Part shown: in pieces, positions 1-64,000 of the stretch
How positions within the stretch are numbered: position 1 is the stretch's first letter
Layout of the letters: each line of letters begins with the position of its first letter
IMG/VR virus record: IMGVR_UViG_3300032753_001573
Span: 91,689-155,688 of that record
DNA length: 64,000 nt
Strand: one strand, 5' to 3'
Source of the DNA: a virus
The notes under the pieces: model-generated
Databases searched by the model: none
Told to the model about the DNA's origin: nothing
The model's input: the letters and a program-made list of their open reading frames with translations, nothing else
Translations under genes and position numbers: made by a program

Positions 1-158
1 ATAAGGGCGGTAGCAATCCTCTACCATGGACACAGAAGTGGATAGCTGGTAGTGAGGTACAGGTGGCACCTCAGCAAACGCAAATTTCTTCTTATACTGT
101 AGGTGGTGTCAAGAAAGATGCCAGTGTAGACAGCTTCAAAGGATTTAGTCTATAATTT

Positions 159-521
159 ATGTGGACTATACCTATTGAAATAACACATGATATTATTGAC
201 TTCTGCCAAAAATTAAATTGTGATTGGGTGGGAATGGTTCCAGTTGAATATCATGCTGCATACGATTATGGTAATTGTCATAACAGTGTTCATACACATG
301 TGTCAATATACGGTGGTAGATCTGTGATTGGTTGGTATATTGTATCTGGTTTTGACACCTTACAGGCTGTACGACACACAGTATGGCAGACACCTGATAA
401 TGAGCTAATTGACATCATACCTTATAAAGATAAAAGAACATATTGCGTTTTTGTTAGAAGCAAATCGCAAGAAAAAGATTACAGCATTAGTTGTTGTTTT
501 AGTTGTGACATGCTAAAATAA
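159..521 (+). CDS. hypothetical protein (C-H-N...GW...H..W motif family)
   Basis: 120-aa ORF co-oriented with neighbours; no recognisable function. Confidence 0.6.
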   Translation: MWTIPIEITHDIIDFCQKLNCDWVGMVPVEYHAAYDYGNCHNSVHTHVSIYGGRSVIGWYIVSGFDTLQAVRHTVWQTPDNELIDIIPYKDKRTYCVFVRSKSQEKDYSISCCFSCDMLK

Positions 522-525
522 ATAA

Positions 526-1194
526 ATGATAAAACTAGTACCGATGACTTTGGCTATGATCACCAGTAGAACTTCTTTTAACGAGTCCTGGTTGACAGAA
601 ATGCCAGAAGGAGTTGGATCTTTTGAATTGTTTGATATGTTAGAATACCGTATCAAACAGCTCGCAGCTTCTAGCAGCACAGTAATTGATCTTGGCAATA
701 ATCTAAAAAAGATAGACGGCAACCAAGTTAAATTTTATTGGTATGAGAAAAATGGTGACATTGTCTTAGCAATAGAATTATCAGTTTCTCAACAATCTCT
801 AACGGTAAATGCTACAGGAAAAAATCCAAAATATAAAGGCTGTCCACCTTTTGCATCAGATCTATATGATGCAATTCTCAAAGATACTGATCGTAGTATT
901 AGAATAATGAGCGATACTCAGTTAAGTGATGAGGGATACGACATATGGAAGCGATTGTTTAATCAGGGGCATAAGATATCGGTTTATGATAGATTAAATC
1001 CAACAAAGACATTTCACACATTTAAAAATCTATCAGATTTAGATAACTTTTTCAAAAAAGATGACAGTGATTATAGTCGTTATCAATTTGTCCTAAGTGA
1101 ATCACGTGAAATGTTTGCAGAAATGCAAAGTTTTTTCAATACAAGACGGTATAGAGAATTAGCAGGTTTATCTCTTGATGACAACTGTGAGTAA
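526..1194 (+). CDS. hypothetical phage protein
   Basis: 222-aa ORF; TAAATA-like motif just upstream. Confidence 0.7.
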   Translation: MIKLVPMTLAMITSRTSFNESWLTEMPEGVGSFELFDMLEYRIKQLAASSSTVIDLGNNLKKIDGNQVKFYWYEKNGDIVLAIELSVSQQSLTVNATGKNPKYKGCPPFASDLYDAILKDTDRSIRIMSDTQLSDEGYDIWKRLFNQGHKISVYDRLNPTKTFHTFKNLSDLDNFFKKDDSDYSRYQFVLSESREMFAEMQSFFNTRRYRELAGLSLDDNCE

Positions 1195-1195
1195 C

Positions 1196-1891
1196 ATGAA
1201 GGTAGCAGTAGTTACACCTTATTACCAAGAGTCCGAAGAGATCCTAACACGTTGCCACGACAGTGTGATGTCTCAAATAGATGCAAATGTTACTCATATC
1301 ATGGTAGCTGACGGTTATCCCAATTGGATATGTGATACATGGCAAATTCAACATATTAGAATGCCTAACAGTCACTCTGATGCCGGTGCAACACCCAGAG
1401 CAATTGGAGCACTCAGCGCATTCAGTCAACAATTTGATGCAGTTGCATTTTTAGATGCAGACAATTGGTATGAACCCTATCATATCAGTGAAATGGTAGA
1501 CAACATGGCAGCTAACGCTAGCGATGCTGTAATTGCTACTCGCACTATACATGCACTAGACGGTTCACCTTTATATGTTGATGATATAGAAAGTAATGGT
1601 GAGAACACTGTTGATACCAACAGTTGGTTCCTAGGTAAAAAAACTGTTAGATTGATGAGCTTTTGGATAACTGATCCTGCACAGCGGTTAGTTAGCGATA
1701 AGGTGTTCTTTCATGCTTGTAAAATCAATAACGTAAAAATATCTAGGTGTCATAAACCAACTGTTGCATATGTAACACATTGGGGATGGCATTATCGACA
1801 AGCTGGTAAACCAATACCGCTTGATTCGGTTTGGATTGATACTGATCAATTTGGTAACTATATACATATTAAAGAAAGAGATAGGAGATAG
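1196..1891 (+). CDS. glycosyltransferase family 2
   Basis: MKVAVVTPYY start, HIMVADG, FLDADNW (DxD); start moved to ATG 1196 just after the upstream stop. Confidence 0.85.
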   Translation: MKVAVVTPYYQESEEILTRCHDSVMSQIDANVTHIMVADGYPNWICDTWQIQHIRMPNSHSDAGATPRAIGALSAFSQQFDAVAFLDADNWYEPYHISEMVDNMAANASDAVIATRTIHALDGSPLYVDDIESNGENTVDTNSWFLGKKTVRLMSFWITDPAQRLVSDKVFFHACKINNVKISRCHKPTVAYVTHWGWHYRQAGKPIPLDSVWIDTDQFGNYIHIKERDRR

Positions 1892-1894
1892 ATC

Positions 1895-2164
1895 GTGAAA
1901 GCAGTCATTTACACCAAAGACAACTGCCCATATTGCACTAGGGCCAAGGCACTATTGAATAGCAAGGGTGTTACTTATGAAGAGCGCATACTGGATGTGT
2001 ACGGTAGAGATGATAGAGCTTTAACTGAAAGTCAACATTGGGTTACTAGAGATGACCTTCTAGCAGCATACCCTGCTGCAAAAACAGTTCCGCAGATTTG
2101 GTTAGATGATCTACATATTGGAGGCTTTACTGATCTAGATGCATGGTTTAAAGAACACGGCTAA
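1895..2164 (+). CDS. glutaredoxin
   Basis: CPYC active site, TVPQIW, IGGFTDL; AGGAG RBS before the GTG start. Confidence 0.95.
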   Translation: MKAVIYTKDNCPYCTRAKALLNSKGVTYEERILDVYGRDDRALTESQHWVTRDDLLAAYPAAKTVPQIWLDDLHIGGFTDLDAWFKEHG

Positions 2165-2207
2165 TTTTTAAGATAAATAACATAGCATTTAAGTTAAGAG
2201 GAGTGCT

Positions 2208-3014
2208 ATGCCGTTAAATCCCCCAGCCTATTTAGGTCAAGATGTTTGGTACAGTCCAAATGTTTATGCCAATATGTCTCCTGTTGCGTTGTGGAAGCCG
2301 CCACTTAATCAAAATAGTATTTTGTATAGGTTTACTTTGCCTGAACCAAGTGCAGCTCCTGCACCTGATCCAGGTTTTGCGTCGTCTTATAATGCTGCAT
2401 TTTTACAACAACATCCTGATGCAGAAGACGGAGGTATACCTGCTTCCCCCGGTGCATCTTCTAACAATCCAAACGGTGTGGTCCCGCCAAACCCAACTAG
2501 TTTAAAGTTACCTCCTGGACAAACACCGTACGGGACATTAATAAGCAATTTGAACGGAACATATAATCAAAGAAATCTATGGGACGGCAGTGGTGGCGCT
2601 ACACCTGAGATTACTAAAGCATTCAGCGATATAGGATGTGGTGTATCACCGTTTGAATGGTGTGCTGCATATGTTGGATCAATGTTATATAGGTCCGGGA
2701 TTGGAGGTTTGAAGAGTTCAAACGCATTCGATTGGGAGAAGTTTGGCAAACCGATACCAACACAAGATACAAAACAATGGAGAACAGGTGACATAGCTGT
2801 TTGGAGTTATGGTCACGTTAACTTCATACTTGCTCCTAGCAGCGGCGGCAGTGCGTTTTATCAAGGTGGTAATCAAAGGATTTATGGTTCAAATCGTCAA
2901 ATTCTTAAAGAACATCAACTTACGCGAGGCCATAATAGTGTTAACCAAATAATAGCTCTCCGCAGGGGTTGGGAAGTACCTGACAGCGTTACAGGACCGT
3001 TGATCACCGGTTAA
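2208..3014 (+). CDS. virion-associated NlpC/P60/CHAP-like (TIGR02594-like) peptidoglycan hydrolase
   Basis: WCAAYV...GHVNF...QGGNQ motifs; TAAATA at 2174 and a GAGGAG RBS. Confidence 0.7.
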   Translation: MPLNPPAYLGQDVWYSPNVYANMSPVALWKPPLNQNSILYRFTLPEPSAAPAPDPGFASSYNAAFLQQHPDAEDGGIPASPGASSNNPNGVVPPNPTSLKLPPGQTPYGTLISNLNGTYNQRNLWDGSGGATPEITKAFSDIGCGVSPFEWCAAYVGSMLYRSGIGGLKSSNAFDWEKFGKPIPTQDTKQWRTGDIAVWSYGHVNFILAPSSGGSAFYQGGNQRIYGSNRQILKEHQLTRGHNSVNQIIALRRGWEVPDSVTGPLITG

Positions 3015-3080
3015 GTATCTTGCAATATATATCAATGGTGGTGCATAATATGTTATACAATATAAATTATTGGAGACAAC

Positions 3081-3416
3081 ATGTTGCTATCAAAGACCAT
3101 AACACAAGGTGACATCGCCAGCCTCAAGCTGATAACTGGTGAAGAGATAATTGCTAAAGTAACCGACATCAATGCAGAATCAATGACCATAACTAAACCC
3201 ATGCAGATTAGTATTGGAATGGATGAACGCACAAGACAAGTTGGTATTCAAATGGTTCCATATTTCCTATTATGTGCAGAATCAGATGCTAAACTAACTA
3301 TTAAGAATTCTCATATCATAACATCAACGCTAGCTAACGAGCAAGCTAAGTCTGGTTATATACATAATACAACAGGTTTAACGTTGGCATCTGGTAATGG
3401 TGGTTTGACATCATGA
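3081..3416 (+). CDS. conserved T4-like phage protein (Sm-like fold)
   Basis: LKLITGEEIIAKV motif typical of this family. Confidence 0.6.
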   Translation: MLLSKTITQGDIASLKLITGEEIIAKVTDINAESMTITKPMQISIGMDERTRQVGIQMVPYFLLCAESDAKLTIKNSHIITSTLANEQAKSGYIHNTTGLTLASGNGGLTS

Positions 3417-4330
3417 TAGAAAAACCATTTCAGGGTAAAAGGACGTTTTGTAAGATCAGCGATCAAAACTTTCCAAATCATACCCATGCTGTAATTGGTA
3501 TAGGTGTAGATAGCGGAACTACTTTCCGTAGTGGATCGAGGATGGCACCAACGGCGATCAGGGAAGCTAGCATGATGCTTACTGATGGAGTCAATGATGC
3601 ATTCCCTGTTGATATCAAGAAACACTGTGTTGATCTTGGTGATCTAGCCGTAACTAACGGTAATACGTCTAAAATGCTTGAACAGGTAGAAAACAGCGTA
3701 AGAAATACTATAGCATGGAAAAAGCATCCTGTTATACTTGGTGGTGAGCATACCATAACGTTGGCTGCATTAAGAGCTATGAATTCTAGCCATGGTAAGT
3801 TGGCTGTAATTCATTTTGATGCACATTGCGATACGTGGAGCACACATTTTGACGAACCCATCGGACATGGTACTTGGTTATATAATGCAATCACAGAGGA
3901 ATTGGTAGATCCCGCCAAGGTTGTCAGCATAGGGATACGTAGTCCTGCTGACCATAAGTCTAGGATGTTCTTGCATGAAAATGGTGGCACTACATTTACA
4001 GCTAGATATGCTAACCAAAATATGGATGCAGTTGTCTCTAACATCAAGAAATTGGTAGATGAATCACCTTGCTATCTCACATTTGACATAGATTGTCTAG
4101 ATCCGGCATATGCTCCTGGTACTGGAACTCCCGAAGTAGGAGGACTCTCTACCATGTGGGTTCTAGAATGTTTGGAAAAATTGTATGATATTGATTTTGT
4201 TGGCATGGATTGTGTAGAGGTAGCTCCCGCATACGATCATTCAGACATAACATCTCTAGCGGCAGCTACAATATGTTGGACCTATCTCAGTATGGTGATT
4301 CATAAGCAAAATGCCAGTTATAATACATAA
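3413..4330 (+). CDS. speB: agmatinase (ureohydrolase family)
   Basis: GGEHT, HFDAHCD, TFDIDCLDPAYAPGTGTPEVGG, EVAPAYD. Confidence 0.92.
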   Translation: MIEKPFQGKRTFCKISDQNFPNHTHAVIGIGVDSGTTFRSGSRMAPTAIREASMMLTDGVNDAFPVDIKKHCVDLGDLAVTNGNTSKMLEQVENSVRNTIAWKKHPVILGGEHTITLAALRAMNSSHGKLAVIHFDAHCDTWSTHFDEPIGHGTWLYNAITEELVDPAKVVSIGIRSPADHKSRMFLHENGGTTFTARYANQNMDAVVSNIKKLVDESPCYLTFDIDCLDPAYAPGTGTPEVGGLSTMWVLECLEKLYDIDFVGMDCVEVAPAYDHSDITSLAAATICWTYLSMVIHKQNASYNT

Positions 4331-4481
4331 TTATAGCACAGAAATTATTATACATTTGACTTGCGGTGCGTGCAGCAATTGGTGGAGCTATGCTACTACT
4401 GAAAACTATCGCCCGAAACAAATGTATTGCCCACATTGTGGTACGCTAGCACAATGCGAACTGGTTGACATACAGCATTAA
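4311..4481 (+). CDS. 56-aa zinc-ribbon protein (below the ORF-track cutoff)
   Basis: Hand translation MPVIIHNYSTEIIIHLTCGACSNWWS...MYCPHCGTLAQ; CxxC and CPxCG; overlaps the speB end. Confidence 0.65.
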   Translation: MPVIIHNYSTEIIIHLTCGACSNWWSYATTENYRPKQMYCPHCGTLAQCELVDIQH

Positions 4482-4738
4482 ACATGCTAGATATAGTTGC
4501 CTTGCGCTTAGCAGAGTGATGTCTGCCATAGGGAAGAAGATAATAGGATGTAGGGAAAAGATAATGTCTCTCCCTATAATCCCGCAGGGCGCTTGTATTT
4601 TAATAGATACATCTATAGTTGACATGCTAGATAAAAGAGTATACCATATTAGAAGAGTACATATTTGTCTTGTTCTAATATGTTCTCGTTTTCCATTATA
4701 GCATTGACAATCTTACGCCATTGTGCTATACATATCGC

Positions 4739-4810
4739 GTGCTTGTAGTCTAATGGTAAGATATGTGACATCCCAGACACGATGAGAGGTTCGACTCCTT
4801 TCCTAGCACA
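4739..4810 (+). tRNA. degenerate tRNA (probably a Gly pseudo-tRNA)
   Basis: Acceptor GTGCTTG/CTAGCAC, D-loop TAATGGTAA, T-loop GGTTCGACTCC; anticodon arm GTGAC-ATCCCA-GACAC is imperfect; no encoded CCA; TTGACA-N17-TATACA promoter at 4704-4732. Confidence 0.6.
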
Positions 4811-4862
4811 ATTTAATTATAGGGTCTTTACATTCTCATAAACCTGTGCTATAAATAAAATA

Positions 4863-5196
4863 GCTGTTGTTGATACCAACGGAGATAGCTGGATCGGAAG
4901 CGGGAGGCAGAGCCCGCCCACTCCACCAAAGATACATCGTGAGGGGCTAGTTATACGGCGCATTTGAACAAAGTATAACCCACTGTGTAATAGTGATCAT
5001 AAAGACAGTGAGCGGTGTATCTTTGATGGGGTGGAAACAGGATCGACGGACGTTGAAAAGGTTGGAGTAGATAGCCGTGCGCAAGCGACGTACCGCAAGA
5101 AAACTATAAGTGTCAACGATAACGTGGCACCTTATGAGATGAGCCTCGCGGTTTGACCTCAATGGGTTTGGTTTAGCCTGGAAACAGAATTAAACC
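4863..5196 (+). ncRNA. ssrA: two-piece (circularly permuted) tmRNA
   Basis: 3' acceptor CCACTCCACCA ends at 4928; 5' strand GGGGTGG-AAACAGGATCGAC starts at 5028; 7-bp stem with G3.U70; tag ORF 5112-5156 reads VNDNVAPYEMSLAV*; outer boundaries approximate. Confidence 0.93.
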
Positions 5197-5224
5197 AAAG
5201 AGGGCGGGAAACCGTCCTCTTTTT
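5197..5224 (+). terminator. intrinsic terminator after tmRNA
   Basis: AAAGAGGGCGG-GAAA-CCGTCCTCTTT followed by T-run. Confidence 0.85.
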
Positions 5225-5592
5225 ATTGACAAATATATCAATGATATCATAAACTACTATTGTTACATAGAAATTGTAACATATAAATATGTTGGTGGTA
5301 ATAGCAGACTATTGCCATCCAACGAGAAATGATAGATACTGACTAAGAACTAGAAATATTATATTTAATTATGTATGGTTAGCCACGCGATGAGCGTAGA
5401 ATTAACCAGATCTAAATGATGATGTTATTTAAAGTTTTATGAAATAAGTATTTGAAGCTATAGAGGTAACAACACTAGGTGTTGTTACCTCTTATCTTTG
5501 GTAGCTCATTGACAAATAACTATAATACATGCTATCTTATTATGATCATGTAAATTCAGTATAAAATAAAATAAACAGAAAGAATTATATAG

Positions 5593-7476
5593 ATGGTAAC
5601 TGTGAAGAATGATGAAATTGTCAAGCTGAGCGATTATTCTCATGCACGTCTGCGTACAGAAATGTACTTGGGTAGCAGGAGCCCGCATACTCAAATTATA
5701 GTAAATTGGGATGGTACCAAATTGGCTCCCGTAGAGATGACGTGGACACCTGCTGTATATTGTGCATTCCGCGAAATACTAGACAATGCTCTAGATGAAG
5801 TAATCGGACACGGATTTGGCAGCAAGATAGATGTCACATATGATCCCAAGACTACTGAATTTACTGTAGCAGATGACGGCAGAGGTATTCCTATTGATTG
5901 GGATGAAACTGAGAGGATGCACAAGGCAACAATTGCCCTAACACAAGCTCGAGCTGGCCGTAACTTTGGAAATCGTGAGGAAGTCAGAGGAACCAATGGT
6001 ATCGGAGCGTCTGTGGTTGTCAATTGCAGTGAATACTTTGATATAATAGTACATAGAGACAATCAAAGATTTGCTCAAAGTTTCCACGAGGGCAACGAAA
6101 TATTTGACCAGCTTGATATCAAAGAACCAAAGATCACTAAGAGCGGTGCCAAGACAGGCACCGAGATAAAATTCAAACTCAGCAAGACTGTGTTCAAGAA
6201 GATCAAACTACCTATTGATTTTGTTAGGGCACGTATATTTGAGATAGCTGCCAACCATCCCAAGATACGAATCACTTTCAACAGTGAGCGAGTAGTTGTT
6301 AAGCCAACTATTGAAAAGACTATGTTTGCTAGCAACGATGTAATCACCATCGAAGTCAATGACAAGAAATTCAAGAGCAATTATTATCTAGTACCCGGGT
6401 TCTCTGCCGACGGCGAATATCTACATACAACTGTTAATGACATTCCTGCATTCAACGGAGGTCAGCATATTGATACGTTCAAGCGACTGTTCTACGGTGG
6501 ATTGCTCAAGGGTTTAGAGCGAGAAAGCAAGCGCCGCGGATTAACACCCAATAGGTCAGACATTTCAGATGGTTTGTTGATCTACAATGTAACATTCATG
6601 CATTCCCCAAACTTTGATAGCCAGAGCAAAACAAGATTAATCAATGATGATGTTGATGGTTATATCAAAACGGTACTAGAGAACGAGGATACGTTCAAAA
6701 AGATCATCAAGAGCAACAAAGAATGGATTGATCAAATCTATGCCCGATGTGCTGCTAGAACTCAAAAGAAAGACACTGCCGACCTTGCCAAATTGGGTCG
6801 CAAGCTTATGCGTAACAAAGTTCCCAAACTATTGGATGCTAACGGCAAAGACAGGACCAAGTGCATATTGATCATCACCGAGGGAGATTCGGCCAAGGGC
6901 ATGATATCGGCTGTTCGCGATCCAGAAGTACACGGCGCATTGCCGCTACGAGGTAAGATTCTAAATGTCAGAGGTGAAGCGCCCAAGGTGATCATCGAAA
7001 ATCAAATCATTCAGGATCTCATGACCAGTATTGGGTGTGTGCTGGGACAACCGGCTGAACGCAAAGATTTGAGATATGGTCGTGTCTATCTAGCTGCTGA
7101 CCAAGATCCAGACGGGGCCAATATCACAGCACTATTGGTTAATTTCTTCTATTTGCATTGGCCAGAACTATTTGATCCCAATCAAGAACCATTCTTCTAT
7201 GCGTTCCAAACTCCTTTTATTATTCAAGAGAAGGGCAAGACCAGACACTATTGGTATGCTCACAACTATCACGAGTACAATCCTGCAGATTGGAAGAATT
7301 GTCCAAAGCCAACTAGAGCCAAAGGTCTAGGTAGTTTAGAGGAAGCTGATTGGATACACAGTCTTGCTAATCCGCAGCTTATTGCGCTAGTAGATGACGG
7401 CAATCTTGGCGAAGTTTTGGATCTCATATTCAACCATGAGAAAGCTGATGCTCGCAAGGATTGGATATCTCTCTAA
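5593..7476 (+). CDS. DNA topoisomerase II large subunit (T4 gp39+gp60 / GyrB-like)
   Basis: EILDNALDE, DDGRGIP, GTNGIGAS (GHKL); TEGDSA, PLRGKILN, DQDPDG, KGLGS (TOPRIM). Confidence 0.95.
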   Translation: MVTVKNDEIVKLSDYSHARLRTEMYLGSRSPHTQIIVNWDGTKLAPVEMTWTPAVYCAFREILDNALDEVIGHGFGSKIDVTYDPKTTEFTVADDGRGIPIDWDETERMHKATIALTQARAGRNFGNREEVRGTNGIGASVVVNCSEYFDIIVHRDNQRFAQSFHEGNEIFDQLDIKEPKITKSGAKTGTEIKFKLSKTVFKKIKLPIDFVRARIFEIAANHPKIRITFNSERVVVKPTIEKTMFASNDVITIEVNDKKFKSNYYLVPGFSADGEYLHTTVNDIPAFNGGQHIDTFKRLFYGGLLKGLERESKRRGLTPNRSDISDGLLIYNVTFMHSPNFDSQSKTRLINDDVDGYIKTVLENEDTFKKIIKSNKEWIDQIYARCAARTQKKDTADLAKLGRKLMRNKVPKLLDANGKDRTKCILIITEGDSAKGMISAVRDPEVHGALPLRGKILNVRGEAPKVIIENQIIQDLMTSIGCVLGQPAERKDLRYGRVYLAADQDPDGANITALLVNFFYLHWPELFDPNQEPFFYAFQTPFIIQEKGKTRHYWYAHNYHEYNPADWKNCPKPTRAKGLGSLEEADWIHSLANPQLIALVDDGNLGEVLDLIFNHEKADARKDWISL

Positions 7477-7486
7477 GGCAATTGAC

Positions 7487-7822
7487 ATGAATCACAAAGA
7501 CCTACGTGCTGCAGTAACTAACAAATTTAATATCAAGCATCCTCCTGGATATTCTATCATTTATAGCGAATTATCTATTACATATATGGATATGTTAACA
7601 ATTGTAGGTTTAGATATTAATGATCCGTTTAGAGAAGATATTCTAGCACTTAGAAGTTGGGCCAATGAGCACGGTGTTCTTGAAGATTTAAATGACAGAC
7701 TATATACATGGGCATTATATGATGCGCCTAGTGATGCAATAAGAATTAGATTATTCTTAGATATACCGGATACAGAAACGCGAACAATCTTCGCACTATG
7801 TCATCCACACATAAAATGCTAA
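7487..7822 (+). CDS. hypothetical protein between the topoisomerase subunits
   Basis: ORF from ATG 7487. Confidence 0.55.
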   Translation: MNHKDLRAAVTNKFNIKHPPGYSIIYSELSITYMDMLTIVGLDINDPFREDILALRSWANEHGVLEDLNDRLYTWALYDAPSDAIRIRLFLDIPDTETRTIFALCHPHIKC

Positions 7823-7862
7823 ATGCAAATACTGTAAGTTGCAAACCAAGGGAATTAAAAAG

Positions 7863-9260
7863 ATGGCACGGGAAGAATTGCAAGAAAAACAAGTAGAAGT
7901 CCTCACAGCATATGGGAATACAACTGACTATATAAAGAATACAAGTAGGGATTATTCTATATATGTATGTCAGAGCCGAGGTATTCCAAGCATCTGCGAC
8001 GGTCTCAAGGATGCACAAAGAAAAGCCTTGTTTATCATCAAACCTCTAACTGATAAGATTAAAACTATATCATTAGCAGGTTCTATGATATCCTCAAATA
8101 TCTATCTACACGGAGACGCCAGTGCAGCAGAAACTTTAAGTTTGATGGCTGCTCTCTATTGTAATAATGTGCCATTCTTGCATGGTATAGGCGCGTTTGG
8201 CACCAAAGTTGGTCCAACTGACTGGGGTGCTCCTCGTTATACATATCTCAAGAAATATGCTATGACTGATTCTTTGATTTATCCAGATTATGACATCATA
8301 CCTCTCAAAGAGAATTACGATGGTTCTGTCATGGAGCCTAAAAACTTCTTGCCTCTGATTCCTCTTGTACTACTCAATGGTATTAGTGGTATTGCAGTGG
8401 GATGGAGTACAGAAATATTACCTCATGCTCTAGATGATTTAATAAATGCAACTTTAGCAGCTATCGACGATGCACCGATACCAAAGTTGATACCCAAGTA
8501 TGATTATCTTGATTGTAATGTGCGTAACATAGCAGGTAATAGCTGGGAATTTACCGGCAAGGTACGTTTTGATGGCAACACTATCTGGGTAGAAGAACTA
8601 CCTCCCGATCTTAGCTTGGAGAAATTTAAAGCTCGTTTGAATCAAATGGAAGACGAGGAACGCATCAATACCTACATTGATCGCAGTACCAAAGACATTA
8701 AAATTGAAGTACGCTTCAAACGTGGTACTATAGCTGATTGGACAGAAGACAACGCTATAGATTTCTTCAAGCTGCGTAGCAAGGCAACCGAACGCATAGT
8801 TGTACTCGATTGGGCTGGCGATAGCATTAAACAATATGAGACTGCAGAACAATTGGTTAAGGAATTCGTCGAATGGCGGTTGGGATTCTACAAAGTACGT
8901 TACCAGCGTATGGTTGATGAGGTTACGGCTGATCTCTGCTATAATCTAGCGTTGAAAGCGTGTTTTGATGGAAACTTGCCAGCATTTTTACCAACTGCTG
9001 CAAACAAGAAAGCAATTGTAGAACAGATCAAGATACTAACTGATGGTATTCCAATTGGAGACGATCAACACAGCCAAATAGCAGCATTGCCCAGCTATAG
9101 ATGGGCCAAAGACAGTTATCAGGACATCTTGGATAATATTGATAAGCTTAGTAAAACTTTGGCAGATTACCAATCAATATTGGCTAGCCCAAAGAAACAG
9201 CGCGAAATCTACAAGAAGGAAGTACAGGCTCTCAAGAAGTTACCAAAGATTGATAGGTGA
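7863..9260 (+). CDS. DNA topoisomerase II medium subunit (T4 gp52 / GyrA-like)
   Basis: DGLKDAQRK, YLHGDAS, APRYT catalytic Tyr, LLNGISGIAVGWST. Confidence 0.95.
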   Translation: MAREELQEKQVEVLTAYGNTTDYIKNTSRDYSIYVCQSRGIPSICDGLKDAQRKALFIIKPLTDKIKTISLAGSMISSNIYLHGDASAAETLSLMAALYCNNVPFLHGIGAFGTKVGPTDWGAPRYTYLKKYAMTDSLIYPDYDIIPLKENYDGSVMEPKNFLPLIPLVLLNGISGIAVGWSTEILPHALDDLINATLAAIDDAPIPKLIPKYDYLDCNVRNIAGNSWEFTGKVRFDGNTIWVEELPPDLSLEKFKARLNQMEDEERINTYIDRSTKDIKIEVRFKRGTIADWTEDNAIDFFKLRSKATERIVVLDWAGDSIKQYETAEQLVKEFVEWRLGFYKVRYQRMVDEVTADLCYNLALKACFDGNLPAFLPTAANKKAIVEQIKILTDGIPIGDDQHSQIAALPSYRWAKDSYQDILDNIDKLSKTLADYQSILASPKKQREIYKKEVQALKKLPKIDR

Positions 9261-9323
9261 TTGTTGGTTGACAATATATCACTTACAATGTAATTTCATT
9301 CTGAATTAACCAGAGAGGATAAC

Positions 9324-10259
9324 GTGAAAACTCCAACTTTAGGAGAATTGTTGGCTAATAGTCAACGTGTGCTAATCGGCGTTAGTGGTGGTGCAGACTC
9401 TATGGCATTGCTACATATGATTCACCAAGAACGCGACAATTTAGCTAAAGATTTCAAAGTTCTGCATGTAGATCATCAGATTAATCCTAATAGTGCTGCA
9501 TGGGCCAAGCTTGTGGAAGATTATTGCGCTAGCATTGACATGCCCTGCGAAGTGGTCACAGTTGACGTGTCGATGTGGGGAAATAATTTAGAGCAAGCTG
9601 CTCGAAAAAGCCGTTATGATGCATTTTCAAAACAAGATTGCGATACCATTGTGCTAGCTCACCACGCTGACGATCAGGTAGAAACATTCTTTCTCAAGTT
9701 GTTCAGGGGTAGCGGTCCCAAAGGGTTGAGGTGCATGAGCCCAAATTCCCCCTGTTGGTTTGACGAGAGCAAACGAGTCGTGCGACCATTGCTAGACATG
9801 TCTAAATCGCAACTTGTTGAATATGTTCATGACAATAATATCCCTTATGTTACAGATCCCAGCAATGTTGATATCAGCTATGATCGCAATTGGATTCGAC
9901 AGTGTCTAGTACCAACCATTCAAGAGCGCAATGAAATTGCAGACATCAACATCCGCAAAGCTGCTGCTATTCAAGAAGAAGCTTATGGGTTGATGACTGA
10001 TCTAGCTCGTATTGATCTTGATAATGTAAAGATGTCAAATGGTGATTTAGATTGGAAGAAGCTGCGTTTGCTGAGCGTGCCACGAGTTAAAAATTTAGTG
10101 ATGTTTGTTTGTGCAGAAAACAACATTATTGATGTCAGTATTCACCATGTTGAAGCCTTTGCTAGAGGTCTCATCAATGCAGACTACGACAGCAAGAATG
10201 AGCTAAGGCTAAGAGACTTTCACATGTATAAGCGCGGTCGCCGCGTTATCATTGACTGA
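9324..10259 (+). CDS. tilS: tRNA(Ile)-lysidine synthetase, short form
   Basis: SGGADS PP-loop, HVDHQI, EQAARKSRY, AHHADDQVETF, RPLL, DPSN...RNWIR. Confidence 0.93.
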   Translation: MKTPTLGELLANSQRVLIGVSGGADSMALLHMIHQERDNLAKDFKVLHVDHQINPNSAAWAKLVEDYCASIDMPCEVVTVDVSMWGNNLEQAARKSRYDAFSKQDCDTIVLAHHADDQVETFFLKLFRGSGPKGLRCMSPNSPCWFDESKRVVRPLLDMSKSQLVEYVHDNNIPYVTDPSNVDISYDRNWIRQCLVPTIQERNEIADINIRKAAAIQEEAYGLMTDLARIDLDNVKMSNGDLDWKKLRLLSVPRVKNLVMFVCAENNIIDVSIHHVEAFARGLINADYDSKNELRLRDFHMYKRGRRVIID

Positions 10260-10347
10260 TTTCAACTATATATAGTATAATTATATTTGTGCATCGAGAC
10301 AAGCCATGAGTGCTATACTCGAATGTGCTACCAAACAGGAGAGAACC

Positions 10348-10992
10348 ATGACTAAAAAACATGCTATCGCGTGTGTAATAGCGCTTTTGGCGTCTGCATC
10401 AACTATGCAAATAAACACTGCATCGGCTATTGAGAATAATTCTATTGATATACATCATAAACATACCCGTCATATGAAAAATGAAGCTAATGAATCTGTA
10501 ACAACAAATAACATTGGTCATAATAAACATGCAGTAGACAATACATTAAATTCTAACCAATTGTCAAACACAAATGATAATGTGCTGAATGTAGCAAGTA
10601 ACTATATTGGTTTGAAATCCAGCACCAATCGATTTGAGCTTATGGATTTATTTAGGGGTGAGTTTTTACGTAATATAGATCCAACTCGTATACCATGGTG
10701 TGCAGCATTTGTTAATGCTATTTTGAAAAAGTCTGGTACCGATAGCACGCATAGCCTTGATGCAAACAGTTTTATGACATGGGGACATACCACCAACTCT
10801 CCTAAAACAGGCGATATAGTTCTTCTGAGGTTTGGTCGCCACACAGGTATTGATCACGTTGGTTTCTATCTTGATACTGTGGTTGTAGATGGAGAACATT
10901 ATATCAGAGTTGTAGGCGGTAATCAGAGTCACCAAGTGCAGGTGTCTTATTTCAGGCCTACACAAGTAGTGTCATATAGAACTGCTAGTTAA
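10348..10992 (+). CDS. secreted TIGR02594-like NlpC/P60 peptidoglycan hydrolase
   Basis: Signal-peptide-like N-terminus; PWCAAFVN, GDIV, HVGF, GGNQS. Confidence 0.8.
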   Translation: MTKKHAIACVIALLASASTMQINTASAIENNSIDIHHKHTRHMKNEANESVTTNNIGHNKHAVDNTLNSNQLSNTNDNVLNVASNYIGLKSSTNRFELMDLFRGEFLRNIDPTRIPWCAAFVNAILKKSGTDSTHSLDANSFMTWGHTTNSPKTGDIVLLRFGRHTGIDHVGFYLDTVVVDGEHYIRVVGGNQSHQVQVSYFRPTQVVSYRTAS

Positions 10993-11053
10993 TTAGGTAC
11001 CTCGGTTAAATTTAACAACCATACTCTTAGCTACCCAACCAACAAAATTTAAT

Positions 11054-12304
11054 TTATTGTCTATACATATCATATAAACAATTATTGCATATCAGTGCAT
11101 TTTGATTGTTCATTAGGTTGGAGAGATTATGAAGGCAAGTTTCTCTAGATTCATCTATAAATCTAGAGAACTTATCGCTGGGCCAACTGGCTATATCTGA
11201 TATCAAATCTATGATCTTTTGCATTCTAATGTTACCATCCACAATATCGTCATAACTTTCATCTATCCAGTTGCCAAACGTCTTGTATCCTAGATTTCTA
11301 AGTTCTGCTAGAGATCCTGTAGAATTTAACATGATGAATGGTTGGCAATATCTAATAGGATGGAAGGTCTTCTCACTGAAGAATATCGAATCTTCATAAA
11401 ACATAGTTTCAGTAACAATGCTCATACCGGTACGAGAATAATAATAACCAACATTGTTGTTTTCATGGTAATTGGCTAAGTTTGGTGTCCAGTTGTCTGT
11501 ATCTACAATCATTGGTAGTTTTGGATACAGTTTTTCTAATGATTCTATTGTGATTTTATAGTCGGGTGTGACTGAGGGTAATGCTATTCTAGCATAGTCT
11601 AATATATCAATGTCAAATGAATATTTGCTGAAGCTGATAACAAAATAATCTAACAGGTTTGCTTCGTATAATTTAGATAGTAGTAATAACCTGTGTGGTC
11701 TATGTATCCTATTGAACGAAAGGAATCTTTTTATTAAAGGCAGCTTGATGTCAGACCGGTGTCCTTCTTTTGCCAAGTTTCGTGCTATTCTTTCAAAAGT
11801 TAAATTTACCAAAGGTCTAATATTGTAACCTTTATTGGCAAAATGGTCATTTGCATTAATTGACCCTGTAATAAACAATACTCTATCTAACGGTATATTT
11901 CTTTTGAGCATGAATGATTCTGCTGCATGTACCCGTGCATCATCATACCAACACTCTGATGCAAGATTAATAGCTATGAACCCTAATTTTTTGTGCAAAC
12001 CGTCTATCAATAATGGATTAGACAAAAACTTATCTAACATTGGACTATCTTCTGCGAAGATGTCTCTGTCATAATACCATTGCAATACATATATCCATTT
12101 GTCGTTCTGAGATAGGTCTTGTACATTTTTATATTCAAATCTTGGATCGTGATCGAAGATGTCGTTTAACGTATCATCTTGGAAAAACCAATCTTTGTCC
12201 AAATCAATTGCCCATGGTCCTATTAAATTGTCGCCTATCCAGTTCCATTGAGGTTTACCTTCTTTGGATTCGTGGAACAATATATAAACTTTGTGATCGG
12301 ACAT
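11054..12304 (-). CDS. glycosyltransferase-like phage protein
   Basis: FLSFNR..RPHR, IVTET...FFSEKTF.PI..QPF, LRNLGYKTF..IDESYD motifs. Confidence 0.65.
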   Translation of the reverse strand: MSDHKVYILFHESKEGKPQWNWIGDNLIGPWAIDLDKDWFFQDDTLNDIFDHDPRFEYKNVQDLSQNDKWIYVLQWYYDRDIFAEDSPMLDKFLSNPLLIDGLHKKLGFIAINLASECWYDDARVHAAESFMLKRNIPLDRVLFITGSINANDHFANKGYNIRPLVNLTFERIARNLAKEGHRSDIKLPLIKRFLSFNRIHRPHRLLLLSKLYEANLLDYFVISFSKYSFDIDILDYARIALPSVTPDYKITIESLEKLYPKLPMIVDTDNWTPNLANYHENNNVGYYYSRTGMSIVTETMFYEDSIFFSEKTFHPIRYCQPFIMLNSTGSLAELRNLGYKTFGNWIDESYDDIVDGNIRMQKIIDLISDIASWPSDKFSRFIDESRETCLHNLSNLMNNQNALICNNCLYDMYRQ

Positions 12305-12398
12305 TTGTGATATTTACCAACTGTATATCACAAGAAAAATGTGCGTTTGACAGATCGCAGCACACGACGTATCATTATAACAGTGACGAGGTATCAAC

Positions 12399-12881
12399 AT
12401 GAATCTAAAAATATTTGGATTATCCAACAAAGTAAATCACAAGATGATACGTTGTGCATCCCATTATTATATTGATAAACTAATGACAGATCATTCTGAT
12501 GTTAAAGTGAATTTAAGGTTTATGAATGGACTTATTGATAAAATGAGTACCAAAGCACAAACCAAACAGAATCTGCATTCTTTTACTATCAACATTGACT
12601 GTGACATGGGCGTCAATCAAACTCTTAGATCTATTGCGCATGAAATGGTACATGTCAAACAATTTGCACAGAAGCAGTTGATATATCATGCTGATGACAA
12701 TTTGGTATATTGGAGAGGTGACATTGTGTCGTGGAACCAGCAAGATTTAGAGGTCTATTATAATAGTCCATGGGAAGTTGAAGCAAACGGCAGAGAGATT
12801 GGACTATATGAGATGTTCAAAATACACTGGAGAAAAATCAAACGCAAAGAACGTTTGAAAATTTCCAAAGCTAGCTGTTGA
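12399..12881 (+). CDS. HExxH metallopeptidase-like protein
   Basis: AHEMVHVKQ and PWEVEA. Confidence 0.8.
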   Translation: MNLKIFGLSNKVNHKMIRCASHYYIDKLMTDHSDVKVNLRFMNGLIDKMSTKAQTKQNLHSFTINIDCDMGVNQTLRSIAHEMVHVKQFAQKQLIYHADDNLVYWRGDIVSWNQQDLEVYYNSPWEVEANGREIGLYEMFKIHWRKIKRKERLKISKASC

Positions 12882-12934
12882 CAAATACAAAATCAATGCT
12901 ATATTAAATGTCACGCAGCAATAGGGAGTTTATC

Positions 12935-13351
12935 ATGGGTTTGGATATGTATCTTGAAGGTCGCAAATATCTAACTTCAGACTGGGACGATCCTCAACAG
13001 GATGTTACCGAAGATGGATTTAGACTCAAAGAGAAGACCCTAGAACTTGGCTATTGGAGGAAGCATCCAAATTTACATGGATATATTGTGAATAATTTTG
13101 CTGATGGTGCATATAACTGTCAGCCAATTGTTCTAAATGAGCCAGATATCAAAGATATCATTCACGCTATCAAGTACGATAGTTTGCCGCACACTACTGG
13201 CTTTTTCTTTGGTACTAGTACTGCACTTGACAGTCCTTCATACGAAGAAGAAAAACAAGAAGATATTGAGATTTTTAACAAAGCTTTGAAATGGCTAGAA
13301 GTTGATGAACCCAAGACACATAAGAGTGTAATTTATCAAGCAAGTTGGTAA
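12935..13351 (+). CDS. conserved phage protein (MGLDMYL family)
   Basis: MGLDMYL, YWRKHP.LH, GFFFG, YQASW; GGAG RBS. Confidence 0.75.
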   Translation: MGLDMYLEGRKYLTSDWDDPQQDVTEDGFRLKEKTLELGYWRKHPNLHGYIVNNFADGAYNCQPIVLNEPDIKDIIHAIKYDSLPHTTGFFFGTSTALDSPSYEEEKQEDIEIFNKALKWLEVDEPKTHKSVIYQASW

Positions 13352-13358
13352 CAGGATA

Positions 13359-13517
13359 ATGTATACAGTATCAACTATATTGAAAACTATAGGAAGCGTT
13401 GTGCGCAATGTGTTCCTATATGGATTGTTTTGCGGGTTGATATTTCTAGTAGTTACGCATTATGCTAGAGAAGTATCTGTAATGTTGTTTATGCTGATGG
13501 CATTGTCTGTACTGTGA
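13359..13517 (+). CDS. 52-aa membrane protein (below the ORF-track cutoff)
   Basis: Hand translation MYTVSTILKTIGSVVRNVFLYGLFCGLIFLVV...; hairpin terminator at about 13541-13577. Confidence 0.5.
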   Translation: MYTVSTILKTIGSVVRNVFLYGLFCGLIFLVVTHYAREVSVMLFMLMALSVL

Positions 13518-13649
13518 TCTTACATTTGATTAATGTACATTAATCTCGCGTATGTTATAAAAATACGCGAGATTTTGTTAAATTTTTTTGGTTGACATAT
13601 CTTCTGCAGATGCTAATATCTAGCTTGAGGTTCGCAGGAGGACGTTAAT

Positions 13650-13850
13650 ATGTACAATGACAACCGTAATTTTGACCGTCAGTTCCGCTTGTTCAATATA
13701 ATTTTCTGGACGTTTTTTGTTATTGTGGTTGTGGGAATTGGAACCATTTGGTATCTTACTATTAGCAATTTCCTTCATTATTCTCAGAATCCCGCCGAAA
13801 TTGGGCATTTTATGGGCGAAATTGTCAAGGGTTTCAATGACACAAAATAA
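13650..13850 (+). CDS. small membrane protein
   Basis: TTGACA promoter at 13592, GGAGG RBS, one hydrophobic helix. Confidence 0.7.
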   Translation: MYNDNRNFDRQFRLFNIIFWTFFVIVVVGIGTIWYLTISNFLHYSQNPAEIGHFMGEIVKGFNDTK

Positions 13851-13908
13851 TGGTTGACCAAATATATTCAATGTGTTAATCATAGGCAAACGCAACGGAG
13901 ACGCTACA

Positions 13909-14142
13909 GTGGTTACTCTCGATTACCTTCGTACGGAATTTCCAAGGCTCAAGATGGGTCAGGCAATCACAGGCCGTATTCCCATGTCGTACTTTGAAGC
14001 TAATGAAGCATAAATACGTCGCATTGCTAAGGATGCAGCCTTGAAAATCTTTTATCGAGGACCTCGCCGCAGCAATCGCAGCTTGGGTCGTCCTACCAAT
14101 ACACGCCGCTGCGATGCTGTGGCGGTTGTGCTCTCGGCTTAA
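13909..14142 (+). pseudogene. small early gene interrupted by an in-frame TAA at 14011
   Basis: Promoter and GGAG RBS, GTG start; MVTLDYLR...FEANEA*IRRIAKDAALKIFYRGPRRS...VLSA*. Confidence 0.7.
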
Positions 14143-14154
14143 GGAGTATCGCAA

Positions 14155-14367
14155 ATGTCTACAGATAATAACAGTTATCGCAGCAATATGGACTTTCCTG
14201 TTGAAGCCCTTGCTATTGCCATGTGGGGTGTTAGTAACAACGGACCTCGCGATCTAGAAGATCATGAGATTGTTGAGCGTGCTGCTCGAAAGATTGAAAC
14301 TCTCAAGAAGATGATTTTGGCAACTGGCTTCAGTGAAAAGATGCTCAATATCATCATGGAAGAATAA
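14155..14367 (+). CDS. hypothetical protein
   Basis: AAGGAG RBS, 70 aa. Confidence 0.7.
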   Translation: MSTDNNSYRSNMDFPVEALAIAMWGVSNNGPRDLEDHEIVERAARKIETLKKMILATGFSEKMLNIIMEE

Positions 14368-14430
14368 AATAGTTGACAGCACCCCATAAGGTGCTAGTGT
14401 GCAATATAACGAAACAAGGAGATACCCATC

Positions 14431-14598
14431 ATGTTGTATACCGTTTGGCTCGTTAATTTCAATACTGTTGTTTATGAGGGACCCGACCGTGATGCGGCTA
14501 TGGCTGCTGCTATTCGCACAGGTCTTGAATGTGCAATGGCCTTTGATAACAAGGTTATGAACTGGAGCCCCGTTGGTGGCTGGCGCTATCTTTGCTGA
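14431..14598 (+). CDS. 55-aa hypothetical protein (below the ORF-track cutoff)
   Basis: TTGACA promoter at 14373, AAGGAG RBS; MLYTVWLVNF...WSPVGGWRYLC. Confidence 0.7.
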   Translation: MLYTVWLVNFNTVVYEGPDRDAAMAAAIRTGLECAMAFDNKVMNWSPVGGWRYLC

Positions 14599-14614
14599 AT
14601 TACAGGAGAATCAA

Positions 14615-14785
14615 GTGGATTATCGCACTACTGAAATTGAAACTGAGTTTGACGAACAGGGTAACTGTACATATCTAGTCATGTGTTTTGTTAGGGATCA
14701 GAGAGAGCCTGTTGATATTCAGCGATTCTCTGAGCTCGCAGATGCACGTAAGTTCACTCGCCGTTGGTGTAACGGTACTGTGTAA
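14615..14785 (+). CDS. hypothetical protein
   Basis: AGGAG RBS before GTG 14615. Confidence 0.6.
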   Translation: MDYRTTEIETEFDEQGNCTYLVMCFVRDQREPVDIQRFSELADARKFTRRWCNGTV

Positions 14786-14813
14786 ATAGAAACATCAACT
14801 AGGAGAGAATTAT

Positions 14814-15076
14814 ATGACTGATCGCAAGACTGATGAAGAAGAACTAGTGCAGGATATGCCTATGAAGCTCTAGAAGAGGAATTTGGAGAGGGAGTTGACT
14901 CCTCCGTTGAAAAGTTGGTTATTCAGGCAAATGACTTTGAAGAACTCTATGCCAACTTGGTTAATGCTCTGGGATATGACCTAGCAAGTGCAGTATTTGA
15001 GCAGATATCTAGTGTACATGTGATTAATGGCAAACTTACAGAGTCTCCTGCCACTATTTACGATACTATCCACTAA
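14814..15076 (+). pseudogene. acidic hypothetical protein with a -1 frameshift near 14837-14870
   Basis: AGGAG-ATG frame stops at 14873; the -1 frame is open 14837-15076 (GYAYEALEEEF...YDTIH*) with no RBS-backed start of its own. Confidence 0.6.
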
Positions 15077-15134
15077 GGATTTGCCGCCAAGGTGTAGCGT
15101 TAAATTAAAATCATTATTTTGAGGAGAACCGTGT

Positions 15135-15545
15135 ATGTTTGGAAAATTGTTTGGATCTTCAACTTTTTTGCCGCCGATGCCTAAACCGGTTGAGTTGCCA
15201 CGAATGCCAAAGGTAGGAGGCAATTGGAAGGAGGATTTTGTCAAAACTCCTTATTTTAGGACAGACTGGTCTATAGCTTCGATTATCTGTGTGATTAGGA
15301 CTATGGGATTGCTAGACACCGAAATAGTACCAGACGAGTTCTTTTGGGAATGGGCCAGGCAGTATGAGTTTAGAAACGGTATTACAGAAGGTGACCGAGA
15401 ACTTGCTAACAAAATAATGAGTGTATATTCAGCTTGGCATTTTATGAAGGCAGAAAAAATTGAACGTAAAGATCTAGCCGATAGGTTGGTGAAGTTTTGG
15501 AATCTCTGTCAGCAGTATATTATAGATAACGATATTATTTTGTGA
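15135..15545 (+). CDS. hypothetical protein
   Basis: GAGGAG RBS, 136 aa. Confidence 0.7.
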   Translation: MFGKLFGSSTFLPPMPKPVELPRMPKVGGNWKEDFVKTPYFRTDWSIASIICVIRTMGLLDTEIVPDEFFWEWARQYEFRNGITEGDRELANKIMSVYSAWHFMKAEKIERKDLADRLVKFWNLCQQYIIDNDIIL

Positions 15546-15615
15546 GTTAAAATAACTGTTGACACAGTTCACAAAGATGCTATAGTTGCGACATAGGGCA
15601 ATAGAGGAGCTTAGC

Positions 15616-16338
15616 ATGTATTACAGATATGCTGCGTACAATAGCAAGTCTAGCCGTAAGAAGACTCAATCACAAGTCCCTGTTGTTGAATATCCTATTG
15701 CAGATGTTTTTGCCGCAGCCGCTGCTGCTCAGCGTGTCAATGGCGAGTATGTAAAAGAATCACGTATTGAATACCGCAAGGTTGGCAATAACGAAGAAGC
15801 TGTGCAGATCACGCCCAACAAGATTCTTATTCGCAAATTCCTTTCAGATAGTGCTGATCAAATTACTGATGATGATCGAAATGAAGGCGCGGCAGTCCGC
15901 AGCTATTGGAAGCTCAAGATGTTTGCGCTTCTGCAGGGTAATGCATCTGACTATATTTCAAAAGCCGTTGAACTAGCTAGCAAAGAGACTATTGCAAGCA
16001 ATGATGCACTTAGCCTTGCGCTGATATCCAGCTTGCCTGCTGGTTATATTCGAGGCATGGAACGCGATGTTCGCGACGAGGTTAAACAAGATGCAGTGTT
16101 ACTGAGTGAGTATCAAGGCCGAGAAGGCGATCGCATTAAAGGTCGAGTGCAGGTACTTGATTGCATTTACAGTCAAAAATGGCTATGCTATTATGTCACT
16201 GGCAAGATTGGTAACAATGTGTTCATGTGGGCGTCAAAGTCTGAGATCAATAGTGGCTCTGAATTTGAATTGCAGGGACGTGTTAAACGACACCGTGACA
16301 ATAACATTACGCAACTAAATTATGTAAGACTTAAATGA
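15616..16338 (+). CDS. hypothetical protein with an OB-fold-like C-terminus
   Basis: Promoter at 15559, GAGGAG RBS; C-terminal GRVKRH....TQLNYV. Confidence 0.7.
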   Translation: MYYRYAAYNSKSSRKKTQSQVPVVEYPIADVFAAAAAAQRVNGEYVKESRIEYRKVGNNEEAVQITPNKILIRKFLSDSADQITDDDRNEGAAVRSYWKLKMFALLQGNASDYISKAVELASKETIASNDALSLALISSLPAGYIRGMERDVRDEVKQDAVLLSEYQGREGDRIKGRVQVLDCIYSQKWLCYYVTGKIGNNVFMWASKSEINSGSEFELQGRVKRHRDNNITQLNYVRLK

Positions 16339-16385
16339 GAACGCTAATGTACAGACAACCAATGCTCAATCCAGGAGATGTATCA

Positions 16386-16577
16386 ATGAAAGAACTAATG
16401 GTAATTGTAGGCGCGATAGTAGTTTTAGCAGCTATTATTCTGTCGCCGTTAGCTGTTATTTGGTCCGTAAATACCCTGTTCAAAACTGGTATTGAATACA
16501 CATTTGTCAATTGGTTAGCTATGCTGGTATTGCAAGGTGCATTGACTGTTAGGTACAGTAATTCATCTAAGAAGTAA
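16386..16577 (+). CDS. small membrane protein
   Basis: AGGAG RBS; PLAVIWSVNTLF motif, two hydrophobic segments. Confidence 0.65.
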   Translation: MKELMVIVGAIVVLAAIILSPLAVIWSVNTLFKTGIEYTFVNWLAMLVLQGALTVRYSNSSKK

Positions 16578-17056
16578 TGGCACACCTAGCATTTGCTATG
16601 GAATGGTGGTACATAGGCCATCGCGCCCGCCTATGTACTACCATTGTTAACGCTACATCATCAGAGAAATCTGCCATCAAAAAATGGTGCCAAACGCACG
16701 GGTTGAAATTTAAAAATTCTAAATCTTGGCAGGATTATTTAGAATCTGTGTGGTGCGAGAAGTTTGGAATTAAGAACTCCGATGACATTTGGTATAGTCA
16801 TAGTGAATTTCAAGCATATGGTAGCGACAGCAAGCTAATTGAGCTAGATAAGTTTTTGAAGACATTCCCAACCAGACCTTACGAATTAATAGTGTCTGGT
16901 ATGTCTGAAAAAGAACTAAAGGCAATTTGCAAAGGCTCCAATCACAACATAATCAAAGACCTTGAAAAAGAAGGTAGGTTCTGCGTTAGCTTGAGCGATG
17001 TCAATACATTCATATACCTAACATTGAAAGCTGACATTAGATACAATATAAGTTGA
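16577..17056 (+). CDS. hypothetical protein
   Basis: TAATG coupling to the upstream gene. Confidence 0.65.
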   Translation: MAHLAFAMEWWYIGHRARLCTTIVNATSSEKSAIKKWCQTHGLKFKNSKSWQDYLESVWCEKFGIKNSDDIWYSHSEFQAYGSDSKLIELDKFLKTFPTRPYELIVSGMSEKELKAICKGSNHNIIKDLEKEGRFCVSLSDVNTFIYLTLKADIRYNIS

Positions 17057-17086
17057 CAGATACACAATACATCATATCATTATGAT

Positions 17087-17809
17087 ATGAGTAACCCTTC
17101 TGCATTAGTTGTCATACCAACTACAGGCGCACAACATCTATCTACTGCTATTGGTAGTGTACTAACCCAAACACACTCTAATGTAGAGTGTCTTGTGGTA
17201 ATAGATGGTCCTGATTTTATTTCAGCAGCAAAGTCTATAACAGATCAGTTTCCTACAGTAAAGATCATGACGCTTCCTTGGAACACAGGGGCCAATGGTT
17301 TTTATGGGCACAGGATATATGCTGCTACCAGTTTCATCAATAATCATGACTATTGGCTAGCATTAGATCAAGACAACTATTTCAAACCAACACATGTTGA
17401 AGAACAAATCAGCAACTGTGAAAATAATCAGTTGGATTGGAGTTACAGCCTACGCAGCATCTATGATAAAGATGGCAATTATCTATTAGATGACAATTGC
17501 GAAAGTTTAGGTAAGTGGCCAATATTCTTAGGAGATCAGCATCATCTAGTTGATACCAGTTGTTATTGCATACGACGAGAAGTCTTAACTAGGATAGGCG
17601 GTGCATGGTATGGGGGTTGGGGCGGAGATCGTCAATTTTATGCCACCATAAGTCATTACTTCCCTAAATTCTCCACAACAGGGTTGCATAGTGTATGTTA
17701 TAGATTAGACGGCAATCCCAATAGCGTAAATGCAGACTTCTTTGTCAAAGGCAATGCAGAGATGGCTAGAAAGTACGGAGGAATCTTCCCATGGATTGCG
17801 AAACATTAA
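17087..17809 (+). CDS. glycosyltransferase family 2
   Basis: VVIPTTG, VVIDGP, LDQDN. Confidence 0.85.
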   Translation: MSNPSALVVIPTTGAQHLSTAIGSVLTQTHSNVECLVVIDGPDFISAAKSITDQFPTVKIMTLPWNTGANGFYGHRIYAATSFINNHDYWLALDQDNYFKPTHVEEQISNCENNQLDWSYSLRSIYDKDGNYLLDDNCESLGKWPIFLGDQHHLVDTSCYCIRREVLTRIGGAWYGGWGGDRQFYATISHYFPKFSTTGLHSVCYRLDGNPNSVNADFFVKGNAEMARKYGGIFPWIAKH

Positions 17810-18054
17810 CAGCCAAAATTAAAGAAGGTCACCTAGTAATAAACATAACCTATCGTCTAAGCTTTGACGACGATAGCAACTTAGTGTCAGCTGAACCAGA
17901 AGACAATTACAGATATGTATGGAGCGATAGCATGGACGACTTCCTAGCTAACTGTTTTGGCGAATATAAAGTCAACGCAACAGAGTTTACACTGACGTTT
18001 AGTGACAGCCGCGACTACATGCGTTATTGTTTGGCTATTGATAGTGAGTACTAA
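17791..18054 (+). CDS. hypothetical protein
   Basis: GGAGG upstream; 87 aa. Confidence 0.6.
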   Translation: MDCETLTAKIKEGHLVINITYRLSFDDDSNLVSAEPEDNYRYVWSDSMDDFLANCFGEYKVNATEFTLTFSDSRDYMRYCLAIDSEY

Positions 18055-18080
18055 ATGCCGTCTTGGCGTTAAATAACATC

Positions 18081-18548
18081 ATGAAAGATTACATCAAATA
18101 TTTTGCTTACGGCCACAATACCAACATTAGTGAATTCAAAAAGCGAGTACCCGGCGCTAGATTATTAGGTACCGGAACGCTGTTTGGGTGGAGACTGGAA
18201 CTTAAACATTTTGCCAATATAGTGCGCGATGCTGATAGCAGTGTGCAAGGTGTTTTGTATAGCATGCTTCGTACACAACTAAAGAACTTAGATAAAGATG
18301 AAGATTATCACGATCACTATGACAGAACTAGAGTAACAGTTGATGTAAGTGGCGAACGAGTATCAGCTATCACTTATGTTATGACAAATGATTACGAACA
18401 TGCTCAATTACCAAACTCTAAAAAATTGCCAACTGCAAAATATATAAATTGGATTGCACAGGGATACCGAGAGAACCTTATCGGGCTAGCTCAGTTGATC
18501 ACAGCATTAGAAGATAGAATTAACGATGCATACAACAAAAACTCATGA
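18081..18548 (+). CDS. gamma-glutamylcyclotransferase (AIG2-like) family protein
   Basis: YFAYGHN, ANIV, VQGVLY, LDKDE, Y...I..GY. Confidence 0.85.
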   Translation: MKDYIKYFAYGHNTNISEFKKRVPGARLLGTGTLFGWRLELKHFANIVRDADSSVQGVLYSMLRTQLKNLDKDEDYHDHYDRTRVTVDVSGERVSAITYVMTNDYEHAQLPNSKKLPTAKYINWIAQGYRENLIGLAQLITALEDRINDAYNKNS

Positions 18549-18795
18549 AAGGTCTGATTGGGGTTATTCAAAGACCTTTTCATCCTACGACGATGCTAAT
18601 TCTATTGATAGAATCGAACTTGGTTATATAGTTAAGTTACCAGATGCTGTTGTGAGACGCGCTCTAACAGAATGGTGCAAATCTAACTGCAAATCCAAAT
18701 GGGGATGGTGGTTTGATGCTGACAATGGCTATATAGGATTTGAAAGTTTAGAAGAGAAGATGCAGTTCTGCCTCAGTACTGACTATATGAATTGA
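18526..18795 (+). CDS. hypothetical protein
   Basis: WCKSNC..KWGWWF...F....F.L motif. Confidence 0.6.
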   Translation: MHTTKTHERSDWGYSKTFSSYDDANSIDRIELGYIVKLPDAVVRRALTEWCKSNCKSKWGWWFDADNGYIGFESLEEKMQFCLSTDYMN

Positions 18796-18847
18796 CAAAT
18801 TTATGCAGTAGTAGACATACTCTATTATAAAAATAGAGGATGAATCT

Positions 18848-19231
18848 ATGAATCACACAGAGATGGTAGCAGAGTTCCATAAGACCTATTCAGCATATAT
18901 TAGCGATAGGCCACAACTTCCTTCGCCAGAAGTTCGAGAATTGCGTTATAAGCTACTAAAGGAAGAATGGGAAGAATATGTAGAAGCTGAGTCCAATCAT
19001 GATCTAGTGGAAATAGCAGATGCACTTGGTGATATGCTGTACATTATACACGGAACTGCAGTAAGCTATGGTATACCTATCAATGAGATATTTGAAGAGA
19101 TACATCGCAGCAATATGAGCAAGTTGGGCGAAGACGGTAAGCCTATACGCAGAGAAGATGGCAAGGTTATGAAGGGGCCAAACTATTTTAAACCTGATAT
19201 TGCTGGAATAATTAACTCAGTTGAACGATAA
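18848..19231 (+). CDS. MazG-like / PRA-PH nucleotide pyrophosphohydrolase
   Basis: EEWEE, EIADALGDMLY, EIHRSNMSK, REDGKVMKGPNY. Confidence 0.9.
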   Translation: MNHTEMVAEFHKTYSAYISDRPQLPSPEVRELRYKLLKEEWEEYVEAESNHDLVEIADALGDMLYIIHGTAVSYGIPINEIFEEIHRSNMSKLGEDGKPIRREDGKVMKGPNYFKPDIAGIINSVER

Positions 19232-19479
19232 TGGCTACCATAATATATTACCATGCGGTGTGCGAGCGCTGTATGGTAAAATGCGTTAAACATCACAAAG
19301 ATAATGGCAACTGGGGTATGATATCTTGGTCTGAATGTCCAATATGCGGCAACGGAGATCCACAACTTGATACAGATGATTGTGGATTAACGGACGACGA
19401 GTTAGAGAGCAATCGCAGGTTCTTGATGTTTATGAAAGGTCAAGATCCAGATGAAACAATAGGTGAAACATGGGATTAG
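19231..19479 (+). CDS. zinc-finger protein, paralogue A
   Basis: CERC...CPICG...FLMFMKG. Confidence 0.7.
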   Translation: MATIIYYHAVCERCMVKCVKHHKDNGNWGMISWSECPICGNGDPQLDTDDCGLTDDELESNRRFLMFMKGQDPDETIGETWD

Positions 19480-19697
19480 GCCCGCCAGTTTGTACTAAAT
19501 GTAAGGTTATTGGCGTTGTAACACCAAAAGATGATCCTCGATACGGTGCTACAGTGCCGTGGGGTGCAAGTTATTGGCATTGTCCAATTTGCGATACGCC
19601 AAAATTAGACAATCATCTATGGGAGTATCCTCAAGAACAACAAGATGAGATTGAGGGCAATACACTATTTTTGAAATTTATGAAAGGTATAGAATGA
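19470..19697 (+). CDS. zinc-finger protein, paralogue B
   Basis: CTKC...CPICD...FLKFMKG. Confidence 0.7.
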   Translation: MGLGPPVCTKCKVIGVVTPKDDPRYGATVPWGASYWHCPICDTPKLDNHLWEYPQEQQDEIEGNTLFLKFMKGIE

Positions 19698-20344
19698 ATA
19701 TAATCCTATGCGTACCGGGTAAGCAATTTTCAGATAATTGGATACACAGTTGGAACGACACTATATCTGCTATCAGCAAGGCGGGGCACACATGGGGTTA
19801 TAGCATGGCGTATGATCCTGTTGTATATTATGCTCGTAACAGAGTGCTAGGTGGCAACAACACTGCAGGTAAATCGCAATATCCGTTTCAAGGTACAGCC
19901 AACTATGATTACATGATGTGGATAGATAGTGATATGGTATGGCGAGGAGAAGATGTACTGAAGTTAATCAACTTAGATAAGCCAATTGCGTCTGGTTGTT
20001 ATGTTATGCAAAACAACAACCAATATCCTATCGTAGAGACTTTAGATTATGATAAGTTAGCTACGCAAGGTACATTTGAATTTATGAGTCGATCTGATCT
20101 AGCTGCTAAAACATCGCCCTTCAAAGCTAGCTATGTTGGATTTGGATTTGTAGCTATCAAGAAGGGTGTTTTTGAAACTATGGAATATCCTTGGTTCCGT
20201 CCGCGATGGGTTGATTATAATAACTTCAGCGATTTCACTGCAGAGGATGTTGGATTCTGTTGGACAGCTCAAGAAAAAGGACATGCTATTTGGGTTGATC
20301 CTTCTGTTAAAGTAGGACATGAAAAGTTCATGGTATTGGGATGA
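19694..20344 (+). CDS. GT-A fold glycosyltransferase-like protein
   Basis: YYARN, WIDSD, GFGFVAIK..VFE...YPWF, AEDVGFC, VGHEK. Confidence 0.8.
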   Translation: MNIILCVPGKQFSDNWIHSWNDTISAISKAGHTWGYSMAYDPVVYYARNRVLGGNNTAGKSQYPFQGTANYDYMMWIDSDMVWRGEDVLKLINLDKPIASGCYVMQNNNQYPIVETLDYDKLATQGTFEFMSRSDLAAKTSPFKASYVGFGFVAIKKGVFETMEYPWFRPRWVDYNNFSDFTAEDVGFCWTAQEKGHAIWVDPSVKVGHEKFMVLG

Positions 20345-20625
20345 TCAAAACAGTAAACAGATTCTTTTCTCTGAGTTATAGCAGTGATAAAGTAGCATTT
20401 TACTTAGAGATGCTCAATTTTACTGTGAGTGTGATAGCTAGTATGTGGTTAGCTATTACAGCCAATCATCCTGACATGCGTATTATCTATCCCATCTACT
20501 TAGTAGGTAGTGTAGCGCAGACTTATGCTAGCTATCGACGACAGGCTATTTGGGTTATGATGCTTACAGCATACTTTAGCTTCACTAATATACTTGGTTT
20601 AGTTAGAGCATTAAATTGGCTATAA
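20341..20625 (+). CDS. small membrane protein (about 3 TM)
   Basis: Hydrophobic helices; translational coupling. Confidence 0.7.
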   Translation: MIKTVNRFFSLSYSSDKVAFYLEMLNFTVSVIASMWLAITANHPDMRIIYPIYLVGSVAQTYASYRRQAIWVMMLTAYFSFTNILGLVRALNWL

Positions 20626-20664
20626 ATTTATAACTTTTAAAAATTATTCAAAGAGGAATATGCA

Positions 20665-21192
20665 ATGGCAGAAAAGATAATGATAATTAGGCATGGAGAA
20701 AAACCTGCCAAACATCAAAAAGGCATACTGTCTACAGGTCAAAAAAGCCTAGACAGTCTTACAGTTCGAGGCTGGCAAAGAGCGGGAGCATTGGCACAGA
20801 TATTTTCTCATTCCAACGGTGGTATAGAACCCCCAACTAAATTGTTTGCCTGTTATAAGTCGAAACATGCTCAACGAGCATTGGATACTATTACGCCATT
20901 GGGAGAATTGCTGGGCATACATGTTAACACAGATATACCAAGAGATTCTGAAAAAGAAATGGCTAGAGTTGCTATGAATTCAGAAGGTATTGTATTGATT
21001 GCATGGGAACATAAATGCATACACAAGATAGCCAATCACATAGTTGATAAAAGGCACGTTCCGCAAAAATGGCCAAATGATAGATTTGATATGATATATG
21101 TTTTTGATCGCCAATTAAACGGCGAATATGTTTTCTATCAAGTGCCTCAACTAGCACTCAAAGGTGACTCATCAACGATATTCAAAATATGA
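20665..21192 (+). CDS. histidine phosphatase superfamily protein
   Basis: IIRHGEKP, R...T..PL, LIAWEH. Confidence 0.85.
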   Translation: MAEKIMIIRHGEKPAKHQKGILSTGQKSLDSLTVRGWQRAGALAQIFSHSNGGIEPPTKLFACYKSKHAQRALDTITPLGELLGIHVNTDIPRDSEKEMARVAMNSEGIVLIAWEHKCIHKIANHIVDKRHVPQKWPNDRFDMIYVFDRQLNGEYVFYQVPQLALKGDSSTIFKI

Positions 21193-21253
21193 TATCGTTG
21201 ATGCAAGTCCCGTAGGTTACAAACTCCCACTCTTCTACTGTGTAAATTGCCAT
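21182..21253 (-). CDS. 23-aa microprotein candidate
   Basis: GGAG RBS; MAIYTVEEWEFVTYGTCINDIIF*; last ORF of the minus-strand mini-operon. Confidence 0.35.
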   Translation of the reverse strand: MAIYTVEEWEFVTYGTCINDIIF

Positions 21254-21256
21254 GTG

Positions 21257-21421
21257 TTATCTCCAATTTAGCTGATGGTGTCTTTCCCATTCTCTCTCTA
21301 GTGCTTCTAAATGTACTCTGTCTTGTGCCTGAGATAGGAATTCATACATAGCCTTCTGATGGCGTTCTATCTTTGCTTCTGTACTGAAATGGTACAAAAT
21401 CTTCTTAATCCATGAAATCAT
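21257..21421 (-). CDS. 54-aa DUF3563-like protein (below the ORF-track cutoff)
   Basis: AAGGAG RBS; MISWIKKIL...YEFLSQAQDRVHLEALEREWER resembles the YL+QA.D..DLE.R.R pattern. Confidence 0.65.
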   Translation of the reverse strand: MISWIKKILYHFSTEAKIERHQKAMYEFLSQAQDRVHLEALEREWERHHQLNWR

Positions 21422-21477
21422 TTCATAGTCTCCTTTGTGTTAGGGCTGCAATTTTTATGCAGCCCTTTGAGTAATAA

Positions 21478-21771
21478 TTACTTGTTCCAGTTGTTAACAG
21501 AACCGGCCCAATTTGCCCAAGTCTTAGCAACTGTGTCGTTTAGCTGGCGAACCTGCTCAGCAAAGTTTGATAAACCATACTGCTTGGCTATCTTGGTGTT
21601 TGCCTCAGTTACAGCTTCTCCAAAGCTTACAAAATCCTTCAAAGTCTTGCTGCTAGCCTCTGTGAGGTTATAGGTTAGCTTGCGATTGAACTCGGTAGCG
21701 GCTTCGCCAATTGCCTTGAGATTGAAGACATCTTCCTGTGTCTCTGTTGTGGTATCTGTAGTCTTGGTCAT
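21478..21771 (-). CDS. phasin-like amphipathic helical protein
   Basis: 97 aa, Ala/Thr-rich, helical-looking, no Cys or Pro; GAGGAG RBS; TGC-N3-GCA palindromes upstream. Confidence 0.5.
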   Translation of the reverse strand: MTKTTDTTTETQEDVFNLKAIGEAATEFNRKLTYNLTEASSKTLKDFVSFGEAVTEANTKIAKQYGLSNFAEQVRQLNDTVAKTWANWAGSVNNWNK

Positions 21772-21826
21772 GTTAAGTCTCCTCGATAATTGAGCAGTGG
21801 GTTCTTCCCACGCTTATAGTGTATGG

Positions 21827-21866
21827 TATTTATTGTTGCAGTGCAACATAAATTGTGCATCGCACA
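21827..21866. promoter_or_regulatory. TAAATA late-type promoter (minus strand) with two PhaR-box-like palindromes
   Basis: TATTTA at 21827-21832; TGTTGCA-G-TGCAACA at 21834-21848; TGTGC-ATC-GCACA at 21854-21866. Confidence 0.6.
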
Positions 21867-21904
21867 TGCATTGACAGCATACCAGGTGTGTTGTAATATG
21901 TGTT

Positions 21905-22252
21905 ATGGAACAGGAAGAGATTGAGAAACATATCTATCAACTTAATCAGAGCATAAGATCTCTGTACAAATTTGAAATAAACAAAAAAGCCAAGAACCAT
22001 AGTAACTATTATGAATGGCAAACTTGTATAGATGAGTTAGGAGCAAAAGTCTTAATCTCTATGAAGAGTGGGCTTCCTCATAACGAGTGGATGATAATTT
22101 CACATCCAAATTATAAAGTATATTTTCATAGAACATGGCCTGATTATGATAAAACTGGCGCCGATAGAATACTTGGCAGTTTGAAATTTAGTTGGGTAGG
22201 AGATATGAATCTGATGAAGCAGCACAGCATTTTTATGCAACTAAAAAACTAA
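21905..22252 (+). CDS. hypothetical protein
   Basis: TTGACA-N17-TAATAT at 21871-21899; ATG 5 nt later. Confidence 0.6.
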   Translation: MEQEEIEKHIYQLNQSIRSLYKFEINKKAKNHSNYYEWQTCIDELGAKVLISMKSGLPHNEWMIISHPNYKVYFHRTWPDYDKTGADRILGSLKFSWVGDMNLMKQHSIFMQLKN

Positions 22253-22260
22253 AAATATTT

Positions 22261-22653
22261 TTATAAATTGTTACGTTGTTTTAAGTGTACTCTAAAGCTA
22301 CCTGCAGGACCATTCTTTCGACCTAGAGGTTCCCATTCTCTAATAGTTTTTGTAGCTCTGCACCAACTTTCAAATTCTCTAGCTATTTGGCCGCTTTTGC
22401 CAGTTATGACCACAACACTCTTGTCGCCATTCTTGTGATGCTGATCTATAAACTCTTTGAATCGCAGCCACGCTTCGTTTACAGGAAATCCGTGCAGATC
22501 CAGCTTGCGAGTAGTAACTTCGCTATAGGTATATTTTGGTATGAACGTGTCTCTGATATCTCGCAAATGAGATATATACCGTTGCCACATATCTCGATCT
22601 CTAGGATTAAGGGTATCTGAGGACTCGTTCATTGAATATACCTTGTGTTGCAT
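22261..22653 (-). CDS. Smr (small MutS-related) domain protein
   Basis: KLDLHG..V.EA...F..FI, VVVITGKSG, G.F.V.LK. Confidence 0.88.
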   Translation of the reverse strand: MQHKVYSMNESSDTLNPRDRDMWQRYISHLRDIRDTFIPKYTYSEVTTRKLDLHGFPVNEAWLRFKEFIDQHHKNGDKSVVVITGKSGQIAREFESWCRATKTIREWEPLGRKNGPAGSFRVHLKQRNNL

Positions 22654-22666
22654 CTATAAATAATAG

Positions 22667-23095
22667 ATGCAGATGAGAGAATTAATCAAGATACTAGAAC
22701 AAGTAAATGATAGCAGTAACAAAATAACACGTTCTGCATTCATATACCTGCCTCCAAAAACCCCCAAAGACAAATTCGCACAATGCAGTACCTGCCAATT
22801 GTTTTTACCAAATGCACAACGTTGCGGAATTTTTGGTAAGAGTGATGTTGTAAAGGCATCTGCATCTTGCGGATTATATCTACATGGCAAACCGCATGAT
22901 GATCAACCAATACAAGACATTGTCACACCAGAACAAGCAGGATATGTTGATCATGCTGTTAGATGTGAAAATTGCAGTTGGTACAAAGATCGGCAATGCG
23001 ATCTATTCAAACTGTTGAATAGCAAAATACCAGATGCATTTGATTGCGATCCAAACGTTGAACCACAGGCTTGTTGCAATGCCTGGCAAGAATGA
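22667..23095 (+). CDS. Cys-rich protein with two HiPIP-like repeats
   Basis: CSTCQLF..C...V....SC..Y and CENCSWY..C...V....CC.AW. Confidence 0.55.
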   Translation: MQMRELIKILEQVNDSSNKITRSAFIYLPPKTPKDKFAQCSTCQLFLPNAQRCGIFGKSDVVKASASCGLYLHGKPHDDQPIQDIVTPEQAGYVDHAVRCENCSWYKDRQCDLFKLLNSKIPDAFDCDPNVEPQACCNAWQE

Positions 23096-23132
23096 CATTT
23101 GTATAATTTCAATATTTGAACTATAATATAAG

Positions 23133-23183
23133 AGAGGACACGACACTCAACCCTCATAAAATATTCTGGTGTCATCTTAGGAG
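23133..23183 (+). promoter_or_regulatory. candidate preQ1-I-like pseudoknot riboswitch
   Basis: GAGG/CCTC stem, A-rich ATAAAATA tail, loop GACAC pairs with GTGTC next to AGGAG; behind TTGTAT-N17-TATAAT; upstream of the queD operon. Confidence 0.45.
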
Positions 23184-23190
23184 AACATAG

Positions 23191-23370
23191 ATGGCAAAAA
23201 TCATTATAACAACTGATTCAGGTAAGACTTTTACAGTTGACACCCTAGACAAATATTTGATGGATACAAGTGATCTTGGATTGCAGTCTACAATTGAGTT
23301 GTTTAAAATTATAGCAGAAGAAGTAGCAGCATTACATAATGCTGAAAAAGATTCTGTGGGAGTTAAGTGA
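23191..23370 (+). CDS. 59-aa hypothetical protein coupled to queD (below the ORF-track cutoff)
   Basis: AGGAG RBS; MAKIIITTDSGKTF...; TGATG overlap with queD. Confidence 0.65.
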   Translation: MAKIIITTDSGKTFTVDTLDKYLMDTSDLGLQSTIELFKIIAEEVAALHNAEKDSVGVK

Positions 23371-23840
23371 TGGCCAAGTACGTATCGACAAAAACTTACA
23401 AGCAGCTAGGACCAGTAGCATATAGGCAGTGGCGTGCAGACAGTCATTGTAATCAGATCCATGGATATGCACTCAGCTTCCATTTTGAGTTTGAATCAGA
23501 TACACTTGATGTTAGAAACTGGGTAATGGATTTTGGTGGATTAAAGCCATTGAAGAGTTTGTTAGAAGATTGGTTTGACCATACTCTACTAGTAGCAGCC
23601 GATGATCCACAGCGCGAACACCTGCTCAATCTAGGCAAGCTTGGGCTAGCTAAAATTACAGAAGTAGAAAAGACTGGATGCGAAGGGCTAGCAGATTTCC
23701 TCTATGAATATGTAAACACTATATTTTTGCCAAATTACGGTGAGAAAGATCGCATATGGTGTAGCAGAGTTGAAGTAAGAGAGACTGATGCCAACATGGC
23801 CATGAGGATCGGCCATAGAGAAGATCGAGAATTTGATTAA
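23370..23840 (+). CDS. queD: 6-carboxy-tetrahydropterin synthase / PTPS family
   Basis: HCNQIHGY, WVMDFGGLK, FDHTLL, GCEGLA, VEVRET. Confidence 0.88.
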   Translation: MAKYVSTKTYKQLGPVAYRQWRADSHCNQIHGYALSFHFEFESDTLDVRNWVMDFGGLKPLKSLLEDWFDHTLLVAADDPQREHLLNLGKLGLAKITEVEKTGCEGLADFLYEYVNTIFLPNYGEKDRIWCSRVEVRETDANMAMRIGHREDREFD

Positions 23841-24069
23841 ATTAAACGTTTACCATCTAAAATACTGATAAAATAATATATGCCCGGCTAATATTATGCG
23901 CGGGTATATATTTCTGCGTCACTGTCTTAAATACAGTTGATGTCGAACGTGAAGGACTATAAAACGCCGCAATATTTATATAATTTTCCAATGATATCAA
24001 CAAGATATTTTTGTAATATTGACAGGCAGTCCTGCGCAGTATAAAACGTAAAAAAAGGAAGATTTAAGC

Positions 24070-24603
24070 ATGATAAAATTGATGAACGTTGCAGCCATCT
24101 GCACCTTATTATTAACTGCCGCTGCTAGTGCAGCTGGTTATGATAGCGAATTGGAGGCATTGAACAAGAGATTTGTCGTTACTGATCCAGAAATTGCAAA
24201 TGCCGATGCGTCGTCTAAAAGACAGATGACTTGCATTGCTCTAAATGTTTATTTTGAATCTAGAGGTACAATTGAACGACAGCAAGAAGGTGTAGCTTGG
24301 GTAGTCAAGAATAGATCTAAGTCAAATAAGTTTGCAGGATCAAATATGTGTGATGTAGTATTTCAGAGAATGGGAGGATTTCCGCAATTTGCATGGATCG
24401 CACATCCAAGTAAGGGATATGAATCTGGATCTTGGAAGCAAGCCCAGGCTATTGCAAAAGGTGTATTTTATGATAGAATACCGGATCCAACCCACGGCGC
24501 ATTAAGTTTTCATGAAGTTAATCTTCCTGCAAAGTTTAGGAAATATGACAGAGGCGGATTGAGAATTGGAAGCCACGTATTCTATAACATAGCTGCTAAA
24601 TAG
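24070..24603 (+). CDS. cell wall hydrolase (SleB / Hydrolase_2)
   Basis: Signal peptide; CIALNVYFESRG, V..VVKNR, QFAW, DPTHGALSFH, IGSHVFY. Confidence 0.9.
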   Translation: MIKLMNVAAICTLLLTAAASAAGYDSELEALNKRFVVTDPEIANADASSKRQMTCIALNVYFESRGTIERQQEGVAWVVKNRSKSNKFAGSNMCDVVFQRMGGFPQFAWIAHPSKGYESGSWKQAQAIAKGVFYDRIPDPTHGALSFHEVNLPAKFRKYDRGGLRIGSHVFYNIAAK

Positions 24604-24632
24604 TTGGCAATTATCATCGAGGAATAAAGCCA

Positions 24633-25772
24633 ATGAGCATTTATCAGCCAATACCAACTTATTACAGAGTTACCTGGACAGCAAATAGCCCAACCGACTA
24701 TACTGGTACAGGAGGTGTAACTCCATTCGGCAGTGTGCAGATGAATAACACTGTAGCAATCACTAGCACTGCTAGCAATCCCACTATGACCAACGGCGAC
24801 ATTATCATGTGCAACGATACTATGATAGGTCCGTTCACTGGTTCTAGCGGTTTAAGTGATGTGATTAACGCTTTCAACGCTATGACACAGTTTACAGGTG
24901 TAATGGCATCACAAGACTTCACTGGTTATCTAACTCTGCAGAGCATTGATCCAGTGAGCGCATTTATCAGTCTCAGCAACTTCAGTGGTACACCGCTAAC
25001 CACTTTGGGATTGCCAGATGGTGGATATGGTTTAGGTAATCCAATCTACGGCGGTAGTTTCTCAAGTCCAAATAATAATGATAATGTTGTTATTAACGGA
25101 ACAACTGTTACCTTTGTTACCGGTTCACTGACTATAGCTGGTGTGATACGCACTATCAACAGTTACACGGCAAGCACCAATGTTGCTGCTATACAATTTG
25201 GTAACAGAATACAACTTAACAGTCTAGATGGAGATCCAATATACTTTGGTGCAGGATCATCCGGAACCAGTGCTGCTATAGGATTTGCCGATAATACAGC
25301 ATACGGCGGCAACATGACTCTAGCACAAGCTGTTGCGATAGATCAAGGTAGGCTTCGTTGGAAAGGTATGGTAGATACCGTTGAAACCACTCTTACACCA
25401 GTCTATTGGGATTCTATTGCTATGACAGGTAGTACTACAGACGGCGACAGTTTACCAACTACGCTTAGTTGGACTATAGGTGTCAGTCATCCAGAACAGT
25501 TGGTAACAGCTACTCTTGCAGGCGAGCCAGAAACAGTTGGCACTATGCTGTATGGTACTGCTGCATTGACTCGTATGCTAGCTAGAGCATTAACTGGTAC
25601 TTGGTCTGAGAATAGGAAGGTATATAACAATACTTTAACTGTAAGGGGTGCGTATGCTCTTAGAGAGAATCCCATAATCATACAGTTTGTCACAGCTGGT
25701 CCTCTTGATACTCCTGCCAATATACATAAAATAGAAGGCAACTTGGACGTTGAGTTGATACCAAATACTTGA
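24633..25772 (+). CDS. putative virion structural protein
   Basis: Gly/Thr/Asn-rich with an internally repeated domain; TAAATA at 24597 and a GAGG RBS. Confidence 0.65.
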   Translation: MSIYQPIPTYYRVTWTANSPTDYTGTGGVTPFGSVQMNNTVAITSTASNPTMTNGDIIMCNDTMIGPFTGSSGLSDVINAFNAMTQFTGVMASQDFTGYLTLQSIDPVSAFISLSNFSGTPLTTLGLPDGGYGLGNPIYGGSFSSPNNNDNVVINGTTVTFVTGSLTIAGVIRTINSYTASTNVAAIQFGNRIQLNSLDGDPIYFGAGSSGTSAAIGFADNTAYGGNMTLAQAVAIDQGRLRWKGMVDTVETTLTPVYWDSIAMTGSTTDGDSLPTTLSWTIGVSHPEQLVTATLAGEPETVGTMLYGTAALTRMLARALTGTWSENRKVYNNTLTVRGAYALRENPIIIQFVTAGPLDTPANIHKIEGNLDVELIPNT

Positions 25773-25821
25773 TGTATTGCTATCACATGTGGTATAATAG
25801 CATCATTGTGATTGGATAAAT

Positions 25822-27582
25822 TTGATGTTAACAACCATTTTGATGTTCATAGCTGCTGTTTGTCTAAGTGCTATAGCTGGTTATTACAGCGTAGTAGGAA
25901 TGACCAGCATCTTCAGTGGAGCACTAATTCCTATCATATTGATGACAGGAACACTAGAAGCTAGCAAACTGATAGTAGCTAGTTGGTTATCAAACAATTG
26001 GAACAAAACGCATCTAGTATTGAGGTCATATTTAACTGTAGCTGTTTTGATACTCATGTTTATAACCAGCATGGGTATATTTGGCTTCTTGAGTAAATCG
26101 CACCTAGAGCAAGCTGCTGCAGGTGCAGAGCAACAAGCTCAGATACAACGTATTAAGGAAGAAATTGATAGACAGAATTCTATAATATCTGCAGCCAAGC
26201 AGAAGTTGTCTAATCTAAGTGCCGACAGCTCAGCTGGCGATGTTGCTATCGATGAACGTATAGCACAGGCCAACAAGATAATTGACGATGCTAATCAACG
26301 TGCGCAACCTCAAATAGATGCTCAGCAGAAGATTATAGATCAAGAAAACTCTAAAATTGAATTGAGAGTTAAAAGTGTACAGACACAAATTGATGATATA
26401 GACAAGCAAGTTGCTACTTTAGATAGCATAGTCAAATCATTAGTAGATCAAGGTAAAACTGGACCTGCGCAATACAAGCAGCAGCAGCAAAAATCAGATA
26501 GAGACCGTCTAGCAAAGCAAAAAGCTGATTTGATAAAACAGATAGATGATATACGTAATGCTCCAGACGGCATAATCGATGCTGCAAAATCTGAAATCGC
26601 AAAGGTAAGATCCAGTGTTGATACTGAAGTTAAACAGGCTAAGGATACTATCAACAAAATGACTGCCCAACTTGGGCAGAATGTTGATACCAACAAAGTA
26701 CAGGTTGAATCTGATCAACTCAATGCCAAGATAAAAGAAGCCAACGATCAGTTAGATCAGTTAACAACTACAAAGTTTAAGTTAGAGAGTGATAATCGCA
26801 AACTGGAAGTAGAAGTTGGACCAATCAAATACATAGCCCAGATGATCTACGGAGACAGCATAGATCAGAACCTATTAGAACGGGCAGTTCGCTGGGTTAT
26901 TATGACACTGATATTTGTGTTTGATCCGCTTGCAGTGCTGATGTTGATAGCCGCTAATCAAAATATCGCCAGATGGAAAAAATCTAGATTAGGACCTAAT
27001 GAAAATGACGTTGATTTAGATCAAATTAAAGATATAAAAGAATCACAGCAGTTTGGTAACTCTTTAGCAATTGAAATAAATCTCAAAGAAGTATCGTATG
27101 AAACTGATGCCATTTTGGTTAATGAGATTGAAAAAGCTTTATCTGATATACATGAATCTAATGTAGAAATATTGGAAGATCTAACACCAATGGAATTTCC
27201 AAGTATTTCAACTGACATACAGAATTCTGCTGTCGATACACAAATTCAGGATGACAAATCTTCAAAAATAGTGTTTAATGATTTTGATGAGGAGCAGTCG
27301 AAGTATGTTACGATTGAGCAGCAAGAACCAACTGCAGCTGACGGATTTAAATCTCCGGTTGAACAGCAAATTGTCGAAGAGCTTTCGGTAGTTGTTGCGG
27401 ATACTGAACAAATACTTGCTAAATTACAGCAGGACCATGCTGATGAAAATTTACCACAATCAACCAATATTATTGAACAACAGACTGTTGAAGAACTATC
27501 TGTTGCTGTGGCAGACACTGAAAAATTACTTGCTAAACTACAGCAGGCACATGCAGATCGTATGAGGAAATATACTCCTTGA
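25822..27582 (+). CDS. membrane-anchored coiled-coil protein
   Basis: Three N-terminal TM segments (LMFITSMGIFGFLSKSH), long coiled coil, EVGPIKYIA, IFVFDPLAV TM, acidic tail with a duplicated 28-aa unit. Confidence 0.8.
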   Translation: MMLTTILMFIAAVCLSAIAGYYSVVGMTSIFSGALIPIILMTGTLEASKLIVASWLSNNWNKTHLVLRSYLTVAVLILMFITSMGIFGFLSKSHLEQAAAGAEQQAQIQRIKEEIDRQNSIISAAKQKLSNLSADSSAGDVAIDERIAQANKIIDDANQRAQPQIDAQQKIIDQENSKIELRVKSVQTQIDDIDKQVATLDSIVKSLVDQGKTGPAQYKQQQQKSDRDRLAKQKADLIKQIDDIRNAPDGIIDAAKSEIAKVRSSVDTEVKQAKDTINKMTAQLGQNVDTNKVQVESDQLNAKIKEANDQLDQLTTTKFKLESDNRKLEVEVGPIKYIAQMIYGDSIDQNLLERAVRWVIMTLIFVFDPLAVLMLIAANQNIARWKKSRLGPNENDVDLDQIKDIKESQQFGNSLAIEINLKEVSYETDAILVNEIEKALSDIHESNVEILEDLTPMEFPSISTDIQNSAVDTQIQDDKSSKIVFNDFDEEQSKYVTIEQQEPTAADGFKSPVEQQIVEELSVVVADTEQILAKLQQDHADENLPQSTNIIEQQTVEELSVAVADTEKLLAKLQQAHADRMRKYTP

Positions 27583-27615
27583 CCTCTTTGATCAATAAAT
27601 AGAAATTATAGGAAA

Positions 27616-28881
27616 ATGAATATGGCAGGACAGAACAAGATCCTACGTCAATGCAGCTTCTGCGGCAAAAACCAGCTACAAGTGCAGAAACTAATCAATG
27701 GCAATGATGTGTATATTTGCAATGAATGTGTAGATCTTTGTCACAGCATATTGTCGCAGGATGACGACTCAAAGCCGTCAAAGACTGACAAACGTATGAT
27801 ACCAGAGGTTATCAAATCCTATTTGGATGAAAGAGTAATAGGCCAAGATACAGCAAAGACTATATTGAGTGTAGCAATTTACAACCACCTACAAAGGGTA
27901 GAGAATCCTATTGTAGACGGAGTAGAATTAGATAAGAGCAACCTATTGTTCATTGGACCCAGTGGTAGTGGTAAGACTTATTTGATACAAAATGTCAGTA
28001 AGCTACTTGATATTCCTTTTGTAATTATCGATGCTACCAGTCTAACTGAAAGTGGTTATGTTGGATTAGATGTTGAGGATTGTATAGCACGTTTATATCA
28101 AGCATCAGGTGGGGATATTGATAAAACTCAGCGTGGCATTGTTTATATAGACGAGATTGACAAGAAAGGTCGTAAAGGAGAGAACGCTAGTATTACTCGC
28201 GATGTAAGCGGCGAGGGTGTGCAGCAAGCTCTTCTGAAAATGATCGAAGGTTGCGAAGTCAAAGTGCCTCCGCAGGGAGGTCGCAAGAATCCTCACGGCG
28301 AATATGTAACAGTGGATACCAAAAACATCTTGTTTATATTGGGCGGAGCGTTTGTTGGTATTGAAGATGTTGTTAGCAAGCGTCTAGATACCAATAACAC
28401 TGGTATAGGATTTATGGCCACAATGCCTGGTGATAAACCAGACCCAGAACAAGTTCGCAAGATGATGAGGTCTGTAAAACATGAGGATGTAGCTAAGTTT
28501 GGTTTGATTCCAGAATTAATTGGACGTCTACCAATTATTGTTCCGTTTGATCACCTAAAAGAAGAGGATTTGATCAGAATTCTAACAGAGCCTAAGAATG
28601 CTGTAGTCAAGCAATTCCAAAAACAATTTGAACTTGATAATGTTAGGTTAGAGTTTAGGGATGCTGCATTGAAAGCGATAGCAGAACAAGCTATCGAAAA
28701 GAAAACTGGTGCTCGAGGATTGCGTAGCATCATAGAGAACATCCTGTTGCCCGCGCAGTTTGAATTACCGTCTCTGCAGGACAAGGGTGTAAGTACCGTG
28801 GTGGTCACGGAAAGCTGCGTCACTGATGGTCAGGACCCAGTTAAAATTTACAGGAGTGAAACAGAAGTTGCCAATAATTAA
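27616..28881 (+). CDS. clpX: ATP-dependent Clp protease ATP-binding subunit ClpX
   Basis: CSFCGK zinc domain, [12 protein letters not shown] pore loop, [27 protein letters not shown] loop, GARGLR. Confidence 0.97.
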
Positions 28882-29446
28882 TGGTGTTGCGAATCCTAGA
28901 GACCGCAGGCAGGCTGGAGATCTAATAAAGGATCAATATGCTGCAAATTATAACATACGACATCCGCAAGTTCGGTTAGTTGGAGATGATGGTTCTAATC
29001 ATGGTGTCATAGATACAAAACAAGCTATTGCTATGGCTCAGTTAGAAGATTTGGATCTAGTGCTAGTAAATACTTCTGCAAATCCTCCTGTCGCAAGGAT
29101 ATGCGACTATAACAAGTTCATCTATGAGCAAAAGCGACACAAGAAAGAGCAAGATCGCAAGCTCAGAGAGCATGCCATCGTTGTCAAAGAAATACAGTTG
29201 CGACCCAGCATCAGCAATCATGATCTAGATATCAAGCTACAGCATGCTCGAGAATGGTTGGCAGACAATTGCAAGATCAAGATTGTGGTCAAATTCAGAG
29301 GGCGTGAGATGGCCTACAAATCCAAAGGATTTGAGATGATCAACAACTTTGTTGACAAGCTCGGTTGCAAGATTGAAAAGGCACCCGATATGAATAACAA
29401 TACTTTGATAGCTATGGTAGCACCTGGTGCCAAAACTACCAAATAA
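28868..29446 (+). CDS. infC: translation initiation factor IF-3; start uncertain (TTG 28868 or ATT 28877)
   Basis: NYNIR..QVRLV, DLDLVLV, PPVARICDYNKFIYE, KEIQLRP.I..HDL..K, FRGRE. Confidence 0.93.
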   Translation: MPIINGVANPRDRRQAGDLIKDQYAANYNIRHPQVRLVGDDGSNHGVIDTKQAIAMAQLEDLDLVLVNTSANPPVARICDYNKFIYEQKRHKKEQDRKLREHAIVVKEIQLRPSISNHDLDIKLQHAREWLADNCKIKIVVKFRGREMAYKSKGFEMINNFVDKLGCKIEKAPDMNNNTLIAMVAPGAKTTK

Positions 29447-29506
29447 ATTTGACAATCACTTGTTAGAAATGGTATACATAAACGATCCAATTAGGAATGA
29501 GGAATC

Positions 29507-29818
29507 ATGAGCGACGATATTTTCTTTGGCAAACGCGGCATATCAGTTAAGGTTTTTAATAATAACATTAACGGTGCCCTAACGCAGCTTAAACGCAAGG
29601 TTAATGCCGAAGGCATCAATAAGGAACTACGCAAGCGAGAATGCTTTGAACCAAACACTGCAAAACGTAGGCGCAAGTTGGCTGAAGCACAGATACGTTG
29701 GAAGAAGAAGTACGATCAAATTATGGAAGTACCTAAGCCCAAACGCAAGCTGAAGAAGAGGCAGTTGAAACAGCAGCAGGCGTCTGCAAATAATTCTTCT
29801 ACAACTGTTCAGACATAA
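29507..29818 (+). CDS. rpsU: 30S ribosomal protein bS21 with a C-terminal extension
   Basis: V.V.NNNINGAL..LKRKV..EGI.KELRKRECFEPNTAKRRRK. Confidence 0.88.
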   Translation: MSDDIFFGKRGISVKVFNNNINGALTQLKRKVNAEGINKELRKRECFEPNTAKRRRKLAEAQIRWKKKYDQIMEVPKPKRKLKKRQLKQQQASANNSSTTVQT

Positions 29819-29852
29819 TATCTAGTATCACAACAAAGTTTGTATCATGCTT

Positions 29853-29882
29853 ATGTGGACGAGATAAACTCGTCCACATTTT
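29853..29882 (+). terminator. terminator after the clpX-infC-rpsU block
   Basis: ATGTGGACGAG-ATAAA-CTCGTCCACAT-TTT. Confidence 0.8.
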
Positions 29883-29928
29883 CTTATCTAGGTCTTGACA
29901 ATTGTTACTTCAATGACTACATATATTG

Positions 29929-29981
29929 TGTAGGATGCCAATAGGGTCCTACATTAACTTTCTTGCTTAACAAAGGAGAAA
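29929..29981 (+). promoter_or_regulatory. ROSE-like RNA thermometer of hsp20
   Basis: TTTCTT-G-CTT/AAGGAGAAA hairpin (UUGCU anti-SD with bulged G) preceded by a second hairpin; RpoH-like CTTGAC-N16-ACTACAT upstream. Confidence 0.75.
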
Positions 29982-29985
29982 CACT

Positions 29986-30484
29986 ATGTACGATAACACA
30001 CTTGATTCAATCATCAATCATCAACCAGCACCTCCGCACGCTCAATCGCAACTTTATTGGTTTTGAACCAACTCTAAGGCGTTTGACGCTAAGCGACTCG
30101 TTAGAAAACTCTGGAGGATATCCTCCTTATAATCTTGAAGTGATTGCAGATAATCACTATAGGATTACACTTGCGGTTGCTGGATTCAAGATGGAAGAGC
30201 TTGATATCACATTAGCCGACAACAAGCTAACCATTAGTGGTACCACATCTCAACGTAGCGACAACGATGTTAGAACATTTGTACACAAGGGTATAGCAGA
30301 ACGTAGCTTTACTAGAAGCTTTATCCTAGCTGATCATGTGAACATCACTGGTGCTGAGTTGGAAAATGGTCTACTCACTATCGATCTAGAACAGGAAATA
30401 CCAGAGGCATTGAAGCCTCGAAAGATTGCGATCAAACACAAAGACGTTATTGACGCAACACCTGTTAAATCGTCAAAGGCTTGA
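29986..30484 (+). pseudogene. small heat-shock protein Hsp20/IbpA, frameshifted by a 7-bp tandem duplication
   Basis: YPPYN, ITLAVAGF, HKGIAERSFTRSF.L, AELENGLL.IDL...IPE..KPRKI; the RBS-backed ATG 29986 is out of frame because CAATCAT occurs twice at 30008-30021. Confidence 0.85.
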
Positions 30485-30540
30485 TTGACACGCACCCATA
30501 TGATGCCTACAATTAGGCATATGAAATAAAGGATGGAGCC

Positions 30541-30852
30541 ATGGTAGAGACCAAGAATGATGTAGTTGTAGCTGTCATTGAAAAGGTTGCCATGGCTCCT
30601 CCTAGAATGTGGAATGTGGTATTATTCAATGATGAAAAGACCACAATGGAATTTGTAGTTCTTGTTCTGATGCAGATCTTCTATAAGAGTTTTGAAGAAG
30701 CTCAAGATATCATGATGAGTATACATGAGAATGGCAAGGGAGTTGCTGGCACTTATTCACTTGAGGTAGCATCTGCTAAACGAGACGACACTCTCAGCGT
30801 AGCAAGAACTAATGGATTTCCACTCGTAGCAGAAATTGAGCCTAACGAATGA
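30541..30852 (+). CDS. clpS: Clp protease adaptor ClpS
   Basis: PPRMWNVVLFNDEKTTMEFVV.VL..IF, IHENGKGVAGTY..EVA, GFPL. Confidence 0.93.
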   Translation: MVETKNDVVVAVIEKVAMAPPRMWNVVLFNDEKTTMEFVVLVLMQIFYKSFEEAQDIMMSIHENGKGVAGTYSLEVASAKRDDTLSVARTNGFPLVAEIEPNE

Positions 30853-31106
30853 TCAACGATTTTGACAAATTAAAATCTCAGCTCAATGAAGGTTGGGCTA
30901 GAGTAGAGTTTACCAAAGTAGATGGCTCTAATCGCAGCATGCTCTGTACTCGAAATTTTGCTGAAATACCAGAGTCTCAAGTTCCTCATGGTACAGGAAA
31001 GAAACCAAATGATTCTGTGCTAGGCGTGTTTGACCTAGAGAAGCAAGCTTGGCGTAGCATTCGAATTGATAACATACAGAGCTGGCAACCCGAACGCAAC
31101 CTTTGA
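30849..31106 (+). CDS. WYL-like / SH3-fold conserved T4-like protein
   Basis: VEFTKVDGSNRSMLCT...VFDLEKQAWRSIR. Confidence 0.8.
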   Translation: MINDFDKLKSQLNEGWARVEFTKVDGSNRSMLCTRNFAEIPESQVPHGTGKKPNDSVLGVFDLEKQAWRSIRIDNIQSWQPERNL

Positions 31107-31114
31107 GGTCTATT

Positions 31115-31327
31115 ATGGGGCACTATGATGATCAATATGAAGAAGATTATCGCTTAGAACGTGAAAGACGAGAGCGAATAGAAAAGGCTAAGATAGCCAA
31201 AGGATATGAAAAGGTTCCTGAACCTCTAAGAGATTTTCTAAAACAAGAATGGATTCATGCGGATCAATTAAAGACGTTGAGGCGTTGGTTGAATACGTGT
31301 CCTTACTGTAAATTAGTAGACGATTGA
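31115..31327 (+). CDS. hypothetical protein
   Basis: GAGG RBS; MGHYDDQYE start. Confidence 0.6.
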   Translation: MGHYDDQYEEDYRLERERRERIEKAKIAKGYEKVPEPLRDFLKQEWIHADQLKTLRRWLNTCPYCKLVDD

Positions 31328-31352
31328 GCACGCGATATAGCAGGAGAATTTT

Positions 31353-31799
31353 ATGGATAACCCAATTTTGAGAATGGACCTACCAGCCGGTATGGTTCTG
31401 ATAGAATGCTTTCCAGATCTAGCACCCAATCATGTAGCGCAGATACTAGATCAAGCCAACAGAGGATTATACGACGGTACGGTTTTCCATAGAGTGATAT
31501 CTGGATTTATGGCACAGGGCGGATGGACAAAACAGCAATTGCCGCAACTTCAGGCAGAGTTCAATGACTATCCTCATGTTGAGGGTACTTGCAGCATGGC
31601 TCGTACCAATGACCCTAATAGTGCTAGTGATCAATTCTTCATCTGTTTCAATGACTGCAGATTCCTTGATCGGAATTATACAGTTTGGGGTAAAGTCATA
31701 TATGGCATGAAGCATATACACGATGGTATTGCTAAGGGTGAACCGCCGGCGGAACCCACTCCAATTGTTCGCATGCGTCATGTAGGTACCATTAATTGA
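31353..31799 (+). CDS. cyclophilin-type peptidyl-prolyl isomerase
   Basis: APNHV, YDGTVFHRVISGFMAQGG, SMART.DPNSA..QFFI, FLD..YTVWGKV..GM. Confidence 0.95.
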   Translation: MDNPILRMDLPAGMVLIECFPDLAPNHVAQILDQANRGLYDGTVFHRVISGFMAQGGWTKQQLPQLQAEFNDYPHVEGTCSMARTNDPNSASDQFFICFNDCRFLDRNYTVWGKVIYGMKHIHDGIAKGEPPAEPTPIVRMRHVGTIN

Positions 31800-31831
31800 T
31801 ATGTTATTATTATAACAATAAATAATTTGCT

Positions 31832-32461
31832 ATGAAAGCAATTGAGAGAATACATTTAGAAATAACGAGCAGATGCACGTTAGCTTGTCCACAATGTCCT
31901 CGCACCGAATTTAAGGATTTAAATATTATATCTGATATGCCTATAGAGACAGCAGCAGCGGCATGTAAAGGATATAATCATATGTACATAGTTGGAAATC
32001 ATGGAGATCCTATATATCATCCTAAGTTTCATGAACTAATGTCTAGATTAAGGGAGGATAATCCTCTTTTGACATTTTATTTTCATACTAACGGAAGTTT
32101 CAGAAGTGAAAAATGGTGGATAAAAACAGCTAATATACTCAATCATCTAGATGAGATAGTTTTCAGTATAGATGGTTTACCTGGTAATGATCTGTATAGA
32201 GTTAATTCTAGATGGTCCTCTATAGAATTGGGTATCAAAACTTTACGTAAGCATAATACAAAATTAAAGATGACTTGGAAGTGGATACATTTCAAATATA
32301 ATCAAAATGATGTAGAATCTGCTATAGATATTGCTAAAGATCTAGGTTTTGATCAATTCTGTTTCGTTGAGAGCGACAGGACTCAGGACGGACATTGGTT
32401 AACACCGGAGATTTCCTGGAAATCAGTGAAGGATAAGTTATATGCCAGTTGTAGAAGCTAA
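31832..32461 (+). CDS. radical SAM protein
   Basis: CTLACPQC (CxxxCxxC), GNHGDP, HTNG, FSIDGL. Confidence 0.9.
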   Translation: MKAIERIHLEITSRCTLACPQCPRTEFKDLNIISDMPIETAAAACKGYNHMYIVGNHGDPIYHPKFHELMSRLREDNPLLTFYFHTNGSFRSEKWWIKTANILNHLDEIVFSIDGLPGNDLYRVNSRWSSIELGIKTLRKHNTKLKMTWKWIHFKYNQNDVESAIDIAKDLGFDQFCFVESDRTQDGHWLTPEISWKSVKDKLYASCRS

Positions 32462-32801
32462 ATGCGCAAGAGGAGATTCTTCACCTTTTGTTAATCCGGA
32501 TGGGTATTATTTTCCTTGCTGTTGGGTAATGAATATTCCTGAAGTTATAACTCTAAAAGAGTTTCTCGGCGATACATTTGAAGAGTTAAACATTAACAAT
32601 TCTAGCTTAGAAGAGGCTATGAATAGCAATGCTATGAAAAGAATAAGAGATAGCTGGGAAGATGGTAGTTTTCAACCATGTGTATGGTATTGCAAACAAA
32701 AAAATAATTTGTATAATGTACAAAATGAGCGAGAGTTTTTTATAGATTTGAAAAAATGGTCTAACCTAGAAGATTATAAAAATCTTAATTCCGGCTCTTG
32801 A
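32442..32801 (+). CDS. stand-alone SPASM-like Fe-S domain protein
   Basis: KC.......VNPDG...PCCW...C...C. Confidence 0.75.
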   Translation: MPVVEAKCARGDSSPFVNPDGYYFPCCWVMNIPEVITLKEFLGDTFEELNINNSSLEEAMNSNAMKRIRDSWEDGSFQPCVWYCKQKNNLYNVQNEREFFIDLKKWSNLEDYKNLNSGS

Positions 32802-32834
32802 AATTCACTAATAAGTTTATTATATCTAATTATG

Positions 32835-32884
32835 TAACAGTGCTTGAATAAGGCTGTTGCAAGCGATCTTGCTTCAAAAGGAGA
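32835..32884 (+). promoter_or_regulatory. ROSE-like RNA thermometer of dnaK
   Basis: TCTT-G-CTT-CAA-AAG-GAGA SD hairpin plus an upstream bulged-G hairpin; CTTGAA-N16-ATTATAT RpoH-like promoter at 32797-32825. Confidence 0.65.
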
Positions 32885-32889
32885 CAAAC

Positions 32890-34731
<1,842 letters not shown>

Positions 34732-34742
34732 CAGTGATATAA

Positions 34743-34775
34743 TTTCATAGGGTATGTAACCCATACCCTATGAAA
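34743..34775. terminator. bidirectional terminator between convergent genes
   Basis: TTTCATAGGGTATG-TAACC-CATACCCTATGAAA. Confidence 0.8.
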
Positions 34776-34783
34776 TCTTTCAT

Positions 34784-35347
34784 TTAACTTAATTTTAAAT
34801 TGATAATATCAGCAGTTTGCTGATTCAATACAACCTCGTAATGATTTACCTTGAGGTCTATTAGTTCTATATCTTGTCTAGCTCGTTGACTAGACACAGT
34901 AACTACTCCGTCGTTAGTCCCAATTATCCACGGGACACTACCTGATATAGTTACTACATTGCACCAAGGCCATTTTATTGCTACTTTGCTGGCATAGCTA
35001 AATGGCCAGCTAGTTGGTCCAACGTCGTGCAATAGCTGGTACCACGGTAATATAGCTTTGGCATAAAATGGAATATGATGACCACCATACGGTGTTGAAA
35101 GTGTAACTCCGCCAGTTACCTTAGTTCCAAAATAATCTGCTAGATGCAGCGCATATATTCCGCCTAGGCTATGTGCTATAAATTGCATGTCTTTTAGATT
35201 TGATAAATCGCTCTTCATCATTTCTAGATTATTCTCAAATCCTCGATGACTGTCGTATGAAACCAGTATGCCATCTCCGCATTTGCTGCGTATGTAATTC
35301 CAACTGTTAACGGTGGCATTGGCACCGTGAATATAAACTTTTGCCAT
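34784..35347 (-). CDS. alpha/beta hydrolase
   Basis: YIHG, AHSLGG nucleophile elbow, NDGVV, NHYE. Confidence 0.88.
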   Translation of the reverse strand: MAKVYIHGANATVNSWNYIRSKCGDGILVSYDSHRGFENNLEMMKSDLSNLKDMQFIAHSLGGIYALHLADYFGTKVTGGVTLSTPYGGHHIPFYAKAILPWYQLLHDVGPTSWPFSYASKVAIKWPWCNVVTISGSVPWIIGTNDGVVTVSSQRARQDIELIDLKVNHYEVVLNQQTADIINLKLS

Positions 35348-35413
35348 TTGTGATATTTAGCGGTTGACAATTGATATTTAGGTGTTATTGTTCAAACAAT
35401 GAGGAGTAACTAC

Positions 35414-35528
35414 ATGAAAAATCCTGTAGCCAAAGACCTGCGCACTCCAAAATATAAGCCTCGCATTGTACGTAACAAAAAAAGCATATACTCGCAAATC
35501 CAAGCACAAGGTAAACCGCAATGGTTAA
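35414..35528 (+). pseudogene. ArfA-like basic peptide, frameshifted at an A7 tract (35477-35483)
   Basis: Promoter and GAGGAG RBS; MKNPVAKDLRTPKYKPRIVRNKK, then in the +1 frame AYTRKSKHKVNRNG*, which overlaps the next ATG. Confidence 0.6.
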
Positions 35529-35757
35529 GAAAAAGAATTCACATTTATCAAATGTAATTTTGATGATATGTTACAAAGCAATGGTGCTATTATTGCCATT
35601 AGCTATGATGCTCACAATGGTCTTTATTAGACTTAGTATGGAGGATGATCTAGCTACGTTTACTGTAGCTCTCCTCACGGCTGGCATTCTCGTTCAAATT
35701 TACGAACATCTTCTGTTAGAAGAGTTTGAATATCGCAGAAAGTTTGTGGGTAATTAA
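35521..35757 (+). CDS. small 2-TM membrane protein
   Basis: Hydrophobic helices. Confidence 0.6.
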   Translation: MVKKKNSHLSNVILMICYKAMVLLLPLAMMLTMVFIRLSMEDDLATFTVALLTAGILVQIYEHLLLEEFEYRRKFVGN

Positions 35758-35809
35758 TTTTGGTTGACACGCTTCTTATAGATGCTATATTGCTCACATA
35801 GGAGGCGTT

Positions 35810-36961
35810 ATGGACATCAGTTTTATCACACAAGACCTGCGTGATCTGCGTGCTCATTTTAACCAGCATGGTTTTGATCTGCGACTGGTTGGTGGTGTCG
35901 TGCGTGACACGCTGGCGGGACTGCCTCCCAAGGATCTGGACCTGGCTACGGATGCCAAACCCCATGAGCAAGTTGAAATCTACAACGCTCACGGTTATCG
36001 CTGGATTGGCACGGGCATGGATCACGGCACGATTACGGTCATGCTGGGTGACGAGCCGCATGAGATCACCAGCCTGCGCGTTGACGTTGAGACGGATGGC
36101 AGGCATGCCAAGGTTGCATTTACGAGCGATTGGGAAGCTGACCTGGGTCGCAGGGACCTGACGATCAATGCTATGGCTATGACGTTTGACGGCAGACTGA
36201 TTGATCCGTTTGGTGGTGCTGACGATCTAGCCAACGGTGTTGTGAGATTTGTTGGCAACGCCGAAGCTAGGATCCGAGAAGACTATCTGAGGATCCTGCG
36301 GTTCTATCGCTTCTACGGCAGGTTTGGCCGCGGCGGCATTGATAGCCAAACGCGACAAGCTATTGCGTCCAATGTGTACGGTCTGCAACAGATCAGCAGG
36401 GAGCGCATCTGGAGCGAATTTCAAAAGATTCTGCCGCAAGCTGCATCTCCTGCTATCATGATTGATATGGTACAAGGTGTGGGCATTAATCATCACATTG
36501 ATCTGCCCTATAACAATGTCAGTTGGCCCAGATGGTGGCTGCACAAGGCTCTGACCATCACGAACGATCCTGCTGTACTGATGGCAGCATGGTGCTGTTA
36601 TGATCCGGTGAACGTGGAAAGTGTTGCTAAAAGTTGGAAATGGAGCAATGCGGACCGTGATCATGCAATGTGGCTGTGTAATAATGTCAGGTGCAAACGC
36701 GACCTGCGTTGGCTGATTGCTGTTGAGGGTGCTCCCAGGGAGTGGGTTGCTGAACTGGCTGCTCTGGAGGAGCGCGACGGTTGGGAACAGAATGCCCTGG
36801 TTCAATGGGTCTTTGCTCCGTTCCCTGTTAACGGTAACGATCTGATTGCAGCAGGTGTCAAACCCGGTGCAGCTATGGGCAAGATGCTGCGCATGCTGAA
36901 AGAGTCTTGGGCTCACAGCAGCTACTCTGCTACCAAAGAAGAGCTGCTGAAACTGATCTAG
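35810..36961 (+). CDS. cca: CCA tRNA nucleotidyltransferase / poly(A) polymerase family
   Basis: LVGGVVRD, DLDLATDA, EITSLRVD, RRDLTINAM, EDYLRILRFYRF, ISRERIW.E. Confidence 0.9.
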   Translation: MDISFITQDLRDLRAHFNQHGFDLRLVGGVVRDTLAGLPPKDLDLATDAKPHEQVEIYNAHGYRWIGTGMDHGTITVMLGDEPHEITSLRVDVETDGRHAKVAFTSDWEADLGRRDLTINAMAMTFDGRLIDPFGGADDLANGVVRFVGNAEARIREDYLRILRFYRFYGRFGRGGIDSQTRQAIASNVYGLQQISRERIWSEFQKILPQAASPAIMIDMVQGVGINHHIDLPYNNVSWPRWWLHKALTITNDPAVLMAAWCCYDPVNVESVAKSWKWSNADRDHAMWLCNNVRCKRDLRWLIAVEGAPREWVAELAALEERDGWEQNALVQWVFAPFPVNGNDLIAAGVKPGAAMGKMLRMLKESWAHSSYSATKEELLKLI

Positions 36962-36989
36962 TGAGTGGGATCAAATCCCACTCACTTTT
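36961..36989 (+). terminator. intrinsic terminator
   Basis: GTGAGTGGGA-TCAAA-TCCCACTCAC-TTTT. Confidence 0.85.
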
Positions 36990-37069
36990 ATACCAATTTA
37001 ACTTATTTTTATCGTTGATATATACTATAACTTTGTTGAGTAATATATGCTATCAGTTGGAGATAACAA

Positions 37070-37861
37070 ATGAACATAGCTATCAGCGGATACGGATACG
37101 TTGGTAAGGCCACAGAGATAACCTTGACGCAGCATTGGGAAACTGGTGCACCGCTAGATATCTGCGTACAAGATCCCGCGTTAGGCAAACAAGTAGACGA
37201 TTGGAATAGTATTGGTTATCACATGGTTTGCGTTCCAACTCCTTCTGCTACAGTTCATGAAGGACATGCAAGTCACAATATATCTGCAGTAATTGATGCG
37301 GTGGAATTAGCTAAACGCTTGGGATTCTCTGGCATAACAGTCTTTAGGAGCACTATGAGTCCAATTGATCTCGAAGCTGTGATGTGCATAGTTGGTGTAA
37401 ACAAATGTATCAGCTGGCCAGAATTTCTAAGACAGTCTAGCTGGGAAAAAGATGCTAGATATCCAAATCTAAGCATTATGGGCGGAGAGCCGGCAAGCAA
37501 ACTGATTGGCCATTTATCAAAACTTTCAATTACCGAGCTAGGAGATGCTCGTACAGCATGTATGGCCAAGTTGGCTATCAACAGCTACTTGGCAACTAGA
37601 ACAGTCATTGCACATGATTTGCGAAAAGCTTGCGATGCATTAGCAATAGATTATGATGACATAACTCGTGCTATTGGAGAAGACTCTAGGATAGGTAGTA
37701 GCCATTGGCAACAGCCAGGACCAGATGGTAGTTGGGGATTTGGTGGAGCATGTTTCCCAAAAGATACACAGGCTATGGCTGCTATGATGGATAGTTTTGG
37801 TCTCGGCGATAACTTTGCAAAGTGGGCTACAGATCATAATTCTACAATTCGAACAAAGTGA
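37070..37861 (+). CDS. UDP-glucose/GDP-mannose dehydrogenase-like protein
   Basis: GYGYVG, CVPTP, RST, PEFLR, KLAIN, D.RIG, GFGGACFPKD. Confidence 0.88.
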   Translation: MNIAISGYGYVGKATEITLTQHWETGAPLDICVQDPALGKQVDDWNSIGYHMVCVPTPSATVHEGHASHNISAVIDAVELAKRLGFSGITVFRSTMSPIDLEAVMCIVGVNKCISWPEFLRQSSWEKDARYPNLSIMGGEPASKLIGHLSKLSITELGDARTACMAKLAINSYLATRTVIAHDLRKACDALAIDYDDITRAIGEDSRIGSSHWQQPGPDGSWGFGGACFPKDTQAMAAMMDSFGLGDNFAKWATDHNSTIRTK

Positions 37862-37920
37862 TATTGAATGATTTCCTTTCCTTTGGTATAATTTTTAATA
37901 TTCTGGAGAGGAACACTCAC

Positions 37921-38124
37921 ATGGCAGATTGGTTATACGAAGCAACTAGCACACAGGCTCAGCTAGATGATACAAGAGTCATGCTAGAGAAATTACAAGC
38001 AGAGAATAAGAATCTCCGTAGATTTCTAATGGCTATTGTGGAAGAAAAACCTGAAAAAGATAGCAAGCTAATCAAAGAACAACGAGATAGATTTGTTCAG
38101 ATAGCTAAAACTGCACTAGGTTAA
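37921..38124 (+). CDS. hypothetical coiled-coil protein
   Basis: GAGG RBS before ATG 37921. Confidence 0.6.
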   Translation: MADWLYEATSTQAQLDDTRVMLEKLQAENKNLRRFLMAIVEEKPEKDSKLIKEQRDRFVQIAKTALG

Positions 38125-38128
38125 TATT

Positions 38129-38962
38129 ATGGACTTCTCAAACGTTTGTTGGTTAGTAGATGAAATACTGACAGAGCGTAGATATGATTGTGGTTATCCC
38201 ACTATAGATATAGCTGCTGCTGAGCTAGGGTGTCAGGTATACAAGACCAAATATGTACCGTTCAGTACTGAGCCAGATTCAAACATTCCGTTTGCTGATG
38301 GGGCTTGTGTTGTTACTCACGGTACTGTGCAATTCTGTAGGCAAATAGATAGACATTATGGACGCAAATGGTGTCCTGGTACCTACTTCAATCGCAATGT
38401 AAAATCGTTTAGTATATTTGCTAGCCATTTTGGCGAACTAATGCTCAACAATGATTTTTATATTATGCCTTATGCTGAATTTGTGCGAAGAGGATTAAAT
38501 CGCAATCAAAGTGTTTTTATCAAGCCAGATAGTGGTATGAAGGAATTTACCGGAAAGGTAATATCATACCATAACTTTGATGACGAGATCAGCAGTATGA
38601 ACCAGATTGAAATCGTCAACCCAGAAACTCTTTGTGTGATAGCAGAACCTAAACCTATCGAAGCTGAGTTCCGTTATGTGATTGCAGACGGCAAAGTCAT
38701 AACAGGGTCAGAATATCGTTGGGATAATGTGTTGGATGTGCGTAGGGATACATTACCACTATGTGACGAGTTAGCACGGCATGTTGCCCAAATGGAATGG
38801 CAAGCTGATCGCGTATATGTATGTGACATAGCATTAAGCCGCGGCGTACCAAAAATAGTTGAGCTTAACGCTTTCTCTAGCAGCGGTCTATATGCATGCA
38901 ACACACATGCTATTGTTGAAGCTGTTAGTGCGTCTGCGATACGCGAACATCGCGGCGATTGA
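38129..38962 (+). CDS. ATP-grasp (R2K/DUF4343-like) protein
   Basis: FIKPD...K.FTG, EFRYVI..GKV..GS.Y, VCDIA, KIVELN..SSSGLY. Confidence 0.8.
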   Translation: MDFSNVCWLVDEILTERRYDCGYPTIDIAAAELGCQVYKTKYVPFSTEPDSNIPFADGACVVTHGTVQFCRQIDRHYGRKWCPGTYFNRNVKSFSIFASHFGELMLNNDFYIMPYAEFVRRGLNRNQSVFIKPDSGMKEFTGKVISYHNFDDEISSMNQIEIVNPETLCVIAEPKPIEAEFRYVIADGKVITGSEYRWDNVLDVRRDTLPLCDELARHVAQMEWQADRVYVCDIALSRGVPKIVELNAFSSSGLYACNTHAIVEAVSASAIREHRGD

Positions 38963-39075
38963 CATCGTGATGTTATATATTACAATTATCATAGGAGAAA
39001 AATTGTGATCGTTTTTTTGCTATTGATAATAATCATACTTCTACTTCAAGATTGAAAATAAAGGATACACCTAAG

Positions 39076-39660
39076 ATGTTATCTATACTTTGGAAATCAA
39101 TAGGCGCTGTGTTTGTGATGTTTATGTTGCTGAGCACACCTGCAATGGCCAGTTGTGACGGAATGAGTGTTAGCGGTTTAAGCGACAGTGCTATTATTGA
39201 ACTCAAAAAGAAGTGTGTGGAGATCCAAAATCAAGCTAGTTCTGCACCTACAGTTACAGCTAATCAATTGGAAGAATATGCTGATTTGGGTAAAAAGTAC
39301 GGAGTTGCACTTAGCGAAGTAGCTAAGAGTGTGGGAACAACTGTAAATGATTTAGCTCAAACACCAGTTGGTATGTTCATGTTGGCATTGGTAGGCTGGA
39401 AGGTGATAGGGCACGACCTACTAGGTGTTGTTGGCGGAACCATTTGGTTTACTGTGATGATACCTCTATGGGTATATTTCTTCGTTAGGCTAGTACTTAA
39501 AGATCGCAAGGTTGAAGAGACATATGATAATACAACTGGTAAATTATCTAAGAAAATTCAATACCCAATCAATTATGAGAATGGCCCTGGTCCTATAGCA
39601 TTTGTGATGCTGCTGGTATTGTTTTCAATCTGTGTAGCTGGATTTACGATGATCTTCTGA
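39076..39660 (+). CDS. exported / membrane protein
   Basis: Signal-like N-terminus; TPVG...LVGWK; TM helices. Confidence 0.7.
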   Translation: MLSILWKSIGAVFVMFMLLSTPAMASCDGMSVSGLSDSAIIELKKKCVEIQNQASSAPTVTANQLEEYADLGKKYGVALSEVAKSVGTTVNDLAQTPVGMFMLALVGWKVIGHDLLGVVGGTIWFTVMIPLWVYFFVRLVLKDRKVEETYDNTTGKLSKKIQYPINYENGPGPIAFVMLLVLFSICVAGFTMIF

Positions 39661-39668
39661 GGTTTACT

Positions 39669-40052
39669 ATGAAACAGTTGGTTGCAAACATAGTGTATTG
39701 GGATGATGATCATCGCAGACGAGCTATGAAGAGTTTTACATCATTCCTTGTAGAGATGCAAGGCATCATTAACGACGGGAAATTTATATGTGGTGAATGC
39801 AGCGGTCGTGGCAGTATGATACCAGATGACGAATACGCAGATCCGGTTGAGGGTTATAAATTTGCCAGAAGGATTAATTGCCCAACTTGCAATGGTTCAA
39901 AATATGTGACAGAAAAATTCTGGCGCGACTATTTCAAGCAAGAAAAAGCCAAATGGTCTGAGAGAGAAGCTGAAAGAAAACATACAGAACTGATTCGCAA
40001 ACAGGCGTTGAAGAAACTAACCAAAGAAGAACGCGAAGTGTTGGGACTCTGA
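39669..40052 (+). CDS. protein with DnaJ-type CxxCxGxG zinc motifs
   Basis: CGECSGRG, CPTCNGS; C-terminal ALKKLTKEEREVLGL. Confidence 0.7.
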   Translation: MKQLVANIVYWDDDHRRRAMKSFTSFLVEMQGIINDGKFICGECSGRGSMIPDDEYADPVEGYKFARRINCPTCNGSKYVTEKFWRDYFKQEKAKWSEREAERKHTELIRKQALKKLTKEEREVLGL

Positions 40053-40071
40053 GCAATACCATAAATATGGT

Positions 40072-40620
40072 ATGAGCAACGATCTTAGTTTTAGTGGTAG
40101 CTGCGAACATAGTTTGATAGCTAGCAAAGTTTGGCTATTCAAACACCTTCCAAACATTACCTATAAAAAAGTTTATGTGTTAGGCAGTTGGTATGGCAAT
40201 ATGGGATTGATTCTAGGCCTATTGGGTTTAGACTTCAAAAGTATCGTAAATGTAGAAACTAATGAAAAATATTGCAAGGATAACAAGAAGATCTATCAGC
40301 TTGCAGGATTTGATATACCGTATCGTATATTGCATGCAGATTGCAATAAAATCAACTATGATGATGCAGATTTAGTTATAAACACCAGCACCAATGATAT
40401 CAAAACTCACGAATGGTTGCGCAATGTGCCCAAAGGCTGCACGGTTGCCATACAGTGCAGGAATGAGCAACCCTATGCTAAATCTATGGATAGACCTAAT
40501 GATTTTGAAGATTTCTTAAAGCTATATGATCTCGGCAAAGTTATCTATAAGGGCAAGATGAATATGCGAGACGCTGATAATCCTCCGTATTCTAGATACA
40601 TGCTGATTGGTACTAAATGA
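40072..40620 (+). CDS. class I SAM-dependent methyltransferase-like protein
   Basis: SKVWL, VLGSWYG, LVINTS, RYMLIG.K. Confidence 0.7.
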   Translation: MSNDLSFSGSCEHSLIASKVWLFKHLPNITYKKVYVLGSWYGNMGLILGLLGLDFKSIVNVETNEKYCKDNKKIYQLAGFDIPYRILHADCNKINYDDADLVINTSTNDIKTHEWLRNVPKGCTVAIQCRNEQPYAKSMDRPNDFEDFLKLYDLGKVIYKGKMNMRDADNPPYSRYMLIGTK

Positions 40621-40654
40621 CCCATTGATAATTTATTAGTTTATAGTATAATTA

Positions 40655-40858
40655 GTGATGAAATCCTGGGAAGAAATATCAGCTATAGGTATAAATTTTA
40701 GCTTGGCCCATGACAAATATTCTCAAAATGAATATGAGATACTAGACTGGTGTGAGGAAAACGGAGTCTGGATATACTTTTTTAGTTTTGGAGAGTATCA
40801 TGTTTTTTGGTTTACGACTGAGCAGGACAAAATTGAATTCAAAATGAGATGGGAATAA
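40655..40858 (+). CDS. hypothetical protein
   Basis: WCEEN...F....DK..FKMRW motif. Confidence 0.6.
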   Translation: MMKSWEEISAIGINFSLAHDKYSQNEYEILDWCEENGVWIYFFSFGEYHVFWFTTEQDKIEFKMRWE

Positions 40859-40921
40859 CACAATCAGATTGTGGTTGACAGTATCTATATAGATGCTAGT
40901 TTATAAACATGATGGAGATTT

Positions 40922-43049
40922 TTGATGACATCGGTTGATAGTGCATTTACCATTACAGCTTCTGGTCGTGCATTCAAAGTGCTGAGCGACGGACTTTATT
41001 CTGACAAGATTTCTGCTGTGATCCGAGAGCTCAGTTGCAATGCCTATGACAGTCACGTAGCAGCAAACAAAGTAGATGTACCATTTGAAATTCATTTGCC
41101 TAGCGATAACGAACCTTGGTTCAGCGTACAAGATTATGGTCTTGGTATTAGCGACGCAGATATTCACAGCATTTACACTAGGTATTTTACCAGCACCAAA
41201 GTTGGTAATAGCAATCAGATAGGTGAGCTTGGCCTCGGTAGCAAAAGTCCATTTAGTCTAGTTCGAGAATTTGAAGTTACCAGTATTCATAACGGTACTT
41301 GTAGCAGGTATCGAATGTATTTTGATGACAGCGATACTCCGCGAGTACAGTTAGTAGAACAGAAGCCAACTACTGACGGCAACGGCCTGCAGGTCAAATT
41401 CACTGTACCCAATTACCATGATAGATTAGAATTTGAATCCAAAGCAATTAATGTTCTGCGATGGTTCAAAACTACACCCATAGTCAAGCTTGAACAGGCG
41501 ATTGTAGAGATTGAAAATCTCACAGTCAACATCAACTCCAATGGTTGGGGATTGCAGCCCAATGTTTCTAGATATGCAATGCCCTATGCACTTATGGGTA
41601 ACGTAGCATATCTATTGGAAAAGAGCAGCATCAAGGGCAATGACGATCATGCGTTCAGTGTATTGCGCCTGCCGCTGATTGTGCGGTTTGATATTGGTGA
41701 GCTAGAAGTGGCTGCTAGCAGAGAAGGGTTAGGCTACGATGATCGCACTTGCAATAACCTAAAAACTCGGTTGATTGCTGTCTATAATGATATCCACCAG
41801 CAGTATGCTGATAAAATTAGTTCAGCTGATACAGAATGGGATGCTCGTTCAATCTGGAACCAATATCTTGGCGAAAATGTTGACTTCCGTTGGGAGTTGC
41901 ATGAAATTTTTTCTAATCGTGTTTTTAAGTGGCGCGGGGTTGAAATCAAAAACAAGTACAAGATTATAGATCTCACTAAGTTTTATTCAGCTGCTAGCAT
42001 AAACAAGAATAACACCGTACGATGGATTCATCGCGGCGATATTGCCATGCATCGTGTGCGCCAGAATGACTTCAAAAAGCATAGTGTGAGTTGCACCAAT
42101 GACGTTAAGATCGTCTTTGATGATTTGCCTCGTAATGGGGCCAAGAGAGTAAAGCATTGGCTATCCAACTGCAAAGAAAATATAAAGGTATATCTCTATT
42201 CGCAACCAGATGTTTATAGTAAGCCAGCAGACGGTTGGCCAGCTCTGTATCAAGATTTGGGGTGTCCAGAGATCATTTGGACTAGTGAACTTGAAGCTCC
42301 GCCTGTTACAAAACGCAACAGGAAGCCGGTCAAGATGTTAAAGTTTGGTACCGATGTCTGGCGTCATGTTTGGCAGGAGGTTGACATTGACCTATCCAAA
42401 GGCGGATTTTATATTGACAAGGATCGCAATGATCCGATAATAGAAGATGGTTTTAAGGTCTCACTTAGCTCAGTTGTATCTAAGGCCAAAGAGCTTGGAT
42501 TGTTGACGGAATTTCCTGACATTTACTCGAGCAATAAATCTACTTTGAAAAAGATCAGTAAGATGAAAAATTGGGTAAACATTATCTCATATTTGAGGGA
42601 AAAGTTCTCTGAATTAATTTCAAGTGAAGACTATTGGGCTGATCATATTGCTACATCTGAACTGCTCAACAATATTAGAAGTAGCATGCCTGTTCGAGAT
42701 TTCTTCCTTTATCGCTGGGATCTACGAGATGAAAATAGTGCTATGAAGAAGTTGTTGACCATCTATCATGAATGGTCGTCAAAGATTAATACAGGTCAAA
42801 TGGAAAAAAATTGTTAACTTCTCTAGAAGTTTGGATATTGATTTGAATGTTCAACAGGGCAAAACAGATACCAGGATATCGGATGCGTTTGCTGAATTCA
42901 AGCACCGTTATCCTATGTTGAAGATGTTAAATTATTCAAGCTTCAATTCATCGTTTAATGTAGTCAACGATTATATCAACATAGTTGATATGTCTTGGGT
43001 TTATTTTGAACTCAGCCGTCCAATGCCAACCGTTGAAGAAGATGATTAA
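40922..43049 (+). pseudogene. rIIA: rIIA-like GHKL protein, split by an A7 tract (42804-42810) into ORFs 40922-42817 and 42768-43049
   Basis: AFKVLSDGLYSDKISAVIRELSCNAYDSH, QDYGLG, GLGSKSPF, F.IGELE..ASREGL.Y; removing one A gives MEKIVNFSRS and fuses the ORFs. Confidence 0.8.
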
Positions 43050-43130
43050 TATTAGTTGTTAATTAATTTGGTAATCGCTTAGATTCTAAGTATACTGAAT
43101 TTAGGATTCTAGTAAATAGGTGATTACCAA

Positions 43131-43844
43131 ATGGAATTAACACAGGATCAGATCAAGAAACTACAGTCTGCTCGTATACATTTCTGTATTCCGGCATACG
43201 GTGGGCAGATAAATGAAGGTACTTTCATCAGCATGTTGAAGTACATGGCTACCGCTCAACGTTTTGGCCTTAACTTTACTATAGATACTATGGTCAACGA
43301 GAGCTTGGTGTGCCGCGCTCGCAATAGTTTAGTTGCCAAGATGTTGTATTTTGAGCCCAAGAGCACACACCTAATGTTTGTTGATGCTGACATTGGATTT
43401 GAACCAGAAGAGATCTTCAAGCTTATATTAGCTGATAAGGATGTAGTAGGCGGATTGTATCCCAAGAAGGCTCTACCGATCAACTATGTAGTCAACAAGA
43501 TCCCCGGAGCGCAGAAGCAAGGTAACCTAGTTCAGGTGTCAAACCTCGGAACTGGTTTTATGATGATACGTCGCAGTGTTTTGGAAAGCATGATTGCCAA
43601 GCATCCAGAATTGCACTATGTTGATGCTATCGGTCTTGATCCAAAGTATGATCCGTTCAAGTATGCTCTTTTCGATACAGAGATTGATCCCAACACCAAA
43701 GAATATATGTCGGAAGATTATACATTCTGCAAGCGATGGAGAGACATGGGCGGAAGTATATGGGCAGATCTCAGTATCACCCTCAACCACATTGGATATT
43801 TTACCTTCCGCGGAGACGCAACTCAGTTGCAACCCCACCTTTGA
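43131..43844 (+). CDS. GT-A fold glycosyltransferase-like protein
   Basis: PAYGG, NESLVCRARN, FVDADI, GGLYPKK, GTGFMMI, SEDYTFC.RWR. Confidence 0.8.
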   Translation: MELTQDQIKKLQSARIHFCIPAYGGQINEGTFISMLKYMATAQRFGLNFTIDTMVNESLVCRARNSLVAKMLYFEPKSTHLMFVDADIGFEPEEIFKLILADKDVVGGLYPKKALPINYVVNKIPGAQKQGNLVQVSNLGTGFMMIRRSVLESMIAKHPELHYVDAIGLDPKYDPFKYALFDTEIDPNTKEYMSEDYTFCKRWRDMGGSIWADLSITLNHIGYFTFRGDATQLQPHL

Positions 43845-43848
43845 TGTT

Positions 43849-43883
43849 AATGCGGGCGGCAATCAATTGCCGCCCGCATTCTT
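43849..43883 (+). terminator. intrinsic terminator
   Basis: AATGCGGGCGGCAAT-CA-ATTGCCGCCCGCATT. Confidence 0.8.
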
Positions 43884-43969
43884 ATCTTCTGCTGCACCAT
43901 TTTAAAATATAGGTTGACAGCGCCCATGTAGATGCTATCGTGCAGCATAGACATTGAGGAGTTATGCAA

Positions 43970-44161
43970 ATGGCTAGCAGCTACATTCTCGGTAATAAAA
44001 CTGAAACTTATGTGGTTCGTGTTAGCGATACAGGTCGCGGTAAAAGGACAATTGAAAACCGTGAATTTGCTGATTACCACAAAGCCCTGCACTTCTGCAA
44101 CGCTATGGAAGCCAAGTATGGCTCCAAATATATCGTAGACTTTGACACCAAATTCAAGTGA
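43970..44161 (+). CDS. hypothetical early protein
   Basis: Own promoter and GAGGAG RBS. Confidence 0.7.
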   Translation: MASSYILGNKTETYVVRVSDTGRGKRTIENREFADYHKALHFCNAMEAKYGSKYIVDFDTKFK

Positions 44162-44258
44162 AATATTGCTAAAATATCTAATGATTTCAATTGGATCTTT
44201 TTGGTTGACAGCCCCTGTATAGATGCTATTATACGGGTATAGAGCAAGGAGTTAACAC

Positions 44259-44516
44259 ATGTACAATGTGGATAAGATTGGACTCAACCTTGGTGACAGG
44301 GTTCGCTGGGAAAGCGCTGAGGGCACTCTCCGAGGAGAGGTTGTTGGCATGAGTTTGGCTAAGAATGCCGCCGGAAAGGTTATCCCTTGGATCACTGTGG
44401 AATACATCCGCAACAACCGAAATGTACAGACTATTCTTTGTGGTACAGAAGGTTACCTCAAGATGATGAAATTTACTGTGATTTTTCGTGATAAAAATAA
44501 TCTTTTTGCTGCCTGA
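44259..44516 (+). CDS. hypothetical early protein
   Basis: Own promoter and AAGGAG RBS. Confidence 0.75.
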   Translation: MYNVDKIGLNLGDRVRWESAEGTLRGEVVGMSLAKNAAGKVIPWITVEYIRNNRNVQTILCGTEGYLKMMKFTVIFRDKNNLFAA

Positions 44517-44579
44517 AAACGGTTGACAGCGCCTATATAGGTGCTATTATGCGGGTACAGAGCAAGGAGCTAGCACAGC

Positions 44580-45362
44580 ATGCAAGTTACCGAACGCATC
44601 GAACAGGTCCGCAAGCGTTGCACTGAAGTTATCGCCAATATCAAAACCTTGTATGGTATTGATTGTTCTAATGTACAGATCCGTTTTGACCTCCGAGGCA
44701 GGGTTGCAGGCATGGCAGGTTGCCGCTTCAACTTTTTTGGAGGCAGCACGTTTGATCATTTTGTCCGTTTCAATGTTGATATGATTGCTAATGATAGCTA
44801 TGATCATATCATCAATGATACTGTCCCACATGAATTTGCTCATATTGTTTGTTATATGAATCCCCTGCTGGGTCGCAATCATGACGCAGGATGGAAGAAG
44901 GTTTGTATGGCGTTGGGCGGTTCAGGCGAGCGCTGCCACAGTGAGAAGGTTTCTTACGCCAAAGGCAAGACCTTCCAGTATCTCACTACAGTTGGACGTT
45001 TGGTTACGGTGAGCGAGAATAGGCACCGTAAGATTCAGTCGGGTGTAACCTATCGTGTCTAGCGCGGTGGTGGCGCTATTAACAAGATGTGCAAGTGGTC
45101 AATATTTGGACAGCCTCTCAACGTTGCCATTGCCGAAGCTCCTGCTGCACCAGTTGCCAAGAAGGTCGTTCAGCCAGCGCCTCGTACTGAACAAGTCAAG
45201 GCGAGCGGTGTTAGCAAGGCCACTCGAGTGCGTGAGTTTATTGCACAGGCCAAGAAGAGCAACCAAACTCAGCAGCATGTTGTGGCGATTTGCATTTCGC
45301 AGCTTGGTATGACCCGGGCGCTTGCTGCTACCTACGTTAAGAATAACTGGGACAAGGTTTGA
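44580..45362 (+). pseudogene. SprT-like zinc metalloprotease interrupted by an in-frame TAG at 45060
   Basis: FDLRGRVAGMA, VPHEFAH, NHDAGWK.V...LG; the frame continues RGGGAINKMCKW... to 45362. Confidence 0.75.
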
Positions 45363-45460
45363 GCTATTAACTATAGCGGCAATGTGCCTTTGACACATTT
45401 GCATCTGTGTGTTAATATCAAAATGCGGCAATAACACATCTAACAACAAATGGAGATAAA

Positions 45461-45967
45461 ATTTTTAAGACTATTTTCGCTACGGTATCACTGATGGTAA
45501 TTGCAACGGCAGGTGCATCGGCTTCCAATACGCATGTACAAAAGGCAACCAGTTGTCCGCTACATACTCAGTTTGATAAGGCTACTGTCACTTGCGTACC
45601 TATTGGATCAGTAGATACTGATGATGATACTGTGCAGGACATTTACGTGTACGGTAATAGGCACGGCGACAATACCAATACTGTTTCTAACGGGGGCAAT
45701 GTTAGCTCTGGTGGTAACGGCGGCAATGGCAATTCCGGAGGCAACGGGGGTAATGGAGGCAATAGCAATTCCGGAGGTAATGGCGGAGACGGAGGTAATG
45801 GCGGAGACGGAGGTAACGGCGGAAATGGCGGTAACGGGGGCGACGGCCACGGGCAGGGCGATTGCAACGGCCACGGTGACAACGATGGTAATAGTCATGA
45901 TGGTAGCCATGGTGATGGTCACGGCGAGGGCAGCGGCCACGGCAACGGCCATAGCGGGCATCGCTAA
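45461..45967 (+). CDS. secreted Gly/Asn/His-rich low-complexity protein; probable start is ATT 45461
   Basis: GGAG 5 nt before an in-frame ATT, giving signal peptide (M)FKTIFATVSLMVIATAGASA; GGNGGD repeats; His-rich tail. Confidence 0.65.
   Translation: MFKTIFATVSLMVIATAGASASNTHVQKATSCPLHTQFDKATVTCVPIGSVDTDDDTVQDIYVYGNRHGDNTNTVSNGGNVSSGGNGGNGNSGGNGGNGGNSNSGGNGGDGGNGGDGGNGGNGGNGGDGHGQGDCNGHGDNDGNSHDGSHGDGHGEGSGHGNGHSGHR
45710..45845 (+). repeat. coding tandem repeats (9/18-nt GGN-GGD units)
   Basis: GGAGGTAATGGCGGAGAC twice plus variants. Confidence 0.8.
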
Positions 45968-45984
45968 TAAGCTATAAACTTTAT

Positions 45985-46016
45985 GATAAGGTGGGGAAAT
46001 CCCACCTTATCATTTT
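45985..46016 (+). terminator. intrinsic terminator
   Basis: ATGATAAGGTGGG-GAAAT-CCCACCTTATCAT-TTT. Confidence 0.85.
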
Positions 46017-46034
46017 ATACAAATTACCGAGGCA

Positions 46035-46247
46035 ATGTTTAAAATGGACAATCAACTGTGCGACAAAGTTATCCTTAGGATTGCCGAGCAAGTGTTAAAT
46101 TTAGATACTCTAGACACACGCAACAGCGATGATCTCGATTTTCGAGATTTGGCTGTGTGGAATATCCGCGCTGCTCTTGAAGCAGCATATGATGCTGGGT
46201 ATCGTGCTGCACAACGCAATACTTCCAATGAGTTCGATAGTGATTGA
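46035..46247 (+). CDS. DUF6900-like protein
   Basis: TLDTRNSDDLDF.DLAVW.IR.ALEAAYDAG. Confidence 0.75.
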   Translation: MFKMDNQLCDKVILRIAEQVLNLDTLDTRNSDDLDFRDLAVWNIRAALEAAYDAGYRAAQRNTSNEFDSD

Positions 46248-46473
46248 GTTTTGGAACCTATCCTCTGAACAGATAGACAGTGGATTAGACTTTATGTATG
46301 ATTCTAGTCTGCGCGCCATGCATCCAGATGATCCTATTCTCGCACTATCATTTGATAGCAGATTTCAAAAGTTAGCACATATGTGGTTAGAATGCGGTCG
46401 AGACATGACTTTGATGCGGTTGAGATACGCAGATGAAATAGAACGTTTGCTACAATATCCTTGGCAAGTATAA
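46240..46473 (+). CDS. hypothetical protein
   Basis: GTG start overlapping the upstream stop region. Confidence 0.5.
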   Translation: MIEFWNLSSEQIDSGLDFMYDSSLRAMHPDDPILALSFDSRFQKLAHMWLECGRDMTLMRLRYADEIERLLQYPWQV

Positions 46474-46483
46474 GTTAAAACAC

Positions 46484-46759
46484 ATGTCAGGATATCCCTG
46501 GGAGTTTGATTATAAGGCGTGGCAGGACGAGAGCATTAAGCTTTCTAATCGACTTATTTCCGTATCTGATATAACTATCCGGAAAGATCTCCAAAAGATG
46601 TATCTAGCTGTTTATGATCTAGCAGTAGATATAACTCGTGAGGAAGTAGAATGCAGGCGCAAACGTCGCCAAAGTTACAAGCATCAAGAGATGCTAAAAA
46701 AATTTGCCGAGATGAAACAGAACTTAATTGAGCACATCACTTGGGCGCTGCTGATGTGA
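46484..46759 (+). CDS. hypothetical protein
   Basis: EEVECRR motif; 91 aa. Confidence 0.65.
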   Translation: MSGYPWEFDYKAWQDESIKLSNRLISVSDITIRKDLQKMYLAVYDLAVDITREEVECRRKRRQSYKHQEMLKKFAEMKQNLIEHITWALLM

Positions 46760-46765
46760 GATGCG

Positions 46766-48514
46766 TTAACCTATGTAGGCAACGCCCCAGCTGTCGTTGG
46801 CATCAAACGTCACCGTGCCTCCGGTTGCCACGACCTGAAGGTTATCACCTGCATTGAGCTTGACGATGCCGCTCACGCCCCAGTGACTGGGTCCGCTGAG
46901 GCTGCCGTTCAGGGTTTCCCAGTAGAGCACGGTGGTGCCGTTGGCAGTATTTGTTTGACCGTTCTTCTTCATGCAGGCACTAGCACTGCTTCCGCCGGAT
47001 ATGCGCAGGTTCATGAATGCGCTGTACAGTCCAGCCACTGGTGCGGTGAACACACCAGTGCTGTTGTTGTAGGCGCTGCCTTGGTTGTAGTCCACGTACT
47101 GGTTGGTTATGGTTGTGGCGGCGGTGAAATTATTGCTGGTGGTGGCTGTGATCCTGACAGCGGGGCGAGTAGGCAGCGTTATACCGTATGATCCTATCTG
47201 TGCCCATTGCGTGAAGCTGCTGGTGCCTCTAAACTGGAACACACCTCCGGCTGACCCACCAGTGCCTAGATCCATGTACATGGTGCTGTAGGTCACGCTG
47301 TTGTCACGCACGGCCATGTTGCCATTCATCAGCAGTGCAACGTTGCCTGCCGCGGCTGATCCCGCTGAAAACGCCACCGACGCGTTGCCCACCATGGTGG
47401 CCTGGCTGGTCACCGTGCCCGTCACGGCCAGCGTGCCCGTTACCGTGAGGTTTGCGTTGCCGTCCAAGGTCATCTTGGTGGCACCCGGCTGGTACCAGCG
47501 GAAGGTGCCGTTGCTGTTGTCTATCTCCCAGTTCTGTGCCGCGTTGCCGTTGGCGAACACCACCCTAGGCGTCTGGCTGCTACCGATGCCGGTGTTGCCT
47601 GCATACACCCCCGCCACCGTGGTGCTCTCGTTGAATGGGCCCGAGAATGATCCGTATCCACCGGCGTTGATGTTGCCTGCTATGCCGACGCCCCCGGCCA
47701 CTATCAGGGCTCCTGTGGTGGTGCTGGTGCTGGTGTTGGTGCTGTTGACGGTGACGTTCTGTCCGAAGCGTCCGTAGGTGTTGCTGACCAGACCGTTGAC
47801 GACCTGCACCCCGTTGCTGGTGCTGCCCGAGTGGTACACGTTGCCGCCCACGTAGAGATCGCCACTGACACCCAAGCCGCCCGTGACCACGACCGCGGCA
47901 TTGGCGGTGCTGGTAGCAGCAGCGTTGCCGCCAATGGTGATGTTGGCCATGAGGGCGGTGCTGCCCAGCTGCGTGATGCTAGCATAGCTGCCAATGGTAC
48001 CGCGTGCTGTAGCCGTTCCTGAGCCAGCGTACACCCTGAGCTTCACGCTTTGGTTGGCGGTGGGTGTATATACCAGTTTGAGGCTGGTGTTGGTGCTTTC
48101 GTTGGTGTTCCGGTTGATGGGTTCAGACAGGCCTGCCACTGATCCGCTGGCGACTAATGATGTGTTGCTGGTGGCGTCCACCCATTGATACAACAGATAA
48201 CCACCACTGAGATCGCTGAATGTGCCCCAGTTTATGTTGGCAAACAGCTCATAGGTCTTGCCGCCAGTGAGGGTAAACACACCTGTGCTGGTGTTATAGG
48301 CTATGCCGTTGGCATATATCTGTGTGTCAAATATGATGTCGGTGTTGATGCCAATGCCTGCGTCGTCCGCGCTGTTGTAGACCTGGCATAGATCAGCCAC
48401 GTAACCTGTTACCGAACGTGTGCGTGTCCAAGCATTGCTGCTGGCGCTCCACTGGTAGGTGATGTTGTTGACCGTGGCCAGCTGACCATCCGAGGGGGGA
48501 TAGGGGAAACTCAT
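46766..48514 (-). CDS. tail-fibre/adhesin protein with a C-terminal C1q-like domain
   Basis: MSFP..P..GQ....NNITYQW, STSTTTGALIVAGGVGIAGN, YNNSTGVFTAPVAGLY, VKLNAGD. Confidence 0.8.
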   Translation of the reverse strand: MSFPYPPSDGQLATVNNITYQWSASSNAWTRTRSVTGYVADLCQVYNSADDAGIGINTDIIFDTQIYANGIAYNTSTGVFTLTGGKTYELFANINWGTFSDLSGGYLLYQWVDATSNTSLVASGSVAGLSEPINRNTNESTNTSLKLVYTPTANQSVKLRVYAGSGTATARGTIGSYASITQLGSTALMANITIGGNAAATSTANAAVVVTGGLGVSGDLYVGGNVYHSGSTSNGVQVVNGLVSNTYGRFGQNVTVNSTNTSTSTTTGALIVAGGVGIAGNINAGGYGSFSGPFNESTTVAGVYAGNTGIGSSQTPRVVFANGNAAQNWEIDNSNGTFRWYQPGATKMTLDGNANLTVTGTLAVTGTVTSQATMVGNASVAFSAGSAAAGNVALLMNGNMAVRDNSVTYSTMYMDLGTGGSAGGVFQFRGTSSFTQWAQIGSYGITLPTRPAVRITATTSNNFTAATTITNQYVDYNQGSAYNNSTGVFTAPVAGLYSAFMNLRISGGSSASACMKKNGQTNTANGTTVLYWETLNGSLSGPSHWGVSGIVKLNAGDNLQVVATGGTVTFDANDSWGVAYIG

Positions 48515-51500
48515 CAGTACAGCCTCTCTATGCTAATCATGTTGTTGTTGTAACCGGGGCCTATCTGCAGCGTGATGCGATAGCTCCTGAAGTTGGTGGT
48601 ATCACTCAGTATGTATGTGGATATGTCGCCGGCACCGGTAAAGTTCCAGCCAAACGATGATGTGGCAACGGAGGTTGTAACGGCTTGGGAACCAGAGCTT
48701 CCGCCACTGCCGCCATTGACAGCATAATTACCGCCTATATAGTATGTATTAGATCCTGACACCGTTGACAGGCTCAAGCCTCTGTTGCCACCGGTGGTTA
48801 CCGTGGCCTTGAGGTTGTCCATGACCACATATACACCAGCGTTCGCGAATCCACTGGCGATGGTAGCAGTTGGTGCGCTGAAGGTCGGTCCGTCATAGTC
48901 CAACCAGAAGCTGCTGTTGCCGTCCGTGGTCCAGCGATACATCACGTCAGTGCTTGAATTATACCATATGTCGCCTATGGTGGGGTTGGCTGGTGCCGTT
49001 GCGCTGGTGGTGCTGCGCACGCCGCCGGCCACTATGCTGCCGGTGCCAACTAAGTTGCCCATCACGCTCACCACACCCGTGCCTGCGGGATCCAGCGTGA
49101 TGTTGGCATTGCCTGATGATTGCACGGAACCGGTGCTTATGGTTAGGTTGCCTACGGTGACGTTACCACTGAGGTAACCTGCCACGTTGGTGTTGCCGTA
49201 GCTGCTCGCTGGCGTGCTGAATGCCAACGCGCCGTTACCGTTAGTGGTCAGCACCTGCCCGGTGGTGCCACCCGTGATGGTCACGTTGGCAATGTTGCCC
49301 AGATTGGCGGCACCCGTCACGACGAGGTTACCGATGGATATGTTACCGCTGAGATAGCCGGCCACGTTGGTGTTGCCGTAGTTGCTGCCACCGCCTGCCC
49401 CTGTTGGTCCCGTGGCACCTTGCAATGCCGGAACGTATGCTCCTATGACCTGTATGTCGAACCATGGGTAGCTGCCGGCCAGTGCGAAATCACCATTGCC
49501 GCCAGCCTGTATGGTAGCGCTCGCGCTGACCAACCTATAGCTGACCACCGTGCTGACATTTGGTGTGAAAACATACTCGCTGATGCCACCTGAGGCACCA
49601 TTTGATGCGGCATCGGCGGGATTGTAGCTTTCTGATAGGCTGCCGACGTATGCACCTGCCGTCTCGTTATACCAACCGAATGCTGGTCGGGAACCTGTCC
49701 AGCTTGGTACCAATGCCGTTAGCCTGTAGGTGCTGTTGGCTGCCAGCGTGATGTTGCCGGTGCTGGTGTTGAGGCTGATGTCGCTTGACGCATATGCATC
49801 TACCTGCGTGAACACTATGCGTGTGCCTGCTGACATGCCGGTCTGTGCGGCGCTGCGGCTGCCACGCATGAAGCTGGCCGCAGGTAGCGCACCAGTGGGT
49901 CCGGTAACACCCGTGGCACCTTGGTAACCGCCGGTCAGCTGCACCCAGGTGACGCCTGTGGTGCCATTGTTATCACTGAAGCTGTTGAAGCTGCCTGTGC
50001 TGGCGAATGCTCGCAGGGTATAGGTGGCACTACCAGATGTGGTGAGGATTATCCTACCATTACCGGTGCCTGCCTGTGAAGCCGCGGTGCTGTTGTAATA
50101 GCTCAGAACCTGGCTGTTGGGAACCAACGTGCCCGTTGGATCATACAGCGCGAACTCTCCTGCGAACGCTGCGCTGGAGCTCTGCGCACGCATCCAATAG
50201 CTGACGTCCCAGGTCCCTGCGCTGGGCAGGGTGAACGTAACTACCGTGACCGGGGTGCTGCTTGTCACCGATATTGATGAGGTGGCTTGATAGGCATTGC
50301 CGGTCACGGGCGGGCTGTTTGGTGTTGCACCGGTTGGACCAGTTGCACCGTAACCAGTGGCTCCTGTTGGACCTATGCTGCCACTGGCTCCGGTTGGACC
50401 CGTGACCGTGCTGGGCGCGCCGGCGGCTCCTGTTGGACCCGTGCTGCCTTTGATGCCACTTGCACCGGTCGGTCCGGTCACGTTGCTGGCCGCACCCGTG
50501 GCACCTGTCGCACCCGTGGGTCCGGTGCCTCCGACTATGGGTTGACCGCCCACCGTTATGCTGTTGGCGTTTATGTTATATGCTGAGACGTTACCACTGA
50601 CACCCAACCCACCGTTTATGGTCACGGCGTTGGCCGTGCCTGGCGCGTTGAACTGTGCCACGATGTATGTGCTGTCGGCACCTCCGCTGATGATGCGCGT
50701 GACGGTCCCTGCGATGCTGGTTCCAATGACGAGGTTGCCACCCTGCCCCGGATAGCTGGGATCTCCCTGCACGTATAGATACCCGTCGTCCTGCAGCAGG
50801 GCGTTGCCTAGGCTGTTGCTCTGAGTGCCGTCCCAACCGCTGCCGGCGATGCCTAGATCTATGTAATGGCTGGTGTCCGTGCCGTTGTCGGCGGTGACCA
50901 CCCAGTCGCCGCTGGCTGTGTTGCCGCTGTTGATGTTCTGCAGGTTGTTCTGCACGTAATCGTTGATGCTGGCCGAGCTCTGTATGACGGGGTTGGCCAC
51001 GGTGCTGTAGCCAACCTGTATGCCGGCGTAGAGGGCACCCAGACCGTTCTCATCCCCGTAGAACTTGCCGCTGTTGCCTGTTATCTGGGTGACGCTGCCG
51101 CTGAGGTTGATGTCGCCCTGCACGTAGAGGTTATCCAGTATCAGCGTGTTACCGGTGACGATTAGGTTCGCGAACTCCACGGCATCGCCGGTGTTGAGGC
51201 TCTGGTTGAATGGATTGTTGGCACCCGTGGGCCCCGCGGGTCCGGTGTGGCCTGTTGGTCCAGTGACCGTGCTAGTGGAACCAGTTGGTCCCGTGGCGCC
51301 GTCCATGCCATCGGCACCCGTCGGTCCTGTGGGCCCTGTGCTGCCAAGGTCGCTACCGCCCACCAGCGCGTTGCTGCCGTCGCTCCAATTGATGGTGCCT
51401 CCTGGTGGCAGGGTGAGGTTACCATCCGCGCCAAAAAGCCATGTGGATCTATCGTAAACGTATGTTCCAGTTGGCGGTACGCTGCCATAGGGTGGGTGGA

Positions 51501-53202
51501 TCTCCCACTGGGCCAAGGGATTCCAGTATGGGCCCATGTTGATGTACAGCGACTGGCCAAATCCTGGCACGAATATGCCCCATTGACCAGCGCTGTATTC
51601 TATGTGGGGATCACTGGCGGGATTGTAACCTGCTGGCATCCAGATATCAGCCTGTGGATCATAGGTGTAGGTGAGGTTCACAGCTACGAAATCTGCGCCG
51701 GTTATCACTATGGTCTGAGGACGGCAGCCCGGCGTGACATACACACCATCATTGATGGCCTCATGCACCGTGCTGGTCAGCGGCAGCGTGAGGTTACCAT
51801 CTGTGCCAAATGTCCAGGCATGCGTGCCGCTGTCAGTGGTAGCGTTGCTGTAGAGTATGACCTCACCCTGGCTGCCCACGACGAGATTGGTAGTATCAGC
51901 CTGGATGTAGCTGTCGTTGGGCAGACCCAGCACGCCCGCGTCTCTGAAGCGCCAGATGTGATCAAAGGCAGTGATCACCACTTGGCCATAGCTGCTGGCG
52001 GCGGAGCCTCCAATGATGTACACGAAACCCGCATCTCCATCGGGGCTGTCTCCACCTTTGATGGTCACGTCACCACCGAAGTCTCCGCCAAACCCTGCGC
52101 TGAGGTACAGATGCCCACCTGTGCCGCTGCCGGGATCAACAGGTGTGCCGGCTGTGATGTCTAGGTCAAGCCCAGTGCCACCAATGGTGGCCGTGGTTGG
52201 CAGAGTGAGATTGCCATCTAGTCCAAACGTCCAAGTGTAAGCAGAATCAAGCAGATTAGTTGTTAGTTCAACATCAAATCCAATCCTGACATTTGTTTTT
52301 GGGTTACCGCTTACTACATCTAAACTGTATAAGTTCAAAGTGCTTTCCGAAGAGGAAATGCTTGCCCAGTTATTCCCCTCCCAGGTAAAATTGATAGCAC
52401 CGTTGCCACCATTAACGCCGTCTGGCATGGTCAGCACGCCGTCTGAGCCAAAGGTCCATGGTTGATTACCGGCAGCCAGCAGAGTGATGTTGCCATTGTA
52501 GGTCTGCACGTAGCCATCGTCTGGCAGCGTGAGGTTACCATCCCCGCTGAGTATCCAGTCTGCGCCATCGGCACTGAGCTTGAGGACCGATGCACTGGCT
52601 ATGCTCGCAGGCACCTCAGGCGCTTGCCCCTGCACCGTGACCGTCCATTCACTGCCATTGTTGTGGATGCTGCTCACATACAGGGTGAAGTTGAATCCAG
52701 CTATGCCCGTGACGCTTGGACCATACACGAAGGCATCGCCGTTGACGTATCCAGGATTGCTGGGCCAAGTCTGGGTGTTGTTGCTGAAGGCATGCACATG
52801 CCCATAGTCATCCACGGCAAAGCTCACGCTATAGGTCCAGGCATTGCCCGTGAGGTTCAGCACCGTGTGGCCGGGATGCGGGCGGAAGTACGTGGGTGTG
52901 AGATCTGCTGTGAACGTCACAGGCAGGCTGCTGGGCACCGAGAAGCCCCCGTTCCCAGCAAAGTACCAGTTCTGGCCGTTGGTGGACAGCGCTATGTCCT
53001 GGTTGGTGGTGGTACCTATCGCGGTGCCGGTGAAGGTTATGTCGCCTGTGTTGGCATTGCCGGTTACAGTATGGCCACCAGGAGTAACATTATCTGCAAT
53101 CCTCAGAACGCCGTCGGCACCAACTACTATTTCTCCAAACGGTCCAACATATGCGTTAGCATCTGTATTCAAAGTTTGGCTAGTATATACACGCATGGTC
53201 AT
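48514..53202 (-). CDS. long modular tail-fibre protein (Mtd_N-like N-terminus, collagen-like GPTGA repeats)
   Basis: YVGPFGEIVV...LRI.DNVTPGG; recurring W.FG.DG.LTLP; G-x-T triplets; 1562 aa. Confidence 0.85.
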   Translation of the reverse strand: MTMRVYTSQTLNTDANAYVGPFGEIVVGADGVLRIADNVTPGGHTVTGNANTGDITFTGTAIGTTTNQDIALSTNGQNWYFAGNGGFSVPSSLPVTFTADLTPTYFRPHPGHTVLNLTGNAWTYSVSFAVDDYGHVHAFSNNTQTWPSNPGYVNGDAFVYGPSVTGIAGFNFTLYVSSIHNNGSEWTVTVQGQAPEVPASIASASVLKLSADGADWILSGDGNLTLPDDGYVQTYNGNITLLAAGNQPWTFGSDGVLTMPDGVNGGNGAINFTWEGNNWASISSSESTLNLYSLDVVSGNPKTNVRIGFDVELTTNLLDSAYTWTFGLDGNLTLPTTATIGGTGLDLDITAGTPVDPGSGTGGHLYLSAGFGGDFGGDVTIKGGDSPDGDAGFVYIIGGSAASSYGQVVITAFDHIWRFRDAGVLGLPNDSYIQADTTNLVVGSQGEVILYSNATTDSGTHAWTFGTDGNLTLPLTSTVHEAINDGVYVTPGCRPQTIVITGADFVAVNLTYTYDPQADIWMPAGYNPASDPHIEYSAGQWGIFVPGFGQSLYINMGPYWNPLAQWEIHPPYGSVPPTGTYVYDRSTWLFGADGNLTLPPGGTINWSDGSNALVGGSDLGSTGPTGPTGADGMDGATGPTGSTSTVTGPTGHTGPAGPTGANNPFNQSLNTGDAVEFANLIVTGNTLILDNLYVQGDINLSGSVTQITGNSGKFYGDENGLGALYAGIQVGYSTVANPVIQSSASINDYVQNNLQNINSGNTASGDWVVTADNGTDTSHYIDLGIAGSGWDGTQSNSLGNALLQDDGYLYVQGDPSYPGQGGNLVIGTSIAGTVTRIISGGADSTYIVAQFNAPGTANAVTINGGLGVSGNVSAYNINANSITVGGQPIVGGTGPTGATGATGAASNVTGPTGASGIKGSTGPTGAAGAPSTVTGPTGASGSIGPTGATGYGATGPTGATPNSPPVTGNAYQATSSISVTSSTPVTVVTFTLPSAGTWDVSYWMRAQSSSAAFAGEFALYDPTGTLVPNSQVLSYYNSTAASQAGTGNGRIILTTSGSATYTLRAFASTGSFNSFSDNNGTTGVTWVQLTGGYQGATGVTGPTGALPAASFMRGSRSAAQTGMSAGTRIVFTQVDAYASSDISLNTSTGNITLAANSTYRLTALVPSWTGSRPAFGWYNETAGAYVGSLSESYNPADAASNGASGGISEYVFTPNVSTVVSYRLVSASATIQAGGNGDFALAGSYPWFDIQVIGAYVPALQGATGPTGAGGGSNYGNTNVAGYLSGNISIGNLVVTGAANLGNIANVTITGGTTGQVLTTNGNGALAFSTPASSYGNTNVAGYLSGNVTVGNLTISTGSVQSSGNANITLDPAGTGVVSVMGNLVGTGSIVAGGVRSTTSATAPANPTIGDIWYNSSTDVMYRWTTDGNSSFWLDYDGPTFSAPTATIASGFANAGVYVVMDNLKATVTTGGNRGLSLSTVSGSNTYYIGGNYAVNGGSGGSSGSQAVTTSVATSSFGWNFTGAGDISTYILSDTTNFRSYRITLQIGPGYNNNMISIERLY

Positions 53203-53309
53203 AGTAGATCTTTGCTCTCAATTTGTCTTATATTTACCAAATTTCCAAACAGGCAACTAGATGGTCAGAGCAAGTGACCCACACCGAACGATCAATTAAG
53301 TTGCTAGTT

Positions 53310-54932
53310 TCAATCAATATTCAATGATGTGTTGCTGTTGAACTTGTTGAACAGCATTTGATCTTCGCTGCCCCAAAGGCTGTTAAAATTGCTATAATCG
53401 TTGTTCAATCCTGTATCATACAATGTTGTTTGGCTATTGTATGTTAACCAAGATTGCAATTGGGCTGGTGCAGCGTGGGGATTAATTTGCAGGAACAATG
53501 CACCTAGGCCGCACACCTGAGGACTAGCCATACTTGTGCCATCTAGATTGGCTTGCAACCAGCTTGTATCTAAAAAGTATGGTGCTGGTTCATATCCGTC
53601 GTTGGTAATCTCATTTGCCCGACTCATGCTGCTGGTAATTCCTGTACCAGGACTGTATATGCTAACTCCGGGTCCGCCCTCGCTGAAAAACACTTTTTGA
53701 TCTTGAGATTGACTATATGAATTGATATCAATAGCACCAACTATGTTGGCATTTGTGCTATATGGACTGCTACCTTGGTTATAGAAATTTATGTCGTCAT
53801 AAATGTCTGTGAAATAATTCTGATAGTCTGGTCCCAGTGGCGCATCAATTTTTATGCCATCGTTTCCTGCAGCAATACAAACGTGTATTCCTGCAGCTAT
53901 CATTTCGTCAATTGCTATATCTGTAGCTGGATCTCTAATAGGGAATGTGCCTATTGATTGTGATCCCATGCCATATTCAGTATGTATGTCACTGACCAAC
54001 TGTGATCCACTCCATGGTGTTCCGCGATAGTTGCCGCCAGTTATAATTGTTTCTGAGTCTGTTATATAATAGCTGCCTGTTATGCCCCAACTCATGTTGA
54101 CTATAGTTGGACGCTTGTAACCAGTAGTGGGATCAATTGGTTTGTTATTGTGCCAGCCTATCATAATGTCAAATATGTCGCTGTAAGGCAAACCTGATGT
54201 GTCGATAGGTGAAACTAAATCTTCTAGCTTGATGCTGTAAATCTGAGCATTCTTTGCCCATCCAAATGTCTTGCCAGCGGCTATGCCTGTGACATGTGTA
54301 CCGTGACCAAATACGTCGCTATAATGACCAGATGGCATAGTACCCGATACACCGCTTGCAGCATACCAATCTATTTGTTGTACTCTGCTGTTGCCATTTG
54401 CATCTTTGAATTCTGGGTGATTAACTTCAAGGCCAGTATCTACTACTAGAACATCTACACCTGTGCCGTCTAGGGTATAATTGTATTGTCCTATCACTGA
54501 ATAACTAACACCGTAGTTATTAACTGCGCTGTTTACTCTGCTCAGTCCCCAATTGACATTGTTGCCTACACTGTTTGTAGTTTTATCAAAATTATTGTAT
54601 TGTGTAGCATAGGGTTTTATTACAGCATTGTTCTTGTGCTGAATAGGTATAGTAACGCTATGTACTCTAGCATCTCCGCGTAGGGTTGCTGCCTCGCTGC
54701 TGGTTATTGCATAATGTCTGAGCCTATTAACATTAGGTCTTTGTTTTAACACCCTCACTGCCCTCGATGGAATAGCATCCGTGCTCTTATGTGCAGTTTC
54801 CATCTTGTCCCAAAATGCATTGTGATCTACATCTGCTTTTAAGGCTACTATATACTCTTGCCCATCTGGATGTGCGGCAACAGTTTTGGTAATTACCTTG
54901 GGTAGTGATTTGTTTTTTGATCTACCTTGCAT
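53310..54932 (-). CDS. subtilisin-like serine protease (S8)
   Basis: VVDTG, HGTHVTGIAAG, AAGN, GTSMASPQVCG. Confidence 0.93.
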   Translation of the reverse strand: MQGRSKNKSLPKVITKTVAAHPDGQEYIVALKADVDHNAFWDKMETAHKSTDAIPSRAVRVLKQRPNVNRLRHYAITSSEAATLRGDARVHSVTIPIQHKNNAVIKPYATQYNNFDKTTNSVGNNVNWGLSRVNSAVNNYGVSYSVIGQYNYTLDGTGVDVLVVDTGLEVNHPEFKDANGNSRVQQIDWYAASGVSGTMPSGHYSDVFGHGTHVTGIAAGKTFGWAKNAQIYSIKLEDLVSPIDTSGLPYSDIFDIMIGWHNNKPIDPTTGYKRPTIVNMSWGITGSYYITDSETIITGGNYRGTPWSGSQLVSDIHTEYGMGSQSIGTFPIRDPATDIAIDEMIAAGIHVCIAAGNDGIKIDAPLGPDYQNYFTDIYDDINFYNQGSSPYSTNANIVGAIDINSYSQSQDQKVFFSEGGPGVSIYSPGTGITSSMSRANEITNDGYEPAPYFLDTSWLQANLDGTSMASPQVCGLGALFLQINPHAAPAQLQSWLTYNSQTTLYDTGLNNDYSNFNSLWGSEDQMLFNKFNSNTSLNID

Positions 54933-54952
54933 GCGTTTGGCTTTCTATCGTT

Positions 54953-55297
54953 TTAGGATTTCTTAACGGCTGGTTTCTTTGGTTTAAATTCTGCCATGCT
55001 GGTTAATGCATGCAGGTTACCAACTACTGTGCCATTCAACACAACCTGAGGTACTGTGGTAGCACCTGGCACTGCTTCTAATAGCTGAGCTTTGGTCCAG
55101 TTGTGTGATTTGATATCGCGCACTTCAACTGCAACTTTGTTAGACGTTAGTAGTCTCCTAGCTATGCTGGTATGTGCATTTTGACCGTTGGTCCATATCA
55201 CAGCGGTGTTGCCAACGCTAACGGTATTACCAAAATGCAGTGTATTGCTACTTTGGTGTATGGTGTTTGATGTTGCTGTTACGTTTGAATTTGACAT
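54953..55297 (-). CDS. glutaredoxin-fold protein lacking the CxxC motif
   Basis: VIWT.GQNAHT..ARRLL...WTKAQLLEAVPGATTVPQVVLNG..VG. Confidence 0.7.
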   Translation of the reverse strand: MSNSNVTATSNTIHQSSNTLHFGNTVSVGNTAVIWTNGQNAHTSIARRLLTSNKVAVEVRDIKSHNWTKAQLLEAVPGATTVPQVVLNGTVVGNLHALTSMAEFKPKKPAVKKS

Positions 55298-55308
55298 GTT
55301 TGATCCTT

Positions 55309-56583
55309 TTAGAATCCATTAGTTAATGGGTTATGGAATAGCTGGTTAGACGGTATGCTGCTGACAGAACCTAGAGATGGTGTAGAGAATTGCAAAGTCA
55401 AACCGCTGCCTCCTTGATTGTTACCATACTCTATCCTTATTGGGTATAGCTGACCCTGTTCCATTGACATTTGATTTGATGTATTTGAATCAACACCGTG
55501 TATACCACCTAATGTTAGGAAAGAATTTCCTGTAGTATAACCAGATTCAGCTGGCGGGCCAAACCATACATAACTGGCATCATCTGATGAAAGAGTCCAT
55601 GTATATGTTTCAGTAGTTGTTGGCATGAAGTAACCTTCAAACAAGTAACTGGTTGTAGCTGGTACTGTGTCTTGGGCAAAATTTATAGTAGTGGTACTGT
55701 ATGCTTCCCTTAGCAATCCAAAATTGTTATCAAACCAAGTTGGATCATCAGTATTACTCTCTAGTGTACCGTTTGGATCTCCCCAATATGCATTGTAAAC
55801 ATTACAATGTAGCCCAGCGCCAAATATAAATCTCGTGCAATCATATCCATAGCTAGTTGATTGCCTAACATAATTCCATAACCTAAAAACTGCTATCTGC
55901 CCTTGATAATCATTGCCATTTGTAATATGGGTTATACTTCCTAAGCCTAGAGCATAATGCAATCCGTGTCCCGAACCCCATGGAGTTGACCTTTGGCCTA
56001 CGACGCTAGTGGTTTGTACATCATTTAATTGTAGAACTACTTGATTGGTACTGGAATCATAGCTCATAGACATGAAGTTCCAGTCATTCAAAGTAACTGT
56101 ATTTGTAGTAGAGACATTATCACCGTTACCCAGTGTACCATTAAATACTACGCCAACAATGTTACCACTTGGTCCTATCTCCACAGTACTTACATACCAT
56201 CCTGACAATAAATCATTCTGTCCTAACTCTTGTACCAATACGGTATTGTTGGCAGTTGGATAGAACCAAATCTCCATGGTGAACGATCCGCCATTATCGC
56301 TTATAGACCAAAGATTTGAATTATTGAGATCTGGTGTAATCCAATAGCTAGAACCGTCAAACCCTACACTGTAACCACTAGAATTATCTAGCCATGTTTG
56401 TGGGAAAGTTTGAGCTGCACCAGATAGACCCATTGGATAATTGCTACCCAACGGTGTTGTATAGCTTATTACAGGCCAGTTGGTTAAGTCGTTTTCATAT
56501 GGGCCTATGTTGGCATCCCAATACCAAAAACCTCTTAGCGACTTTGATAATGCAGTTCCTGCAAAGCTAGATAAAATGCTCAT
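55309..56583 (-). CDS. LamG/ConA-like plus PA14 (GLEYA-like) domain virion protein
   Basis: SFTMEIWFYP, LNDWNFM...YD, GQIAVFRLWN; GYFMP....YTW.LSSDDASYVW, YPIRIEYG. Confidence 0.8.
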   Translation of the reverse strand: MSILSSFAGTALSKSLRGFWYWDANIGPYENDLTNWPVISYTTPLGSNYPMGLSGAAQTFPQTWLDNSSGYSVGFDGSSYWITPDLNNSNLWSISDNGGSFTMEIWFYPTANNTVLVQELGQNDLLSGWYVSTVEIGPSGNIVGVVFNGTLGNGDNVSTTNTVTLNDWNFMSMSYDSSTNQVVLQLNDVQTTSVVGQRSTPWGSGHGLHYALGLGSITHITNGNDYQGQIAVFRLWNYVRQSTSYGYDCTRFIFGAGLHCNVYNAYWGDPNGTLESNTDDPTWFDNNFGLLREAYSTTTINFAQDTVPATTSYLFEGYFMPTTTETYTWTLSSDDASYVWFGPPAESGYTTGNSFLTLGGIHGVDSNTSNQMSMEQGQLYPIRIEYGNNQGGSGLTLQFSTPSLGSVSSIPSNQLFHNPLTNGF

Positions 56584-58853
56584 TATAGTCCTGCTAATCC
56601 TGTTCCGCTTATCATCCAAGTATTAGTTTCAATTTGCAATAGAGTAGCCATTGAATAAGCAGGCAAGCTAAATCCATTTGCATTTAGACCTATACCGCTG
56701 CCTATCAGCGTAGTAACTCCGTTGTTTTCTGCCACTATGTTGATACCTTGTGAACCATTTGTGACTATCACAATGCTAGCACCAATTGGGAAATTTACAG
56801 ATGTATGTGTTGGTACATAGATTGTATCTACAAATGAAGGATTTGTGCAATATATGTGCCTTCCGCGATCTTCATAGTTAAGAGTATAATTACCATTTAC
56901 TGAATTCTGCGGTATATCTCTAAGGAAACTTTCATTACTTTCATTCTGTAAATCAAACGCATAAGGCGTTCTCAACGAAGTATTACCATTGTTATCGTTA
57001 TCGTGATCTACAAAATAAAAATTGTTGCTCCAGGTACTAATAAAAAGGTCGCCGTTAATGTCATGATAACCGTTGTAACTATAGCTTCCAATCTCAACGC
57101 CGCAGCCGTTGTATTGATATGTGCCCATATGCCAGTTGTTGGTTGACGGATCTATTTGTATGTAACCATATCCAAAATTATCTTCTTCGAGATTTGGATC
57201 GCCATTTACAAGTCCTACGTTGAAACTATCTGCTATACTTAGGAAGTTTGTCAAACCTGGCAATACACTGCTATTGCTCAACAATAGATTGTTAGCAGAT
57301 CCAACTTCTCCCCAAGCCATATCTTTATAGTCCCAAGGACCTTCCCATCCATATTGTGCAAGACTCAAATTCCATGTTACACCGTCAGTTGAGGTATATA
57401 AAACAGGACTGTTGTCACCTACACCAACAAACGTGCCGCCGCCAAAATGCAAGTAATCTAGCGGATCGCCGTGTGTCCAAGTTATCAGTCCGCTGTCTGT
57501 TACATATGAACCGCCCCAACTGGTACTATCTAACCCCTGTGTCATAGCCGAATCTGTATAGAGCGCACTGGTGTTGGTGTTGATGTAATACGTACCGTTG
57601 AGATTGCTGGGATCTGCACCGGTTATGGTAAGCTTCTCTCCGTTATAATAAGCGTTATTTCCAGATATTGTTATTATAGTAGGATTGCCTACTGATATAG
57701 AACTTATTGTGACCGGATAGGGATTAGGCACAACACCTGTAAAAGTCTGTCCCTGATTGGTCGTCTTGAGAACTCTACCATTATGAAGGCTTATAAGAGC
57801 TACGCTTTCGGCACCAACTGTGCCGGCTGCTATTCCGTTTACTATATCTTGATCGGTTTCAAATCCGTTACCATCTGGCCAAACAGTTGCGGTAGCATTG
57901 TCAGCATTTACAATATTCCAAGTTCCCATAGTTGGGTCAGTTGTACTATTGAAATAAAGGTTATTGTTATCGCCACCGCCGTAGCATACCCAACCATGAC
58001 CATCAAAGTAATCTCTGTATGTACCTGGTATGGTAGTTATGAGATTTGATGCGCTCAATGTAGCACTTAACTCTGTTACGTAATATGCACCGGCAGGTAT
58101 CGCGTCTGATATGCTGTTCCACATATAATGCTGGCCAAACAACCATCCAGTTCCGTTGAAGCTAACATCTTCCATAGATATACCATCTACACTGTCGCTG
58201 TTGTTGCGCTCGTTGGTAATCATGTTGGTGATGTTGGTTAGATCAACATTACCCCACGTCCAATTGATACCATCTGAACTATACACAAAGCAAGGATAAT
58301 ACCAATTGTTTGGATTATCAGTAGATGGATAGTAAAATCCAACTGCTATAAAATGTCCGCCAAGATAGCGAATTTTCTGCCACTGTATATTTTCACCGTT
58401 TGGTCCCAGTCTAACTACCAAACTGGGAGACTGCTTAGCAGCTTGATTGGCTGTGCTGCTGTACCAAATATCAGAACTATCAAAATTGTAATTATATACA
58501 ACATACGCAATCATACTGCCGCCTGCAGCTATACGATATGCATACATGTCTATGTCGTTAGTAAAATAGGTATAATCAGTTGTTCCAAATCCCGGTGTCC
58601 AATTTAGTCCGTCTAAGCTTATGCTAACAGCAATTGGCCATTCGTCTTCAAATAGCATAATCCATTGATTTTCACTGCCACCGCTGCTAGACCCACCTGA
58701 TGCATATGCCAGTGAGTTCCATGCTGTTACACCATCGCCGTATTTGACCTTGCCAGTATCAAGTTCCAAACCTGGTTCACCCTGTGCTAGCGTTGGATTG
58801 GTGTTGGTCCAGCTTGCTGCGAGGTCCCTGCGTAATTGAATCTTTGTTGCCAT
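56583..58853 (-). CDS. tail-fibre protein (Mtd_N/hyaluronidase-type N-terminus, Asp-box repeats)
   Basis: KIQLRRD.A..W...NP.LAQGEPG.E.DT.K.KYGDGVT.W; SLDGLNW, SSDGINW, STDGVTW. Confidence 0.8.
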   Translation of the reverse strand: MATKIQLRRDLAASWTNTNPTLAQGEPGLELDTGKVKYGDGVTAWNSLAYASGGSSSGGSENQWIMLFEDEWPIAVSISLDGLNWTPGFGTTDYTYFTNDIDMYAYRIAAGGSMIAYVVYNYNFDSSDIWYSSTANQAAKQSPSLVVRLGPNGENIQWQKIRYLGGHFIAVGFYYPSTDNPNNWYYPCFVYSSDGINWTWGNVDLTNITNMITNERNNSDSVDGISMEDVSFNGTGWLFGQHYMWNSISDAIPAGAYYVTELSATLSASNLITTIPGTYRDYFDGHGWVCYGGGDNNNLYFNSTTDPTMGTWNIVNADNATATVWPDGNGFETDQDIVNGIAAGTVGAESVALISLHNGRVLKTTNQGQTFTGVVPNPYPVTISSISVGNPTIITISGNNAYYNGEKLTITGADPSNLNGTYYINTNTSALYTDSAMTQGLDSTSWGGSYVTDSGLITWTHGDPLDYLHFGGGTFVGVGDNSPVLYTSTDGVTWNLSLAQYGWEGPWDYKDMAWGEVGSANNLLLSNSSVLPGLTNFLSIADSFNVGLVNGDPNLEEDNFGYGYIQIDPSTNNWHMGTYQYNGCGVEIGSYSYNGYHDINGDLFISTWSNNFYFVDHDNDNNGNTSLRTPYAFDLQNESNESFLRDIPQNSVNGNYTLNYEDRGRHIYCTNPSFVDTIYVPTHTSVNFPIGASIVIVTNGSQGINIVAENNGVTTLIGSGIGLNANGFSLPAYSMATLLQIETNTWMISGTGLAGL

Positions 58854-58896
58854 TGTATGTGTTCTCCGCTGGATTATTTAGTATTTGCTATATTGG

Positions 58897-59289
58897 TTAT
58901 GTCCATGATTGGTCTATAGGTGATCTCACCCAAGAGTTAGTTCCCACACAAACATAGACATATGTGCTATCTGAAGCCACTTGCCCTGGCAATCCTGCAC
59001 TTGATGGATGAGCAGGTACACTAGCTGCTACACCAGGCCATGCTGTTACGCTTGCTCCAGTTGGGCCTGTTACGCTTGCTCCAGTTGGGCCTATTGGCCC
59101 AGTTGGGCCTATTGGCCCAGTGGGACCTTCTGTGTTGGAATACACAAGGTCTACCCAATGTGTGACACCGTCGCCATATTTTATCTTGTTGGTATCAATC
59201 TCTACTCCGGGTTCGCCCTCTGTTAATATAGGGTTAGCTATGACCCAGTTTGATGCCGTATCGCGTCTCAGTTGAATCCTATTTGCCAT
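58897..59289 (-). CDS. short fibre protein (Mtd_N-like plus collagen repeats)
   Basis: RIQLRRDTASNW...GDGVT.W; GPTGPI and GASVTGPT repeats; YVYVCVGTNSWVR. Confidence 0.8.
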   Translation of the reverse strand: MANRIQLRRDTASNWVIANPILTEGEPGVEIDTNKIKYGDGVTHWVDLVYSNTEGPTGPIGPTGPIGPTGASVTGPTGASVTAWPGVAASVPAHPSSAGLPGQVASDSTYVYVCVGTNSWVRSPIDQSWT

Positions 59290-59292
59290 GTG

Positions 59293-62200
59293 TCATGCTC
59301 CGCCGCCGTTTATAGCGTTGTCGTTTAATCCATATACGGTTGTTGATGCACCGCCGTTGAATACTGTATCATTTATTCCAAATCTCATGCTTGCTGTACC
59401 ACCGTCTGCATATAAAGTCGATAACTCATAAACAGCACTTGCACCGCCGCCATCCATGTTGATATTAACCACTTGGAATGCAGTTGTTTGTTTAGTGCCG
59501 TCTGGGAAGGCTAAACTACCTTGATTGTTAAACTGCCAATAGTTCTGCTCGTGTAGTGATTGATAACGTGTAGATACTCTTACACCATTTGGATCTATCT
59601 CAATAAATGCATTGCTGTTCCAAACTAACGCTATACTGCCGTCGTATCCGTTCGTGCTATCAACTGTAATAGACAATTCTGTACCAGCAGGAGTTGACAT
59701 ATTTGTATCTGTAAATACAAATTCTCCCAAATCTGCTCCAGCTAATGCTACCCAACTGGTGTCTACATAAGTCTCTATTTGATCGTTTGTGATGTTGTAT
59801 ATAAGGTCACCTGGTTTACCAGCTATACCAGGAAGTTCATCATCAGTAAAAGTAGCTAAACCTAGCGGACTAGATTTAATATTAACTCTATTACCCGCTG
59901 TTAAATTGATATCCGTTGGACTTTCAATATTTGAAATACCAAGCTGAGTGCTCTTCAAACTACCTGGTATAGTTAAATTACCAGAGCTGTCAAATTCAAG
60001 AGCATTGCAACTTTCATTATTGGTTGTTATTAGATACAATGATCTATTTTGGAAGGTTCCTACATATCCGCCATCTAGTCCTGCGTATTCTGGCGGTATT
60101 CCGTAGTCATTTGCAAAGTCTACGAATCCCATAATCATAGACGTTTGGCCATCAAAATCTGGTATAGCTATCTTAGCACCAACAGGTGTTGTTAACGCAC
60201 CATTTTCAAAACTCCAAGTGCCGCCGTAATTTCCTGATATTACCCACAATCTGTTGCTATAGTTCTCAGTTACACTAATTGCCGTTGGGTTGAGGGTGCT
60301 GGGATATTGATTAATTGATTGGGGTCCGTGAGTTGCAGATATAGTCGTTGGTGTAAACAATATACCCGATTGATCGTTAAAGTAACTTGCATCAACATAA
60401 CTGTAAGGACCATAAGTTCCTAGCAATGACCCGTCGGTAGGTAACTGAACTGTTATAACATCTGCATTGTTTGAAGTAGGATTGCTAGTATCATTGTCAT
60501 AACTGACATTTGTAAAAGTAAAGCCAGTGATAGCTATTCTATCCTGGAACACACTACCCATTCTATGACCAAAAAATGCATTTGAACTTTCACCGTTGCT
60601 GGTTTCAGATCCAAATGATCTTTGCCATACTATGGATCCACTATTGGTAACCTTTGCAATCATGAGATTATAAGAAACACGATCGCTAGTTTCGCCTGTT
60701 ACATAAACATTGCCTTCTGTATCAAAGTTTAGGTCAAGTCCATATGTATTGCCATTTATGTCAATGCTTAACTGCCAATTGATTGAACCGTCTGGATTGT
60801 GCTGAGTTAATACTGTGCATTCATAATCATCATTATCAACTAATGTGTATACCCAGTTGCCATTTACGGCTACCATGCTGCCGTTAACGTTAGCATTAGA
60901 TACGGTAACTAACTGTAACGGACCATCCCATAGTTGATTACCGTTGTTGTCATATTTGACTAGTATAGGTACATTCCATCCTACACTGACGTTTGAATAT
61001 GTTGATATGACATACACATTACCTGTTGTATCAACATCTACACCGTTGCTATTTCCCGGTAAATCAATAACATCGTTCCAATTTATAGTGTTAGTTGACA
61101 CATTTATAGATACAATTGCTGGGCTGTTGTCATACTCGCCTGCTACATAAACATTGCCTGCATTATCGCAAGCCATGTCGTATCCAGTAAAGTTTTCAAT
61201 ACCAAAACTGTACTGTTGATGTATATCGCCTTGAGGATCAAACGAACCAACATAGAATCCCAACGATGCATCATTGTTTGCTAAGAAATAGATATTACCG
61301 TTTGAATCGATATCTATGCAATCATTGGTTACACAAGCTGGCAGATTCTGTCCATCTCTCCAACGCTTGCTGTACATTAAATCGCCCTGCGGATCATATT
61401 TGAGCAAGAAGCTGTCAGCTTCTTCAAGTGACAGGTCAACTATAGTACCTACAACATATAGATAGCCGCTTGCATCATATACAACGCTAGAACCAAAATT
61501 CTCATTTATTTCAAATCCAATGTCGCCGTAAACATTCCACCAATAATTTGCAGGAGATGTAACACCTATCTGTATGTTGGCAATTACATTGCTGGATAAT
61601 GTAATTGGAGAATCTGGATGTAGTGTGCTAATTGTAGTGTCGTTGAATGTAATGTTACCAGTCGTTGCTATAACATTGCTGTTGAGCGTTAAACTACCTT
61701 GAGCATTTATGCCCAAGGGTTGTCCGCCTAGGTATATGGTTTGACCGCTGATCCACAAACTGCGCCATTGATTTGTAGCACTACCTAGATCAATAGCAGC
61801 ATTGCTGCTAGGCATGAAGGTTGAACTGACCTGTATGTTGCTGCTGTCGGTTGTTCCCATAACATTACCAGTGAAGGTAAAGTTGCCAATATTACCGCTA
61901 CCCCCAACCAGTGCATTGCTACCGTCGCTCCAATTGATAGTACCACCCGCGGGCAGTGTTAGATTACCATTTGAATCAAATTGCCATACCTGCGATATCC
62001 CTGTGTTTCCAGATTGTATATCGATAACAAATAACGGATCTGATTCTATGTACGCATCAAATCCAGTATAGGCAGAGTGTGTATAAGATGTGTCATCCTC
62101 AACATAACCGCCTATATCACTGTTATACACGTAGGTATACGCATATACGTTACCGCCGCCTTTGTTGGTAGTTTGTACAACATTGTTGTTATATACTGTA

Positions 62201-62799
62201 TTGATTAGCTGTCCGGAACTGGTACTGATCACAGTTTGGTTGGTATCAACATATAGACCATTTATGTTGGTATTGTCGTTAAGTACACCAATGCCTGCTG
62301 TATAGGTAGAAGTAGTACCACCCAAAACTATGTTACCGTTACCATCTACTCCGATAGTGTATTGGCTGTTAACACCAGGATCAATAGCAACCATCCCAGC
62401 ATATCCTGGTAGATATACATTCTCTACACCAGTATAGATCAAAGTATTGCCAGCGCTATTAACTATAGCTCTAGATTCGGCTGTGCCGGCACCCATATAG
62501 ATTTGGCTACCGTTGATATTGTTGAAGCCATCTCGAGAAATTTCTGTACCAAATTCAGCTGCGTTTGTTATACCTATACCGCCGCTGTTTAGCTGTGCGG
62601 TATCTGGCATTAGGAACTGATTGTTGTTGAAAGAATAATTTCCTAAACTGGTTGGACCTTGATTTGAGAATGTTATTCCTCCCGGAGTGACATTATCTTG
62701 TATCCTAAGCGTATTAGAATCATCTACGACAATTTCCCCAAATGGACCAACATATACATTGGCGTCTATAGATGATGTGATGCTTCTAAACTTGCGCAT
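59293..62799 (-). CDS. tail-fibre protein with beta-propeller (SBBP-like) repeats
   Basis: Same N-terminus as 48514-53202; repeated D..GNVYV.G and LVKYD..G..LW. Confidence 0.8.
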   Translation of the reverse strand: MRKFRSITSSIDANVYVGPFGEIVVDDSNTLRIQDNVTPGGITFSNQGPTSLGNYSFNNNQFLMPDTAQLNSGGIGITNAAEFGTEISRDGFNNINGSQIYMGAGTAESRAIVNSAGNTLIYTGVENVYLPGYAGMVAIDPGVNSQYTIGVDGNGNIVLGGTTSTYTAGIGVLNDNTNINGLYVDTNQTVISTSSGQLINTVYNNNVVQTTNKGGGNVYAYTYVYNSDIGGYVEDDTSYTHSAYTGFDAYIESDPLFVIDIQSGNTGISQVWQFDSNGNLTLPAGGTINWSDGSNALVGGSGNIGNFTFTGNVMGTTDSSNIQVSSTFMPSSNAAIDLGSATNQWRSLWISGQTIYLGGQPLGINAQGSLTLNSNVIATTGNITFNDTTISTLHPDSPITLSSNVIANIQIGVTSPANYWWNVYGDIGFEINENFGSSVVYDASGYLYVVGTIVDLSLEEADSFLLKYDPQGDLMYSKRWRDGQNLPACVTNDCIDIDSNGNIYFLANNDASLGFYVGSFDPQGDIHQQYSFGIENFTGYDMACDNAGNVYVAGEYDNSPAIVSINVSTNTINWNDVIDLPGNSNGVDVDTTGNVYVISTYSNVSVGWNVPILVKYDNNGNQLWDGPLQLVTVSNANVNGSMVAVNGNWVYTLVDNDDYECTVLTQHNPDGSINWQLSIDINGNTYGLDLNFDTEGNVYVTGETSDRVSYNLMIAKVTNSGSIVWQRSFGSETSNGESSNAFFGHRMGSVFQDRIAITGFTFTNVSYDNDTSNPTSNNADVITVQLPTDGSLLGTYGPYSYVDASYFNDQSGILFTPTTISATHGPQSINQYPSTLNPTAISVTENYSNRLWVISGNYGGTWSFENGALTTPVGAKIAIPDFDGQTSMIMGFVDFANDYGIPPEYAGLDGGYVGTFQNRSLYLITTNNESCNALEFDSSGNLTIPGSLKSTQLGISNIESPTDINLTAGNRVNIKSSPLGLATFTDDELPGIAGKPGDLIYNITNDQIETYVDTSWVALAGADLGEFVFTDTNMSTPAGTELSITVDSTNGYDGSIALVWNSNAFIEIDPNGVRVSTRYQSLHEQNYWQFNNQGSLAFPDGTKQTTAFQVVNINMDGGGASAVYELSTLYADGGTASMRFGINDTVFNGGASTTVYGLNDNAINGGGA

Positions 62800-62886
62800 T
62801 TGGATTACACCTTGTGATATTCTTTGATCATGTTATACGTTATTTAGCTGGTATAGATTTTACATAAACCATGCAATAAATATGGT

Positions 62887-63678
62887 ATGAAGAAATACAG
62901 AAGCATTTGGATAAGTGACTTGCATCTAGGAACAAACGGTTGCAAAGCAGACGATCTGTGTAAATTTCTCAAACAACATGAATGTGAACACTTATATCTA
63001 GTAGGAGATATAGTAGACGGTTGGAAGCTTAATCGAGGATGGTATTGGCCACAAAGTCATAGCAATGTTGTTAGACGACTGCTTACCAAAGCCAAAAGAA
63101 GTACCAATATAACTTATATAACTGGAAATCACGACGAGTTTCTCAGAGATTGGACGAGATTTGGGTTGTATTTGGGTAATGTTAAGATAGTTAATGAGGC
63201 AGAACATATAGGCGTCGATGGAAAACGTTATCTAGTTACTCACGGCGATATGTTTGATGCTGTTACTAGGAATTACAAATGGGTTAGTTTGTTAGGAGAT
63301 TTAGCTTACGAGTTATTAATAAAAGCTAACTCTGTATTGAACAAGACTTGCAAATGGTTTGGTTACGGTTATTGGAGTTTTAGCAGATATATAAAGGTTA
63401 ATGTTAAACAAGCTACTAGTTTCATATTTAAATTTGAAAAACATTTAGCAGAATATGCAGCCAAAGGACAATATCACGGAGTGTTCTGCGGACATATACA
63501 TATGCCAGAGATCAGAAAGATAGACAACATTGTATATCTAAACGACGGATGTTGGGTAGAAAATTGCTCTGCTATAGTTGAAAACTTTGACGGCACTTTT
63601 GAATTGCTTATACAAGGAACAGATGGTGAAATGTATGTAGAGCGCAGATACGATGTAAGTAGTGGAGAGATAGCATGA
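62887..63678 (+). CDS. metallophosphoesterase, PlcP/LpxH-like
   Basis: ISDLHLG, LVGDIVDGW, WYWPQSH, GNHDEFLR, HGDMFD, CGHIH, YLNDGCWVE. Confidence 0.9.
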   Translation: MKKYRSIWISDLHLGTNGCKADDLCKFLKQHECEHLYLVGDIVDGWKLNRGWYWPQSHSNVVRRLLTKAKRSTNITYITGNHDEFLRDWTRFGLYLGNVKIVNEAEHIGVDGKRYLVTHGDMFDAVTRNYKWVSLLGDLAYELLIKANSVLNKTCKWFGYGYWSFSRYIKVNVKQATSFIFKFEKHLAEYAAKGQYHGVFCGHIHMPEIRKIDNIVYLNDGCWVENCSAIVENFDGTFELLIQGTDGEMYVERRYDVSSGEIA

Positions 63679-64000
63679 AAATTTGCTTGGTTACTGATAC
63701 TTGGGATAACGTCAACGGAGTCTGTACTACTCTCAAAAATACTGTGAGAGAATTAACAGCTATGGGACATGATGTGCTGGTAATAGAACCAAGCCAGTTT
63801 AAAACTATCAAAATGCCTAGATATCCTGAAGTTAAACTGAGCATAAACATATGGTCTGTTGGAAAAAAGATAAAGAATTTCAAACCAGATAGCATACATA
63901 TTGCAACAGAAGGTCCATTAGGTATAGCAGCATGTTGGTATTGTAACGTGAAGAAAAATAGTATTCCTCACAACACCAGTTATCATACTAAATTTCCAGA
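63675..64000 (+). CDS. glycosyltransferase family 4 (Agt-like), cut by the window end
   Basis: MKICLVTDTWDNVNGVCTTL...GH.V...P.YPEV.L...HIATEGPLG...SYHTKFP; ATGA overlap with the upstream gene. Confidence 0.88.
   Translation, partial: MKICLVTDTWDNVNGVCTTLKNTVRELTAMGHDVLVIEPSQFKTIKMPRYPEVKLSINIWSVGKKIKNFKPDSIHIATEGPLGIAACWYCNVKKNSIPHNTSYHTKFP

What the first reader, a model, noticed from the sequence alone, without database searches (positions are those of the whole stretch)
29929..32884. Identical bulged-G hairpin pairs in the leaders of both hsp20 and dnaK
Seen: four hairpins share a U.G pair, a bulged G and a C-G pair. For hsp20: TGTAGGAT-G-CC/GG-GTCCTACA and TTTCTT-G-CTT/AAG-GAGAAA. For dnaK: AACAGT-G-CTT/AAG-GCTGTT and TCTT-G-CTT/AAG-GAGA. 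The second hairpin of each pair buries the SD. Established: ROSE thermometers use U(U/C)GCU with a bulged G opposite the SD and typically precede small HSP genes. Inference: ROSE control extended to a phage dnaK; the motif in the non-SD hairpin suggests a bivalent protein-binding site, for example sHSP feedback, as well as melting.
Basis: partly seen in the sequence, partly recalled or inferred. Interest (0 to 1): 0.7.

Follow-up and report, generated by a model that had tools for sequence, protein, structure and literature searches.

The report
ROSE-like leaders on phage hsp20, dnaK
A large lake-water phage puts the same two-hairpin RNA leader, a relative of the bacterial ROSE heat-sensing switch that hides the ribosome-binding site, in front of its own hsp20 and dnaK chaperone genes; the leader is common on phage and alphaproteobacterial dnaK genes but appears undescribed there, and its response to temperature is untested.

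Summary
The second hairpin of each pair buries the Shine-Dalgarno sequence.

The strict motif occurs only twice in the 155-kb phage contig, at these two genes (0.02 expected). The hsp20 leader matches Rfam ROSE_3 over its full length but below threshold (32 of 43 bits). The dnaK leader matches no Rfam family.

A covariance model built here finds the same leader before 73 viral dnaK, 58 viral hsp20 and one groES. Hairpin I covaries freely around an invariant bulged G followed by C-G. I found the same leader before cellular dnaK in Rhizobiaceae, other Hyphomicrobiales and Micavibrio-like genomes, so it is not a phage invention.

E. coli ibpA and ibpB leaders also carry a bulged-G 5' hairpin. IbpA is known to bind its own leader through Arg93, and phage Hsp20s keep that arginine. 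sHSP feedback is therefore plausible but untested, and E. coli rpoH, another IbpA target, lacks the motif.

As assembled, the hsp20 start codon is out of frame with the Hsp20 body, across a 7-nt tandem repeat.

This scan has already reported the phage dnaK/hsp20 leader in at least 35 other genomes.

The parts
29853..29879 (+). Terminator-like hairpin with a T run after the S21 gene; it isolates the hsp20 unit from upstream transcription
   Evidence: 11-pair stem, then TTTCTTATCT
29895..29923 (+). Putative sigma-70-type promoter of hsp20: TTGACA, 17 nt, TACATA. It places the predicted transcript start at about 29929-29931, the foot of hairpin I
   Evidence: Read. The -10 is weak (3 of 6) and the scanner did not list it, so this is inferred
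29929..29953 (+). hsp20 leader hairpin I: 8-pair outer stem ending in U.G, bulged G29937, C-G C-G, loop AAUA
   Evidence: -11.8 kcal/mol, z -3.5; ROSE_3 positions 1-27
29959..29981 (+). hsp20 leader hairpin II: UUGCU anti-SD with bulged G29965, paired to SD AAGGAG (29973-29978)
29986..30066 (+). Reading frame opened by the SD-served ATG: 26 codons, then TGA. It is out of frame (-1) with the Hsp20 body
30007..30024 (+). 7-nt tandem repeat TCAATCA x2.6 between the ATG and the conserved Hsp20 N-terminus. One unit fewer would join the two frames
   Evidence: (the same copy number in the possible source run, and weakly in one other lake sample)
29963..30484 (+). Open frame that holds the IbpA-like Hsp20 body (NRNFIGFE...GYPPYN...GIAERSF); 50% identical to E. 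coli IbpA
   Evidence: (PF00011, 6e-19)
32798..32826 (+). Putative sigma-70-type promoter of dnaK: TTGAAA, 17 nt, TATATC. The predicted start is at about 32833-32834, the foot of hairpin I
   Evidence: Read; inferred; not listed by the scanner
32833..32861 (+). dnaK leader hairpin I: 9-pair outer stem ending in U.G, bulged G32842, C-G U-A U-A, loop GAAU
   Evidence: model R1, 45.5 bits; the fold is supported by relatives rather than by energy
32867..32884 (+). dnaK leader hairpin II: UUGCU anti-SD with bulged G32871, paired to SD AAGGAG (32878-32883)
32890..34731 (+). dnaK (613 aa, full-length Hsp70)
   Evidence: PF00012, 1.3e-262, profile 1-599 of 599; 66-68% identity to alphaproteobacterial DnaK
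34742..34776 (+). Terminator-like hairpin after dnaK

Best explanation
hsp20 and dnaK of this lake-water jumbo phage are each a separate transcription unit. Each has its own host-type promoter, a transcript that begins at the foot of hairpin I, and a terminator. Each mRNA starts with a short, two-hairpin ROSE-like leader.

In hairpin II the UUGCU anti-SD pairs imperfectly with the SD: a U.G wobble, a bulged G, then C-G. At low temperature the 30S subunit cannot bind. Warming, or anything else that opens this weak helix, frees the SD and allows translation.

Hairpin I is a G+C-richer copy of the same module that does not contain an SD. It most likely acts as a stable 5' cap and folding nucleus, and possibly as a second recognition site.

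The leader belongs to one family that also sits on ibpA/hsp20 in alpha- and gammaproteobacteria, on dnaK in many Alphaproteobacteria, and on dnaK, hsp20 and groES in many uncultured phages. The phage probably took the leader over together with host-derived chaperone genes.

Shown: the sequence, the conserved and covarying structure, the family distribution and the gene context. Inferred: the transcript starts, the temperature response and the origin.
For: - Anatomy read from the sequence, and folds.
- The strict motif occurs only at these two SDs in 155 kb, against 0.02 expected.
- Rfam ROSE_3 aligns to the hsp20 leader over model positions 1-69 at 32 bits, E 5e-4. Its consensus hairpin I itself reads GAU-G-CC..GG-GUC.
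- Model R1 scores 65.3 bits (hsp20) and 45.5 bits (dnaK) in the window, and nothing else above 18 bits in the contig. Both window leaders were among the sequences the model was built from.
- In 115 distinct viral leaders, 9 of the 11 pairs of hairpin I show changes on both sides. 82% of cells are paired, against 49-60% in the slid controls.
- The viral dnaK loci were found with a pattern that did not include hairpin I, yet most have it.
- 73 hits precede dnaK, 58 hsp20 and 1 groES; 41 loci have both dnaK and hsp20.
- Cellular dnaK leaders in Rhizobiaceae, Hyphomicrobiales and Micavibrio have the same two modules. One Micavibrio-like genome has the leader on both dnaK and ibpA-like hsp20.
- G.U wobbles are kept strand-specifically, which fits RNA and not a DNA operator.
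- The mechanism of the U.G / bulged G / C-G module is established in PMC11342760 and PMC3669281.
Against: - No experiment and no RNA data: no RNA run holds the stretch.
- The hsp20 leader is below Rfam's gathering score, and the dnaK leader has no Rfam hit.
- Predicted SD opening with temperature is gradual and small: 0.01 to 0.19 for hsp20 and 0.31 to 0.52 for dnaK between 10 and 50 C.
- The single-sequence energies of hairpin II are not better than shuffles.
- dnaK hairpin I has a slightly more stable alternative fold.
- The -10 hexamers are weak, so the transcript starts are uncertain.
- As assembled, the ATG that the hsp20 leader controls opens a 26-codon frame and not Hsp20.
Confidence: 0.72

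Rival explanations
1. sHSP feedback, which may act in addition to melting. The two bulged-G modules would be the sites where oligomeric, IbpA-type phage or host Hsp20 binds the leader and represses translation. When Hsp20 is drawn onto aggregated proteins, both hsp20 and dnaK are derepressed. The phage would then sense protein damage rather than temperature alone.
For: - E. coli, Cedecea and Vibrio IbpA bind their own ROSE-type 5'UTR and repress translation. This needs Arg93 and an aromatic residue at position 34. The RNA determinant is unknown (PMC10474464; PMC10410725).
- The window's Hsp20 keeps GIAER and GYPPYN. 48 of 49 distinct viral Hsp20s keep the arginine, while E. coli IbpB, which lacks the activity, has Q there.
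- The bulged G and its neighbours in hairpin I are invariant while the rest of the stem covaries. A plain stabilising hairpin would not need that.
- E. coli ibpA and ibpB, both IbpA targets, also have a bulged-G 5' hairpin plus a bulged-G SD hairpin.
- E. coli dnaK, which has no such leader, is not repressed by IbpA at translation.
Against: - E. coli rpoH, a third IbpA target, has no local hairpin of this type from -25 to +250.
- Pseudomonas leaders without hairpin I still thermoregulate (PMC3669281).
- A few viral dnaK leaders have a hairpin I without the bulge, for example L073, L082, L107 and L148.
- The window's own hsp20 is frameshifted as assembled.
- No binding data exist for any phage Hsp20.
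Confidence: 0.25
2. Hairpin I is only a 5' stabiliser and folding aid. Its likeness to hairpin II is inherited from an old tandem duplication of the ROSE module and has no function of its own.
For: - In Pseudomonas, hairpin I does not melt up to 50 C.
- Deleting it keeps thermoregulation, while disrupting it derepresses. The authors propose transcript stabilisation (PMC3669281).
- Many viral hairpins I carry GNRA or UUCG loops, typical of stable caps.
- Both hairpins I start at the predicted transcript start.
Against: A purely structural cap should tolerate loss of a destabilising bulge. Yet the bulge is G in 105 of 105 distinct leaders and is followed by C-G in 110 of 110. This holds from phages to Rhizobium and E. 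coli, while the neighbouring pairs change freely.
Confidence: 0.35
3. The inverted repeats are DNA operators for a heat-shock repressor (CIRCE/HrcA- or HAIR/HspR-like) rather than RNA structures.
For: - They are inverted repeats just downstream of the promoters of two heat-shock genes.
Against: - The arms are asymmetric (a bulge on one strand only).
- They keep G.U pairs that would be mismatches in DNA.
- They covary to keep pairing rather than sequence.
- Hairpin II overlaps the SD.
- There is no match to the CIRCE consensus (from my own knowledge of it; not tested with a tool).
Confidence: 0.03

Closest known systems
Short two-hairpin ROSE-like RNA thermometers of Pseudomonas ibpA (Rfam ROSE_3, RF02523; Krajewski et al. 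2013, PMC3669281)
   Same: Both have two hairpins. Hairpin II pairs U(U/C)GCU with the SD and has a bulged G. Hairpin I reads GAU-G-CC..GG-GUC in the Rfam consensus, almost letter for letter as in the window's hsp20 leader. Both sit directly before the start codon of an IbpA-type sHSP gene.
   Different: The window's elements are A+U-rich and score below the Rfam gathering threshold (32 of 43 bits; the dnaK copy has no hit). They lie in a phage, and one of them controls dnaK. The paper does not mention the bulge in hairpin I.
E. coli ibpA and ibpB thermometers with IbpA self-repression (Miwa and Taguchi; PMC10474464, PMC10410725)
   Same: Both leaders have a bulged-G SD hairpin and a 5' hairpin with C-G / bulged G / C-G. 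The sHSP is 50% identical to the phage Hsp20 and shares Arg93 and Tyr34.
   Different: The E. coli leaders have three or more hairpins. E. coli dnaK has no such leader and escapes direct IbpA control. RNA binding by the phage protein is untested.
ROSE-like thermometers upstream of ABC transporter genes (PMC11342760, PMC12857270)
   Same: These are precedents for ROSE-like modules outside small heat-shock genes. The crystal structure shows the U.G, bulged G, C-G geometry of the module seen here.
   Different: The cargo genes differ, and those papers mention neither dnaK nor phages.
ROSE-like leaders on phage dnaK, hsp20 and groES reported earlier by this scan (for example e1-5345698, e1-5367210, e1-5406062)
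   Same: They are the same family, and I recovered it independently here.
   Different: This window uses sigma-70-like promoters instead of the T4-late-like (G)ATAAATA seen in most relatives. hsp20 and dnaK are 2.4 kb apart, with ClpS, a cyclophilin and radical-SAM genes between them. hsp20 is frameshifted.

Membership tests
ROSE-like RNA thermometers (ROSE / ROSE_3) | U(U/C)GCU anti-SD motif paired with the Shine-Dalgarno sequence | tested here: met
   CUUGCUU opposite AAGGAG in both leaders
ROSE-like RNA thermometers (ROSE / ROSE_3) | Bulged G opposite the SD, flanked by U.G (or C-G) and C-G | tested here: met
   G29965 and G32871 in the predicted folds. The corresponding column is G in 107 of 108 distinct dnaK and hsp20 leaders
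ROSE-like RNA thermometers (ROSE / ROSE_3) | 5'UTR of two to four hairpins, with the SD hairpin last and the start codon a few bases after it | tested here: met
   Two hairpins; the ATG lies 7 nt (hsp20) and 6 nt (dnaK) after the SD. The transcript start is inferred only
ROSE-like RNA thermometers (ROSE / ROSE_3) | Score at or above Rfam's gathering threshold | tested here: not met
   hsp20 leader 32 bits against 43; the dnaK leader has no hit even at E up to 10. Relatives also fall below threshold
ROSE-like RNA thermometers (ROSE / ROSE_3) | Precedes a small heat-shock gene | tested here: inconclusive
   Met for the hsp20 copy, although the ATG is out of frame as assembled. Not met for the dnaK copy
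ROSE-like RNA thermometers (ROSE / ROSE_3) | Temperature-dependent melting of the SD hairpin and temperature-dependent translation | not testable with these tools
   Only a thermodynamic forecast is available, and it shows gradual opening
IbpA-type self-regulating sHSP with its mRNA target | Arg93, an aromatic residue at 34 and a cationic residue at 97 in the sHSP | tested here: met
   Window Hsp20 has GIAERSFTR and GGYPPYN. Arg93 is kept in 48 of 49 viral Hsp20s; residue 34 is Y or F in 41 of 49
IbpA-type self-regulating sHSP with its mRNA target | The sHSP binds the structured 5'UTR and represses translation | not testable with these tools
   Needs purified protein and RNA. E. coli rpoH, a known target, lacks the bulged-G hairpin

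The most novel reading that the evidence does not exclude
The repeated U.G / bulged-G / C-G module is the RNA feature that oligomeric IbpA-type small heat-shock proteins recognise. By placing two such modules on both hsp20 and dnaK, this phage, many others and many Alphaproteobacteria would wire Hsp70 synthesis directly into an sHSP titration circuit. That circuit would sense aggregated protein without the heat-shock sigma factor.
Probability: 0.2. Interest if true: 0.75.

Novelty: new variant of a known kind. Interest (0 to 1): 0.55.

Why it matters
- ROSE elements are textbook thermometers of small heat-shock genes. Finding one conserved family on dnaK, in over a hundred phages and in Rhizobiaceae, other Hyphomicrobiales and Micavibrio chromosomes, widens their regulon to the central Hsp70 chaperone.
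- It also shows that phages can regulate their own chaperones after transcription, without the host's sigma-32.
- The invariant bulged G in the non-SD hairpin is shared with E. coli ibpA and ibpB. It gives a concrete, mutable candidate for an open question stated by the IbpA field: what IbpA recognises in its target mRNAs.
- None of these leaders reaches Rfam's threshold, so they go unannotated in genome annotation.

Tried and rejected
- Rfam at gathering thresholds on the window and on 16 related loci found only tmRNA and tRNAs.
- GenBank phages, by DNA and by protein: no cultured phage has a close DnaK, so there is no annotated relative to compare.
- Other copies in the contig: the weak R1 hits are not ROSE. 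The hit at 72927-72969 in contig coordinates (upstream of the window) is a late-promoter-like TATAAATA plus a plain hairpin before a 259-aa ORF. Window 63578-63625 is followed by no open frame.
- RNAalifold on the cellular dnaK leaders gave a poor consensus because of misalignment, so I counted a structure that I specified myself.
- RNA evidence: no RNA holder is listed for the stretch.
- Heptamer copy number: only contigs could be laid. They break at 30010-30029 in three runs, which proves nothing. One contig from another sample reaches 30029 without a difference.
- The thermodynamic melting forecast was not decisive.
- The moraphage paper (PMC12619734) describes phage DnaK and Hsp20 of Bacteroidota phages. 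That is a different lineage, and it says nothing on leaders.
- I did not build a DnaK tree. Identities alone do not establish a donor.
Full report
**Where the window lies.** The window is bases 91689-155688 of a 155,688-base IMG/VR virus contig that CheckV rates 36% complete, so it is a jumbo phage.
- Tail-fibre genes, a T4-like split topoisomerase II and a phage protease family support a phage.
- The finding sits in a cluster of translation and proteostasis genes: ClpX 27616-28881, IF3 28826-29446, S21 29507-29818, Hsp20, ClpS 30541-30852, a WYL_2 protein, a cyclophilin 31353-31799, radical-SAM and SPASM ORFs, DnaK 32890-34731 and a CCA-adding enzyme 35810-36961.
- An alphaproteobacterial-type tmRNA lies at 4823-5199.
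- The stretch occurs in lake-water metagenomes.

All four hairpins are at the stated places, and each has a U.G pair, a bulged G and a C-G pair. In each pair the second hairpin pairs CUUGCUU with AAGGAG.
- CTTGCTT N2-8 AAGGAG occurs only twice in the whole contig, at these two ribosome-binding sites. The expectation from shuffles is 0.02.
- Each leader follows a -35/-10 pair, TTGACA-17-TACATA for hsp20 and TTGAAA-17-TATATC for dnaK. These would start the transcript at the foot of hairpin I. This is inferred, because the -10 boxes are weak and the scanner did not list them.
- Terminator-like hairpins lie before the hsp20 promoter and after dnaK.

**What it is.**
- Rfam ROSE_3, the short two-hairpin ROSE-like thermometer of Pseudomonas ibpA, aligns to the hsp20 leader over all 69 model positions. 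The score is 32 bits, E 5e-4, below the gathering score of 43.
- The Rfam consensus for hairpin I itself reads GAU-G-CC..GG-GUC. The bulge in the non-SD hairpin is therefore already a feature of the curated family, although Krajewski et al. never mention it.
- The dnaK leader has no Rfam hit.

**Relatives.**
- The nearest viral DnaK genes, L027 and L067, have the same two hairpins with compensatory changes. So do all 14 viral Hsp20 loci found.
- I then scanned viral contigs with a pattern that specified only UUGCU, AGGAG and the DnaK N-terminus. Nearly all of the 80 loci returned have a hairpin I of the form Y-G-CC .. GG-G, and some have an extra G+C hairpin in between.
- From 26 leaders I built model R1. 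Both window leaders were in that alignment. In the phage's own contig R1 finds only the hsp20 leader (65.3 bits) and the dnaK leader (45.5 bits).
- In the fetched viral loci R1 finds 138 leaders: 73 before dnaK, 58 before an adjacent IbpA-like hsp20 and one before groES. 41 loci have both dnaK and hsp20.

**Covariation.**
- In 115 distinct leaders, 9 of the 11 pairs of hairpin I change on both sides. 91% of hairpin I cells are paired.
- The whole structure has 82% paired cells, against 49-60% when the partners are slid (the smaller, unfitted alignment gives the same result).
- Within this variable stem the pair after the bulge is C-G in 110 of 110. The pair before it is U.G in 77, C-G in 34 and U-A in 1. 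The bulge is G in all 105 distinct dnaK and hsp20 leaders that have a letter there.
- The A2 alignment was fitted to the model, which leans towards the structure. The viral dnaK loci, however, were collected without reference to hairpin I.

- The dnaK leaders of many Rhizobium species, Ciceribacter, Metarhizobium, Aureimonas, Roseibium, Liberibacter, other Hyphomicrobiales, Commensalibacter and Micavibrio (including a complete 2.1-Mb chromosome) carry a Y-G-CC..GG-G hairpin followed by a UUGCU/AGGAG hairpin.
- In a structure that I specified on 16 of them, 87% of cells pair, against 42-59% when slid.
- R1 hits the low-G+C ones directly.
- In one Micavibrio-like genome, both dnaK and an IbpA-like hsp20 have the twin bulged-G leader.
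- None of these reaches an Rfam threshold.
- I found no paper that describes ROSE on dnaK or in phages. Only the open-access library could be searched.
- The window's DnaK is 66-68% identical to alphaproteobacterial DnaK, more than to most viral ones. Together with the tmRNA type, this suggests an alphaproteobacterial host and source. That is an inference.

**The protein-binding idea.**
- E. coli IbpA represses its own mRNA, ibpB and rpoH by binding structured leaders. Arg93 and an aromatic residue at 34 are essential, and what IbpA recognises in the RNA is unknown.
- The window's Hsp20 is 50% identical to IbpA and keeps both residues. 48 of 49 distinct viral Hsp20s behind these leaders keep the arginine.
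- E. coli ibpA and ibpB leaders both fold with a bulged-G 5' hairpin and a bulged-G SD hairpin.
- Against it: the rpoH thermometer region has no such hairpin, hairpin I is dispensable for thermoregulation in Pseudomonas, and a few viral dnaK leaders have an unbulged hairpin I.

**A complication in this window.**
- The ATG served by the hsp20 leader is at 29986, and its frame stops after 26 codons.
- The conserved Hsp20 body is in the +1 frame.
- A 7-nt tandem repeat, TCAATCA x2.6 at 30007-30024, lies between the two. One unit fewer would give MYDNTLDSIINQHLRTLNRNFIGFEP, an N-terminus like that of relatives.
- The possible source run agrees with the window. A contig from another lake sample reaches just past the repeat without a difference. 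Contigs of three runs break there.
- Whether this is a fixed frameshift, a slippage switch or an assembly artefact is open.

**Limits.**
- No expression or temperature data exist.
- Energy forecasts are weak.
- The dnaK hairpin I has a competing fold.
- This scan has reported the phage dnaK/hsp20 leader before, in at least 35 genomes.
- New here are the cellular dnaK leaders, the count of the hairpin-I bulge, the link to IbpA Arg93 and the hsp20 frameshift.

Noticed in passing
window 29986-30066 and 30007-30024: The SD-served ATG of hsp20 is out of frame with the Hsp20 body. A 7-nt tandem repeat (TCAATCA x2.6) lies between them, and one unit fewer would restore a single ORF. This could be a frameshift mutation, a slippage switch or an assembly error.
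   Followed up: partly
L196-L274 (for example L250, L197, L225, L268, L254, L221, L251, L244, L222, L264): Cellular dnaK genes of Rhizobium and other Hyphomicrobiales, Liberibacter, Commensalibacter and Micavibrio carry a ROSE-like leader: a bulged-G hairpin plus a UUGCU/AGGAG hairpin. It reaches no Rfam threshold, and I found it in no paper.
   Followed up: partly
L315:5421-5530:- and L315:4896-5009:- (E. coli ibpA and ibpB leaders): Both E. coli leaders fold with a 5' hairpin that has C-G / bulged G / C-G, in addition to the known bulged-G SD hairpin. The ibpA middle hairpin also has a bulged G.
   Followed up: partly
L115:4070-4125:+: In one viral contig the same two-hairpin leader precedes a groES gene downstream of dnaK.
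   Followed up: no
window 4823-5199: A phage-borne alphaproteobacterial-type (permuted, two-piece) tmRNA: Rfam alpha_tmRNA 90 bits, against a threshold of 50.
   Followed up: no
window 27616-36961: A dense translation and proteostasis island in a phage: ClpX, IF3, ribosomal protein S21, Hsp20, ClpS, cyclophilin, DnaK and a CCA-adding enzyme. An HSP90-like ATPase lies at 40922-42817.
   Followed up: no
window 31832-32461 and 32442-32801: A radical-SAM core and a SPASM domain lie in two ORFs that overlap by 20 nt in different frames. Such enzymes are usually one polypeptide, so this may be a second frameshift in the contig.
   Followed up: no
L070-L149 leaders; contig coordinates about 72920-72969, upstream of the window: Most related viral dnaK and hsp20 leaders follow a T4-late-like (G)ATAAATA box about 6 nt before hairpin I. 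The window's contig has such a box before a 259-aa ORF, but its hsp20 and dnaK use sigma-70-like -35/-10 boxes instead.
   Followed up: no
window 30485-30513: A near-consensus sigma-70 promoter (TTGACA-17-TACAAT, 11 of 12) lies directly before ClpS, so hsp20 and ClpS are probably separate units.
   Followed up: no
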